Below, in pieces: positions 1 to 64,000 of a DNA stretch of 64,000 nucleotides. The first letter of the stretch is position 1. Each line of letters opens with the position of its first letter. The notes below the pieces were generated by a model. That model was not told the DNA's origin and did no database searches. It was given only the letters and a program-made list of their open reading frames with translations. The stretch covers positions 248,124,001 through 248,188,000 of the forward strand of contig CM075977.1 of the NCBI GenBank assembly GCA_038087875.1, given 5' to 3'. Both the position numbers and the translations under genes were made by a program. The stretch is from Malacoraja senta. Taxonomy: Eukaryota.

Positions 1-653
1 TATGTTAGCATTCATAGCAAAAGGATTTGAGTATAGGAGCAGGGAGGTTCTACTGCAGTTGTACAGGGTCTTGGTGAGACCACACCTGGAGTATTGCGTA
101 CAGTTTTGGTCTCCTAATCTGAGGAAGGACATTCTTGCCATAGAGGGCGTACAGAGAAGGTTCACCAGACTGATTCCTGGGATGTCAGGACTTTCATATG
201 AGGAAAGACTGGATAGACTCAGCTTGTACTCGCTAGAATTTAGAAGATTGAGGGGGGATCTTATAGAAACTTACAAAATTCTTAAGGGGTTGGACAGGGT
301 AGATGCAGGAAGATTGTTCCCGATGTTGGGGAAGTCCAGAACAAGGGGTCACAGTTTAAGGATAAAGGGGAAATCTTTTAGGACTGAGATGAGAAAAACA
401 TTTTTTACACAGAGAGTGGTGAATCTCTGGAATTCTCTGCCACTGAATGTAGTTGAGGCCAGTTCATTGGCTATATTTAAGAGGGAGTTAGATGTGGCCC
501 TTGTGGCTAAAGGGATCAGGGGGTATGGAGAGAAAGCAGGTACAGGATACTGAGTTGGATGATCAGCCATGATCATATTGAATGGCGGTGCAGGCTCGAA
601 GGGCCGAATGGCCTACTCCTGCACCTATTTTCTATGTTTCTATGTTTCTATGT
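1..653 (+). mobile_element. CR1 (HER1-like) LINE 3' end: ORF2 C-terminus, 3'UTR and (TTTCTATG)n tail
   Basis: ORF 2-553 has the CR1 C-terminal motifs LYRVLVRPHLEYCVQFWSP, RGDLIETYK and FFTQRVVNLWNSLP; octamer tail at about 628-653. Confidence 0.95.
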
Positions 654-869
654 TAACTGCCAGCATCTGCAGTTCCTTCCTACTCCATCTTTAGATTAAC
701 GTTTGATTTGATTATAAAATCCTGCAAATTCTTGTGATGGTGCTACATCTTTTTCATATGCCAGTTTGTATGCTTGAAATTGTACTTGCTATTGTAATAA
801 CTTTGAGATAATTTAAAGATGTTGCATTGCCATAACAACACACTGTATAGCTGCGCCTCGCCTATCAAT

Positions 870-1490
870 AAGGGTCAACATCTGCTGTTGGTCATTTTGG
901 CGTAGGCAGTCCCGAATGGGGTGCCTGAGGGCGCAGTACCAGGAGCACTACTGCTTTTAATTTATATAAATGAGATGGGCTCAATGAAAGTGGTCAGATT
1001 TGCAGAATATGCCAAACGAGGGGACTCAAAGATTACAAAATAAGTTGGATAAAATATGAAAAATGTCAGATGAAATTTAACACAAACACACATAAAGCAT
1101 TCGACATGGGAATGAAGAACAATAGTTGACATGAACGCTCCAAGTTGATCCAGCTACGGAGAAACCTGAAAGTAATTTTGGAATCTTCGGTAAGTTCTAC
1201 ACTTAACAAGTTTTACCAATGCGGAGCTGCAATCAACAGAACCAAAATGATGTCCAAATGTTGTCAAAACATGTCATTGAAGATAATGATCAAAATTCTG
1301 AGTTTTCTGGTCAGATTTCATATTGAATGTTGAGTCCTGCACTGGCCTCCAAGAGAAGGAGAAATATTCAAATACCAGATACAGTGCAGAGAAGAATCAG
1401 AGCCCTGTGACAGAGTTCAGATCTATGAAGAAACTGTGTAGGTTTCTGCATTTCAGTTTGACAACAGTATTCTTGGAGAAGAATACAATC
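870..1490 (+). mobile_element. Highly decayed CR1/L2-type RT fragment
   Basis: Remnants resembling GVPEG..LG..LLLIYIN and FA.YAK; no intact frame. Confidence 0.4.
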
Positions 1491-1499
1491 ATGAGACAT

Positions 1500-1830
1500 A
1501 CCAGCACAGCTAATATAGAGTCACCATCTCTCTGCACTGGGAGCCTGGTTCAATCCTGACCTCAGGAGTTGCCTGTGTAGGCTTTATACATTCTCCCTAT
1601 GATCATATGGATTTCCTCCATATCCAATGGACATGTGGTTGATAGATTAATTGGCCACTTTTAAATGCTTCTCATGTAGTCAGTGAATGGTAGAATCTGG
1701 AAGAAATTAATGAGAAAATGTAATTTTTCAAACGCTATTAGCGTAGGATTAGTGTGATTGGGTGGTTGATGATCAGCCTGAGTCATTGAGCTGAAGGACC
1801 TGATTCCATTCTTTATGTCCATATGACATT
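1500..1830 (+). mobile_element. Decayed HE1/V-SINE-type tRNA SINE
   Basis: ggttcaatcc B-box-like motif; body similar to the clearer copy at 29630-29938. Confidence 0.5.
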
Positions 1831-3864
1831 ATTAACAGCATCAAAGTAGTTAACCCAGCATACCGCTATCAACTAAACCAAAAAACTGAAAACGAGGTCA
1901 GATTTAATGCCTACGATAGTCATAAAGGCATACAGCATTGAAACTGGCCCATCAGCCCAACTTGCCCACACCGACCAACAGTCCCATCTACACTATTACC
2001 ACCTGCCTGCATTAGGCCCATATCACTCTAAACCTGTCCTATCCATGTACCTGTCCAAATGTTTCTTACACATGGTGACAATACCTGCTTTTTTTTTTTG
2101 CACATTGTTGTGAATTAACCTAGGTTCAGCTCACTACCCACAGCCCCTACTCACCCTTGTATTCCTGGGCCCAGAGCAGGGGCCAATTACTCTGACCCTC
2201 CATGTCCAGATCCTCATGGAGGCAAGGTAGGTATAGAGCTATTTCCCCTATCAAAGCTGTGACTGTAAATTTAAGTTTTTTAAATGTCTCAAAAAAAATG
2301 GATCCGTTTGATTTTTTTTTAATGTACTATAGTACAAAAAATACTAATTAAAGACACATTAGAATCATACATTTATAATAATGACAAAATAAGTCGGAAG
2401 TAAATTGATAACTTACATCCCAAATTTCAGGTCAAAAATCGCCATTCAAATGAATGCATGTCCAATCCTAAATGAGGCCTGTACAGCATAGGAATGGCGT
2501 CCATTAAGGAACCGATAGATGGATATGTTACCATCCGTGGTCTACATATCCTATATTCACAGTGACCCATGTAAATCCAGACATGCTTGCAGGGAAGCAG
2601 CTGAAAGATAGTAGACTTTGTTAAGACTCCTGTGATCTGTCAGCACAGTTCATCCCAATTTAAAGATTGGCATCGGAAAATCCTTTCTTTCAGATGGGGC
2701 CTCTGAGGACATGAGTCAGGATGGTAGGCAGAAGTCTTGGCCAACCCTTTCCAGTGATACAATTATCCCAGAGAAAACTCCAGTCCTAAGAGCTTAGATG
2801 TAATTTTCAGAAGATATTGTTTAATATTTGCTGAAAAGCATAGTATTTTGTTCTGTCAGTCGGCAAGGGAGCCTCTTTGCAGTAATCACAGATTCTGACC
2901 ACATTACTGTTGAAGTTTATTTTTTTTTCTATAAAGATATCCACTTGCAGGAAAATGTTTTTACTGTGTATATACCGTATATATGCAATCTGTTGTCAGC
3001 TGTTGTAAGTCATCTGCCAGTGGTTTAAACAAGCTGCATTGAAGTCAGATCCCTCAAACAAATACTTCAAGTAAATGCCTCTCCTAAAACCACACTCACA
3101 CATGTCTAATTAGATTGAAATTAGTCCCCATTCCGTGACTGCTACAAAATGTATTGGCTCCTCTGGGATTCCAAAGTGTTGCAGTTCCTCAAGAAACTCA
3201 TGGCATCATTTCACAGAATGTCAGAAATTCTGTTTTTGTCAGTTAAGGTTCCAAGAGATGGAAATTCAACTTCTGATAATCAACACATCCTAGTAGCTCC
3301 AATATGTTGTGCTTCACTTACAAGCTGGTTCAATTCAAGTCATGTAAAATATCACCCCGTTTATAATCAGGACTGGTACTTCTGTTCAGCTAAGGCTCAA
3401 ATAACCACAGAATGCTGGAAGCACTCAACTGGTTAGGGAGTGACAGCAAAGTGAGATACAGAGCTAAAGTTTCACATTGATAACCTGGCAGAGAAATTTT
3501 TTAAAGTGAGAGATGACAGAGTTTTACGCAGAGAATTGGAGCGAGAGAGATAGAACTAAATAGAAACAATATAGACTAAAAAGGAGTGATGTCAGCTGTT
3601 AACCATAAGCGACTCAGCTCATCTTGGGCTACCACACATGCTCAGATGAATGCGAGGTTTGGCAGCAAAGCAGGAGGTCAGATGTGCCAGTAGTTGAACC
3701 CACACTCCACTGCTAGACTCACTGTTGTCGGAGCACTGACATGCTGAGAAGAGGGACCTGATGCAATTTGCATCATCATTTTCAAAAGCCTTTAGGGTGC
3801 ACCACGGCAGGGCCCAGGACTCACTGCCCAAGTCCTGAACAGTCTCAGAACAGTCTCAGAACAA

Positions 3865-4375
3865 TAAATCATGGAAGGCTGATCCAGAATAATAAGATGC
3901 ATGAGATCTCTGGTGACTTGGTCATGGGGTTTAAAAACTGGCTGACGCATAAAAGACAGAGGTTTGTGTTGGAAGGGTGTTATTCTGGCTGGAAGTCTGG
4001 CTGGATCTGTGCTGGGACTCTGTTTATGTACAGACACTTCCCGACTTATGAAAGGGTTACATTGTGTAGACTCTTGCGGAAGTCGGATCTTATGTAAGTC
4101 TAAAACGGAAGTGCTACTGTGCACACTTAAATTTACTACTTGACGCGGAGACCACATGGGAACTCAGATGCAGTGACCACGTGGGAACTCCAAGGAGGAG
4201 ACCATGTGGGTTTCAGTGGGCTTACAGAATTGCTTACATGAGTGTACATCGCCGATTACATATGTCGGGGTGTGCCTGTAATATACAAACGATTTGGACC
4301 TAAATGTAGATGGGATGGTTATTACATTTCCAGACAACAAAATTGATGGAGCTGCAGACCATGATGAAGGTTGTC
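3865..4375 (+). mobile_element. Old CR1 RT fragment, host of several nested insertions; continues at about 5300-5358 and 8104-8450
   Basis: HGRLIQ..KMHEISG..NWLTHKRQRFVLEG; the collinear continuation (RPHLTYCMQFWSPHYRKD) resumes after each insert. Confidence 0.65.
4031..4278. mobile_element. Tc1/mariner-superfamily (Tigger/pogo-like) MITE
   Basis: Imperfect TIRs cagacacttcccgacttatg / catatgtcggggtgtgcctg; TA on both sides (4029-30, 4279-80); three internal gaccayrtggg repeats. Confidence 0.7.
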
Positions 4376-5300
4376 AAGTACTCACTCTATACTCAGGACT
4401 GTGTAGCTGGACATAGTGCGAACTCCATCATCAATTCACCATCTGTGATGACACCACTGTTGTGGGATGAATCACAGATGGTGATGAGTCAGAGTATAGA
4501 AGTGAGATCGACCGATTGACCAAATGGTGCCAGCACAATAACCTGGCTCTCAACACCAGTAAAATCAAGGAACTGATTGGAAAGGACTTTGGAATGGGGA
4601 AGGATAGGGACCCACAATCCCGTTTATATCAATGGGACAATGGTGGAAAGGGTCAAAAACTTTAAATTCCTGGGCGTGCATATTTCCTGGTCCCAGCACA
4701 CTGATGCAATTATAAAGAAGGCACATCAGCGCATCTACTTCCTGAGAAGATTACGGAGAGTCGGTATGTCAAGGAGGATTCTCTCGAACTTCTACATCTG
4801 CACAGTAGAGAGCATACTGACTGGCTGCATCGTGGCTTGGTTCGGCAACTTGAACGTCCAGGAGCGGAAAAGACTGCAGAAAGTTGAGACCATTGCCCAG
4901 TCCATCACCGGCTCTGACCTCCCCACCATCGAAGGGATCTATCGTAGTCGCTGCCTCAAAAAGGCTGCCAACATCTTCAAAGACCCACACCATCCTGGTC
5001 ACACATTCATTTCACCGTTGCCATCGGGAAGAAGGTACAGGAGATTGAAATCTGGAACATCCAGGTTCAGGAACAGCCTTCCCCACAGCTATTAAACACG
5101 ACATCAAATAAGCTCTGAACAATAACAGTCTATTATTATTATTGCACTGTATCTGTTCATTTATTGTGTATATATGGTCTATGGTCTATTGACACACTGA
5201 ACATTTATCTTCCGTTTTGTATTATGTTTACATATTCTGTTGTGCTGTAGCACGTAAGAATTTCATTGTCCTATCTGGGACACACTACAATAAAACTCTC
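4375..5300 (+). mobile_element. Rex1/Babar-type LINE 3' fragment
   Basis: ERVKNFKFLGVHI, KKAHQRIYFLRRLR, FYICTVESILTGCI, LPSGRRYR; 3'UTR ending acaataaa. Confidence 0.9.
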
Positions 5301-5359
5301 AGATCTGAGCAAGTGTGAAGTGTTGCACTTTGGAAGTTCGAATGGAAGGGGAAAGTATC

Positions 5360-8103
5360 GAAAAGACAGGCAGGTGGGCAGAGGGGGTGGGGTAGCTCTG
5401 TTGGTGAAGAATGAAATTCAGTCCCGAGAGGGGTGACATAGAATCAGGAGATGTAGAGTCAGTATGGATAGAACTGAGGAATTGTAAGGGTAAAAAGACC
5501 CTAATAGGACTTATCTACAGGCCCCCAAACAGTAGCCTGGATATAGGATGCAAATTGAATCGAGAGTTAAAATTGGCATGTTGTAAAGGTAATACTACGA
5601 TTTTTATGGGGGATTTCAACATGCAGGTAGACTGGGTAAATCAGGTTGGTACAGGGAACCAAGAAATGGAGTTTGTGGAGTGCTTCCGTGATGGATTCTT
5701 AGAGCAGCTTGTACTGGAGCCTACCAGGGAGAAGGCAACTCTGGATTTAGTGTTGTATAATGAACCGGATTTGATAAGGGAACTTGAGGTTAAGGAGTCA
5801 TTAGGAGGTGGTGGCCTTAATATGATAAGTTTTAATCTACAATTTGAGAGGGAGAAGGGTAAATCGGAGGTGCCAGTATTACAGTTCAACAAAGGGGACT
5901 ATGGAGCCATGAGGGAGGAGCTGGCCAAAGTTGACTGGAAAGATACCCTAGCAAGGATGACATTGGAACAACAATGGCAGGTATTTCTGGGATTAATACA
6001 GAAGGTGCAGGATCAGTTCATTCCAAAGAGGAAGAAAGATTCCAAGGGGAGTAAGGGGCAACCGTGGCTAACAAGGGAAGTCAGGGACAGTATAAATATA
6101 AAAGAGAGGAGGTACAACATGGCAAAGATGAGCGGGAAGACAGAGGATTGGGTAATGTTTAAAGGGCAACAGAAGATAACTAAAAAGGCAATACGGGGAG
6201 AAATGTTGAGGTACAAAGGGAAGCTAGCCAAGAATATAAAGGAGGATAGTAACAGCTGCTTTAGGTATGGGAAGAGCAAAAAATTAGTTAAGACCCAAGT
6301 TGGACCCCTGAAGACTGAAAAGGGTGAATTTATTATGGGGAACAAGGAAATGGAAGATGAGTTGAACAGGTACTTTGGATCCATCTTCACTTAGGAGGAC
6401 ACAAACCATCTTCCTGGTGTACGAGTGGACAGAGGATCTGGGGTGATGGAGGAACTGAAGGAAATCCACATTAGGCAGGAAATGGTGTTGGGTAGACTGA
6501 TGGGACTAAAGGTTGATAAATCCCCAGGGCCTGATGGTCTGCATCCCAGGGTACTTAAGGTAGTGGGTCGAGAAATCGTGGACGCATTGGTGATCATTTT
6601 CCAATGTTCTATAGATTCAGGATCAGTTCCTGTGGATTAGAGGGTAGCTAATGTTATCCCACTTTATAAGAAAGGTGGGAGAGAGAAAACAGGGAATTAT
6701 AGACCAGTTAGCCTGACATCAGTGGCGGGGAAGATGCTGGAGTCAATTATAAAAGATGAGATAGCCGCACATTTGGATAGCAGTAACAGGATTGGTCCGA
6801 GTCAGCATGGATTTACGAAGGGGAAATCATGCTTGACTAATCTTCTGGATTTTTTTGAGGATGTAACTAGGAAAATGGACAAGGGAGAGCCAGTGGATGT
6901 AGTGTACCTGGACTTTCAGAAAGCATTTGATAAGGTCCCACATAGGAGATTAGTGGGCAAAATTAGGGCACATGGTATTGGGGGTAGGGTGCTGACATGG
7001 GTAGAAAATTAGTTGGCAGACAGGAAACAAAGAGTAGGGATTAACGGGTCCATTTCAGAATGGCAGGCAGTGACTAATGGGGTACCGCAAGGCTCGGTGC
7101 TGGGAACGCAGTTATTTACAATATATATTAATGATTTAGATGAAGGGATTACAAGTAACATTAGCAAATTTGCAGATGACACAAAGCTGGGTGGCAGTGT
7201 GAACTGTGAGGAGGATGCTATGAGAATGCAGGGTGACTTGGACAGGTTGGGTGAGTGGGCAGATGCATGGCAGATTCAGTTTAATGTGGATAAATGTGAG
7301 GTTAGCCACTTTGGTAGCAAAACAGGAAGGCAGATTATTATCTAAATGGTGTCAAGTTGGGAAAAGGGGAAGTACAACGGGATCTGTGGGTCCTTGTTCA
7401 TCAGTCAATGAAAGTAAGCATACAGGTACAGCAGGCAGTGAAGAAAGCGAATGGCATATTGGCCTTCTTAACAAGAGGAGTAGAGTATCGGAGCAAAGAG
7501 GTCCTTCTGCAGTTGTACAGTGCCCTAGTGAGACCACACATGGAGTACTGTGTGCAGTTTTGGTCTCCAAATTTGAGGAAGTACATTCTTGCTATTGAGG
7601 GAGTGCAGCGTAGGTTCACAAGGTTAATTCCCGGGAGGGCGGAATTGTCATATGCTGAGAGAATGGAGCAGCTGGGCATGTTCACTCTGGAATTTAGGAT
7701 GAGAGGGGATCTTATTGAAACATATAAGATTATTAAGGGTTTGATCACGCTAGAGGCAGGAAACATGTTCCCGGTGTTGGGGGAGTCCAGAACCAGGGAC
7801 CACTGTTTAAGAATAAGGGGTAAGCCATTTACAACGGAGATGAGGAAACACTTTTTCACACAAAGAGTAGTGAGTCTGTGGAATTCTCTGCCTCAGAGTG
7901 CGGTGGAGGCCGGTTCTCTGGATACTTTCAAGAGAGAGCTAGATAGGGCTCTTAAAGATAGCGGAGTCAGGGGATATGGGGAGAAGGTAGGAACGGGGTA
8001 CTGATTGTGGATGATCAGCCATGATCACATTGAATGACGGTGCTGGCTCAAAGGGCTGAATGGCCTACTCCTGCACCTATTATCTATTGTTTATTGTCTA
8101 TTG
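5360..8103 (+). mobile_element. CR1 LINE, 5'-truncated (part of endonuclease plus RT), pseudogenised
   Basis: YRPPN and MGDFN (APE endonuclease); [33 protein letters not shown] (RT); several stops; (TATTGTC)n tail. Confidence 0.95.
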
Positions 8104-8465
8104 TACACAATTAATGGTGAGTCTCAATTGATGTACGGGGGAGGGGGGGGGGGGTGGGCTTGTGATCCAAGTGCATTGCTCCCTGAAAGTGGAAACACAA
8201 GTAGAAATGGTAGTAAAAAAATGTAAGATATGATCACTTTCACTCCATTCCCCCTCATCCCTCATTCCCCCTACATTTCATTAAATATTAGAGTCATGAA
8301 ATCATGGTGCAGTTCTAAAAGACTTTGATTAGACCACATTTGACATATTGCATGCAATTCTGGTCACCCCATTACAGGAAGGATGTGGAGGCTTTGGAGA
8401 GGGTGCAGAAGAGGTTTACCAGAATGTTGCCTGGATTAGATGTAATAGTTATATGGAGTGTATGG

Positions 8466-10353
8466 GGAGAAAAGATGAGGTACGAAGGTAAGCTAGCCAA
8501 GAATATGAAGCAGGATAGTAACAGCTTCTTTAGGTATGTGAAGAGGAAAACATTAGTTAAGACCAAAGTTGGACCCTTGAAGACCGAAAAAGGTGAATTT
8601 ATTATGGGGAACAAGCAAATGGCAGATGAGTTGAACAGGTACTTTGGATCTGTTTTCACTAAGGAGGACACAAACAATCTTCCTGATATAGTAGTGGCCA
8701 GAGGATCTGGGGTGACAGAGGAACTGAAGGAAATCCACATTAGGCAGGAAATGGTGTTGGATAGACTGATGGGACTGAAGGCTGATAAATCCCCAGGGCC
8801 TGATGGTTTGCATCCCAAGGTACTTAAGGAAGTGGCTCTAGAAATCGTGGATGAATTGGTGATAATTTTCCAATGATCTATAGACTCACGATCAGTTCCT
8901 GTGGATTGGAGGGTAGCTAGTGTTATCCCACTTTTTAAGAAAGGCGGGAGAGAGAAAACGGGGAATTATAGACCAGTTAGCCTGACATCGGTGGTGGGGA
9001 AGATGCTGGAGACAATTATAAAAGATGAGATAGCCGCACATTTGGATAGCAGTAACAGGATCGGTCTGAGTCAGCATGGATTTACGAAGGGGAAATCATG
9101 CTTGACTAATCTTCTGGAATTTTTTGAAGATGTAACTAGGAAAATGGACAATGGAGAGCCAGTGGATGTAGTGTACCTGGACTTTCAGAAAGCATTTGAT
9201 AAGGTCCCACAGAGGAGATTAGTGGGCAAAATTAGGGCACATGGTATTGGGGGTAGAGTGCTGTCATCGATAGAGAAGTGGTTGGCAGACAGGAAAGAGT
9301 AGGGATTAACGGGTCCCTTTCAGAATGGCAGGCAGTGACTAGTGGGGTACCACAAGGCTCGGTGCTGGGACCGCAGCTATTTACAATATACATCAATGAT
9401 TTGGATGAAGGGATTCAAAGTAACATTAGCAAATTTGCAGATGACACTGGGTGGCAGTGTGAACTGCGAGGAGGATGCTATGAGAATGCAGGGTGAATTG
9501 GACAGGTTGGGGGAGTGGGCAGATGCATGGCAGATGAAGTTTAATGCGGATAAATGTGAGGTTATCCACTTTGGTAGCAAAAACAGGAAGGCAGATTACT
9601 ATCTAAATGTCGTCACGTTGGGAAAAGGGGAAGTACAACGGGATCTGGGGGGCCTTGTACATCAGTCTATGAATGTAAGCATGCAGGTACAGCAGGCAGT
9701 GAAGAAAGCGAATGGCATGTTGCCCTTTATAACAAGAGGAATCGAATATAGGAGCAAAGAGGTCCTTCTGCAGTTGTACAGTGCACTAGTGAGACCACAC
9801 GTGGAGTATTGTGCGCAGTTTTTGTCCCCTAATTTGAGGAAGGACATTCTTGCTATTGAGGGAGTACAGCGTAGGTTTACAAGGTTAATTCCCGGGATGG
9901 CGGGACTGTCATATGCTGAGAGAATGGATCAGCTGGGCTTGTACACTCTGGAGATTAGAAGGATGAGAGGGTATCTCATTGAAACATATAAGATTGTTGA
10001 GGGCTTGGACACACTAGAGGCAGGAAATATGTTCCCGATGTTGGGGGAGTCCAGAACCAGGGGCCACAGTTATAGAATAAGGAGTAAGCCATTTAGAACG
10101 GAGACGAGGAAACACTTTTTCTCACAGAGAGTGGTGAGTCTGTGGAATTCTCTGCCGCAGAGGGCGGTGGAGGCAGGTTCTCTGAATGCTTTCAAGAGAG
10201 AGCTAGATAGGGCTCTTAAAAATAGCTGAGTCAGGGGCTATGGGGAGAAGGCAGGAACGGGGTACTGATTGGGGACAATCAGCCATGATCACATTGAATG
10301 GCGGTGCTGGCTCAAAGGGCCAAATGGCCTACTCTTGCACCTATTGTCTATTG
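8466..10353 (+). mobile_element. CR1 LINE, 5'-truncated
   Basis: Same RT motifs in ORFs 8325-10229 with frameshifts; tail ctattgtctattg. Confidence 0.95.
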
Positions 10354-10477
10354 CACACTTTTCATTCTGATGGATCACAATCTCAAATGTCATCTAACAT
10401 CAGACAAGGGTCCCGGCCTGAAAGGTCGTCTGTCCATTCCCTCCGCTGGTGCTGCCTGAACCATTGAGTTCTAATAT

Positions 10478-12216
10478 GACAATAGACAATAGACAATAGG
10501 TGCAGGAGTAGGCCATTCGGCCCCATTGAGCCAGCACCGCCATTCAATGTGATCATGGCTGATCATCCCCAATCAGTAACCCGTTCCTGCCTTCTCCCCA
10601 TATCTCCTGACTCTGCTATTTTTAAGAGCCCTATCTAGCTCTCTCTTGAAAGCATCCAGAGAACCTGCCTCCACTGCCCTGTGAGGTAGAGAGTTCCACA
10701 GACTCATCACTCTCTGTGAGAAAAAGTGTTTCCTCGTCTCCGTTCTAAGTGGCTTACTCCTTTTTCTTAAACTGTGGTCCCTGGTTCTGGACTCCCCCAA
10801 CATCGGGAACATGTTTCCTGCCTCTAGCGTGTCCAAACCCTTAACAATCTTATATGTTTCAATGAGATGCCCTCTCATCCTTCTAAACTCCAGAGTGTAC
10901 AAGCCCAGCTGCTCCATTCTCTCAGCATATGACAGTCCCGCCATCCCGAGAATTAACCTTGTAAACCTGCACTGCACTCCCTCAATAGCAAGAATGTCCT
11001 TCCTCAAATTAGGGGACCAAAACTGCACACAATACTCCAGGTGTGGTCTCACTAGGGCTCTGTACAACTGCAGAAGGACCTATTTGCTCCTATATTCGAT
11101 TCCTCTTGTTATATAGGCCAACATGCCATTCGCTTTCTTCACTGCCTGCTGTACCTGCATGCTTACATTCATAGACTGATGTACAAGGACCCCCAGATCC
11201 CGTTGTACTTCCCCTTTTCCCAACGTGACGACATTTAGATAGTAATCTGCCTTCCTGTTTTTGCTACCAAAGTGGATAACCTCACATTTATCCGCATTAA
11301 ACTTTATCGGCCAAGCATCTGCCCACTCCCCCAACCTGTCCAAGTCACCCTGCATTCTCATAGCATCCTCCTCACAGTTCACACTGGCACCCAGCTTTGT
11401 GTCATCTGCAAATTTGCTAATGTTACTTTGAATCCCTTCATCCAAATCATTGATGTATATTGTAAATAGCTGCGGACCCAGCACCGAGCCTTGCGGTACC
11501 CCACTAGTCACTGCGTACCATTCTGAAAGGGACCCATTAATCCCTACTCTTTGTTTCCTGTCTGCCAACCAATTCTCTATCCATGTTAGCACTCTACCCC
11601 CAATACCATGTGCCCTAACTTTGCCCACTAATCTCCTATGTGGGACCTTATCAAATGCTTTCTGAAAGTCCAGGTACACTACATCCACTGGCTCTACCTC
11701 GTCCATTTTCCTGGTTACATCTGCAAAAAATTTCAGACGATTAGTCAAGCATGATTTCACCTTCGTAAATCCATGATGACTCGGACCAATCCTGTTACTG
11801 CTATCCAAATGTGCAGCTATTTCATCTTTTATAATTGACTCCAGCATCTTCCCCACCACCGATGTCAGGCTAACTGGTCTATAATTCCCTGTTTTCTCTC
11901 TCCCGCCTTTCTTAAAAAGTGGGATAACATTAGCTACCCTCCAATCCACAGGAACTGATCCTGAGTCTATAGAACATTGGAAAATGATCACCAATGCATC
12001 CACGATTTCTAGAGCCACTTCCTTAAGTACCCTGGGATGCAGACCATCAGGCCCTGGGGATTTATCAGCCTTCAGTCCCATCAGTCTATCCAACACCATT
12101 TCCTGCCTAATGTGGATTTCCATCAGTTCCTCCGTCACCCCAGATCCTCTGGCCACTACTATATCAGGAAGATTGTTTGTGTCCTCCTTAGTGAAGACAG
12201 ATCCAAAGTACCTGTT
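10478..12216 (-). mobile_element. CR1 LINE, 5'-truncated, inverted relative to the previous copy
   Basis: Minus-strand ORFs 11080-12429 and 10573-11067 carry CR1 RT motifs; tail (gacaata)n at 10478-10498. Confidence 0.95.
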
Positions 12217-12422
12217 CCTCCAGCATTTTGTGTTTTTCTCAAGGTTCAAGCATCTTCGGTTCCTTGTGTCTTGAATTTTATGTAATTGAATTGGATTCAG
12301 ACGTGAAACAAGCTCCAAAGAAAAACAAAACGATAGACACAAAATGCTAGAGTAACTCATTCGATCAGGCAGTACCTCTGGAGAGAAGGAATAGAACGTT
12401 TTGGGTCGATACCCTTCATCGG
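12217..12422. mobile_element. Two decayed Penelope pLTR-derived fragments in opposite orientations; degenerate hammerhead at 12395-12422 (-)
   Basis: ctccagcattttgtgt on +; ccgatgaagggtatcgacccaaaacgtt on -. Confidence 0.6.
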
Positions 12423-12949
12423 AAAGCAATAAATCATGTCTTCATATCCAACAATGGGTTAAAAAAAGATTCACATCAGTTTTATTATGTATTGTCTTGG
12501 AAAATCATAATAATAATTTGATGCAAATTATTTTGACATCCATGTCTATTATTGAGCAGGATTTTACGGCAGCCATTTTACATTTAGGAAGATTTGTGCG
12601 ACAGTGATAAAGTGAAATAAGTGATGATTTAATCTGCTCTTTTGGGTACAAACATTGCTGAAGAAACCAGGTGCAATTTCTGCACTCCTCGAGTGCCACA
12701 GATTCTTCAGTCCAACTGAATATGTAGACAAGGACTCAGTTCAACATTCTATACTAAGAACTGCACCAACTGACACTTCCTCAGGATTCTCACCCACCCC
12801 AAAAAAACTTCCCCAACCCTAATCCAGCTTTTGCTATTTCCAAAGAGGTTTTCTCTGCCACTCGTGTCCACCTCTTTTCCTATCAGGCCCTCTTTTGTGT
12901 TACCTGTAATCAATAATCAATGTCACTGTTGACCCTTCATTTCAGTTGT

Positions 12950-13500
12950 CAATGGTTCTTTACTGTCATATGTAATGTATATATGTACAGTGAAATTATT
13001 TTTTGCATACATTTCAGTAAAGTATTGCCATACGTAAACACAATTCCCGATTCATACAAAGTGTATAGAAATACTCCACTGGGACCCGCATGCAAGAGTT
13101 GCCAGGTTTTGGTGCCATTTCTAAGGTCCAGTCCCGTCCGCGTGCTTGATCTTCTTGGGGGGGGTGGGGGCCGGGGGCATCGAATCCAGGCTAGCCCCAG
13201 GCTGCTGCAGTGCCTCCAGCCGTCGCCCTATCTGGATTGCCAGCGAATAGTCATCGCTGTTCGCGCCAGGCCACCTGCTGTCTTTGTGCCCTTGTGGCGC
13301 CTTCCGCCGTCGACCTTGAGGATGCGGGAGGTTCATACTCTTAGCAGTCCTCGCTCTTGTGTCAACCGTCTCCAGCTCCCTCCATCCTCCACTGCAGTTC
13401 GCCGGTCCTCAGGGGATGAACAGGGGCCGACCTTACAGGCCACGGTCCAACGCTCCTCAAGTCCACCCTACGCCCCTCACGCGTTTGGGCCCTGAATGGT
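12950..13500 (-). mobile_element. Unclassified non-autonomous retroposon with a Rex1-like tail and GC-rich body; a related copy lies at about 40430-40900
   Basis: Tail (tttactgtcata..tacagtgaaa) and the agagttgcca motif are shared with 40440-40580. Confidence 0.4.
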
Positions 13501-13912
13501 TCCTACTATGGTTCACTAATGGATTATAAGGCAAGTCATTAAAACAACTCTCAATTCTCGTTTCACAATCTATCCCCCAAATTACATACGTATCCATGTG
13601 TGACATGTCCTTGAGGTTTTTTCAGTGACTATCTTGGTGGCTCTAAGATTTTTTAGCTTAGATAGGGCATCTTGGTTGTCATGGACAAGTTGAGCGGAAG
13701 GGCCTGTTTCCATACTGTTTGCCCTATGACTCTGTGATTGTGACGTCTATATCTGTTTTCCTAACCTGTGTTTTGGTGCATCTTTTGCATGCTGCCTGAG
13801 TCCTGAATTAACAAACAAGTTTTATTCTCCAATATCAAAGTAAAAGATTCCATGGTGGTCAAATGAAATATAACCACACCTAATGATTTTATTTTTGATT
13901 AACTTCCATTTT

Positions 13913-14112
13913 NNNNNNNNNNNNNNNNNNNNNNNNNNNNNNNNNNNNNNNNNNNNNNNNNNNNNNNNNNNNNNNNNNNNNNNNNNNNNNNNNNNNNNNN
14001 NNNNNNNNNNNNNNNNNNNNNNNNNNNNNNNNNNNNNNNNNNNNNNNNNNNNNNNNNNNNNNNNNNNNNNNNNNNNNNNNNNNNNNNNNNNNNNNNNNNN
14101 NNNNNNNNNNNN
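13913..14112. other. Assembly gap (200 N)
   Basis: Run of N. Confidence 1.
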
Positions 14113-14251
14113 TGCCTTCAGGAATTGTTTCCAGGAATCATTTTGTTGCAAGTCATTTATAAATACCCTATATATGCGCTTGTTTGCTTTTTGTTGCTGA
14201 CATATGAAAGTGCTTCCTGCGGTGTGTATTAAACAGCTCTGAGCAAGGGGA

Positions 14252-14350
14252 GTCTGAAGAAGGGTCTTGTCCTGAAACGTCACCTATCCGTGTTCTCCAG
14301 AGATGCTGCCTGACCTGCTGAGTTACTCCAGCACCTTGTGTCCTTTTAAG
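14252..14350 (+). mobile_element. Penelope pLTR-derived unit with hammerhead core (14254-14281)
   Basis: ctgaaga-agggtcttgtcct-gaaa-cg-tc followed by the family body. Confidence 0.75.
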
Positions 14351-14990
14351 CAAAGACCCAGCACACATTGCAACTTTCCCCAGTATGTGTAATATTAAAG
14401 GACTTATTTAATTACGTGTCAGAAGCAAATGTTTACATTCTGTATCATTTCTGTGTGCCTTCGCTTCCCCCCCCCCCCCTTACAAAAATCCCTTAATCAC
14501 AAATTTAAAACATGTGTCAAAGCCCTGCAAGCACTTCCCACCTCCCATCCTCTTCCAAAACTCATCTTAAGTCATTTTGTTTTTCTATCCACTGACTCTG
14601 CTTGCCACATGAGCTAAGTCGAGACAGTCGGGTCAGGCAGCTCGGCAGCAAGGCGCCTGCTGGGACAGCTGACAGCTGAAATGATTTCTGCTGCAATGGA
14701 ATTTAAGTCTAATAAGCACCTATACATCTCTTTCTTCCCCACCTTTCCTGTATGCCCACAGCACAGGAGATCAAAAGACTTGCAGCGTGAATAAGGTGTG
14801 GGTGAACTATTTCGCTGCATTAGCATGAAAACAATGATTGCTTCCGTGGCGTATTAATTGCATATTTGTGTGACTTGTACTGACGTTAAGCCCAAGGAAA
14901 TGAAACAGTCCTGTGTCGTCAATTTGAGAGTGAGTTAATTTCTTTGTGTTGAAGTACAAAATGCTTCAAATACAAACACTATATTTATTT

Positions 14991-15120
14991 GTGTAGGAAC
15001 GAACTGCAGGTGCTGGTTTACACTGAAGATCGCCCCAAAATGCTGGAGTAATTTAGCGGGACTGGCAGCATCTCTGGAGAAAAGGAATGGGTGACGTTTC
15101 GGGTTGAGACCCTTCTTCAG
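14991..15120 (-). mobile_element. Penelope pLTR-derived unit with intact hammerhead core and 13-bp TSD
   Basis: Reverse complement ctgaagaagggtctcaacccgaaacgtc (15093-15120); actatatttattt at 14978-14990 and 15121-15133. Confidence 0.85.
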
Positions 15121-15269
15121 ACTATATTTATTTACCTTTTCATTTGCTTGGTCTGCTATAATGCATTGCTTTTCATATTGCAATGATTTAACGTCATCAT
15201 GTCATGATCCCATAGCTAAAACAAATATGTAAATATACTGCCTTCGTAAAACATGTCGAGCAGTAACTC

Positions 15270-15490
15270 ATTAGTAAAGCATTTGATAAAGTCCCTCATG
15301 GTAGCTTGATCTAGACGGTTAAGATTCACAGTGACTTGGTCATACAAATTCAGAAATGGCTTATTCATAGAAGACAGAGGGCTGTGGTGGAAAGGTGTCA
15401 GTCTAACTTGAAGTCTAGGACAAGTGGAGTTCTGCAGGGATCTGTGCTGGGACCTCTGTTGTTTGTGATGCATATAAATGGCTTGGACAA
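15270..15490 (+). mobile_element. Old CR1 RT fragment
   Basis: KAFDKVPHG and SGVLQGSVLGPLLFVMHINGLD. Confidence 0.75.
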
Positions 15491-16024
15491 AAAATGTTTG
15501 TGTATTAACCAGCATCTGCAGTTCATTGTATCTACCCAATAGGTGCCTATTTGTACCCATACGAACTCCTCAGTTAAGCCTTGGGATGCTCAAAAAAAGG
15601 TCAGGATTCCATTTCCTCCATGTGCTTCAAGTAGCAGTGCCTCATAGAGATGAATATGTTATTCAACAATAAGCTGCCATGTGATTATTGTGAGATTACC
15701 ATCCATCCCTACTGAATTTTGGTGGGTCAATATAATCTGCATGCTGACTGCAAGATGACCTGAAGTGTCTCATAACTTGCCTGAGAACTCTCCAACACTC
15801 CCCGATACCAGCTGATCACTTACACTTAGAGAGTTGGCAGGAATATCTTTTTCTAATCCAGGGGTCCGTAAGTCGTTGAGATGATAAAGCACCCAAAGCA
15901 CACCCAAGGTACAATCCAGTTCTCAAAAGACCAATTGTAATATCCAATAATGGGACAAAAGATTCCATATTGTAGGGTTGTATTTTAAAGAAATTTGCAC
16001 CAACAGTTAAATGAGGAGTGAGTA

Positions 16025-16152
16025 GTAAGGAACTGCAGATGCAGGTTTACACCGAAGATAAACACAAAATGCTGGAGTAACTCAGTGGGATAGGCAGCAT
16101 CTCTGGAGAGAAAGAATGGGTGACGTTTTGGGTCGGGACCCTTCTTCAGACA
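16025..16152 (-). mobile_element. Penelope pLTR-derived unit; hammerhead has G12>A
   Basis: Reverse complement ctgaagaagggtcccgacccaaaacgtc. Confidence 0.8.
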
Positions 16153-17444
16153 ATTAATTGAGGAGTTATTTTATAGGTTCTGAACCACCAACAGACCTCA
16201 GAACTTCTACATATATATAGTATAGTATAGTATAGTATAGTATAATATTTTAATGACCACACAGCCAAGCTGGTGGAATTTTTGGGTTGTCAGCAGCGAT
16301 ACAATAATAAGAACACACAACCACAATAAAAAAAATGTAACACAAACATCCACCACAGCATTCAACACTGTGGTGGAAGGCACTAAAATTTGGCCAATCT
16401 GTTTATTACCTTCCATGACTTAGGATATAGCAGGCAATCCGCCATCTGCACTTCGTTCTTTCAAACAACATCCCTGTAAAAATTGCTGTAAAAAAATTCC
16501 ACCACTGCCCAAACCTGCAAATCTTTGCAAAAGAACCAATGTAAATATGACGGGCAATTGCACTTACAAACATTCACACTGTACTTGTACTCTATGGTTA
16601 TCAATATGTGCAATAGTGCTTCAATGAGATGTAACCAGAGACCAAATGTTCGCCCATCTTCTGAAGCATAGCCCTATTACATTCTCATCTGATGCTTCTA
16701 CAGCACAATGACAGTGTGGTCTGACTCAGAAAATATGATGGCATTTGCGGGGTATCTTCTCCCATGAGTGATCATTTGCCTAAACATATCTGATGTATAT
16801 CCCACCATAAGATTCCTTCTTCCAACCAGCCTTTTGAATTATCCATATTGTCAGACTCTGTGCCAGTATGCGTGAATGTGAACGCCATTGGTGGATTGTG
16901 TTCTTCCTTGCCCTCCAGTTCTTCCTAGTTGGGAAGGCACTGGCTGTTGCCCATCCTGAACTTGCTCTAGTGAAATAAATTTGTTTCCATGACCTCAGAA
17001 TGTTACAATTGGAAGGGTTTGCGATCACTGCAGGGAAACATAGGTGATCAGGCTGTAAGAAGCTTTGGAAAAAGGATGGATTTGATGACAGGGATCAAAG
17101 AGAGCAGCACATCGATGAAGCAGAATAACTAAGTTTTGCCCTGCTCCTTGCCATGATGTCTTTCATTCTACTTTTGATCATGACCAATGCTACCTTCTCA
17201 ATGAAGAATGAGAGGGGAAAGATTAATAGGCATGGGTAAATAGGATGGTCAAGAAGGCGTTGTAACTGACCTCTGTTTTAGGTGGCCGATTAATTTGTTA
17301 TTACAAGGACATAAAAATAATGTTTTATTATTGCTGTGCTTGCTTTGCATGTTAAAGGTTCCCATGCGGTCTGTAGCCTTATAAGAACCTGCGGGGATCG
17401 CTGGTCGGTGTGGGCCTAAGGGCCTGTTTCTGTATCTCTAAACT

Positions 17445-18048
17445 AAAATGACATTGGCCTTCATCAGTCAAGGTATTGAGTATAAAAGATGGGATGTTAT
17501 GTTACAGTTGTACAAGACGTTGGTGAGGCCACATTTGGAGTATTATGTATAGTTCTGCTATAGAAAGGATGTTGTTAAGCTGGAAAGAGTGCAGAGAACA
17601 TTTACGAGGATGTTTCCAGGACTTGAAGGCCTGAGCCATAGGGAGACGTTGAGCAGGCTAGGACTTTATTCTTTGGAGTGCAGGAGGATGAGGGGTGATC
17701 ATATTGAGGAGTATCAGATCATGAGAGGAATAGATAAGGTAATTGCACAGAATCTTTTATCCAGAATAGGGGAATCAAGAACCAGGGGACATATGTTTAA
17801 GATGAGAAGGGAAAGATTTAATAGGAACCTGAGGGGTAACCTTTTCACACAGAGGGGGGTGGTGGGTATAAGGAATGAGCTGCCAGAGGAAGTAGTTGAG
17901 GTAGGTACTATGACAAAATGTAAAATAAATTTGGACAGGTACATTGATAGGAAAAGTTTAGAGGGATATGGGCCAAACTTGTATAAATGGGGTGTCTTAG
18001 TCGGCATGGGCAATTTGGGTCAAAGGCCCTGTTTCCATGCTGTAAGAC
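17445..18048 (+). mobile_element. CR1 LINE 3' fragment (older subfamily)
   Basis: ORF 17589-18161: QRTFTRMFPGL, RMRGDHIE, SRTRGH. Confidence 0.9.
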
Positions 18049-18359
18049 TAAGGGTTCTAAGGGTTGACTCAAAGGATCCTGACCCAAAATATCACCTAAC
18101 CATGTTCTCCAGAGATCTCCCTAAACTGCTGTCACTCCGTCACTTTATGCCATTTTTGTAAACCAGCATCTGCAGTTCCTTTTTTCTCCACCTTCTCAAT
18201 GGGATGGCCTCATGAAGTTAAGTCTAATATCCACATTGTCTGGTATTGATAAGTACTATTTTTCATAAGAACATAAGAAATAAAATAGCAAAGGAATGCT
18301 ATTTGTGCATGTTTCATCACTAAAAATCATGGCTGATCTTTTACCTCAATACTATGTAC

Positions 18360-18665
18360 TACAGAGGCATAGCTAGTAGGGGCCACTATCTCACAGCACC
18401 AGAGGTCCAGGTACAATGCTGACCTTGAATGCTGTATGTGTGTGGAATTTGCATGTTCGCCCTGTGACTGTGTGGGTTTCCATGCTCCGGCTCCCTCCCT
18501 CATCCCGAAGACATGTGGGTTGGTTAATTAACCACTGTAAATTGCCCCTAATATGCAGGACAGTGGTAGAAACTGGGGAAAGAGGGGTAGGATTACTATA
18601 AATGGGTGGTTAATGGTCAGAAAGGACTCAGTTAGCCATTGGGGTTGTATTCTATGCTGTATTCT
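18360..18665 (+). mobile_element. Decayed HE1-type SINE
   Basis: tgtgtggaatttgcatgttc..gtgggtttc..ctccctc core, similar to 29630-29938. Confidence 0.65.
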
Positions 18666-19639
18666 CGATGAGCTTATGTCTTTATAACTCAGTTCACCTG
18701 TACTTACCTCATACCCATTGATCTCCACGAGGTTCAAAAATCTATTGATCTTAGTCTTGAATAAATTCAACAACGGATTCTCCAAACACTCTTTGGTGCA
18801 GGTTTCCAAAGATTTACCACTATCTGGGTACAGCAAATAACACAAAACATACATAGAACATAACAACATAGGAATAGGCCCATCAATCCACATTGTCCAT
18901 GCCGGCCAAGATGCCAATTTAACCTTCACATTTACCTGATCATGGTCTATATCCCTCAACTTCCTGAATATTTATGTATCTGTCTAAATGCCTCATAAAC
19001 ATTGGTATCATATCTGTTTCAGCCATTTCCCCAGGCAGCATATCCAGCCTCCCCCCCCCCCCCCCCACCCCATCCCCACCCCCTCTATGAAAAAAACATG
19101 CCACATAAATTTCCTTTGAACTTTCCCCCTCTTACATTAAAGCAATGCCCTCTTGTATTTCACATTTTCACCTTGGAAAAAAACCCTCTATCTGCCTTGT
19201 ATGAGATGATCTCCCCTGACTATCTACCCTGGGAAAAAGACATTGACTATCTATCCTGTTTGATATTATCTATGCAGAGCCATACAGTCATAGAGACATT
19301 GAGCTATACAGCATGGAAACAGGCCCTTTGGCACAACTTGTCAATGCCAAATTGCCATTCTGGGCTAGTCCCATTTGCCTGTATTTGACCCATTTCCCTT
19401 GAAACCCTTCCAATCCATATATCTAAATGTTTTTTGAAAGTCATAATTATGTCCATGAAATTTCTTCTCACTTCAGTCCAGAATAGTTAACCTCTCATTT
19501 TGTGGCTCCAATTCCCAGTTCTATGTACCCTGCCAGGAGAAACATTATCCCTGCATCTGCTTTGTGCAGCCCCGTAAGAATTATAGATGCTTCAATGAAA
19601 TCGCCTCACATTCTTCTAAACACCAGAATATATAGCTCT

Positions 19640-19785
19640 GTCTGAAGAAGGGTCTCGACCCGAAACGTCACTCATTCCTTCTCTCCAGAGATGCTGCCTG
19701 TCCGCTGCGTTACTCCAGCTTTTTGTGTCTATCTTTTGTATCTATCTTCGGTTTAAACCAGCATCTGCAGTTCCTTCTTACACAC
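19640..19785 (+). mobile_element. Penelope pLTR-derived unit with intact hammerhead core (19642-19669)
   Basis: ctgaagaagggtctcgacccgaaacgtc; ends ..cagttccttcttacac. Confidence 0.85.
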
Positions 19786-20111
19786 ACAGTACCTGTACAT
19801 AGCTCCAGTTTTGTTAATCTCTCCTCATCAATGTGCCCATTCCAAAAATCAGACCGGTGAACCCTTGTTTCACTCCCTTAATCATTTGGTTGGGAAACCA
19901 CGCCCGTAGACAATATGGAGTCATAAGGAATTGCAAACTCTCGAATCTTGAGCAAAACAAAATTGCAGGACTAACTGAGCGGGTCAGCACCTGTGAAGGG
20001 AATGGACAGGCGATGTCCTGAAACATTGCGTATCCATTCCCTCCACAGATGGCGACTGATCCGCTAAGTTACTCCAACACTTTATGTATTCCTGTAGATA
20101 ATATTCCAGGT

Positions 20112-20241
20112 GTTTAAGAAGGAACTGCAGATGCTGGAAAATCGAAGGTACACAAAAATGCGGGAGAAACTCAGCGGGTGCGGCAGCATCTATGGAGCGA
20201 AGGAGATAGGCAACGTTTTGGGCCGAAACCCTTCTTCAGAC
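20112..20241 (-). mobile_element. Penelope pLTR-derived unit, second subfamily
   Basis: Reverse complement ctgaagaagggtttcggcccaaaacgttgcc; tccaggtg repeated on both flanks. Confidence 0.8.
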
Positions 20242-20859
20242 TCCAGGTGCAGAATTACCAGGGCTATTTACCATTGCTTAGCATTGCATAGCATGCCTTT
20301 ATGCTTGCATTCAAATCTTCTTGCACTTAAGGGCAACATACCATTTGATAACTAACTGCTAGCTGAATCTGGACATTACTTTTCAGTGATTCATATACAA
20401 GGATAGCTGAGTATCTTTGAGAACCAAAGGAAGAGAAAGTGTGGTGATTATGAATTAATGCACTTATCTGCCCATGTAATGCTGAACATAGCTGAAGAGC
20501 TGTAGGTAAAGTCAGTCAGATGATAACTGTGAAGTGCATAAATTAGATAATGTGAGTAGAATGTGGTTGAAGTAAGTTGCATTGGAAAGGGTTGGTGATA
20601 GTACAATTACCGTCAAGCGTGATTGTGTTGTGGGATCATACCGTAACCATTTTTGTCATTTTCTGCCCTATGTCCAAGGTGGAGCTCATAGCTGATCCTT
20701 AGGTGATTTCCTCCTCCATACATGACAAAAAGCTTTCTCCGTGGTTCTATATGCAGAGAAAATCCCTCCTCCATTCTCTTTACTCCAGTACGACACTAAG
20801 GGCTGCAGGGTCACTCTCTCTCTCTCTCTCTCTAGGTCTTTGAGACTTTCTTCCATGTT

Positions 20860-21091
20860 GGTTTCTCTCCCAGGCAGTGCATGCTACACACAGCTGCACA
20901 AAAATTGCATCTAATCAGTGCTTAAGTGCCAAACCTACAGTTGTTGGCTTCAGCGCCCCAAGGCAGGTTTAAATTATGATAATCATCAATTAGCCTGAAA
21001 ATTGCATGCTAAATCAAGATTTTCAAACAGGCGTTTCTGATTAGCACAACACCCATTTAGCGGCTGTTTTCACCCTTCGGCTAAAATAACT
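20860..21091. repeat. Candidate MER121-like ancient repeat / conserved non-coding element
   Basis: ctgaaaattgcatgctaaatcaagattttcaaacaggcgtttctgattagcacaacacccatttagcggctgttttcaccc resembles MER121 as I recall it; not verified. Confidence 0.5.
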
Positions 21092-23551
21092 CCCCCCCCC
21101 CCCCCCCCCCCCCCCCCCCCGATAATCTTGACATAGTTTCCACAGAATCTTAACCCACAACAAAAGCTGTGTATAATTGGGCAATCTCACTCAAGGAGAC
21201 CACTGGGTAACTGATATGGAATAGGGTAGAAATGTTACGCTTGTGCGTTAATAATAATTTTTCTGGGTTGCACAACAAGACATTGTTGATATAAGGGTTC
21301 ATAAGGACATAAGGAATAGGAGTAGAATTTGGCAATTCAGCCCATCAAGTCGTCTCCACCATTCAATCATAGTTGATCTATCTCTCCCTCCTAACCTCCC
21401 AAGGGTTGCTGCCAGCTTTTTGTGTCTATCTTTGGTTTAAACCAGCATCTGCAGTTCCTTCCTAAACATTATAAAACTCCTTCCTCAAAGAGATTGATTT
21501 TCAGAATGGTATCAATGATTACAGTAAATTCATATAATGCTGTAAAAATGGTTTATTCTTTGATACAAATGGTAACCACTGAGTCATTAAGAACTTAGTC
21601 TGGACATCAGCTAAGAATATCAAGACCACATTTTGACTTCTGTTCATAATTCAAACACTTTGCCTGTTGACTCAAAATTAAATTATCTGCCGCTCAGTTA
21701 AAGGCTTACACTGAACTCCAAAACACTTGTTTTAGTCATACGAATGAGCAAAGCATAAATAAAGCTATTGTGATTTCACCGTGTTATTTTTCACAATTGT
21801 GCCAACAAATTCTTGAAGCACACATCATTCTTTCAGAATGTATTTTTGAAAACTCTGAATACATTTGAACAATACATTCAGTAATACATATGTTTGTCTT
21901 AACAGTGAGATAAATCTAATGCAGCCAAATAACAGCAATCAACTTATTTTGACATGTGGAGCCCCTTGCTGCATCTTTGGATACTTTTGCCGCCTTATTA
22001 TGAAAGGGCTGGTCTAGAACTTCGTAAACGTCGAGTCCTCTCCGCACACTGATGGATTCCGTTGTTGTAGACTGTTTACCCAATGCAGATATCAAAAGAA
22101 AATTTATCAGGATCTGTAAACCTTCAGATCATTTCAGCCAGACTCCTGACAACTGCCAAGCCTCAATCTTAAAAGCAACAAAGCACCAAGAAGAGCAGAA
22201 AGTAAACCCCTGCGAGTGTATTATAATTGTGAGATTATATAAGAGGAAATTACTGGACGGGCACCCGCGGATGCTTTGAAGGTGCAGTGGCAGAGCCTGG
22301 GGTGTGTGGCGTCTGTTGATTGTCGGTCTGTCCAGCTTCGCAGGCCTTTGGGTCACAAACCCATTAAGACCTCATGTTAACAGCCTCAAGTTGAAACAAC
22401 ATCCACTTGTCTTTTTAAGGATGTAATTACGGTTTTGGGAGGGGGAAAACAGATTTTCCAAGTGTATTTTATATACATGATCTGCTTCAACCTGCTTAGA
22501 TCTGAACTATTAATGAATTAATGTTTTAGAGGTTCCATATGGCAACTGGCACCAGACAAAAGGAAGTTGAAAAAGGAGGCTAATTAATTAGGATGCATTC
22601 CTGCAAATGTTCACACTGTGTTATTAGTGTTGGGAATGTTGTGCAGGGTGTTATTATAGTTTTCTTTTGTTGTGGCATTTCATAAAAATGTTACAGAATA
22701 CTATTGTTAATTTTGCAGTTTGGTGATTAGGCAAGAGATAGGCATTCAGTGTTTCAAATGCTGAGAATAAAAGATTTTTTTAAATGAGTAAAATACATAT
22801 TACTGAAAAATTCAAAGCAGATCCTTACAGTGGGTGGAACATTAAGAGCACCAATATAGTCTCACTTTTTTGCATTGGTCAACCTTCAATGCAAGCAAGC
22901 ATTAAATTCCATTCAAACGTTCAACAAGGACCTGACACAAAGTACACGCACACTGATTGCCAAAGCAGCTTTAACATTATGTTAAAAAAATCTTTCAAGA
23001 GCATGAAATGAGGAGCAGCCCGTTCACTAACTATATTATGCAGTCTATAATGCCACAAATTTGCACAATACCATATGGAATCTCAATGAATGGCAGAAGA
23101 GGCTCACACACTTCACCCTGTGTTGCCCCCATGTATTCTAATATCATACTTCTCCATTGTAAAGCACATCATAGCACAAAGTTATGTGCAAACTCACAAA
23201 CTCCTTCATGTCATGTGATATAAACAATAAATGCATTATGATTGCCATTTACAATTATACTTCAAAGACTGTGACCTTTCAAGAAAGGGAATGTTTTCTT
23301 CAAAAACAACTTCTGAATAATGTTTTGAGATTGATAATGACTATAGTAGCCTCATTATATATCATGCTTAGCAACATGTATTTGACTCCAGGGCTACAAA
23401 GACAATGCAGAGTAATCACAGACCTCAAATTGCAGGGTAATACATGCTGCACATATTAATGAAAAAATTGGGTTGGGGCAAGTTATAATTTGTCACATAA
23501 AAGATTCAATTACTGCTGAATTAATTAAGAAAAACATTCAAAGATGTTTTC

Positions 23552-23650
23552 AATCTGAAGAAGGGTCTCGACCCGAAACGTCACCTATTCCTTCTCTCCA
23601 GAGATGCTGCTTGTCCTGCTGAGTTACTCCAGCATTTTGTGTCTATATTC
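23552..23650 (+). mobile_element. Penelope pLTR-derived unit with intact hammerhead core (23555-23582)
   Basis: ctgaagaagggtctcgacccgaaacgtc. Confidence 0.85.
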
Positions 23651-24694
23651 AAAGACATTGGTTGGGTTGCCGCTTGACAAAATCTTCAAGCTTGACAATT
23701 ATTTTGCAAGCGACTGTTAAATTAGCATGGTAAAATGAAAAATTATTACTAATTTATGGGAAAAAGGGATGGAAGATGATATATGTTTTGCCTATTTTTG
23801 GACCAATTTGACAGGCGGAGAACCGACGCATGAACAGCTCAAAGTTTCTGAAAAAAATTCAGTTTTTTAAAATGATGGGTCATATGCCCATAAATGACAT
23901 GTCACATATCACACATAGGTCACATCATGAGCAGAACCAGATTTAGACTTCTTATGATTGAGATGAGGTGCTAGGGAATAAATAATATTTTTATGTGTGA
24001 TGCATTGCCAACAGTATGTGCCCAATGCTGGCAGCTTACCTCAATACTGCCGCATTGAATTTGGGTTCAGAAACAGGCCCAGACTAATTGCTCCTCCAAT
24101 GCTATTTAACAAGTTGGAACTGATAACTCCCTCCTTGCAACCTTTAATGTGTGGAATAATAATTGGCTATAAGGCATCATAGTGGAGCCAAGATTAGTCA
24201 TCCTTACACCCTTACATCCTTACAGCATGCTGCTGAATAAAGGGGCAGCAAAAATGAACAATCTTGCACCAGGTGTTCCTGGAATCCTTGTCAACATTTC
24301 TCACTTCCCTAAAGCCACATTAAAAAATAAATTACTCACATCATTATTAAATTTGGATGTATTGTGTATGTGCATTTCCCTGCATTGACATGGTGCAAGT
24401 ATGTATGTGAACGGTGAAGATTGTCTGAGAGACAGGCCTATGAGGCAAAATTGAATTGTGTTGTAACCAGGTTCCAGTTTATTTGGCAGTTTGAGTGCAG
24501 AATTGTGTTCAAATTTGCTTTAAGTTACTTTTGCATGTTGCTGTGGAGTTTGCACTAATAAGCATTGGATAGCAAATAGCAACTACACTTACCAGAGGTA
24601 TGCAGAGCTGAAATCCTCTATAACTTGTAGGTTGGGTCAAAAGAATTGTGTATATTCATGGGTATTGGAAGGTAAATCCTATCTGCTTTGCATA

Positions 24695-25045
24695 GATAGA
24701 ATTGTGGAGTGACATAAACAGGCTCGTTGGCCATCAAGTCCACACTGACCATCAACAACCCATTTACACTAATCGAACATTAATCCCATTTTCATTCATC
24801 CCACATTCACATAGATTTCCTCCAGATTCTGCCACTCAACTACAATCTAGAGGCGATAGTTGCCAATTATCTATCAACCTGCACATCTTTGAGATGTGGG
24901 ACGAAACTGAAGCATTCGGTGGAATCCCATCTGGTTATAGGGAGAATGTGAAAACTCCACATAGAAAGCACCCAAGGTCAAGATTGAACACGTCCCTGAA
25001 ACTGTAAGGCAGATGCTCTACAAGCTCTGCTACCATGCTGCCTTA
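24695..25045 (-). mobile_element. Decayed HE1-type SINE
   Basis: Reverse complement of the HE1-type head and body. Confidence 0.7.
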
Positions 25046-26046
25046 TTGCTCTGTTCATGGCTGAACTTGAAAACACCAGCTACTACACCAGCTACTGCAT
25101 CAACCATTTTCTTCTAGTGGCACATATAGGCATATTGATGGATATTCCAGTGTGCTCCAGTGTGATTGGGAGGAGGAAGAGCTGGTCCAAAGTGTATGGC
25201 CAACTACAAGTAGAACCCAGCTGGAGTTTCAAGGGACTAGAAACCCTATAAGCACTTGATGGAGGAGCAATGCCTTGTGAAAAATTAAGGATGCCTATGA
25301 ATATCTCTGCCAGTTGATCTGCACAGGTCCTGAGGATGCGACAAGGGACTCCATCCGGACCTGTTGCTTGCCACAGATTCTCTCTCAAGAAAGCCGATCT
25401 TACATCTGCCACAGTAACCATTGTCCAACATGTGGATAAGTGTACGGCCTGCCCATGTAACATCATGAGTGTAACTAAAATCTCAATACTGGTGTTGTTG
25501 GTTTAATTATGCTTCAGATAATGCAGTAATAGCATTAGTACTATTTAACATGAGAGATTTGTGGAGGTGAGATGCAAGTTTGTGGCAATAAAGATGTAGT
25601 AAAGTTTAGGGCAATGGTACAGCCTTGTTTCTCACCGTTCTTTACTGCGATTGGTTCTGATGTACACCCATTGATTAATATAATGGCTCCTTGTATGCAG
25701 GAACTCAATAACACATCAGGTTTTCTGGTGACTGCACCCAAATTGTATTAAGGGCTTCACCTCAGAATGCTGGGTCGAGTGGTGATGTGACTAATAATCC
25801 AGAGTTATGGATTAACAATCCAGAGTTCTAAAACAAAATCATACCCTGGCCTCTGTGAATTTAAATTGTTTATAATCAGCCATTAAAAAGAAAGGAAAAG
25901 GATAGAAAAGAAAGGAAAATTATGAGAACATAAAGGGCGGATTTTAAAAATCCATCTGCTTCTCTTATGCTCTTCAGGTGCGAAGTCTGCTGTCTTTTTC
26001 TGGTCTAGTCTGTTTGCAAGTCCTGACTCACCAATCTGGTTGACTA

Positions 26047-27720
26047 CAATGCCCTCCATAATGTTTGGGACAAAGACCCATCATTTATTTATTTGCCTCT
26101 GTACTCCACAATTTGAGATTTGTAATAGAAAAAAATCACATATGGTTAAAGTGCACATTGTCACATTTTATTAAAGGCCATTTTTATACATTTTGGTTTC
26201 ACCATGTAGAAATTACAGCTGTGTTTTAACATAGTCCCCCCCCCCCCTGTCCCCCCCCCCCCCCCCATTTCAGGGCACCATAATGTTTGGGACACATGTC
26301 TTCACAGGCGTTTGTAATTACTCAGTTGTGTTTAATTGCCTCCTTAATGCAGGTATCCGAGCTCTCAGCACCTAGTTTTTCCTCCAGCCTTTCCATCACC
26401 TTTCGAAACTTTTATTGCTGCTTATCAACAAGAGGACCAAAGTTGTGCCAATCAGTCAAAGAAGCCAATATGAGACTGAGATACAAGAATAAAAATGTTA
26501 GAGACATCAGGCAAACCTTAGGCTTACCAAAATCAACTGTTTGGAACATCATTAAGAAGAAAGAGAGCACTGCTGGGCTTACTAATCGCAAAGGGACTGG
26601 CAGGCCAAGGAAGACCTTCTCAGCTGATGACAGAAGAATTCTCTCTATAATAAAGAAAAATCCCCGAAACACCTGTCTGACAGATCAGAAACACACTTCA
26701 GGAGTCAGGTGTGGATTTGTCAATGACCACAGTCCGCAGAAGACTTCATGAACAGAAATACAGAGGCTACACTGCAAGATGCAAACCACTGGTTAGCCGC
26801 AAAAATAGGATGGCCCGGTTACAGTTTGCCAAGAAGTACTTAAAAGAGCAACCACAGATCTGGAAAAAGGTCTTGTGGACAGATGGGATGAAGATTAACA
26901 TATCAGAGTGATGTCAAGAGCAAAGTATGGATGAGATAAGGAGCTGCCCAAGATCCAAAGCATACCATCTCATCTGTGAAACACAGTGGTGGGGGTGTTA
27001 TGGCCTGGGCATGTATGGCTGCTGAAGGTACTGGCTCACTTGTCTTCATTGATGATACAACTGCTGACGGTAGTAGCATAATGAATTCTGAAGTGTATAG
27101 ACACATCCTATCTGCTCAAGTTCAAACAAATGCCTCAAAACTCATTGGCCGGCAGTTCATTCTACAGCAAGACAATGATCCCAAACATACTGCTAAAGCA
27201 GCAAATTAGTTTTTCAAAGCTAAAAAATGGTTAATTCTTGAGTGGCCAAGTCAATCACCCGTTCTGAACCCAATTGAGCATGTATTTTATATGCTGAAGA
27301 GAAAACTGAACGGGACTAGCCCCCAAAACGAGCATAGGCTAAAGTTGGCTGCAATACAGGCCTTTCAGAGCATCACCGGAGAAGACACCCAGCAACTGGT
27401 CATGTCCATTAATCGCAGACTGCAAGCAGTCATTGCATGCAAATGATATGCAACAAAATAGTAAACATGACTACATTTATTTACATGACATTGCTGTGTC
27501 CCAAACATTATGGTGCCCTGAAATGGGGGTCTATTTATAAACACTGCTGTAATTTCTACATGGTGAAACCTAAATATATAAAAATGACCTTTATTAAAAT
27601 CTGACAATGTGCACTTTAACCACATGTGATTTTGTTTTCTATTATAAATCACAAATTGTGGAGTACAGAGCCAAATAAATAAATGATGGGTCTTTGTCCC
27701 AAACAATATGGAGGGCACTG
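26047..27720 (+). mobile_element. Complete Tc1-family DNA transposon, IR/DR type
   Basis: TIRs of about 225-250 bp (caatgccctccataatgtttggga.. / ..tcccaaacaatatggagggcactg), inner repeat ccataatgtttggga, TA on both sides. Confidence 0.95.
26430..27460 (+). pseudogene. Tc1 transposase with frameshifts and stops
   Basis: Paired-like HTH (LGLPKSTVWNIIKK), GRPRK, and catalytic motifs WTDG, QQDNDPKH, NPIEH spread over several frames. Confidence 0.93.
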
Positions 27721-28044
27721 TATATTAAGCACACCGTTAAACCTAAGGGCAAATTGAGATGTGCAAAAAATCCAGGCCTTTCTAGCAATGTTTACATCCT
27801 GAAAAATTGATAAATGCTAAAAGATTGTTATTAAACTGCAAGAGATCTCTTTCTTTCTATGCTCAAATTATCTGTGCTTACAACTAGAAGATCTTTTTGT
27901 GCTCTATTCATCACAGCTGCAGAGCTTATCTGATGTAGATGGGTATTGCAAGCTGACATCGCAACTGACTGGCATGATCTACCATTCAGCTCTTGGAGGT
28001 TTCAACATAATACATTTGGAAGGCTAAAAGTATTTAGACCTACT

Positions 28045-28322
28045 TTAGATGTTAGAGGTACAGCGTAAAAACAGGCCCTTCGGCCCTCCGGACACATGCT
28101 GACCAGCAGTCACCCATACACTGGCTTTATCCTACACACTAGAGAAGCTAATTAAACCACAAACCTGCACGTCTTTGGAGTGTGGGAGAAAACTGGACAA
28201 AACTCACATGGTTACAGGGAGAATTTACAAACTCCATACAAACAGCACCCGTAGTCAGGATTGAACCCAGGTCTCTGGTGCAGTAAGGTAGCAAGTCTAT
28301 TGCTGCGCCACTGTACCACCCA
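28045..28322 (-). mobile_element. HE1-type SINE
   Basis: Reverse complement gtacagtggcgcagcaatagacttgct..gggttcaatcctgac. Confidence 0.8.
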
Positions 28323-29629
28323 CTTATTATTGGGAGTAATTTTGATTTTAAACAATGCTATAAAATGGATACTAATGATTCAGGTACCCATTATACAACA
28401 GACCCAGTGTTAATTTTTATTGGCTTAGAAATTAAAATAAGTAATGATTTAAACTTGTTATCGTCTATTTTAAAATCAAATGACTCCTTTTTCCTTGTTG
28501 GCTATAAGGGTCCTAACAAACTAGTGATCTTGATCTTTTCTGCCATTAATTTGTGCATTTCTTTTATAAATGCCTATAATTAATGTCTGGCATCAATCTC
28601 ACACTAAAGGGGATTTTTGGAGTGGTGGGGATATTGCAATATATTGCAAAGAACTGTAGATGCAGAAAATCAAAGAACTGCAGATGCTGCAAATCTGAAA
28701 AAAACTCCAGAAAATGCAGAAAACTCAGCAGGTTGGACAGCATCCAGGGAGTTAATGCTATTTCTGTCCCTGATTTATGTATTGGTCTTTATAACCTTTT
28801 TTTTTATTTATTTTTTTAATTCTGATTATATGTTTTCTATAAATCTCTGTATGGTGTCCTTGAGACCTCGGTATAAGGCGCCCGTAAATAAAATCCATTA
28901 TTATTATTATTATTATTCATCAAAAACATTCATTAAACCTGAAATGTTAACTCTGTTCCTTTAGGCTCAAATGTTCCCTGACCTGGTAAGTATTTCAAAT
29001 ATTTTCTGTGAAAAGTATAGGAATTATTTTTTTAAATGTCATTGTTTATCTTTGAAACTATTTTCATTGACATGTTTGATCTTGAGAAATGTTTCAATTC
29101 CAGTCACAGAGGCTTTGAACTAATTGTTTTCTTCTTTTTTCAATACATAGTTTTCTCAAACTCGGTTATTACAGTAGGATCCATCATGTTGTTGAAAATG
29201 GAAAGTGTAGATATGCATATAAATATTTTTCATTTTTTATTTAGGTTGAAATGTGAATTGACACTGTCCAGCAAAGACAAAAACTTTTGGCTCTTCTTCA
29301 GTGTAGACTTCTTGTCAATTATCAACTTTATTTATTTTCTCATTTCAGTCCAGAATAAATTTTTTTAATTGTCACATAATCAGTTAATTGGCGTGTCTCA
29401 GCCATTGATTTATTCTTTATTATGTTTATTCTATTACTCTTTCAAATTATTCAGTGCAGTTTAACTTGTACCAGGGCTCATATTGCTTCATTTCCTCATT
29501 TGACACATCAAGCCAAGCAGCACACCTTAGGAAGCTTAAGATCACAACAGGTTCCATATAATACCAGGCCATGATGCATTTACTCAAAAAACCTTCTATC
29601 GTACATCTATAGAAGTATGTTAAAGTATT

Positions 29630-29938
29630 AAGGGCCTCACGGTGGCGCAGCTGTAGAGTTGCTGCCTTACAGCACCAGAGACCCGGGTTCCAGACTACAG
29701 GTGCTATCTGTACGGAGTTTGTACATTCTCCCCATGATCGCATGCGTTTTTCCTGAAATCTTTGGTTTTTCACCCCACACTCCAAAGACGTACAGGTTTG
29801 TAGGTTAATTGGCTTGGTATAAATGTAAATTGTCCCTAGTGCGTGTCGGATAGTGTTAATGTGCGGGAATCACTGGTTGGCATGGACTCTGTGCGCCGAA
29901 GGGCCTGTTACTGCGCTATATCTCTAAACTAAACTAAA
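29630..29938 (+). mobile_element. HE1-type tRNA-derived SINE with (CTAAA)n tail
   Basis: A-box ggtggcgcagctgtag, B-box-like gggttc; CR1-type 3' end gaagggcctgtt..tctctaaactaaac. Confidence 0.85.
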
Positions 29939-29945
29939 TTCAGAG

Positions 29946-30076
29946 TCTGAAGAAGGGTCTCAACCCAAAATGTCACCTTTACCTTCTCTCCAGAGATGCT
30001 GCCTGCCCCGATGAGTTACTCCAGCCTTTTGTGTCTATGTTCAGTTTAAACCAGCATCTGCAGTTCCTTCTTACAC
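29946..30076 (+). mobile_element. Penelope pLTR-derived unit with 13-bp TSD; hammerhead mutated
   Basis: actaaattcagag at 29933-29945 and 30077-30089; unit starts tctgaagaaggg. Confidence 0.85.
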
Positions 30077-30139
30077 ACTAAATTCAGAGACATGCCGAAT
30101 CTCTTTAACCTTCTAAGAAACTAGAAACAATGGCTTGCC

Positions 30140-30962
30140 TTTTTATTTTTATTTTTTATTTTAATTTTATTAGAAGTTAATACAATACAAAACAATACTG
30201 TGGTACCTAATTTTAGGTGCCAACTATGTCATAACGTAATACATTCTATGTACAACCTCTAGTTTTATGTTTTTGAAAAGGAAGTAAAAAAAAAAAAAAA
30301 TAGAGAGAAGAAAAAGAGGAAAAATAGATAGTAGAAAATAGAAGAACGTGAAGTGTGTATATAAGAAAAGAAAAAGTAGAAAGTAGAAATAGTAGAAAAA
30401 GGCCCTTAAAATAGAAATTTTCAAATCTTTGTTCGGAGATGTAAATCTATCCACGACCTGACCTGAAATCAGTAATCTTTACGGTACTGCTGCATCACAT
30501 GATTCCAAAAAGTCGATGAAAGGGGACCAACTCCTTAAGAATTGGTCATATTTATCTATTAGGCGGAGTCTCATTTCTTCAAGGTGTGCTATGTCCGTCA
30601 TATTCCTAATCCACATTTTAATAGTTGGTATAGCTGTATTTTTCCAAAATTTAAGTACCAATTTCTTTCCAATTATTAACCCATAATTAAAGAATACTTT
30701 TTGGTCTTTGTTTAAATTGATATCTTCTACTATTATTCCAAATATAATCCATTCCGTATTAGGTTCTATTCTTGACTTGAAGAGCTTTGTAAATATATCA
30801 AATATATCGCTCCAAAATTTATTCAACTTTATACATCCTACGAATGAATGTGTTATATTGGCATTCTGAAACAAACATTTATCGCATCTGGGAGAGACGT
30901 TTGGGTAGAATTTATTCAACCTCGTTTTTGAATAATATAGCCTATGTAATAATTTAAATTAT
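30140..30962 (-). mobile_element. L1-clade LINE 3' fragment
   Basis: ORF 30479-30919 with CDKC..H..C zinc knuckle; A-rich tail (T-rich on +). Confidence 0.9.
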
Positions 30963-31669
30963 TAATGCATTTTTTCTGATTGCATTTATGTACTGAGCCC
31001 AGGACAGGTCATCCGATGTTTTCGCCCAGGAATTTGAAGCTGGTAACTCTCTTCACCACGGCACCGCCATGAAAACTGATGTGTGGTCTCCTGATTTCCC
31101 CTTTCTGAAGGAAATGATTAATTCCTTGGTCTTGTTGATGTTGAGCGAGGGGTTGTTGGTGCGGCACCACTCAACCAGGAGTTGTTTCTCTCTCCTGCAG
31201 GTTGACTCATCAGCATGTCGTGGTCTCCTTTGTGAATTTGTAGATGACATGGGAGCTGTGTTTAGCTGCACAGTCATGGCTGTAAAGCTATTAGGACAAC
31301 GGGTAAAGCAAGCAGCCTTGAGGTGCACCTGGGTAGTAAGAAGGAGAGTTTAAGAAGGAACTGCAGATGCTGGAAAATCAAAGGTAGACAAAAGTGCTGG
31401 AGAAACTCAGCGGGTGCAGCAGTATCTAGTAAGAAGGAGATGTTGTTCTAACTTCATAGTAAGAAGGAGATGTTGTTACCGATCCACACTAATTGAGGTC
31501 TGCCAATTTGGATCCAGTTGCAAATTATACCCTACAAGTAAACAGAATCTGCCAGTCCAATTTAGTCTGGTTTAAAACTGACTCCCATACAAAACAGTGG
31601 TACTGGTTCAAAAAGTTTGTAGAGCAATGATAGGGAATGAACGAACCTCAGGGATTTCCACTGGACCTA

Positions 31670-32271
31670 TCTATATATAATACTAGACTAGGTGGGGGTG
31701 CGGGGGAGAGGTGTGTGGGGGAGGGGGGTGTGGGGGAGGGGGTGTGTGGGGGAGGGTGGTGGGGGAGAGGGGGGTGTGGTGGGGGTGAGGAATTGGGGTG
31801 TGTAGGAAAATGGGGTGTGTGGGGAAAGGGTGTGTGTGGGGAAAGGGGGTTGTGGGGAAAGGGGGTGTGTGGGGAAAGGGGGGGTGTGGGGAAAGGGTGG
31901 GTGTGGGGAAAGGGGGGGTGTGGGGAAGGGGTGGGCGGGGGGAGGGAGAAGGGGGAGTGAGGGGAAAGGGGAGTATGGGGGGGGCTCGCACTCTGCTCAC
32001 CCCACACTTCAGCTTTCGGCCTCACACAGCAGATCCTGGTCCCACCCCGGCTTCACTCAGAGGCTTCCGGTTCCACTCAGCAGCTTCCGGCTGGTCGTGC
32101 TGGTCTCCGCAGAAGCAGCCCGCAGGCTGCTCACTCTCCGCAGGCTGCACACTCTCCGCGGGCTGCACACTCTCTGCGGGCACATTTTCAGATCGCTATT
32201 TTGATCTAATACCTCCGTGTGTACTTGACTGGCGTCACAACGGGCACCCAACGGGACCACGGGTCATCTAG
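31670..32271 (+). mobile_element. Candidate non-autonomous Helitron-like element with G-rich satellite
   Basis: A|TCTATATATAA start, CTAG|T end, no TSD, GC-rich subterminal segment. Confidence 0.5.
31690..31985 (+). repeat. G-rich low-complexity tandem repeat (tgtggggaaaggg..), G-quadruplex prone
   Basis: Many closely spaced G3-G7 runs. Confidence 0.9.
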
Positions 32272-32834
32272 TATACAATAAAACTCTATTAATCCAGCAC
32301 ACTCGGAACCTTGGCCAAGCTAGCAGTTTTTAAAAAAACTTTCTAGTGTTCTTAAATACTCCAATAAACTTCTATGTCACTTTTTAATAGAAGATAAAAG
32401 ATAATATTTTAATGAATCATGTAAGTTTTAATAGACTGCAGGAAATTGAACCAGGTAAATTTCAAGGTATGAAAGCTTAAAAACAAGATGAACTTAAAGC
32501 GACATCTGGAACCAGGACCCCAGTGAGTGGTCATCAATAAATTACTCAGCCATAATAACTTAATCTTATCCTACCTACCACGACTTAACACTATCAGAGA
32601 AGTTCCCTAGGTTTCACCCATATTTCGTTGCTACCGAGGCTAACGTACTTCTTTTGTTCTGTGATGAAGGGACTCTTACGTTAAACAATAACAGTTTCTC
32701 TGTCCACAAATTTCCATTTTCAGTTTTTCTACCATTGACTAATTTTTCCTTATCCTACTCATTTAAGTCTAGCCTGCTGGGCAGGTCCCACCACCTTACC
32801 ATTAACAACCTAGTATACAGACATAGAGGTTTAA

Positions 32835-32967
32835 TGTGTTGGAAGGAACTGCAGATGCCAGTTTACACTAAAGATGGACACAAAATGCTGGAGTAACTCA
32901 GTGGGTCAAGTAGCATCTCTGGAGAAAAGGAATAGATAATGGTTCAGGTCGAAACCCTTCTTCAGAG
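32835..32967 (-). mobile_element. Penelope pLTR-derived unit; hammerhead degenerate
   Basis: Reverse complement ctgaagaagggtttcgacctgaacc. Confidence 0.75.
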
Positions 32968-33374
32968 TCTGAGCAAGTAGAGACATTGGTGAGTTTACTT
33001 CGTAATTGCATCAATGTGCTGGGCTCAGGACAGATCATCAGAGATGTGCATGCCCAGGAATTTGCGGTGTTGACTCTCTCCAGCACTATCATTTTTAACT
33101 TTGGTCGCAATATGTTCTATTTGCACGTTGCACTGCAGAACCTCACTGTGGCATCATCAACAGCAGCCTCAAATCTCTTAACCTCTACTGCCTTGAATAC
33201 CAAGGATAAAAGGAGCATGGGAACACCATCAGCAAGTTCCTCTCCATCATATTCCCTGGAAATCTATTCATCTTTCATCTTTAGTCAAAAATCATAAAAC
33301 AACCTATTTTCTCAATTGCTCAACACAGTTTCCCAGTTTGCTCAACACAGTTTTCTTACGGTCAAGTTGAGTTA

Positions 33375-34386
33375 ATATCATATTTGTATAATATTATCTT
33401 AAATGTAGAAATACCATCTACGGAGGGTATCAGAAGAGACTGGGAACAAGAGTTAGCTATTAACATTTCAAAGGAAAGTTGGAATGAACACTTATTAAAC
33501 GTGCATAAATGTTCGATTAATGTAAGACACACTTTAATACAATTTAAAATTTTACATAGATTATATTATTCCAAAACTAAAATTCATAACATTTTCCCAA
33601 ATGTATCATCTATTTGTGATAAATGTCAATCCCAAGAAGCTACTATAGCGCACTTATTCGTTTTCTGTACAAAAATTCAAAAAGTTTGGAATGAAATTTT
33701 TGAAATCTTTACAAAATTATTTAAAATAAGACTGATACCCAAAGCAGAATGGATTATCTTCGGAATAACGGAAGATGGTCCAGAACTAAATGTGTTTCAA
33801 AAGAAACTAATAGACTATGGGTTAATAACTGGAAAAAAGCTAATTCTAAAATTTTGGAAGAAGGCTCCAATACCAACTATAAACATGTGGATTTCAAATA
33901 TGTTTGAAACATTACACCTAGAAGAGATAAGACTCCTCCTAGCAGGTAAACCAGATCACTTCCACCTGACGTGGTCTGCATTTATAGAATTATTACAAAC
34001 ATAGGGTGCAAAGGTACCTTAAAAAAAATTGAGGTCAGGTAAGGGGGGATGATAGTTGAAGAGTTGGTATGTCCCATTTGCGTAATGCTCATAAAAAATA
34101 TTTGTTTCTCTCTTTTTCCTCTTTCTCTTTCTCCTTCTTTTCTAGGGTCTATTTCTTAACTCTTTTTCTTTTGTTTTTAATTTTGTTCTTATAGGGTCTT
34201 CGTCCTTTTTTGTTGTCACATTTTCTACACTCTCACTTTTTCCTTCACTTTCTTCTTTCTTTCAATCTTATCTTTTCCTTTTACTAGTGTAAAAAACAAA
34301 TGGAGTACATTAATTGTAAGAAGACATAAGTGACGAGTACTAATGTATGTGGTTGTAATGTAATGTACTTCTAATAAATAAAAAAT
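33375..34386 (+). mobile_element. L1-clade LINE 3' fragment, same family as 54339-56794
   Basis: ORF 33384-34004 is nearly identical to the C-terminus of ORF 54334-56334; same 3'UTR. Confidence 0.95.
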
Positions 34387-35510
34387 TAAATTAATTTTGT
34401 ATTGCTAGAGATAGTTACATCACATTGAATAATAAAAACAAGGTGCTATACTGTGTGCAGTTTTTTGCTGATATGTTATTTTTCTGATAGGCAAGCTAAG
34501 TCATTGAAATTTTTTTATGAAACTCACAAATTGCCAGAGCTCCATCAAGAAAGATCATCGAGAGTAAATTGTCACAGGTTGTCGGCATTGAGCAATTCTT
34601 TTGTTTACAATGCATTCGTGTGGTCAAATTACTGCACTAAATTTGAATTTTCACTTTTTTGTTCCAGTTATTGCTTTAACATCTCCACCCACATTTAAGA
34701 TAAAATTGGAAGGGTGGTTTACACAATGTAATACACTGAATTGTACACATTCAGCCTCCGGGAAAAGCCCTGCAGGTCTTTCAGATTAGTTGGAGAAGAT
34801 GTTCCTTTAAATATATTTCTCTCCTATTCTATATTCTCTCCTTTAATGACCACAAAATAAAAATACATACTATTGCCTAATGGCAGCATCAGGTTAAGTC
34901 TAACAAAAGCTAAGTGATGCATGCAGCTGTGACTAGTCTTTGCTGATGGTAAAGGAGGTCAATGTTAGTATAACCAGTCTTAGTACCTTATGCTTAGAGA
35001 AATGGAAACCATGAAAACATTGCATGCTGGTATAACCAAACTAAACATCCAAAACTGGCCTGTTCACTCACCATCTCAATTTTAAAATTATTATCCCTTT
35101 TCAAGTCCCTTCCTTGTTTTGCAACTTCTCCAACCAGAACCTTATAATCAGCCAAGATAACTGGTGTACTCCATTTCTAGCCATTTGATTACCTTGGAAT
35201 GTATTCTCTACATTACTGGTAGCCCAACCTTCAGATGCTCAAACCCTAAATCTGGAATTCCTTCCCTAAAGTCCTACACCTCGGTATTTCATTTAATTCC
35301 TTTCGGATGCTCATTAAAACCCATTTATTTGATGATTTGTATCAATGTTGTCATATGCACACATTGCACACTGCAATGCACCACCTACCCTCAAGATCTG
35401 CAATTACCAAGTCCTCCAACAGCTTCACAACATTACAATTGTCCATATTACCATCACTCCGACATGAACCTCTCCAAAACACAATACGCCATTCTCTGAT
35501 CCTCAAACAT

Positions 35511-38500
35511 TCTTCTTCTTCTTCTTAAGCCCTTTGCTCCTCTATGAAGCATAGTTCATTGACAAATGTCCTCCACTTTGCTCCTCTATGAAGCATAGGC
35601 CATTGACAAATGTCCTCCACCTCACTTGGTTGTGGGCAGTTCTTTTGAGATCTCCCCGGTTGAGCCCACTCTCAGACATTTCTGTCTGGACACCTCTTCT
35701 CCAGCTGTTCCTGGGGCAACCTCTTTTCTTTTTTCCTTGGGGGTTCCATTTCAGGGCTTGCCGGGTGATGTTTGTGGCAGGTTTCCTGAGGGTGTGTCCA
35801 ATCCAACTCCATTTTCTCCTTCGAATTTGTAAGTCAATGGGCTCCTGGCTTGTTCTTTTCCGCAGGTCCACATTGCTTACTTTCTCTCTCCACCAGTTGT
35901 TAAGTATTCTCCTAAGGCAGGTGTTAATGAATATTTGCAGCCTGTTTGTAGTGTGTTTTATTGTTTTCCATGTCTCTGATCCATACAGCATCACCTGTTT
36001 CACATTTGAGTTAAAGGTGCGTATTTTGGTGTTCATTGAGATGTGTTTTGAACTCCTGAGCATGTTAAACACCACCCCAGCATTATTGATTCTACTTCTT
36101 ATGTCTGCTTCTGCCCCTCCGGTGATGTCCACAACACTGCCTAGGTATATGAATGTTTCTACCTCCTCTAGAGCAGTGCTGTGCATAAGGATAGGGTTGC
36201 TGGTTTTGGAGTGGATCCTCATCACCAGTGTCTTTACTGTATTGGGTGTAAGACCAAATTTTGTGACAGCTTGTGAGAGTCTGTCCGTCTTCTCCTGCAT
36301 TTGTATCTGTGTGTGTGAAAGGAGAGCTATGTCGTCTGCAAAGTCAAGATCATCTAGCTGCTCCCACATTGTCCACTGAATTCCATTTCTTTTCCCTTCA
36401 GTTGTTTCCATCATGATCCAGTCAATTGCCAGGAGGAACAGGAATGGTGACAATAGACATCCCTGCTTGATGCCCGTCCTGACACTAAAGCTCTGAGAGA
36501 GCTGGCCTGCATGCATAAATTTGCATGAGGTTCCATCATACGAGTTCTTGATTATGTTTATGATCTTGGTGGGAATTCCATAGTGGTCCATTAGGCGCCA
36601 GAGTGTTGTCCTGTCTAAGCTGTCAAACTCTTTCTTGATGAAGTTGAATTTACAGGGACGTGTTCCATTCAATAGACTGCTCAATGATGATGCGTAATGT
36701 TGCTATGTGGTCTGTGCACGGGCGATCCTTCCTGAATCCTGCTTGCTGGTCCCATAGCCTCTTGTCTACAGCTTTGTGAAGACAGTTGAGGATGACCCGT
36801 TGAGAATTTTACTGGGTACAGAAAGTAGGATGATCCCTCGGTACTTGTCACATTTTCTTAGGTCACCTTTTTTTGGCAGTTTCACGATGTATCCCTCTGC
36901 CCATTCTGTGGGTGTCTTTTCCTCTTCCCAAATTCTCCCAAAGAAGCCATAGAGCATGTCTGTTGATGAGTCTATATCTACTTTCAGGGCTTCAGGTGGA
37001 ATATTGTCAGGGCCAGCAGCCTTGCCAGTTTTCTGTTGCATAATTGCAGCCTTTATTTGTTGATCTATCACACTTAATTTGTAGTGGTATCCTGGCTTTG
37101 GGAATGTGTGTCTGTACAGGTCCTGTTTAGGACTTCTTTGAAATGTTCTACCCATCTGTCGAGCTGCGCCTCCTGGGTTGAAAGCAGTTGACCGTTCTTG
37201 TCTGTAATTGGTTTATTACTATGCAGATATGGCCCAGACAATTTCCTTGTGATGGTATATAACTCCCTCATGTTCGCTTGAGTCGCCGCAATTTCTGCCT
37301 CTTTGGCTAGCCTCTCCACCTGTGTTCTCTTGTCCCTCCTTATTTTTATTTTGCACTTCTTTGCGGCATCTGTTGTACTCTTTTGGGCCAAAACCTTTTC
37401 AGCTCTTGTTCTTGAGTTGTTCACTTTCTCCTTTAACTTTGTTGGATTGTGTTGGGTTTCAGTTGTTATCTGCTCTTTGTGCTTTTGGGTCCTCCCTAGG
37501 GCCTCCTCACAGGTTGAGCTCCAAGCAGATTTTAGGTGTTCCCACTCCTCATTTATTGTCCATCCTTCCTTCCTCCTCCGCTGTAACTCTGTGTTTTCCC
37601 TTGAGAGGGTATCCTTGAATTCTTCACCACTTGAGCACTACTGAGGTATTCAATGTTGTATTTAGCTCTTTGGCTTTTGGCCTGGTGGTGTCTCTTCGGC
37701 CTTAGCTTAAATTTCCCTCCCAGGAGGTGATGGTCTGAAGCTGTGTCTGCTCCTCTTCTTGCTCTGACATCTTCCATTGACCTTCTGAACTATTTACAGA
37801 TACAAATGTGGTCAACTTGATTTTCTGTGATGTGATTTGTTTTGTAGATTGTTTTATGAGGGAATACACTTCCCCCAATCACTTGGTTATTGTTAACACA
37901 GGTCTCAGCAAGCATCTCGCCATTTTCATTCATTTTCCCCACTCCATGCTTTCCCATTACAGCCTCATATCCCTCGTTTTGGCCTCCAACCTCAGCGTTG
38001 AAATCACCCATCAGGATAATGAGGTCTCTGCCTCCAAAACTACCAAGTAGGTGGTTCAAGCTGTCATAGAACCTACCTTTGACCTCATCCTCCGCGTCGT
38101 TGGTGGGTGCATAATATTGGATTATGTGGGCTTTCACTCTCTTGTTGTTGGTTTTGAACGTTGCGGAGATGAGGCGAGAGCTGATGGGTTTCCATGCCGT
38201 TAGAGCCTTTCTAGCGTCCTTGGTCTCCCCTGACTGTGTCCATCTTGTTTCAGCCAAGCCCAGGACTAAGAGATTGTAGCGCACCATTTCGTTGGCAATT
38301 GTGGCAGCCTTGCCAGCCTGGAACATGGTTTGGATGTTCCATGTCCCCACAAGGATGGATTTCTTTGGCGTCAGTAGGTGTGTCAGCTTCCCAGTGCCCT
38401 TGCGGGTTTGGCTGGGAAGCGTCATGTTCCCCATCACTGGGGCACCTTCTTCAACCAAGCGTGTAATTTGGTTTTCATTCGTCAAAGTTTCTGTGACTCA

Positions 38501-38708
38501 CACTTTTCTCCAGGGTGGGGTAGTTAACCCCACGCCCAACCCCCAACCCCCAACCTGGAGGACCAGGGACAGCTTCGTCTGCCTCCTCACCCGAGACCTG
38601 TCTGGTTGGTTGAACCTGCCAAGGATATGAAACCCCATCCAGCATAGCTCTCAGGATCACTGGAGTACACAAGCCTCTCCTCCACGGCAAGGTTGCAGTC
38701 CAGGAGAG
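35511..38708 (-). mobile_element. Full-length RTE-clade LINE, pseudogenised, with 13-bp TSD and (GAA)n tail
   Basis: APE motifs GTWNIQT, YAPTND, MGDFNA; RT motifs KQGCLLSP, FADD; gatcctcaaacat at 35498-35510 and 38709-38721. Confidence 0.95.
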
Positions 38709-39035
38709 GATCCTCAAACATGGCGTAAATGTTTACCTCCACCAGATTTGCCACTGGAGCTAATGGGGAAGAGAACATTATGTTGTGCAAAACTTTGCTC
38801 CATTGTAAATGATGTCTTAAGTCTCAAGCCTAATTGAATATTTCTGTAAGAGACCTATATACAAAATTGCGAAAGCACACATATGGTACACAAGTGCCAA
38901 TATTTCTGTTCAATTTCATTTTCCCTGGGATTCAGAACAACATAAATATCTATTCTACTGCTTTTCTAGCTGGGAATACCTACCAGTTGGAATAATGGGG
39001 ACTTGCGAATTTATCTGGAACTTGGATTCCTGGCT

Positions 39036-39162
39036 TCAGGGATATGGGGAGAAATCAGGAATGGGGTACTGATTTTGGATGATGAGCCATGATCACATTG
39101 AATGGCGGTGCTGGCTCAAAGGGCTGAATGTTCTACTCCTGCACCTATTTTATATGTTTCTA
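39036..39162 (+). mobile_element. CR1 3'UTR-only insertion
   Basis: Matches the 3' ends at 520-650 and 7970-8090. Confidence 0.85.
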
Positions 39163-41490
39163 AGATATTCAGGTTTGCTCCTCCATGTTCTGTGACTTGG
39201 AATGTGTTGAAAAACAGGCTGTGGAATGTTCTGTGTTCAACTTAGCATACTGGATGTTCTATCATTGCCAATAAATTCCAATCTTTCATCATCAATTATC
39301 TCATCATGGATCCATCTTAAAGCTTAGAAATACAGAATGGAAACAAGCCATTTGGCCCACCGAGTCCATGCAATATTTCGTTGTTGTCCAGAATTCTGCA
39401 GCACTTCTGCCAAAGTTATGGTAAACTAGCAGAAGAAAGCCCTGAAAATTTGACTCTCCGGAGTGTTGCTGCAATGGCTCAGTGAGATATTAACTTATGC
39501 CAGACATGAATGGCTTTGGACTACATTATGGACGTCTCTTTTAGTGGCATGCATGATACCTAGAGGCAATAACCCTAACTTGGCCGACTGCCACAATGTG
39601 GAGACTATTACTAAGAGTCAAAATTAGTAAATGTGGCTCCAAAATATCCTTGGATAATCTGTAAGAAAGAGATTATCAAACAAAGGAATAAAAATCAATA
39701 ATCACCGATTTTTACCAGACTGTCAAACTTCAGCAACTTGCTCACAACATGGTCAGATTAAAATGTTCCATTCATTCACTATTTTCTTTGTTATTTTACT
39801 AGCATATAAATATTTACAGCATTACTAAACTATAAAATGAGCAAAGTTATAATGATTACAACAAATTTATGATCGTAGTGTGCTGTTAATGTATATCATT
39901 TATGGAAGAAAACTTCAGCAATTAGTTGCAGGCCTTAGCTGTGAGATTGACTTTATACAAGAACTGTGAGATTATCCAGCACTCTCTTAACTTTCAGTAG
40001 CAAAGTGGAAAAAAAGCCAGATATACTTCTGAATTTATAGGAATGGCAGTCATCCCAAGTTTCAAATTGCTGCCTTCAGCACACTCTGTCAGAAATGTAT
40101 CCTTTCCCACTGCTCTGTGCATGTTGCTAAAGCGACGTATTTGTTCCAGTCACATTGATTTCAATGAAACCGCATTTTGAATTTGGAAACAAAGCACACA
40201 TACTGCTATATACAATGTTAAGCATATGAGACCATAGATGACTTTTTTGCCCAGGGTTGTGAAAGAGTGGATCAATTCCAAGAGGGTTCATCAAAATTGA
40301 AGAAATTTGTTCCACATAACCTGGACGATTTACCCTGAGATGATATTAATCTCATCTAATAAAAAAGGAAATTCCTGGAAACACATAGCAAATCAATCAT
40401 ATACCTGAATTAGGAAGATCTAGTTTAGATTCCAGTTTAGTTTATTATTGTCACACGTACAGCGATACACTGAAAAACTTGTTGAGCATGCTATCCTGTC
40501 AAATCATACTATATGTGAGTACAATAGGTCCTGTTCAAGAACAATACGCAGAGAGTTGCCATGGTCTGGCACTATCTTGCAAATTCCAACTCTCTGACAA
40601 GTCCGATCTTACTTATCAAGTTCTTATTTTCTCACTTTAAGGCCCAGTGTCCTGGCGGAACCGGATCAATGAAATAGGGATTGGCCTGGCCCAGCACGAT
40701 GCTATTAGTTCCTTCCACCAGGTTGCACTCGATTCACTCCCACCCCTCCCCCCTCCTCCTCCCCCACTCCCCCACTAGCAATATGGTCTCCCGCGACCCT
40801 GCATTAGTGTGGTGATGAGTGAGCCTCATTACCACATTTTCTCTAAACAATCACTTTCTCGGCTCCCTCAATGCCAACATTTGCCCTACTTTCTACAGTT
40901 CCACGACCTAGACTAATCAGTAAACAAATGGTTTTTCTTGGGATGCAGGGAGGCCTAGTACAGATTTTAAACTTTTGAAGGAATAGATAGAGATAGAAAG
41001 AGAGACTGTTGCCACTTATGATTTATGAACAAAGCTGAAGGTTATCAAGATGCTGTAAGTGCTGTAAGGTCACAAAAAATCAAATAGGAAATTCAGTGAA
41101 ACCCTTTTAAACGGAGAATACTGCCAATATGGAATGGTTCTCATATTTCATCAGCAGTGGTTCTGACTAATTTGTCCCAAGAGGAAGCAACTTAAACATG
41201 TGAGAGAGAATTTTTTTTTTTAAAGTATTTGCTGAGGGGCCTGGTGAGAAAACTAGAGTGTAGCAGAACCATCAATTGGTTTAAACCAGTTGCTTTGTTT
41301 AATTTCCCACCTCTCTTCCATGAATCTAATCTGCATCTGCCTTAGTTCTGATCTTTCCACTACTTCTCTTGCTCCCAGTATTTGATGACAATGTTGGTGG
41401 CATATTTTGCTGAATTTGTCACATGCACCAAGGTAGTGATAAACTTTGGTTCGCAGGCAATCCAGGCAAGTACATCAAGGTAGTACATCA

Positions 41491-41830
41491 GGACTACAGA
41501 TGGCGCAATGGGCTAAGTGTTCGGCTGGCAACCGGAAGGTAGCCGGTTTGAATCCCGCTTGGAGTGCATACTGTCGTTGTGTCCTTGGGCAAGACACTTC
41601 ACCCACCTTTGCCTGCGTGTGAATGTGTGTGAGTGATTGGTGGTGGTCGGAGGGGCCGTAGGCGCAGATTAGCAGCCACGCTTCCGTCAGTCTGCCCCAG
41701 GGCAGCTGTGGCTACGGAAGTAGCTCACCACCACCGAGTGTGACTGAGGAATGAATGAATAATGCGATGTAAAGGGCCTTGAGTATTAGAAAGGCGCTAT
41801 ATAAATCCCATCCATTATTATTATTATTAT
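41491..41830 (+). mobile_element. Full-length tRNA-derived SINE with L2-type tail (teleost AFC-like)
   Basis: A-box tggcgcaatgg, B-box ggtttgaatccc, CORE-like gtgtccttgggcaagacactt, tail tgtaaag..gcgctatataaat, (ATT)n; flanking duplication. Confidence 0.85.
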
Positions 41831-44800
41831 ATGCAAGTACATCATATGCAAGTACATCAAGGTAGTGCATGAGAGCAAAAGAAACATAATATTTAATATA
41901 GTGTTACAGCTACAGGGAAAGTGCAGATATAAAAAAATCTGCAAGGGTCGCAACGAGGTGATTTGCAAGCTGCAAGGGTCTGAGCTATAGGGAGAGATTG
42001 AGTAGGCTGGGACTCTATTCCCTGGAGCGCAGTTATTATTGTAATGTAGTGTTGCCTGACAATCCTAAATAAGAACAGAGATATCCATTTGTATCAAAAA
42101 TTAGAAATATCCAGGATCAACTAGGAATTATATAGATGCTAAAGAGACGATAATTTATGGGAATTCAAAGAAAGGTCGGGACTAGGAAGCTCTATTATTT
42201 TTTTGCAGAGACTTAATGGTTTGAATAGCTTCTTTCTGTGACATAACAATTCCATGATTCAAAACTTCATATCTATCCTTTCCTGCATCCAACTCCATTA
42301 ATGGAAGCAGTTTTCAGTCACCTTGGTGTTTACCAATCAAATTTCACAAAGATAACTATCTCAGAAATCCTGAACTGACTACAAATACTTTGAGATGTCC
42401 TGCAGTTGTGAAATGTGGTAAATAAACTGAGCCAAATGTTCGTAGAGGCTCTTTCTTTCACCATACTCCAACTAACCCAACAATCACCCTGAAACTACCT
42501 GCCTCAAATATGTTTAGGAAGCCTTCCGTTATATAATTAAAAATAGAATGTTGTAATTGGATAACATTATAACTCTGCTTTAGAGCCACATTGTGCTAGA
42601 GGAACTCTATTTTCCTCAATTCAGTCAGAAGTAAAAATAGACTGTTCTAGGGTGCAGGTTGATTATATAAAAGTATATTTTTATAAATGAATTCCAGGTT
42701 GAGACCCACTGTATGCAATGCTTCAGTTTACAGTATTTCATTGTCTATGATCTCACTGAAATTCATGGTGATACTCAAAAGATGGAGTTAGATAAATCCG
42801 GACACACAGTGATAAACATTTGAGATAGGCAATAAAATATACAATGCACCTTACAAAATGAATATGAAGTTGTCTTTCAGTTTGAGTAGATCTAAAAGCT
42901 GGATGATTGAAAACAAATATATTATTTGATCCAGTTTTGTCTTTATCTGGCACAAGCCATACAATGACCAACAGAGGTTAGGTGTGCCTTGGTGGTGTGC
43001 GTGAATATACAAACATGAATGTGAGAATAAAGCAGGCAGTGACATTTTCTTTCCGATCCTTTGCAGCTTATTACTACTTCAGTTGCCAAAAAGGCAGAAA
43101 TACATCTTTTGCAACCACTGTATCTCCCAGGTTTTTTTCCCATCAATGACTCTCACAAACCACGGTGACTAAGGGAAATGAACTTGAGTTTATATTTATA
43201 TTTGCAGGTTGCTCTGTACCCCCTTCTCTCTCTCTCTCAAGGTTAGTGGTGGGTGTGTTTCCAATGCCCAGCTGTCTCTTGAACGCTGTCGGTATGTGTC
43301 TTGAACCCTTGCAATGATGTATGAAGGGAATGAGACTCAAATTCCTAATGTTTGAGGGATGGACAAGCATCAGGTACTGAAATCTATTGGGTGGGGTGGA
43401 CAAGGGCTTGATCCAGGGTGCCCTGTGGAGGGAAGGATGCTGTTAATTGATTTTCATTAAGAATCAGTTTCTTAATTTTAGAAAAAATTTCAAAATTCAG
43501 AAGTATTTTATAAGCGAGAGTCTCAATCCATGACTACAAGATGGTGATGTGACCGTAAGATTGTTTGCCTGCTTGGATCTGTCCTGACATAAAAAGTAGT
43601 TATTGGTCACATGCTAGGATTTTGTACACAGCTCTAATCAGATGCAAGCTAATGAGTGGCATATTGTAGCGCACATTTATCTGATTCTCATGGTCTTTCA
43701 GTAATTACAAGCCCAATCTCCAACAGCTTAATCAATGGACTTGGTCGGTAATAAAATTCAAGATCAATACATTTAAAAGGAGATTGAGAAGTGTTCTAAA
43801 GACACAAGGCCTACAAATGCTGGAATCTTGAGCAAAACACAAAATGTTGGAGGAACACAGAGGGTCAGGCGCCTGAGCCATACCACTGGCTCTGTAATTT
43901 TCACGCTTTAGGTGGGTTAATTTGCACATTTAATCCACTATTTAATACCAACACACCACTGAAGTTTGAACAGTTACATTATTTTGCACTTCAGCTGCTG
44001 GTTAATGGGGAAACTGTGTGAAGTGGAAATGTACTTGCAGTAAAAACCTAACCATATTACGGAAGAGCCAGAGGTAGAATCATAAAGGAACTGGAACTGG
44101 CACAACATGCTTGTCTGTTGTTTCCTAACAGGCAGATAGTAAAAGAATGTGGTTACCTGACAAATATGCTTCATATAAATTAAGAACTGCTGTTACACCC
44201 TCGGGATCACATAGTTTTTGTGCTATTTTATGAAAGAAGATGGAATTGATTCATCTCTCGTGGAAAGCGTCGTAGCTTGTTATCGTTCAAACCCCGTGGC
44301 AATTTAAATCTACGTATTCATTGTAAAGCAATGTATTATTTGAAGTATCATATTGGCTGCAGCACATTGCATGTGTTAAAATAAAACATAACTGATGCAA
44401 CTCTAAATGACACATCGCAGCAAGTTCTAACAAAGCATTAAAATATTAGCATTAAATATTTAATTACTTTTATGAGATTTTTTAAAAAGGGGTTGTTAAT
44501 TGGTACCTGATTTTTCTAATCATTAGGCATTTTAAAACTACAAGAATGTAGATAACTGCAAGTGTGATTGGATCTGTAAGGACATATTATTGACTGTCAT
44601 TGCTTGGAGGATGGGTGATGTATCTATTATCCTCCAGTCAGGATGCAAGAACCTGGTTTAGCCATGGATTGTGGGTGAGTCCATTTTGCATGTTGGCATT
44701 TTATGGATCGCTTCTCAAAAAAAGAGCCCAAATGCCCACTAAGAACAATGCCCCCTACAAAAATGGCAACAAAAACCGCATAAACACGTTAAGTGGAATG

Positions 44801-45724
44801 GGCTTCTGCACGTAGCAGGGGGTTGTAACAATGCAAGGTTCCCTCAGTGTCCAGCCAGACAATGCAATATTCAGCTGAGGAACAATGTTCAGAAAGTCAG
44901 TGGTTTGGCCCCTTAATGGTAGGGGGTTGCTATGAAGTCATCATCTCCTCTGGAATAGCAAAACAAAATCAGGCAATTATGGATAGAATAAAATTGCAGT
45001 AATGCCTGCTGGGAATCATGTCTGAATGAGTGAGTACAAGATAGGCCGAACCACGTTGCTCCTTGAAACCTTTCCACCTATATGTTTTGTGAGATATCAG
45101 AGGAAATTGGCATCCATACAACTGTTACATAGGATCACCACCATTGGAAAATAGCACATAAGCATAGAGAATAATTAAGTACCTGAAGGTGAACAAATTA
45201 TGATAATGACCAGTAACGGTTATGCTTCAGATAAATGTCTGTTTCTATTCCTAATTTATCCCACTACACCGTTTCTTTAAACTACAATGTGCTTTGACAA
45301 ACAGGGTAAAGAAGAAAAGTTATGGTTCTATTTTACTCACAATGTGTTGAGTTCACAGTTTCAGGCATTATTTCATGAAACATCACAAAAAATAAGAAAT
45401 GTTGTCACTCACATCACACCCACATTCACCTTCTCAGTGGCATTCATAGGAGAATGTTGATGTATCACATAGTCTTGGAGTAATTTTACACGTGACAGTA
45501 AACCTAAAAATAGAGAAGATAAAAAGTATATTTCTATTTTGAAAAAATGACAAATTGCCAGTAAGGTCTGAAAATAAGACTTTTATGAAGTGTAATTAAG
45601 ACTGGATCATTACAATTGTACTATCATTATATATGCCACTTATCAATACAGTTTCTTGATGGGTATGGGGTGGAATGCATTTGCCTACAGAGGGGGAATT
45701 AATAAGTAAACTTCTAAAATATAC

Positions 45725-45982
45725 TGTTTAGTTTAGAGATACCGCATGGAAATAGGCCCGTTGGCCCACCAAGTCCGTGGCAACCATCAATCATCCATTT
45801 ACACTAGGTCTATGTTATCCCATTTTCTCATCTACTCCCTACACTGGGGACAATTTACAGAAACCAATTAATCTTCAAACTCACATGTGGGAGGAAACTG
45901 GAGTTCCTGGAGGAAACCCACAATCCCTGGGAGAACGTGGAATCTCCACACAGACTCACCCAAGATCAGGATCAAACCTGGT
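45725..45982 (-). mobile_element. HE1-type SINE; its head appears displaced to about 47352-47400 by the Penelope insertion
   Basis: gtttagtttagagatac tail; aacctggttctct resumes as ctggttctctgtagctgtgaggcag after 47350. Confidence 0.7.
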
Positions 45983-47350
45983 TCTCTCTCATCCCTTCCC
46001 ACCCAAACCACCCGCTCCCCAGGTACCTCCCCCTGCAACCGCAGAAGTTGTAACACCAGTTGCTATACCTCCTCCCTCAATTCTGTCCAGGGACTCCGAC
46101 ATCCCTTTCAGGTTAGGCAGAGGTTCACTTGCACCTCCTCCAACCTCATCTACTGTATCCATTGTTCAAGATGTGGACTCTTATACATCGGGGAGACCAA
46201 ACGCAGACTGGACGATCGTTTTACGGAACACCTTCGTTCAGCCCGTGTGAACCAACCTGATTCCCCGGTTGCTGGACACTTTAATTCACCTTCCCATTCC
46301 TACACAGACCTTTCCGTCAGTCTCCTCCATTGTCAGAGTAAAGTGCCTGTCCCACTTAGGCGATTTAGGCGGTGACTACAGGCGACTAGGCTGTCGCCAC
46401 ATGGTCGCGGGGTGACGTCTGATAGTCGTGAGTTGTCTCCCCAAGTCGTCTAAAGAGTCTTAACTTTTTTCTTGTCGCCGTTGGATTTTGAAATGTTCAA
46501 AACCTTTCGGCGAATGTGGCCTTGACGTAGCTTGTCTTCTCCTGTCATAGATGCTGTCGTAGGTTGTCGCCAGGATGACGCAGGTTGTCGCCAGGTGACG
46601 CAGGTTATCGCCGGGTGATGACTTTGGTGAATTGCATTGGCGACTACCTACGTCAACCTATGTCAACCGGCAACAGGTACCAGCGACTGAATTGTCTTCA
46701 GTTGTCTCCAGTTGTTGCCGACAGGGTCATAGCTTGTCGTAGCTTGTCGCAGGTGGACGTAGGTTGACTTCGGTTGTCGCAGGTTGTCGTCTGTGTGGTC
46801 GTAGGTTGTCATAGGTGTGGTCGTAGGTGGACGTCCTAATGGGTCTCCGGTTGTCGGTATCTTGACGTCGACTAGGTGGTAGGTTGTCGTAGACATTGTC
46901 GTAGGGAGGGTCCAGTCGCCGTTTTTTTCGGCGACCTGCTAAGACTGTGACTGTCTCCGGCAGTCGCCGACAAATCGCCTAAGTGGGACAGGCCCTTGAG
47001 GCTAAACGCAAATTGGAGGAACAGCATCTCATATTTCGCTTGGGCAGCTTACAGCCCAGTGGTATGAATATTGATTTCCCTCATTTCAGGTAGCCCCAGC
47101 ATTCCGTCTCTCTCTATCCTTCCCCCACCCAAGTCGCACTAGCTTCTCATTTTCACCCTACAATGGCCTGTTTCCTTTATCATCGTCCCTTTTTTGCATA
47201 TCTTTCATTCATTGTTCTTTATCTCCCCACATCACCATCTATATCTCTCGTTTCCCTTATCCCTAACCAATCTGAAGAAGGGTCACCCATTCCTTCTCTC
47301 CAGAGATGCTGCCTGTCCCGCTGAGTTACTCCTGCTTTTTGTGTCTATTT
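45983..47350 (+). mobile_element. Penelope-like element 3' fragment (GIY-YIG endonuclease plus pLTR), split by a MITE
   Basis: CTSSNLIYCIHCSRCGLLYIGETKRRLDDRFTEH is a GIY-YIG signature; continues after 46997 (KLEEQHLIFRLGSLQPSGMNIDF); ends in the same unit as the short copies. Confidence 0.92.
46342..46996. mobile_element. PIF/Harbinger-type MITE
   Basis: TIR gcctgtcccacttaggcgattt; 3-bp flanks TAA/TGA; many internal gtcgtaggt and gtcgcc motifs. Confidence 0.85.
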
Positions 47351-47474
47351 TCTGGTTCTCTGTAGCTGTGAGGCAGTTTTACCAGATGCACCACTGTGCC
47401 GTCCTGAAAAGAAGACCTTTATGAAGTATAACGTAAACAGGATCATTACATAGATACTGTCGTTATACACGGCA

Positions 47475-48240
47475 CTGAACACCAGCAAAACCAAGGAACT
47501 GATTGTGGACTTTGGAAGGAGTAGGATGGGGTCCCACAGTCCCGTTTATATCAACGGGTCGATGGTTGAAAGGGTCAAGAGCTTCAAATTCCTGGGCGTG
47601 CACATCTCTGAAGATCTTTCCTGGTCCGAGAACAATGATGCCATTATTAAGAAAGCACATCAGCGCCTCTACTTCCTGAGAAGTTTACAGAGAGTCGGTT
47701 TGTCAAGGAGGACTCTCTCTAACTTCTACAGGTGCACAGTAGAGAGCATGTTGACCGGTTGCATCGTGGCTTGGTTCGGCAACTTGAGTGCCCTGGAGAG
47801 GAAAAGATTACAAAAAGTAGTAAACACTGCCCAGTCCATCATCGGCTCTGACCTCCCTTCCAATGAGGGGATCTACCACAGTCGCTGCCTCAAAAAGGCT
47901 GGCAGCATCATCAAGGACCCACACCATTCTGGCCACACACTCGTCTCCCTACTACCTTCAGGTAGAAGGTACAGGAGCCTGAAGACTGCAACGACCAGGT
48001 TCAGGAACAGCTACTTCCCCACAGCTATTAAACCTGGCTCGGACATAACACTGAACTTTACTAGCCAATACTGTTATTTGCACTTTATCAGTATATTGAC
48101 CATTGTGTATATATTTATAGAATGCCTTGTAGTAAATGCCTACTATGTTCTGTTGTGCTCAAGCAAAGCAAGAATTTCATTGTCCTACCAGGGACACATG
48201 ACAATAAACTCACTTGACTTGACTTGACTTGACTTGACTT
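47475..48240 (+). mobile_element. Rex1/Babar-type LINE 3' fragment with (GACTT)n tail
   Basis: ORF 47505-48227: SFKFLGVHISEDLSWS, LPSGRRYRS. Confidence 0.92.
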
Positions 48241-48525
48241 ATTAACACATTTCCTTGAAGGGTATGGGCTGGAACGGATTGGCCAATAGAGGGGGAATTG
48301 ATAACTAAACTTCTTTAAGATACTGTGCTCTAATATGGCTCGAAGAAACAATTAATATTGAAAACAAAATTAGTCTCATGGTACCAAATTGCAATAAAGT
48401 ATTTTAGAATCTTGGTGTGCAAGAATTGGGACTTACGCATTCTTAATAATAAATATAATTGATCTTCTACTGGATTTCTTAACTTCATTGGTGAAAATGA
48501 GATATTCTGCAAAATTCAACAACAT

Positions 48526-48544
48526 CACCAACAGGTGGCAGCAG
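48526..48544 (+). promoter_or_regulatory. CTCF-like motif
   Basis: caccaacaggtggcagca is close to CCASYAGRKGGCRS, in unique sequence. Confidence 0.45.
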
Positions 48545-50623
48545 ATTGGTTGTCAAAAATGTTATAAGTGCAAATTAAAATGCTTTGCAACAATTTATGC
48601 AATATGGAGGAAAGATTGGTGGAAATGGAATGCCAGATTTCTGTTGAATACTTAAGATTTCCATACACCTTCTGTTAAATTCTTGGAACTTATTGAATGT
48701 TCTTTGTGAGGAAAACTCTGTAGGATTTCAGAGCATTTAATAGTGCCTGTGCTGACTCAAAGTTAATTACACAGTTTTACTCTAGTGTTTACCTGTCAAA
48801 GGGGTTGGTAGGCAACAGTCATATCATCTCAATCACTGTCTATTGTGACAAAAGAATCAATAAAGATGAGTCACTATAGCATCACAAAGTGTCTGATGCT
48901 GAAAGCCGCCCATTCCTAATTGCCTTTAGAGATAGCTGATAATACAAACTTTGAAGTGAAAATCAGCCTAATGAGTGGCCTTGTTGGGAGGGGAGATCAT
49001 GTGTCACACCAGTTTGCAAATACTTGCACACAAAGCAGCCAAAGGGAAGTCTTTTCCTTTTGGCTGGGTGACTGTCAAGCTCCTCATACCCACTGACCAG
49101 TACAAAGGCATAGACTGACACCCAGCAGGAGACAGTGGCCTGCTGATCAAGAAAGACTCCATCCATCTTCCTCTGCCTTTAATCAGCCTAGCTGGAGCCC
49201 TCTGGACCTCTTCATGTTAACATTAAATTCATAGGAATGACTTTCTGTCTCTTCTTGAAAAGACAGGAGATTAAAATTGTTATTATCTTAATAGTGTGCT
49301 TCAGGCTGTGGCTGCCTAACAAACAATCCCTTAAAAAAATTAAAACCAGAGAGCAATGCAAAACGAGTCAAAGTGTATTAATATGTTTTAATATAATGGA
49401 ATCATTAGGCTGAAATCAAAACCTACAGCATCTATTTCATTATACCTCACTGTTAATTTCTTCAATCAGATAAGTAATTGTGCATGGTATGTAACAATTG
49501 CACAGCATACAGAATTTCATTCAAAATTTTTTTTTAATCACCGTCATATGTAATCTTACAAACCACCTTTGTAAAATATACTATACGGTAGCCTGCATTG
49601 AGGTACTTTATGCAAACCTCATATTAAAATAGTTGTACAGTTACTCTTCAGTCACTAGTGAGCTTTTCCAATAGCTTCATAAACGGTGAAGTACACCAAA
49701 TGTTTGAAGCAAAGGATCTCAAATGCAATCAGTAACACCGTTTTTTAAGCAATTTAAATAGATTTACTGTAACATCTACAGGTCTGGAAAGTTTGATGCT
49801 AATGTTTTCAAATCAGTTGTTATCAAATTTCCAGACTTGTAGTGCTCTTTGTGTGGACAGACATTTGGTCTGAATTAGTTGAAGCTTTGCAGCTGGCACC
49901 AGCCATGCTCCACTGCAGTTTGAGTAAGACATCAGTACAAAGCACTTTAATCATTTCCATTGGTACAGGTTAATATGATGGACTTGGAGCAGTAGATACT
50001 TCCTAGACAAAGCGGTGACTGAACTTTAATCAGTAACATTGAGAGACTTTCAGCACTGTTGGACAGAGAATATCAGACATCTGATAAGACTTCTCAACTC
50101 TTTCTTGGCCCATTAGCAATTTGGTCCAATTTAAAAATAGTTTCAGTTCACTTTCAAAATGACCCACCATTCAAATGGGAATTTAAAAATTGAATGATGC
50201 AGAGTACATTACATGGCCAGTTTAACAGGAGACAGTCAGCAATCCTTTCATCACACAACAATGCAAAAGATAGAAAGTCTCAACATGTAAATGGGCTATA
50301 TTTTCAACGTTCTAGCCTTCAAAAATAATTTTACTGGATTACTGGAAAGTTGAACTATTTTTTTCAACCGCGAGAGACAAATGATTAGGAACAGTTTGTA
50401 TGATCTGACGTGGAAAACAAATCTCAAGCAGAAGAGCCTAAAATACGTCTCAATTTATTGGCTGAGAAAATAAAGTAGGCTGGTACAATTTCTTCACCTG
50501 GTACAACAATTGATTACCAGTAACGCGACAGATAGTTACTATAGATTAGTATATTAAAAAAACTTTAAATCACCAAATTTCATATTTAAAACTAAAATAT
50601 ATTGCTAATTAAATAATTTGTTA

Positions 50624-50797
50624 GGGGGACAGGCAGCATCTCTGGAAAGAAGGAATAGGTGACGTTTCAGGTCGATACCCTTCAGAGTCTGAAGAAGGGT
50701 CTCGACCCGAAACGTCACCCATTCTTTCTCTCCAGTTACTCCACCATTTTGTGTCTACCTTCGATTTAAACCAGCATCTGCAGTTCTTTCCTACACA
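50624..50797 (+). mobile_element. Penelope pLTR-derived composite: inverted partial copy plus forward copy, 14-bp TSD
   Basis: Minus-strand core 50661-50685 and plus-strand intact core 50689-50716; taaataatttgtta at 50610-50623 and 50798-50811. Confidence 0.85.
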
Positions 50798-51239
50798 TAA
50801 ATAATTTGTTATTTGTTTTATCAAAAATTATTTTCAGCAATTATAATTACCCAATGTAATGTTTTATATTACATACTGTGTTACTGAGAAACAGTTCTTA
50901 ATTTGTATTTATAATTCTCAGACAGGCTAACCAAGTTTTTACGACTGATATTAATGTCAAATATGCCCGTGATACACACAAACAATAACTATCTAAAAAG
51001 GAAGATGGTAGCCAGAATTAATGCTGATCGTTAAACAAATAAGAAAATTGCAAAGACTTTGAACAATTATCTGTATCAATTTTAGAAAATTCTGTATACA
51101 ACCTGATAATAGTAGAACATCCAAGTGCAAAAGAAATGGAAGAACATAATGACAGGGGGTGGGGAAGGTAAACAGGAAACTAATGGGATTAATGACTGAC
51201 AAGATTGCTGGACCCTTTTAATGCCAAGCCCTCAACAGC

Positions 51240-52765
51240 CTTAATGTACAGAGGGATCTAGGGGTCCAAGTGCCTAGCTTCCTGAATGTGGTATTGCAAG
51301 TAGATAGAGGGGTAATGAAAGCATGGTATGCTTGCCTTCGTCAGTCAGGACATTAAGTATAATGGGCCTGTCCCACTTAGGCGACTGCAGGAGACTATGC
51401 AGTTGCCACATGGTCGCCACATGTTTGCAGATGGTTGCCGGGGAGTCGCCTTCATGGTCGTGAGGAGTTCCCACATTCTGGGAACTGGTCGCGGCCTCAT
51501 TATGGTCGCCGAGAATTTTTCAACATGTTGAAAAATTAGCGGCGACTAAAATGAAGCCGCCATGCAGAGTAGCGAGAATTCTTGAGCCGTAGGTGGGTCG
51601 CAAGGAGGTCCTAGTCGCCAGGAGGTCGCCAGGAGGTCACCAGGAGGTCGCCAGGAGGTCGCCAGGAGGTCGAAGGTTCTCTTAGGTTCTCGTAGGTTGC
51701 AGCATGTGCTGACCGGTGAATTTCATTGGCTCATTGGGGAAAAAAAACGTAAGCAGTAGTTTTCAGAACCAAGGATAACCGACCGGTAATGTTAAATGTC
51801 CGCCGAACTTCACAGCTGTATATCTCTGACTGATTAAAAGTTGTCTGGTTTCTTAAAAGTTGTCTCCATCCATCTCCCTCCTTCACCCTGCTCCTCCCCC
51901 CTTCTCCTCCCCCTCTTTTAAAGGACTTACCGTACACTGTGCTAGCCGTCTTAATTACAGCGCCAACCTTCCTGTTCATCGCGGTGTGTGTCTGTATCAC
52001 CTTGGCTTTGCACCGTGTGAATTTCAGACAGCGCTCCCCCCGCTAGCCCTGGCCCCCGCCTTTGCGATGTGTTTGTGTGTGTGTGTTCCACTCTGACAGT
52101 CACCATTCCAGTTCCCAGTTTTTCAGGCGACTGCCGGCAACTTGACAGTCGCCGGCAGTCTGCTGAAAAATCGCCTAAGTGGGACAGGCCCATAAGGGTA
52201 AGGAAGTCATTTTGCAACTTTGTGGGACCTTGGTTAGGGTGCATTCGGAATATTGAGTGCAATTCAGGTCGCCACATTACAAGAAGAATGCAAAGGTTTT
52301 GGAGAGGGTGCAGAAGAGGTTTACAGAATGCTGCCTGGATTAGAGGGAATTACCTATAAGTAGAGGTTGGACAAACTTGTATTGTTTTCTCTGGAGTGTT
52401 GGAGGCTGAGGAAAGACCTGAAAGAAGTATATAAAATTAAGAGAGGCATAGATAAGTCAGACCCTTTTTCTTATGGAGGAAATATCAAAGACGAGAGGGC
52501 ATAGCTTTAAGGTGAAAAGGTAAAAAATTAATGGAGGGGCACTTGTTTTCTACAGAGAGTGGTGGGTGCCTGAAACATGCGCCAAGGGTGGTGGTGAAGG
52601 CAGGTACAATAGTTGCATTTTGGAGGCTTGTATCGAGGCACATGGGTATGAAGGGAATGGATCACGTGCAGGCAGAGGAAATTAGTTTAACCTTTCATCG
52701 TGTTCAGCACAGACATTGTAGGCCGAAGGGCCTTCTCCTGTGCTGTACTGTTCTATATTTGTTCT
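51240..52765 (+). mobile_element. Older CR1 3' fragment interrupted by a MITE
   Basis: MLAFVSQDIKY|..LERVQKRFTRMLPGL-like sequence; 3'UTR ggccgaagggcc. Confidence 0.8.
51363..52192. mobile_element. PIF/Harbinger-type MITE with TAA TSD
   Basis: Perfect 22-bp TIR tgggcctgtcccacttaggcga; TAA at 51360-62 and 52193-95; internal (gtcgccaggag)n array. Confidence 0.9.
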
Positions 52766-53554
52766 ATGATCCAATGCCTTGCATCCATAGGTACTACAAG
52801 AAGTTTCTGTAGATAGAGTGGTGCACTGTTTATAATCTTTCAAATTTCCTTCGAATCTGTAAATTTGGAGATAACAAATTTCATCCACCTTTATGGGATA
52901 ACTAAAAATACTAAACTATAGGTGCATTAGCCTGAAATATGTCACTTGAAAAGCACCACAGTTTAAAAATTATAACATAATCAGGCAGAGTCAAAATAAT
53001 TTAATGAAAGAAAAATAGTATTTGGCAAATTTACTAGAGGTCTTTAAGAATCTAATGAGCAGGCTGAATAGAGGATGTCAGTTAATTGGGTGTATTTGGA
53101 TTTCCAGAAGGCATATTTTCCATATAAAAGATCACAACACATGGTAATCCCATGTGGCATTGAGGCTAATATATTAGTATGAAAAATAGTTCACTAGCAC
53201 AGAGAGTGAGGATAAATGGATCCTTTTCAAGTTGGCAAGCTATAACTAGTCAGGTACCAAAGGTATCAGTGCCAGCTACAGTACTTACCATCTGTGTTAA
53301 TGACTTAGATGAAGGGACCAAGTATACTGTCGCCACATTTGTTGATGATACAATAGGTGGGTTAGCAAATTGTGAGGAGAAATAAAACAATCTGCAAAAG
53401 AATATAGATAGGTTAAGCAAATGGGGGAAAAGATTATTTGTTGGTGTGCAACATGTAGATTAGTCCACTTTGGTAGAAAGAATGAAAAAAAAACATAGTA
53501 CTATTTAAATGAAGAGGTACGGAACACTGCTCAGAGAGGGCTCTGAGTCCCTAC

Positions 53555-54338
53555 ATATGTTAAATGCAGAAATACAAAGGGTAATTGAGATAATAAATGG
53601 AATGTATAGCAAAGCACATGAAATTTCAAAGTAGAGCTGTTTTGCCAAAACTGAATGAAGTATTAATAGTTCTGGTCTCATTTAAGGAGGAGACAGTTCA
53701 GAGAAGGGCTACTAGATTCCTGGGATATAGACATGAGAAAAGGTTGAACAGGTTGGACTTGTATTCAACGGAGCTCAGGAGAATGAGCATTTTTACCAAA
53801 ACACACAAAATTCACACAGAATGATTTCCGAATTGGGAGATTAGTTTCAGAATAAGGAATAATGGATAACCCATTTAAGATGTAGATGAGAAGGAACTTC
53901 TCCTATCAGAGGGAGGAGAATATTTTATGTTCTGCACCCGGAAAGATGCAATGGGGTATTATAATAATGAATGATAATGGATGGGATTTATATAGCGCCT
54001 TTCTAATACTCAAGGCGCTTTACATCGCATTATTCATTCACTCCTCAGTCACACTCGGTGGTGGTAAGCTACTTCTGTAGCCACAGCTGCCCTGGGGCAG
54101 ACTGACGGAAGCGTGGCTGCTAATTTGCGCCTACGGCCCCTCCGACCACCACCAATCACTCACACACATTCACACACATTCACACACATTCACACACATT
54201 CACACGCAGGCAAAGGTATACTCATTATACTCAATGATACGGGGTATTATACTCAATTAATATAAATAGAGCTGAGATATGAAAGAATTTTGATCTATGA
54301 GGGAGTCAAGGTTTATAGGAAAGAGATATAAAAGTGTA
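53555..54338 (+). repeat. Left copy of 784-bp direct duplication
   Basis: Matches 56795-57578 at offset 3240; I see two mismatches (54101 a/g, 54300 a/t). Confidence 0.95.
53958..54217 (-). mobile_element. 5'-truncated copy of the AFC-like SINE (duplicated at 57198-57457)
   Basis: Reverse complement of about 41605-41830 with an expanded (cacacatt)n tract. Confidence 0.9.
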
Positions 54339-56334
54339 TCAAGAATTATCAATTATTTCGCTGGATGCTGAAAAAGCATTTGATCAAGTAGAATGGAATT
54401 ATATGGATAAAGTATTACAAAAATTTCAACTGGGAGAGAATTTTATTTTATGGATTAAGTTACTATATAACAAACCTACAGCTAGAATACTTACTAATAA
54501 CATATTATCCTCGAAATTTCAACTATCAAGGGGAAATAGACAAGGATGCTCATTATCACCACAGCTGTTTGCTCTCATTATTGAACCGCTAGCAGAAAAA
54601 ATTAGAATACACCCTGATATTCATGGACATAATACTAAAGACTCATATAATAAAATATCTTTATACGCGGATGATATATTATTGTATATTACAAAACCTC
54701 AAATCACTATACCAAATATATTAAATTTAATTGAAGACTTCGGATCTTTTTCTGGACATAGAATAAATTGGAATAAAAGTGAAATTATGTCAATAAAACC
54801 GAAAGATTCAACACATCTTTTAAAATTCCATTTTAAAATAGCTACAGAAAAATTTAAATATTTGGGAATCGAAATTACCAGAACATATCAAGGTATGTTC
54901 AGGGCAAATTTTGACCCCCTACTTAATAAACTAAATACATTAATTAAATTCTGGAAAACGCTCCCGATGTCTTTAATAGGCCGAATAAACGCAATAAAAA
55001 TGATCTTTTTACCACAAATTTTATACCTATTTCAATCAATTCCTATATACTTACCTAAGAAGTTTTTTAAAAAACTCGACTCAGATATCACTAATTTTAT
55101 ATGGGACTATAAATCACATAGAATACAAAAAACCCACCTGAATAAACCTAAAGTATTGGGGGGTCTAGCACTACCTAATTTTATGTATTATTATTGGTCA
55201 GTAAATATTAAAAACATGATTCAACTGATGGATAACTCCGCCCAGCAAGTAGACTGGATTGTAATGGAGAAAGAGGATTGCTCCTCTAGAAACATTGGAG
55301 CGATCCTCCTCTCTCCAATGAAACTGAATAACATAAATTATAATAAGAACCCAATTATTCATAGTACAATCCGTATTTGGAAACAAATAAAACAAAATTT
55401 AAAATTAAGAAACTTATCACTTTTATTACCTATAGTCAATAACCCTTCGTTTAGTCCTTCTATTATAGATAAAGCTTATACACAATGGGATAGACTAGGA
55501 ATTAAAACGCTTGGTGACTTGTATGAAACTGGAAAATTACTTTCATTTCAACAATTACAAATAAAATATAAACTCGGAAATAATCAATATTTTAAATATT
55601 TTCAAATATGCGACTATTTGAAAAAATATACAAAAGATCATTATAATAATCCAGTAGATGTATTGGACGAGGCAATGCAGATAAAAGCGGAATCAGCAAA
55701 CTTAATATCATATTTGTATAATATTATTTTAAATGTACAAATACCACCTACGGAGGGTATCAGAAGAGACTGGGAACAAGAGTTAGCTATTAAAATTTCA
55801 AAGGAAAGTTGGAATGAATACTTATTAAACGTGCATAAATGTTCGATTAATGTAAGACACACTTTAATACAATTTAAAATTTTACATAGATTATATTATT
55901 CGAAAACTAAAATTCATAAAATTTTCCCAAACGTATCATCTATTTGTGATAAATGTCAATCCCAAGAAGCAACTATAGCGCACTCATTTGTCTTCTGTAC
56001 AAAAATTCAAAAATTTTGGAATGAAATTTTTGAAATCTTTACAAAGTTATTTAAAACAAGACTGATACCCAAAGCAGAATGGATTATCTTCGGAATAACG
56101 GAAGATGATCCAGAACTAAATGTGTTTCAAAAGAAATTAATGGACTATGGGTTAATAACTGGAAAAAAGCTAATTCTAAAATTTTGGAAGAAGGCTCCAA
56201 TACCAACTATAAATATGTGGATTTCAAATATGTTTGAAACATTACACCTAGAAGAGATAAGACTCCTCCTAGCAGGTAAACCAGATCACTTCCACCTGAC
56301 GTGGTCTGCATTTATAGAATTATTACAAACATAG
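54339..56334 (+). CDS. Partial L1 ORF2 (RT plus C-terminal zinc knuckle); lacks the endonuclease and a true start codon
   Basis: SLDAEKAFDQV, RQGCSLSP, YADD, KYLG, CDKC..H..C; the predicted GTG start lies in flanking DNA. Confidence 0.85.
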
Positions 56335-56794
56335 GGTGCAAAAGTACTTTAAAAAAAATAAAAAATTGAGGTCAGGTAAGGGGGGATGATAGTTGAAGAG
56401 TTGGTATGTCCTATTTACGTGATGCTCAAAAAAAAAACATTTGTTTCTCTTTTTTTCTCTTTCTCTTTTCTTTTCTTAGGGCCTATTTCTTAACTCTTTT
56501 TCTTTTTGTTTTTAATTTCGCTCTTATAGGGTCTTCGTCCTTTTTTGTTGTTACATTTTCTACACTTTTCTACACTTGCACTTTTTCCTTCACTTTCTTC
56601 TTTCTTTCAATCTTTTCCTTTTCTAGTGTAAAAAAATAAATAAAGGGAGTACATTAATTGTAAGAAGATATAAATGACGAGTATTAATGTATGTGGTTGT
56701 AATGTAATGTACTTCTAATAAATAAAAATAAAAAAAATAAAAAAATAAAAATAAAATAAAAATTAAAAAAAAATAAAAAAAAAAATTAAAAAAA
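54339..56794 (+). mobile_element. Young 5'-truncated L1-clade LINE with long A-rich tail
   Basis: Uninterrupted frame to 56334; 3'UTR; AATAAA then A-rich tail at about 56717-56794. Confidence 0.96.
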
Positions 56795-57578
56795 ATATGT
56801 TAAATGCAGAAATACAAAGGGTAATTGAGATAATAAATGGAATGTATAGCAAAGCACATGAAATTTCAAAGTAGAGCTGTTTTGCCAAAACTGAATGAAG
56901 TATTAATAGTTCTGGTCTCATTTAAGGAGGAGACAGTTCAGAGAAGGGCTACTAGATTCCTGGGATATAGACATGAGAAAAGGTTGAACAGGTTGGACTT
57001 GTATTCAACGGAGCTCAGGAGAATGAGCATTTTTACCAAAACACACAAAATTCACACAGAATGATTTCCGAATTGGGAGATTAGTTTCAGAATAAGGAAT
57101 AATGGATAACCCATTTAAGATGTAGATGAGAAGGAACTTCTCCTATCAGAGGGAGGAGAATATTTTATGTTCTGCACCCGGAAAGATGCAATGGGGTATT
57201 ATAATAATGAATGATAATGGATGGGATTTATATAGCGCCTTTCTAATACTCAAGGCGCTTTACATCGCATTATTCATTCACTCCTCAGTCACACTCGGTG
57301 GTGGTAAGCTACTTCTGTAGCCACAGCTGCCCTGGGGCAGGCTGACGGAAGCGTGGCTGCTAATTTGCGCCTACGGCCCCTCCGACCACCACCAATCACT
57401 CACACACATTCACACACATTCACACACATTCACACACATTCACACGCAGGCAAAGGTATACTCATTATACTCAATGATACGGGGTATTATACTCAATTAA
57501 TATAAATAGAGCTGAGATATGAAAGAATTTTGATCTATGTGGGAGTCAAGGTTTATAGGAAAGAGATATAAAAGTGTA
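56795..57578 (+). repeat. Right copy of 784-bp direct duplication
   Basis: Begins directly after the L1 tail; identical ORF calls (53597/56837 and 53886/57126). Confidence 0.95.
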
Positions 57579-58033
57579 GCTGAGACCAAGATCAAAACAA
57601 CCATGATGTTATGGAATGGTGGAGCAGGCTCAAGTAGCCATTCCTGTTCTTTTATGTCCTTATACACTTATTAACTCAGGGGTAAGATAATACCTTCTTT
57701 AGTTGTCAATCAATTCAAATTATTGCACAGAATAAATATTGCATACAGCAAGAATTACAGGGCTCAACAATATCCCAGCTAAGGAACTGATGATATATTC
57801 TGCAGATAAGAACCACGTCTCCAACCAAACTGTTACAGTATGGACACAACAAAGGCTTTTACCCAACAGTATAGAAAATCCACAGCAAGATCACATCCAT
57901 GGGTTGTATACATCCAGTCCAATCACTTTTCATTATATCAGCCTCTGCCAATCAGTAAATTATAACAAGGACGGGTCACACAGCCACCCAGCTCTGTGTC
58001 ATCTGCAAACTTGGAGATGTTACACTTAATTCC

Positions 58034-59005
58034 TATATTAACGATTTAGACGAAGGAATGTAACATATCCAAGTTTGCAGATGACACAAAGCTGGGTGGC
58101 TGAGTGAGCTGCGAGGAGGATGCTATGAGGCTGCAGGGTGACTTGGATAGGTTGGGTGAGTGGGCAGATGCATGGCAGATGCAGTATAATGTGGATAGGT
58201 GTGAGGCTATCCTCTTTAGTGGCAAGAACAAGAAGGCAGATTATTATCCGGATGGTGTCAGATTAGGAAAAGGGGAGGTGCAACAAGACCTGGATGTCCT
58301 TGTATATCAGTCACTGAAAGTAAGCATGAAGGTACAGCCGGCAGTGAAGAAAGCAAATGGCATATTGGCCTTCATGGCAAGAGGATTTGAGTATAGGAGC
58401 AAGGAGGTTCTACTGCAATTGTACAGGGCCCTAGTGAGACCACACCTGGAGTATTAGGTACAGTTTTGATCTCCTAATTCGAGGAAGGACATTCTTGCTA
58501 TTGCGGGAGTGCAGCGTAGGTTCACCAGGTTAATTCCCGGGATGGCGGGACTGACAAATGATGAAAGAATGGATCGACTGGGCTTGTATTCACTGGAATT
58601 TAGAAGGATGAGAGGGGATCTTATAGAAACATATAAGATTCTTAAGAAATTGGACAGGCTAGATGCAGGAAAAATGTTTCCGGTGTTAGGGGAGTCCAGA
58701 ACCAGGGGTCACAGTTTAAGAATAAGGTGTAGAACATTTAGGACCGAGAAGAGGAAAACGTTTGCACCCAGAGAGTTGTGAATCCGTGGAATTCTCTGCC
58801 ACAGAAGGCAGTGGAGGCCAATTCACTGGTTGTTTTCAAGAGAGAGTTGGATATAGCTCTTAGTGCTAACATAATCAAGGGATATGGGGAAAAAGCAGGA
58901 ACGGGGTATTGATTTCGGATGATCAGCCATGATCATATTGAATGGCGGTGCTGGCTCGAAGGGCTGAATGACCTACTCCTGCACCTGTTTTCTATATTTC
59001 TATGT
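58034..59005 (+). mobile_element. CR1 3' fragment with an inverted duplicate at its 5' junction
   Basis: FADDTK, LQGDLDRLGEWA, RPHLEY; tail tttctatatttctatg. Confidence 0.95.
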
Positions 59006-60051
59006 TAAGGGTATTTATAGATAATGTGGTTACTGGTCATGACCTTGGATCCATCAAAGCCATCTGAGTCTGGAACTCATAAAAGCCTTGATACTCATAA
59101 AAGCCTTGATTTAAGCTGGGATAGAACAGTTGAATTCCAGTGGTGGGATGGTGGATGTTCATGACACTGTGGCAGTACTTGAGGAAATGTAGTCCCAAGA
59201 AACCCTCATAAGATGGGGATCAAGTAAATGGCTTTTCCATTGCAAGTCTGAAAAGGATTGTTGTTAGATGTTGATCATCTTAGACTCATCTATGGTGTTC
59301 CTCGGGAAGGTTCCAAGGTCCAACTACATTTAGGACCATCAACAACCTTTCATGTTGTAAGGTCAAACACATGTTTTAAGATGATTTTATTTTATTGTTC
59401 TTTGAAGTTTGCTTAGCTGCACCCTTTCAAGTCATGATATCGTCCTTCCTTTGCAAAACAAGCAGATTTTACTTGATGGTGCTTCCCAAGGGATCCACAC
59501 AGAAGATGTACCTCAAATGGACAAAACAGGGGATCCATCTGGAGTCACTGATGCAGGTGGTCAGCAGGGACGTGCGGTCAGGGGAGGCAGGGGAGGCAAG
59601 CCTCACCTGTCATACTCCCAACGAAAATAGCTGTTAAGGAAAGTAAAGAAAAATAATAATAAAATAAAATAAATATAAAGACTTTTCCACTGATCTGTGT
59701 TATAAATGTCATTTCTATATGAATCTAATCATTTTTTATAGTAAAAATCGCCAAATTTGCGCAGCTCCGCTGCAAATACAGGGAGAGATGAGAGATGAGG
59801 CAGCGACGAGCTGAGCCTGCCCTCTGATTGCGCAACCCCTCAGAAACTGCATGGAGCACGGGCAATAAGCGTGTGCCTGTTACTATCTCTATGTATGTCA
59901 CCAACTTAATTTGTGTAAACCCCTTCATTACATGTCCTCGCCTTCCATAGTCCAGGTAACTTATTTCACATATAAATATATTAAATTTGTGCTCGCTGAT
60001 CTCACATAAAACTGCAATGAAAAAGCACCAGGGGAGGCAGCGATCACATCT

Positions 60052-60070
60052 GCCTCACAAGGGGGCGTGT
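60052..60070 (+). promoter_or_regulatory. CTCF-like motif
   Basis: gcctcacaagggggcgtg in a CpG-enriched unique block. Confidence 0.4.
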
Positions 60071-60095
60071 CTTGAGCCCAGTGGAGGAAGAGCGT

Positions 60096-60132
60096 GCGTC
60101 AATTACACAGGCTCAGCCCACGTAATTGACGC
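60096..60132. repeat. Inverted repeat with perfect 11-bp arms
   Basis: gcgtcaattac ... gtaattgacgc. Confidence 0.9.
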
Positions 60133-60536
60133 TACCTCACTCTCCCTCCACGTTAGCTGGCTTCAGCAGTCGGGGAATGCGGCGGCCCGGGGCTGCTCTT
60201 ATTGTTGTTACCGGTTAGATCCCTCGAATTGTCAGAGCCGAGACATCACTGGGCCGCCGTGAAGAAGGGTGGGATTCTGAGGGAAAGCTGAAATTCACAA
60301 GAGATCTTCAGATGATTGTGGATGCATATTCATCTCTCTGTGACCGCATGATAGTTGGATGCATATTCATCTCTATGTGACCGCACAGTCAAATCAAGTA
60401 GCTCAAGGTCAAAGGTTTGACTGTGAGCCAGTCTTTCACCTGACTTCCTATTTGTGAGTATTTATACTCATTTATTCTGAGCTCCAGATACTAAAAATAT
60501 GCTATGGTGGGAAATTTCAATCAGAAGCTCAATTTA

Positions 60537-60655
60537 GGGGTCCTATCTCAACGTCACCTATCTATGTTCTCCAGAGATGCTGCCCGACTCGCTGAGCTAC
60601 TCCAGCACTTTGTATCTTTTTTGAAAATAAACCAGCATCTGCTGTTCCTTGTGTC
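60537..60655 (+). mobile_element. Decayed Penelope pLTR-derived unit
   Basis: aacgtcacctatc..ccagagatgctgcc..aaccagcatctgc. Confidence 0.75.
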
Positions 60656-61479
60656 TCAGTTTTAAATTGTTCTTAAGCCTCACCAAATACTTAAATACGA
60701 AGTTTCTGACTGTACAGTTTTCAGTTCAATCCAGTTTTGATTTCAGTGAAGCATGATAAAATGCTACTGCTATAAAAGTAGTAGCAATCTGAACGCTGAG
60801 GCAAATCATAAAATTTAAATGGTTTTCTCTGAACATATTAACTCATAAACTGCAATAGGTTGCAATCGACAAAAGTAAGATACAATTCTAAACATTCTTC
60901 AAATAAATTGAGAAAGAATAAGAGTGAATAGAGTGGGAAATTAATTCTGTGAGCTGCTGAAAAAAGAATACGGGATTGACCACTGACAGTAAGTTTAGGA
61001 TACAGTTTAGCTAGAGCCTAAAGATTGCACAAATTGATATTAGAGACCACCTCTACTAGATTTTAATTTTCCTCCTTGCATAGCTCTGGATAAGTGAATG
61101 AAAAGAAACTTATCCAATGAGAAAAAATAGTTTAATGAGATAATCGGTTGGAAAATGGAGAAATAATTTTTTGCTAATTGTCACTATATAATCTATCACA
61201 TTGTAACTAAAATTACAAAATGTTTCTGTATATTTTCATGCTTATTTAAAAATATTCAATCTAAATCTTCTTGAAACATGTTTTTGACCTTACCACAAGA
61301 AAAGCAATTGAAGTGCTGAGCATATTTGAATCGTGAGCCTTCCATGAGCAATCTTGTCCTAGATGATTTGCGACACTGTTCAATCTTTTGGAGTTGGGTT
61401 CCATTAATATTTACTGTAATATATTTTACCTTTAACAACGCAAAAGATGGCCAAATGGCTTGTGAATTCCATGTCACGT

Positions 61480-61742
61480 CCCAAAGCAGTGATCCAATCA
61501 GTCCCATTCCCCTCTCTTTATTTCCCGGTGCCCCTGCAACGTATTTGATTCTTTTTGCTATTAACTTACACTAAGTGTGATTTATAGTGGCTAATTAACC
61601 TACCAGAAAGTTGTTAGGAGGAATCAAGAGAAACCTAGCAGAAAAATAATTAAAATACCAATTCTGCATACTGTACCGGAGGTCAGGATCGAACTGGGCC
61701 TGCTAGAGCTATGTGGCAGCATCAACAACTGTGCCATCATGG
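61480..61742 (-). mobile_element. Decayed HE1-type SINE
   Basis: ggtcaggatcgaactggg..ggcagc..tgtgcca head on the minus strand. Confidence 0.55.
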
Positions 61743-63909
61743 TATCCTAAATTTGAATGAAATGCTCAAAGACACAATGGCACTATTAGACATGATTTGA
61801 AAGCTATTTCATACCAAGCCAATCATTCAAAGCTTCATTTTGGTAATTTAAAATATTTTTTAGTGCTTAAATCAGGTTACTTACAGATGAAGGATTAGCA
61901 TTAATTAAAAATCCTTTATTTTCCACGCTAAACCCATTTTCAATTGTACTAATGAAACTGCATTATGTCAATCTGATTATATACATCAAGAATCACTTCA
62001 CAACAAAATAGTGAAAAATGTTTGCCACAGGAAGATTTCAGCGAAGATTTTATGTATCAGATTATGCAAATAAACTTTTAGCCGAAACTGTATTTTAAAT
62101 GCCTGACATAATTCTGAGAATGCTTTCAATATAATTTTCCAACGGTGCCCCAAGCAAAATCTCTATCCTTCATGCTTATAGCCAGAAGGACTTCATTTTT
62201 ATTAAAATGCTAAATATAACTCCCAGAAATTTGGAATTCGCACGAAAGAGCAAGTAATGACACAGTGTTTAAAAATGATTACTATGCAACAGATAAGAAT
62301 ACAAAAGTTAATAATAGACCAACTTAGTACACCCTAAATTATCAAATGATAAAAGCACTTCCTGGCGTGGAAATAAATCCTGTTATAGAGTAAGGCTCCA
62401 AATCTGATCCCTAACTGATGAGAGCCTATTTCTATAATTTACGTTCCAGGGTTGGAACAGTGCAAATCAGCACTGTCAGGACTGCAGGGTTAAAAATTGA
62501 GGGGAAATATGTTTATCTACTTCATTGCCCACTAGTGTAGCATCACAAAGCCAACCTAAAAGGTTGACGAACAAACAGATCTTTAAATGGGACAAGCTCT
62601 GCCAGAGATTAATTCAGTGTGAAAAATGGACCAAATGAATGTCAAACATTGTTGACTCTTCAAATTGCATAATAAAATATCAGCTCTTTGTCTATTAATG
62701 GTCAAGAGTCATGGAATATTCCCTTGAGGCACAAGAAGCAGCTTGGCAGCTTCATAGAGTTTCATTTCTTTGAACCTTGAACAAAGCACCAGACTGCACA
62801 ACAAAGGACAGCAAACTGGAAATAAGACAGACAATAAAAGAAATTTAATTTAGAGGAAACAAGCACATTATGTATCTATTCCATAAGGTCTCATTCATGT
62901 TTTTGAACAAAATGAGAGGAGTAATAATCCACTTAAAAGAGATGATAAAATGAGAAGGAAATAAACTGACCTATTTAACCATCAAAAAGCTGAATACATG
63001 CAATCATGTGTAATTACAGCAGTTTCCAATAAAACCAGACATCATTACAACTTTCAAAAATCTTAATTCATGAAGTTCCTTTTCACCATCTGATCGGACC
63101 TTCCCAAATGTACTGTACTCTTTTTGGCCTTTCAGAGATACAGATTATTTATGGTGCAATGTTCAGCTTAAGTTGAGTAAACTAAAATACAGCCTTTTCG
63201 AGAGTTAGATTTGATGTGAAGGATAAGTGCCTTGTAATCTGATTCCTTACCATTTGTTTTATGTGCACAAATCGCATAAAGATTTACTTAACCCAGAGTA
63301 GATCATACAGATGATCATTGGGTGAAATCAAGTCCATCAGAAAACTTGGTCAGGCACTTCCATATGCTTGGTGTCTTTCCAACAACTGATGTGTTCTCAA
63401 TGAAGTCACTACTTATCCAAAGTCCATTTCCACGCATATTGCTGTAAATTGGAGCTTCAAGATACAAAGATCATCATGGTGCAGTCTCCATAGAAAACAG
63501 TGCCACGGTGCATTTAGCTACTGACACATAACTATATCAGTGCCTCAGTTTCGATACCACTAGCAAGGTGGTGTTATAGTGGTCATGTCCAGCTACTACT
63601 TGGGTTACTTGGGATCCTTGGGCTGGAGGTGAAAACACGCCCATAAGTGATGACCCTGTGTCCAACGTCTTCAGCAATACCACATCTTACTTGGATCTTC
63701 TTGATGAACAATGAACATTTAGGCAAGGGTTTTCCAAGGCTGCTGGCACTGATATAGCTGATATTCTACTGCAAGATCTTTAGTCTTAGTTTTGTGCTTG
63801 GACTGCTCTCTTTGTGAAGGTGAAGATCATAATGGCTCTCATCTCTCTTGCTGCAAGATCTTTAAAAGAGTCCAGAGGAAAGGTTACCCCGACTTTAATT
63901 TTATAAATT

Positions 63910-64000
63910 ACTTGACTAAGTGGGACCCATCGGGTCCCAGCATCACATGGCAGGGCTGGTCCCCCAACGCAATATTCCACCTCTCCACCAATTCCAATAT
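63910..64000 (-). mobile_element. Terminus of a Helitron-like element running off the window
   Basis: Perfect hairpin gggaccc-atc-gggtccc (63922-63938) 7 nt from a CAAG|T (CTAG-like) end; the motif resembles 31682-31696. Confidence 0.45.

What the first reader, a model, noticed from the sequence alone, without database searches (positions are those of the whole stretch)
53555..57578. Young L1 flanked by a 784-bp direct duplication (possible giant TSD)
Seen: 53555-54338 is repeated at 56795-57578 with two visible mismatches, abutting the L1 5' truncation point and the end of its A-rich tail. Removing the L1 and one copy restores a continuous old CR1. Established: L1 TSDs are normally about 7-20 bp and very long ones are rare. 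Inference: distant second-strand cleavage or repair-associated insertion that duplicated host DNA, including a SINE. An assembly join of filled and empty haplotypes is the main alternative.
Basis: partly seen in the sequence, partly recalled or inferred. Interest (0 to 1): 0.7.

Follow-up and report, generated by a model that had tools for sequence, protein, structure and literature searches.

The report
Skate L1 with 784-bp target duplication
A recently inserted, truncated L1 jumping gene in a skate genome sits exactly between two near-identical 784-base copies of its landing site, so the insertion itself most likely duplicated that stretch of old repeat DNA; this outcome is known from human cell cultures, and this scan has already noted more than a dozen similar cases in the same genome.

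Summary
53555-54338 and 56795-57578 are the same 784 bases apart from two substitutions, and both ends of the repeat are sharp. One copy abuts the 5' truncation point of an L1. The other abuts the last A of the L1's 78-nt A-rich tail. The L1 (54339-56794) keeps an unbroken 666-aa ORF2 remnant that matches human ORF2p residues ~595-1232.

Taking out the L1 and one copy leaves one old CR1 with a nested SINE. That sequence is colinear with another CR1 copy across both junctions. The best reading is a single target-primed insertion whose second-strand break, or a free DNA end, lay 784 bp from the first nick.

An assembly artefact would need a junction that neither haplotype contains, so I rate it unlikely.

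Duplications this long are known from HeLa cells, repair-deficient cells and tumours, so the event is not a new kind. The duplicated DNA is only transposon debris.

The scan found the same geometry before, on other DNA of this genome: at least 13 L1 loci with 163 bp to 2.5 kb repeats. The open and more interesting question is whether this L1 lineage does this habitually.

The parts
53050..53554 (+). P: left flank, degenerate old CR1 reverse-transcriptase region
   Evidence: Conceptual translation shows CR1 RT motifs with stops and frameshifts. tblastx hits other CR1 copies in the window. It is colinear with CR1 copy 58070-58730 across the 53554/53555 junction.
53555..54338 (+). Q copy A: left copy of the 784-bp duplication. 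It ends exactly at the L1 5' truncation point.
   Evidence: 782 of 784 bases identical to copy B, constant offset 3240, sharp ends.
53960..54178 (.). SINE nested in the old CR1, inside copy A. The same SINE lies at 57200-57418 in copy B, followed in both by an identical-length 10-nt-period microsatellite.
   Evidence: 96% identical copy at 41614-41831 on the other strand. The microsatellite is in register in both copies.
54339..56794 (+). 5'-truncated young L1, 2456 bp
   Evidence: Pfam RVT_1 E 5e-26. Colinear with human ORF2p residues ~595-1232, E 1e-66. A 92.8% identical older copy of the same family lies at 33372-34384.
54334..56334 (+). Uninterrupted 666-aa ORF2 remnant (RT from mid-domain to the C-terminal CCHC motif). 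Its first 5 nt lie in Q.
   Evidence: the ORF listing. No stop or frameshift over 2 kb, consistent with a recent insertion.
56717..56794 (+). A-rich tail (78 nt, 12 T, starts with AATAAA) ending directly against copy B
   Evidence: Sequence read. The older copy shares the 3' UTR up to this point and then has its own short A-rich tail.
56795..57578 (+). Q copy B: right copy of the duplication. It starts directly after the tail and continues into R.
57579..57665 (+). R: right flank, 3' end of the same old CR1
   Evidence: The CR1 anchors TCAAGG (in Q) and CCATGAT (in R) are 55 nt apart here and 52 nt apart in CR1 copy 58875-58927. Q and R are therefore adjacent in the ancestral element.
54101..54101 (+). 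Mismatch 1 (A here, G at 57341)
   Evidence: The other SINE copy agrees slightly better with copy A (96.8 vs 96.3%), so G in copy B is probably the derived base.
54300..54300 (+). Mismatch 2 (A here, T at 57540), 39 nt from the right end of Q
   Evidence: I could not tell which base is ancestral.

Best explanation
One L1 retrotransposition event by target-primed reverse transcription duplicated 784 bp of its own target.

Inferred sequence of events:
- The bottom strand was nicked opposite 53554/53555 (top strand ...CCCTAC/ATATGT...).
- The freed 3' end primed reverse transcription on the A-rich tail of an L1 RNA. The cDNA stopped, or was cut off, within the RT-coding region.
- The top strand was then opened 784 bp downstream, at the Q/R boundary (...AAGTGTA/GCTGAG...), instead of about 15 bp away. 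Alternatively, a free or nascent 3' end already lay there.
- Q was thus present on both 3' overhangs. Fill-in and ligation gave P-Q-L1-A tail-Q-R.

Shown: the geometry, the identity of the parts, the youth of the event and the continuity of the reconstructed empty site. Inferred: the order of nicks, what made the second break, and how the 784-bp duplex was opened.

I put about 0.8 on a single L1 event that duplicated the target. Within that, I put roughly 0.5 on a distant second nick with fill-in and 0.3 on a replication-linked route.
For: - Exact TSD geometry: the repeat ends abut the L1 5' truncation point and the last A of the tail, with no spare bases.
- P|Q and Q|R are both ancestral joins. 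Both are colinear with another CR1 copy, and the anchor spacing across Q|R is 55 vs 52 nt.
- The insert is a true L1 with an A-rich tail.
- Youth: the 666-aa ORF is intact, the copies differ at 2 of 784 positions, and the microsatellite length is identical in both.
- No gap lies near the locus. The only N run is at 13913-14112.
- The outcome is documented. TSDs over 100 bp and up to 6.7 kb occur in human cells, in under 10% of HeLa events and in 57-91% of events in NER-deficient cells (PMC5223499). Extremely long TSDs are linked to 5'-truncated L1 in HeLa (PMC2912911). Tandem duplications of 1-10 kb at L1 insertions are read as large TSDs (bioRxiv 10.1101/2024.12.14.628481).
- Leads only, not tested here: at least 13 other L1 loci with 163 bp to 2.5 kb flanking repeats are noted in this genome.
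Against:
- The first-nick site (top strand AC/ATAT) matches the mammalian L1 endonuclease preference TT/AAAA poorly. The preference of this skate family is unknown.
- No full-length family member is in the window, so microhomology at the 5' junction could not be scored.
- The one other family copy in the window shows no long duplication.
Confidence: 0.8

Rival explanations
1. Assembly artefact: a heterozygous ordinary L1 insertion and its empty allele were stitched together, creating a false second copy of Q.
For: The two substitutions in 784 bp are also what two haplotypes would show. No reads could be laid, so depth and spanning reads are unknown.
Against: An ordinary insertion has either Q-end|L1 with tail|R, or P|L1 with tail|Q-start. 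The assembly shows Q-end|L1 and tail|Q-start together. One of these would have to be invented at base precision, with no overlap to support it. There is no N run within 39 kb, and the window is otherwise contiguous through many repeats. The differences between the copies are substitutions, not the homopolymer indels typical of consensus errors. The same geometry is noted at many loci of this genome, and one earlier follow-up reports related skates with that DNA once and no L1 (s1-140515, not tested here).
Confidence: 0.08
2. The same single L1 event, but the duplication arose by replication rather than by a distant nick. The target-primed intermediate met or sat at a replication fork. A nascent or broken end 784 bp away was then extended (break-induced or bypass replication) and joined to the cDNA.
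For: This is the mechanism proposed for 1-10 kb tandem duplications at L1 insertions in induced-L1 clones and tumours (bioRxiv 10.1101/2024.12.14.628481). A 784-bp duplex between two nicks would not melt on its own, so an active process such as a helicase, strand displacement or replication is needed. The poor match to the endonuclease site at the first nick allows a pre-existing lesion.
Against: The final sequence is the same as for a distant nick with fill-in, so nothing in the window separates the two. The insert has a normal A-rich tail joined to the target, as in ordinary target priming.
Confidence: 0.3
3. Two independent same-orientation insertions of this L1 family, one at P|Q and one at Q|R on different chromatids or alleles, followed by unequal crossover within the L1. 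This gives P-Q-L1-Q-R without any long TSD.
For: It reproduces the geometry exactly. An AT/AAAA-like site lies 9 bp before the end of Q (read) and could have been the first-nick site of the second insertion.
Against: It needs three rare events within 784 bp. The window holds one young copy of this family in 64 kb. The site 9 bp before the end of Q is unremarkable in DNA of 30-37% GC. The scenario would have to recur at every other locus the scan has noted.
Confidence: 0.03
4. An older tandem duplication Q-Q was later hit exactly at its joint by an L1 that made no TSD of its own.
For: None specific. It cannot be excluded formally without an outgroup.
Against: It needs a hit on 1 position out of 784 and a blunt insertion with no TSD. 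The left flank ends exactly at the Q end and the right flank starts exactly at the Q start. At 0.26% divergence the duplication would also have to be as young as the L1.
Confidence: 0.01

Closest known systems
Large-TSD L1 insertions recovered in cultured human cells (HeLa, HCT116; XPA-, XPC- and XPD-deficient lines)
   Same: A polyadenylated, mostly 5'-truncated L1 sits between direct copies of 0.1-6.7 kb of target. 784 bp lies inside that range and below the 1495-bp median of NER-deficient cells (PMC5223499). In HeLa, extremely long TSDs are reported with 5'-truncated inserts (PMC2912911).
   Different: Those are engineered human elements in somatic, often repair-defective cells. This is a natural element in a cartilaginous fish, present in a germline assembly. 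Most of the human events keep a TTTT/A-type first-nick site, whereas this one has ATAT/G on the nicked strand.
L1-associated 1-10 kb tandem duplications in tumours and induced-L1 clones
   Same: The duplication has the L1 at its joint and is regarded as a large TSD (bioRxiv 10.1101/2024.12.14.628481; pan-cancer survey PMC7058536 listed).
   Different: Those events are somatic, usually larger, and inferred from short-read breakpoints. The proposed route is break-induced replication, which cannot be tested here.
LINE families that habitually make long TSDs: Dualen-4b_cRei of Chlamydomonas and R9 of rotifers
   Same: Long duplications are a property of the family. More than half of de novo Dualen-4b insertions carried duplications over 50 bp, with a median of 900 bp. 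R9 makes 126-bp TSDs (PMC9977147).
   Different: These are other LINE clades with other endonuclease arrangements (Dualen has both RLE and APE). A family habit is not shown for this L1 by anything in this window.
Canonical germline L1 insertions
   Same: 5' truncation, A-rich tail, direct repeats flanking the insert and an L1 ORF2.
   Different: The usual TSD is 5-30 bp (PMC5223499), with about 15 bp for human L1. TSD length was reported to depend on the LINE species (PMC4245944). The TSD here is about 50 times longer.

Membership tests
L1-clade LINE | Reverse-transcriptase domain | tested here: met
   Pfam RVT_1 E 5.1e-26, 92 bits against a 29.6 cut-off.
L1-clade LINE | ORF2p colinear with L1 ORF2p beyond the RT (wrist and C-terminal segment), and closer to L1 than to other LINE clades | tested here: met
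   Human ORF2p structures 8sxt, 9k6g and 8uw3 match at E about 1e-66 over query 5-641 and residues 595-1232. R2-type proteins match only at E 1e-7 to 1e-11, over the RT alone.
L1-clade LINE | APE-type endonuclease and ORF1 | tested here: inconclusive
   This copy is 5'-truncated inside the RT, so both regions are absent. No full-length family member is in the window.
L1-clade LINE | A-rich 3' tail | tested here: met
   78 nt, 85% A, at 56717-56794.
[quoted passage not shown] | Direct repeats abut the 5' end and the tail end of the insert exactly | tested here: met
[quoted passage not shown] | Removing the insert and one repeat restores a continuous ancestral sequence | tested here: met
   P-Q and Q-R are colinear with CR1 copy 58070-59060. 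Anchor spacing across Q|R is 55 vs 52 nt.
[quoted passage not shown] | First-nick site fits the endonuclease preference (TT/AAAA on the top strand for mammalian L1) | tested here: inconclusive
   The site is AC/ATAT, a poor fit to the mammalian motif. The preference of this family is unknown, and the other copy in the window has no readable TSD.
[quoted passage not shown] | Empty site in other individuals or species | not testable with these tools
Five runs of other labelled organisms hold 0.38-0.47 of the sampled words, close to the 0.43 expected for flanks and Q without the L1.
Canonical L1 TSD | Length 5-30 bp | tested here: not met
   784 bp.
Large-TSD L1 insertions (over 100 bp) | TSD over 100 bp with an otherwise ordinary tailed L1 insert | tested here: met
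   Range in human cells from PMC5223499.
False duplication in an assembly | Gap or contig end at the duplication, with junctions explainable by overlap of two haplotypes | tested here: not met
   The only N run is at 13913-14112. Both new junctions cannot come from one filled and one empty haplotype (reasoning from the sequence).
False duplication in an assembly | Halved read depth on the copies and no read spanning both | not testable with these tools

The most novel reading that the evidence does not exclude
This skate L1 lineage, or the skate germline that hosts it, habitually separates the second-strand break from the first nick. A sizeable share of its insertions would then carry duplications of 0.1-2.5 kb, sometimes copying exons. 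That would be the first vertebrate germline LINE with long TSDs as a family trait. It would also make many of its insertions reversible without a scar, by recombination between the flanking copies.
Probability: 0.45. Interest if true: 0.75.

Novelty: new member of a known kind. Interest (0 to 1): 0.5.

Why it matters
Taken alone, this locus copies only a dead CR1 and a SINE, so it has no evident effect on a gene. Its value is as one more clean, young, base-precise example of an L1 insertion that duplicated hundreds of bases in a natural germline. That outcome has mostly been documented in cultured or repair-defective human cells and in tumours.

If the many similar loci noted in this genome hold up, three things follow:
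- **Mechanism.** The skate L1 would be a natural system for asking what sets the distance of second-strand cleavage: the element's protein, nucleotide-excision repair, or replication.
- **Gene evolution.** It would be a route to small segmental duplications, including exon duplications.
- **Phylogenetic markers.** Long flanking repeats let an insertion be removed precisely by recombination, which breaks the usual assumption that LINE insertions are irreversible characters.

Tried and rejected
- **Reads.** The look-up of sequencing runs listed 21 runs. The later alignments used pieces that leave them out. One local self-comparison of the whole window inside the sandbox did include them.
- **TSD of the other family copy (33372-34384).** Nothing longer than an 11-nt match, at chance level (E 1.7), between 3-kb flanks. 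Nothing readable at the junctions either, so it says nothing about the family's usual TSD or nick site.
- **5' junction microhomology.** Not scorable, because no family copy in the window covers the truncation point.
- **Large protein searches.** Not used. The protein is plainly L1 ORF2p, and the claim does not rest on absence of relatives.
- **NCBIfam.** Gave only a sub-threshold group II intron RT hit, which is uninformative.
- **Literature.** I found no paper in the held library describing long L1 TSDs in skates or other cartilaginous fishes. This shows only that the library holds none.
- **Rejected readings.** 3' or 5' transduction is rejected because both P|Q and Q|R are ancestral CR1 joins and no second tail follows copy B. 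A tandem Q-Q hit exactly at its joint is rejected as too great a coincidence.
Full report
**Observation**

A repeat search and a base-by-base comparison show that 53555-54338 recurs at 56795-57578. The offset is a constant 3240 with no indel. There are two substitutions: 54101 A vs 57341 G, and 54300 A vs 57540 T. Similarity ends abruptly on all four sides. A local self-comparison of the whole window finds no other direct repeat above 96% identity. The only N run is far away, at 13913-14112.

**What lies between the copies**

54339-56794 carries one unbroken 666-aa reading frame.
- It has a Pfam reverse-transcriptase domain (E 5e-26).
- It is colinear with solved human L1 ORF2p structures over residues ~595-1232 of 1275 (E about 1e-66). 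R2-type proteins match only over the RT, at E 1e-7 to 1e-11.
- A CCHC-type motif lies near its C-terminus (read from the translation).
- After the stop come a 3' UTR and a 78-nt tail that is 85% A and begins with AATAAA.

The element is therefore an L1 truncated inside the RT, on the + strand, with no endonuclease or ORF1. It is dead as an autonomous copy, but undecayed. An older copy of the same family (92.8% identical) lies at 33372-34384 and shares the 3' UTR up to the tail.

**What was duplicated**

Translation of the flanks shows a degenerate CR1 running through P (about 53050-53554) into Q. A SINE interrupts it at 53960-54178; a 96% identical copy lies at 41614-41831. A short microsatellite follows the SINE. 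The CR1 then resumes to the end of Q and continues into R (57579 to about 57665), which is the CR1 3' end.

I aligned these pieces to the next CR1 copy downstream (58070-59060).
- P|Q is crossed without a gap at the junction. Identity is about 52%, and small indels lie about 60 nt upstream.
- Across Q|R, the anchors TCAAGG and CCATGAT are 55 nt apart here and 52 nt apart in the reference copy.

Both P|Q in the left copy and Q|R in the right copy are thus ancestral joins, and the empty site was P-Q-R. The SINE and the microsatellite are identical in length in both copies, so they predate the L1. The duplication is therefore recent.

**Age**

Two differences in 784 bp is 0.26%. At 0.5-2e-9 substitutions per site per year, which is an assumed range, this is roughly 0.6-2.6 million years. 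With only two events the error is wide. The SINE comparison suggests that G at 57341 is the derived base.

**Mechanism**

The arrangement TSD - truncated L1 - A tail - TSD is the signature of target-primed reverse transcription. The steps below are inferred.
1. The bottom strand is nicked opposite 53554/53555.
2. Reverse transcription is primed on the RNA tail, which gives the tail|Q-start junction.
3. The cDNA ends inside the RT-coding region.
4. The top strand is opened at Q|R, 784 bp downstream, or a free or nascent 3' end already lies there.
5. That end joins the cDNA end, which gives the Q-end|L1 junction.
6. Q, now single-stranded on both sides, is filled in.

A 784-bp duplex would not separate unaided, so a helicase, strand displacement or replication must be involved. 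The sequence cannot tell a distant nick with fill-in from a break-induced or bypass-replication route, which has been proposed for such events in human cells. The first-nick site, top strand AC/ATAT, is a poor match to the mammalian TT/AAAA preference. The preference of this family is unknown, and the second copy in the window has no readable TSD.

**Rival readings**

- *Join of a filled and an empty haplotype.* These two haplotypes contain between them only one of the two new junctions. The other would have to be invented at base precision with no overlap to support it. No gap is near, and the copies differ by substitutions rather than homopolymer indels. I rate this at about 0.08. It stays open only because no reads were seen.
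- *Two same-orientation L1 insertions 784 bp apart, followed by unequal crossover.* This would mimic the structure exactly, but it needs three rare events (0.03).
- *A prior Q-Q tandem hit exactly at its joint by an insertion with no TSD.* This is a coincidence of about 1 in 784 on top of a rare duplication (0.01).
- *Transduction.* Excluded, because both outer joins are ancestral and no second tail follows copy B.

**What could not be done**

- The look-up of sequencing runs listed two runs of one organism holding 0.92 and 0.89 of the sampled words. Five runs under other labels hold 0.38-0.47. That is close to the 0.43 expected if a genome holds the flanks and Q but not this L1, so an empty site in relatives is a lead.
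- I worked beside those places afterwards and sent none of their letters, nor those of the identical 57396-57449, to any search tool. Only a sandbox self-comparison of the whole window contained them.
- The organism name is coded. 'Skate' comes from earlier notes of this scan and was not tested here.

**Comparison with what is known**

- In human cells, L1 TSDs are usually 5-30 bp.
- TSDs over 100 bp made up less than 10% of HeLa events, but 57-91% of events in XPA-, XPC- or XPD-deficient cells. The median there was 1495 bp and the maximum 6.7 kb. The authors propose that a distal unrelated nick is used when the nearby second nick fails (PMC5223499).
- Extremely long TSDs in HeLa were tied to 5'-truncated inserts (PMC2912911).
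- Tandem duplications of 1-10 kb at L1 insertions in induced clones and tumours are treated as large TSDs and ascribed to break-induced replication (bioRxiv 10.1101/2024.12.14.628481).
- TSD length can be a property of the LINE species (PMC4245944).
- Family-level long TSDs are known for Dualen-4b in Chlamydomonas (median 900 bp) and R9 in rotifers (126 bp) (PMC9977147).
- I found no paper in the held library on long L1 TSDs in cartilaginous fishes.

This locus is therefore a new natural member of a known kind of event.

**Earlier findings of this scan**

Look-ups show that the same geometry was noted on other DNA of this same genome at least 13 times. The flanking repeats are about 163, 285, 314, 373, 378, 480, 498, 700 and 871 bp, 1.2 kb (twice), 2.4 kb and 2.5 kb. 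Several of these loci have been followed up. One follow-up reports related skates carrying the DNA once with no L1. These are unchecked AI notes and I tested none of them.

The notes do not raise my confidence in this locus's sequence facts. They do make a one-off accident less likely, and they shift the interesting question to whether the lineage or the host habitually makes long TSDs. This window adds only one young copy with a long TSD and one older copy that is uninformative.

**Verdict**

The sub-mechanism is open. The content of the duplication is transposon debris. Interest is moderate for the locus (0.5) and higher for the genome-wide pattern if it is verified.

Noticed in passing
window 57976-58107: A 49-nt inverted repeat (94% complementary, 34-nt spacer) sits at the truncated 5' end of the next CR1 copy (58059 to about 59060, + strand). 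Both arms match one single segment of other CR1 copies (7124-7202). This looks like a foldback or inverted duplication made when that CR1 was inserted.
   Followed up: partly
window 6192-12217: Three CR1-bearing copies of about 1.8-1.9 kb, 91-95% alike. Two are direct (6192-8089, 8461-10353) and one is inverted (12217-10463). They lie just before the only assembly gap (13913-14112).
   Followed up: no
window 56717-56794: The tail of this very young L1 is not pure A. It has 12 T spaced every 3-11 A. With 0.26% divergence this pattern must have been copied from the source transcript rather than acquired by decay. The older copy at 34373-34395 has a different, short A/T tail.
   Followed up: partly
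window 53400-57700: Five sequencing runs filed under other organism labels hold 0.38-0.47 of the sampled words. This is near the 0.43 expected for the flanks and Q without the L1, so it may be an orthologous empty site in relatives. It was never laid.
   Followed up: no
window 30478-30965: A fragment of a second, distant L1 family (68% identical to ORF2 of the young copy) lies on the minus strand, about 2.4 kb upstream of the older L1 copy.
   Followed up: no
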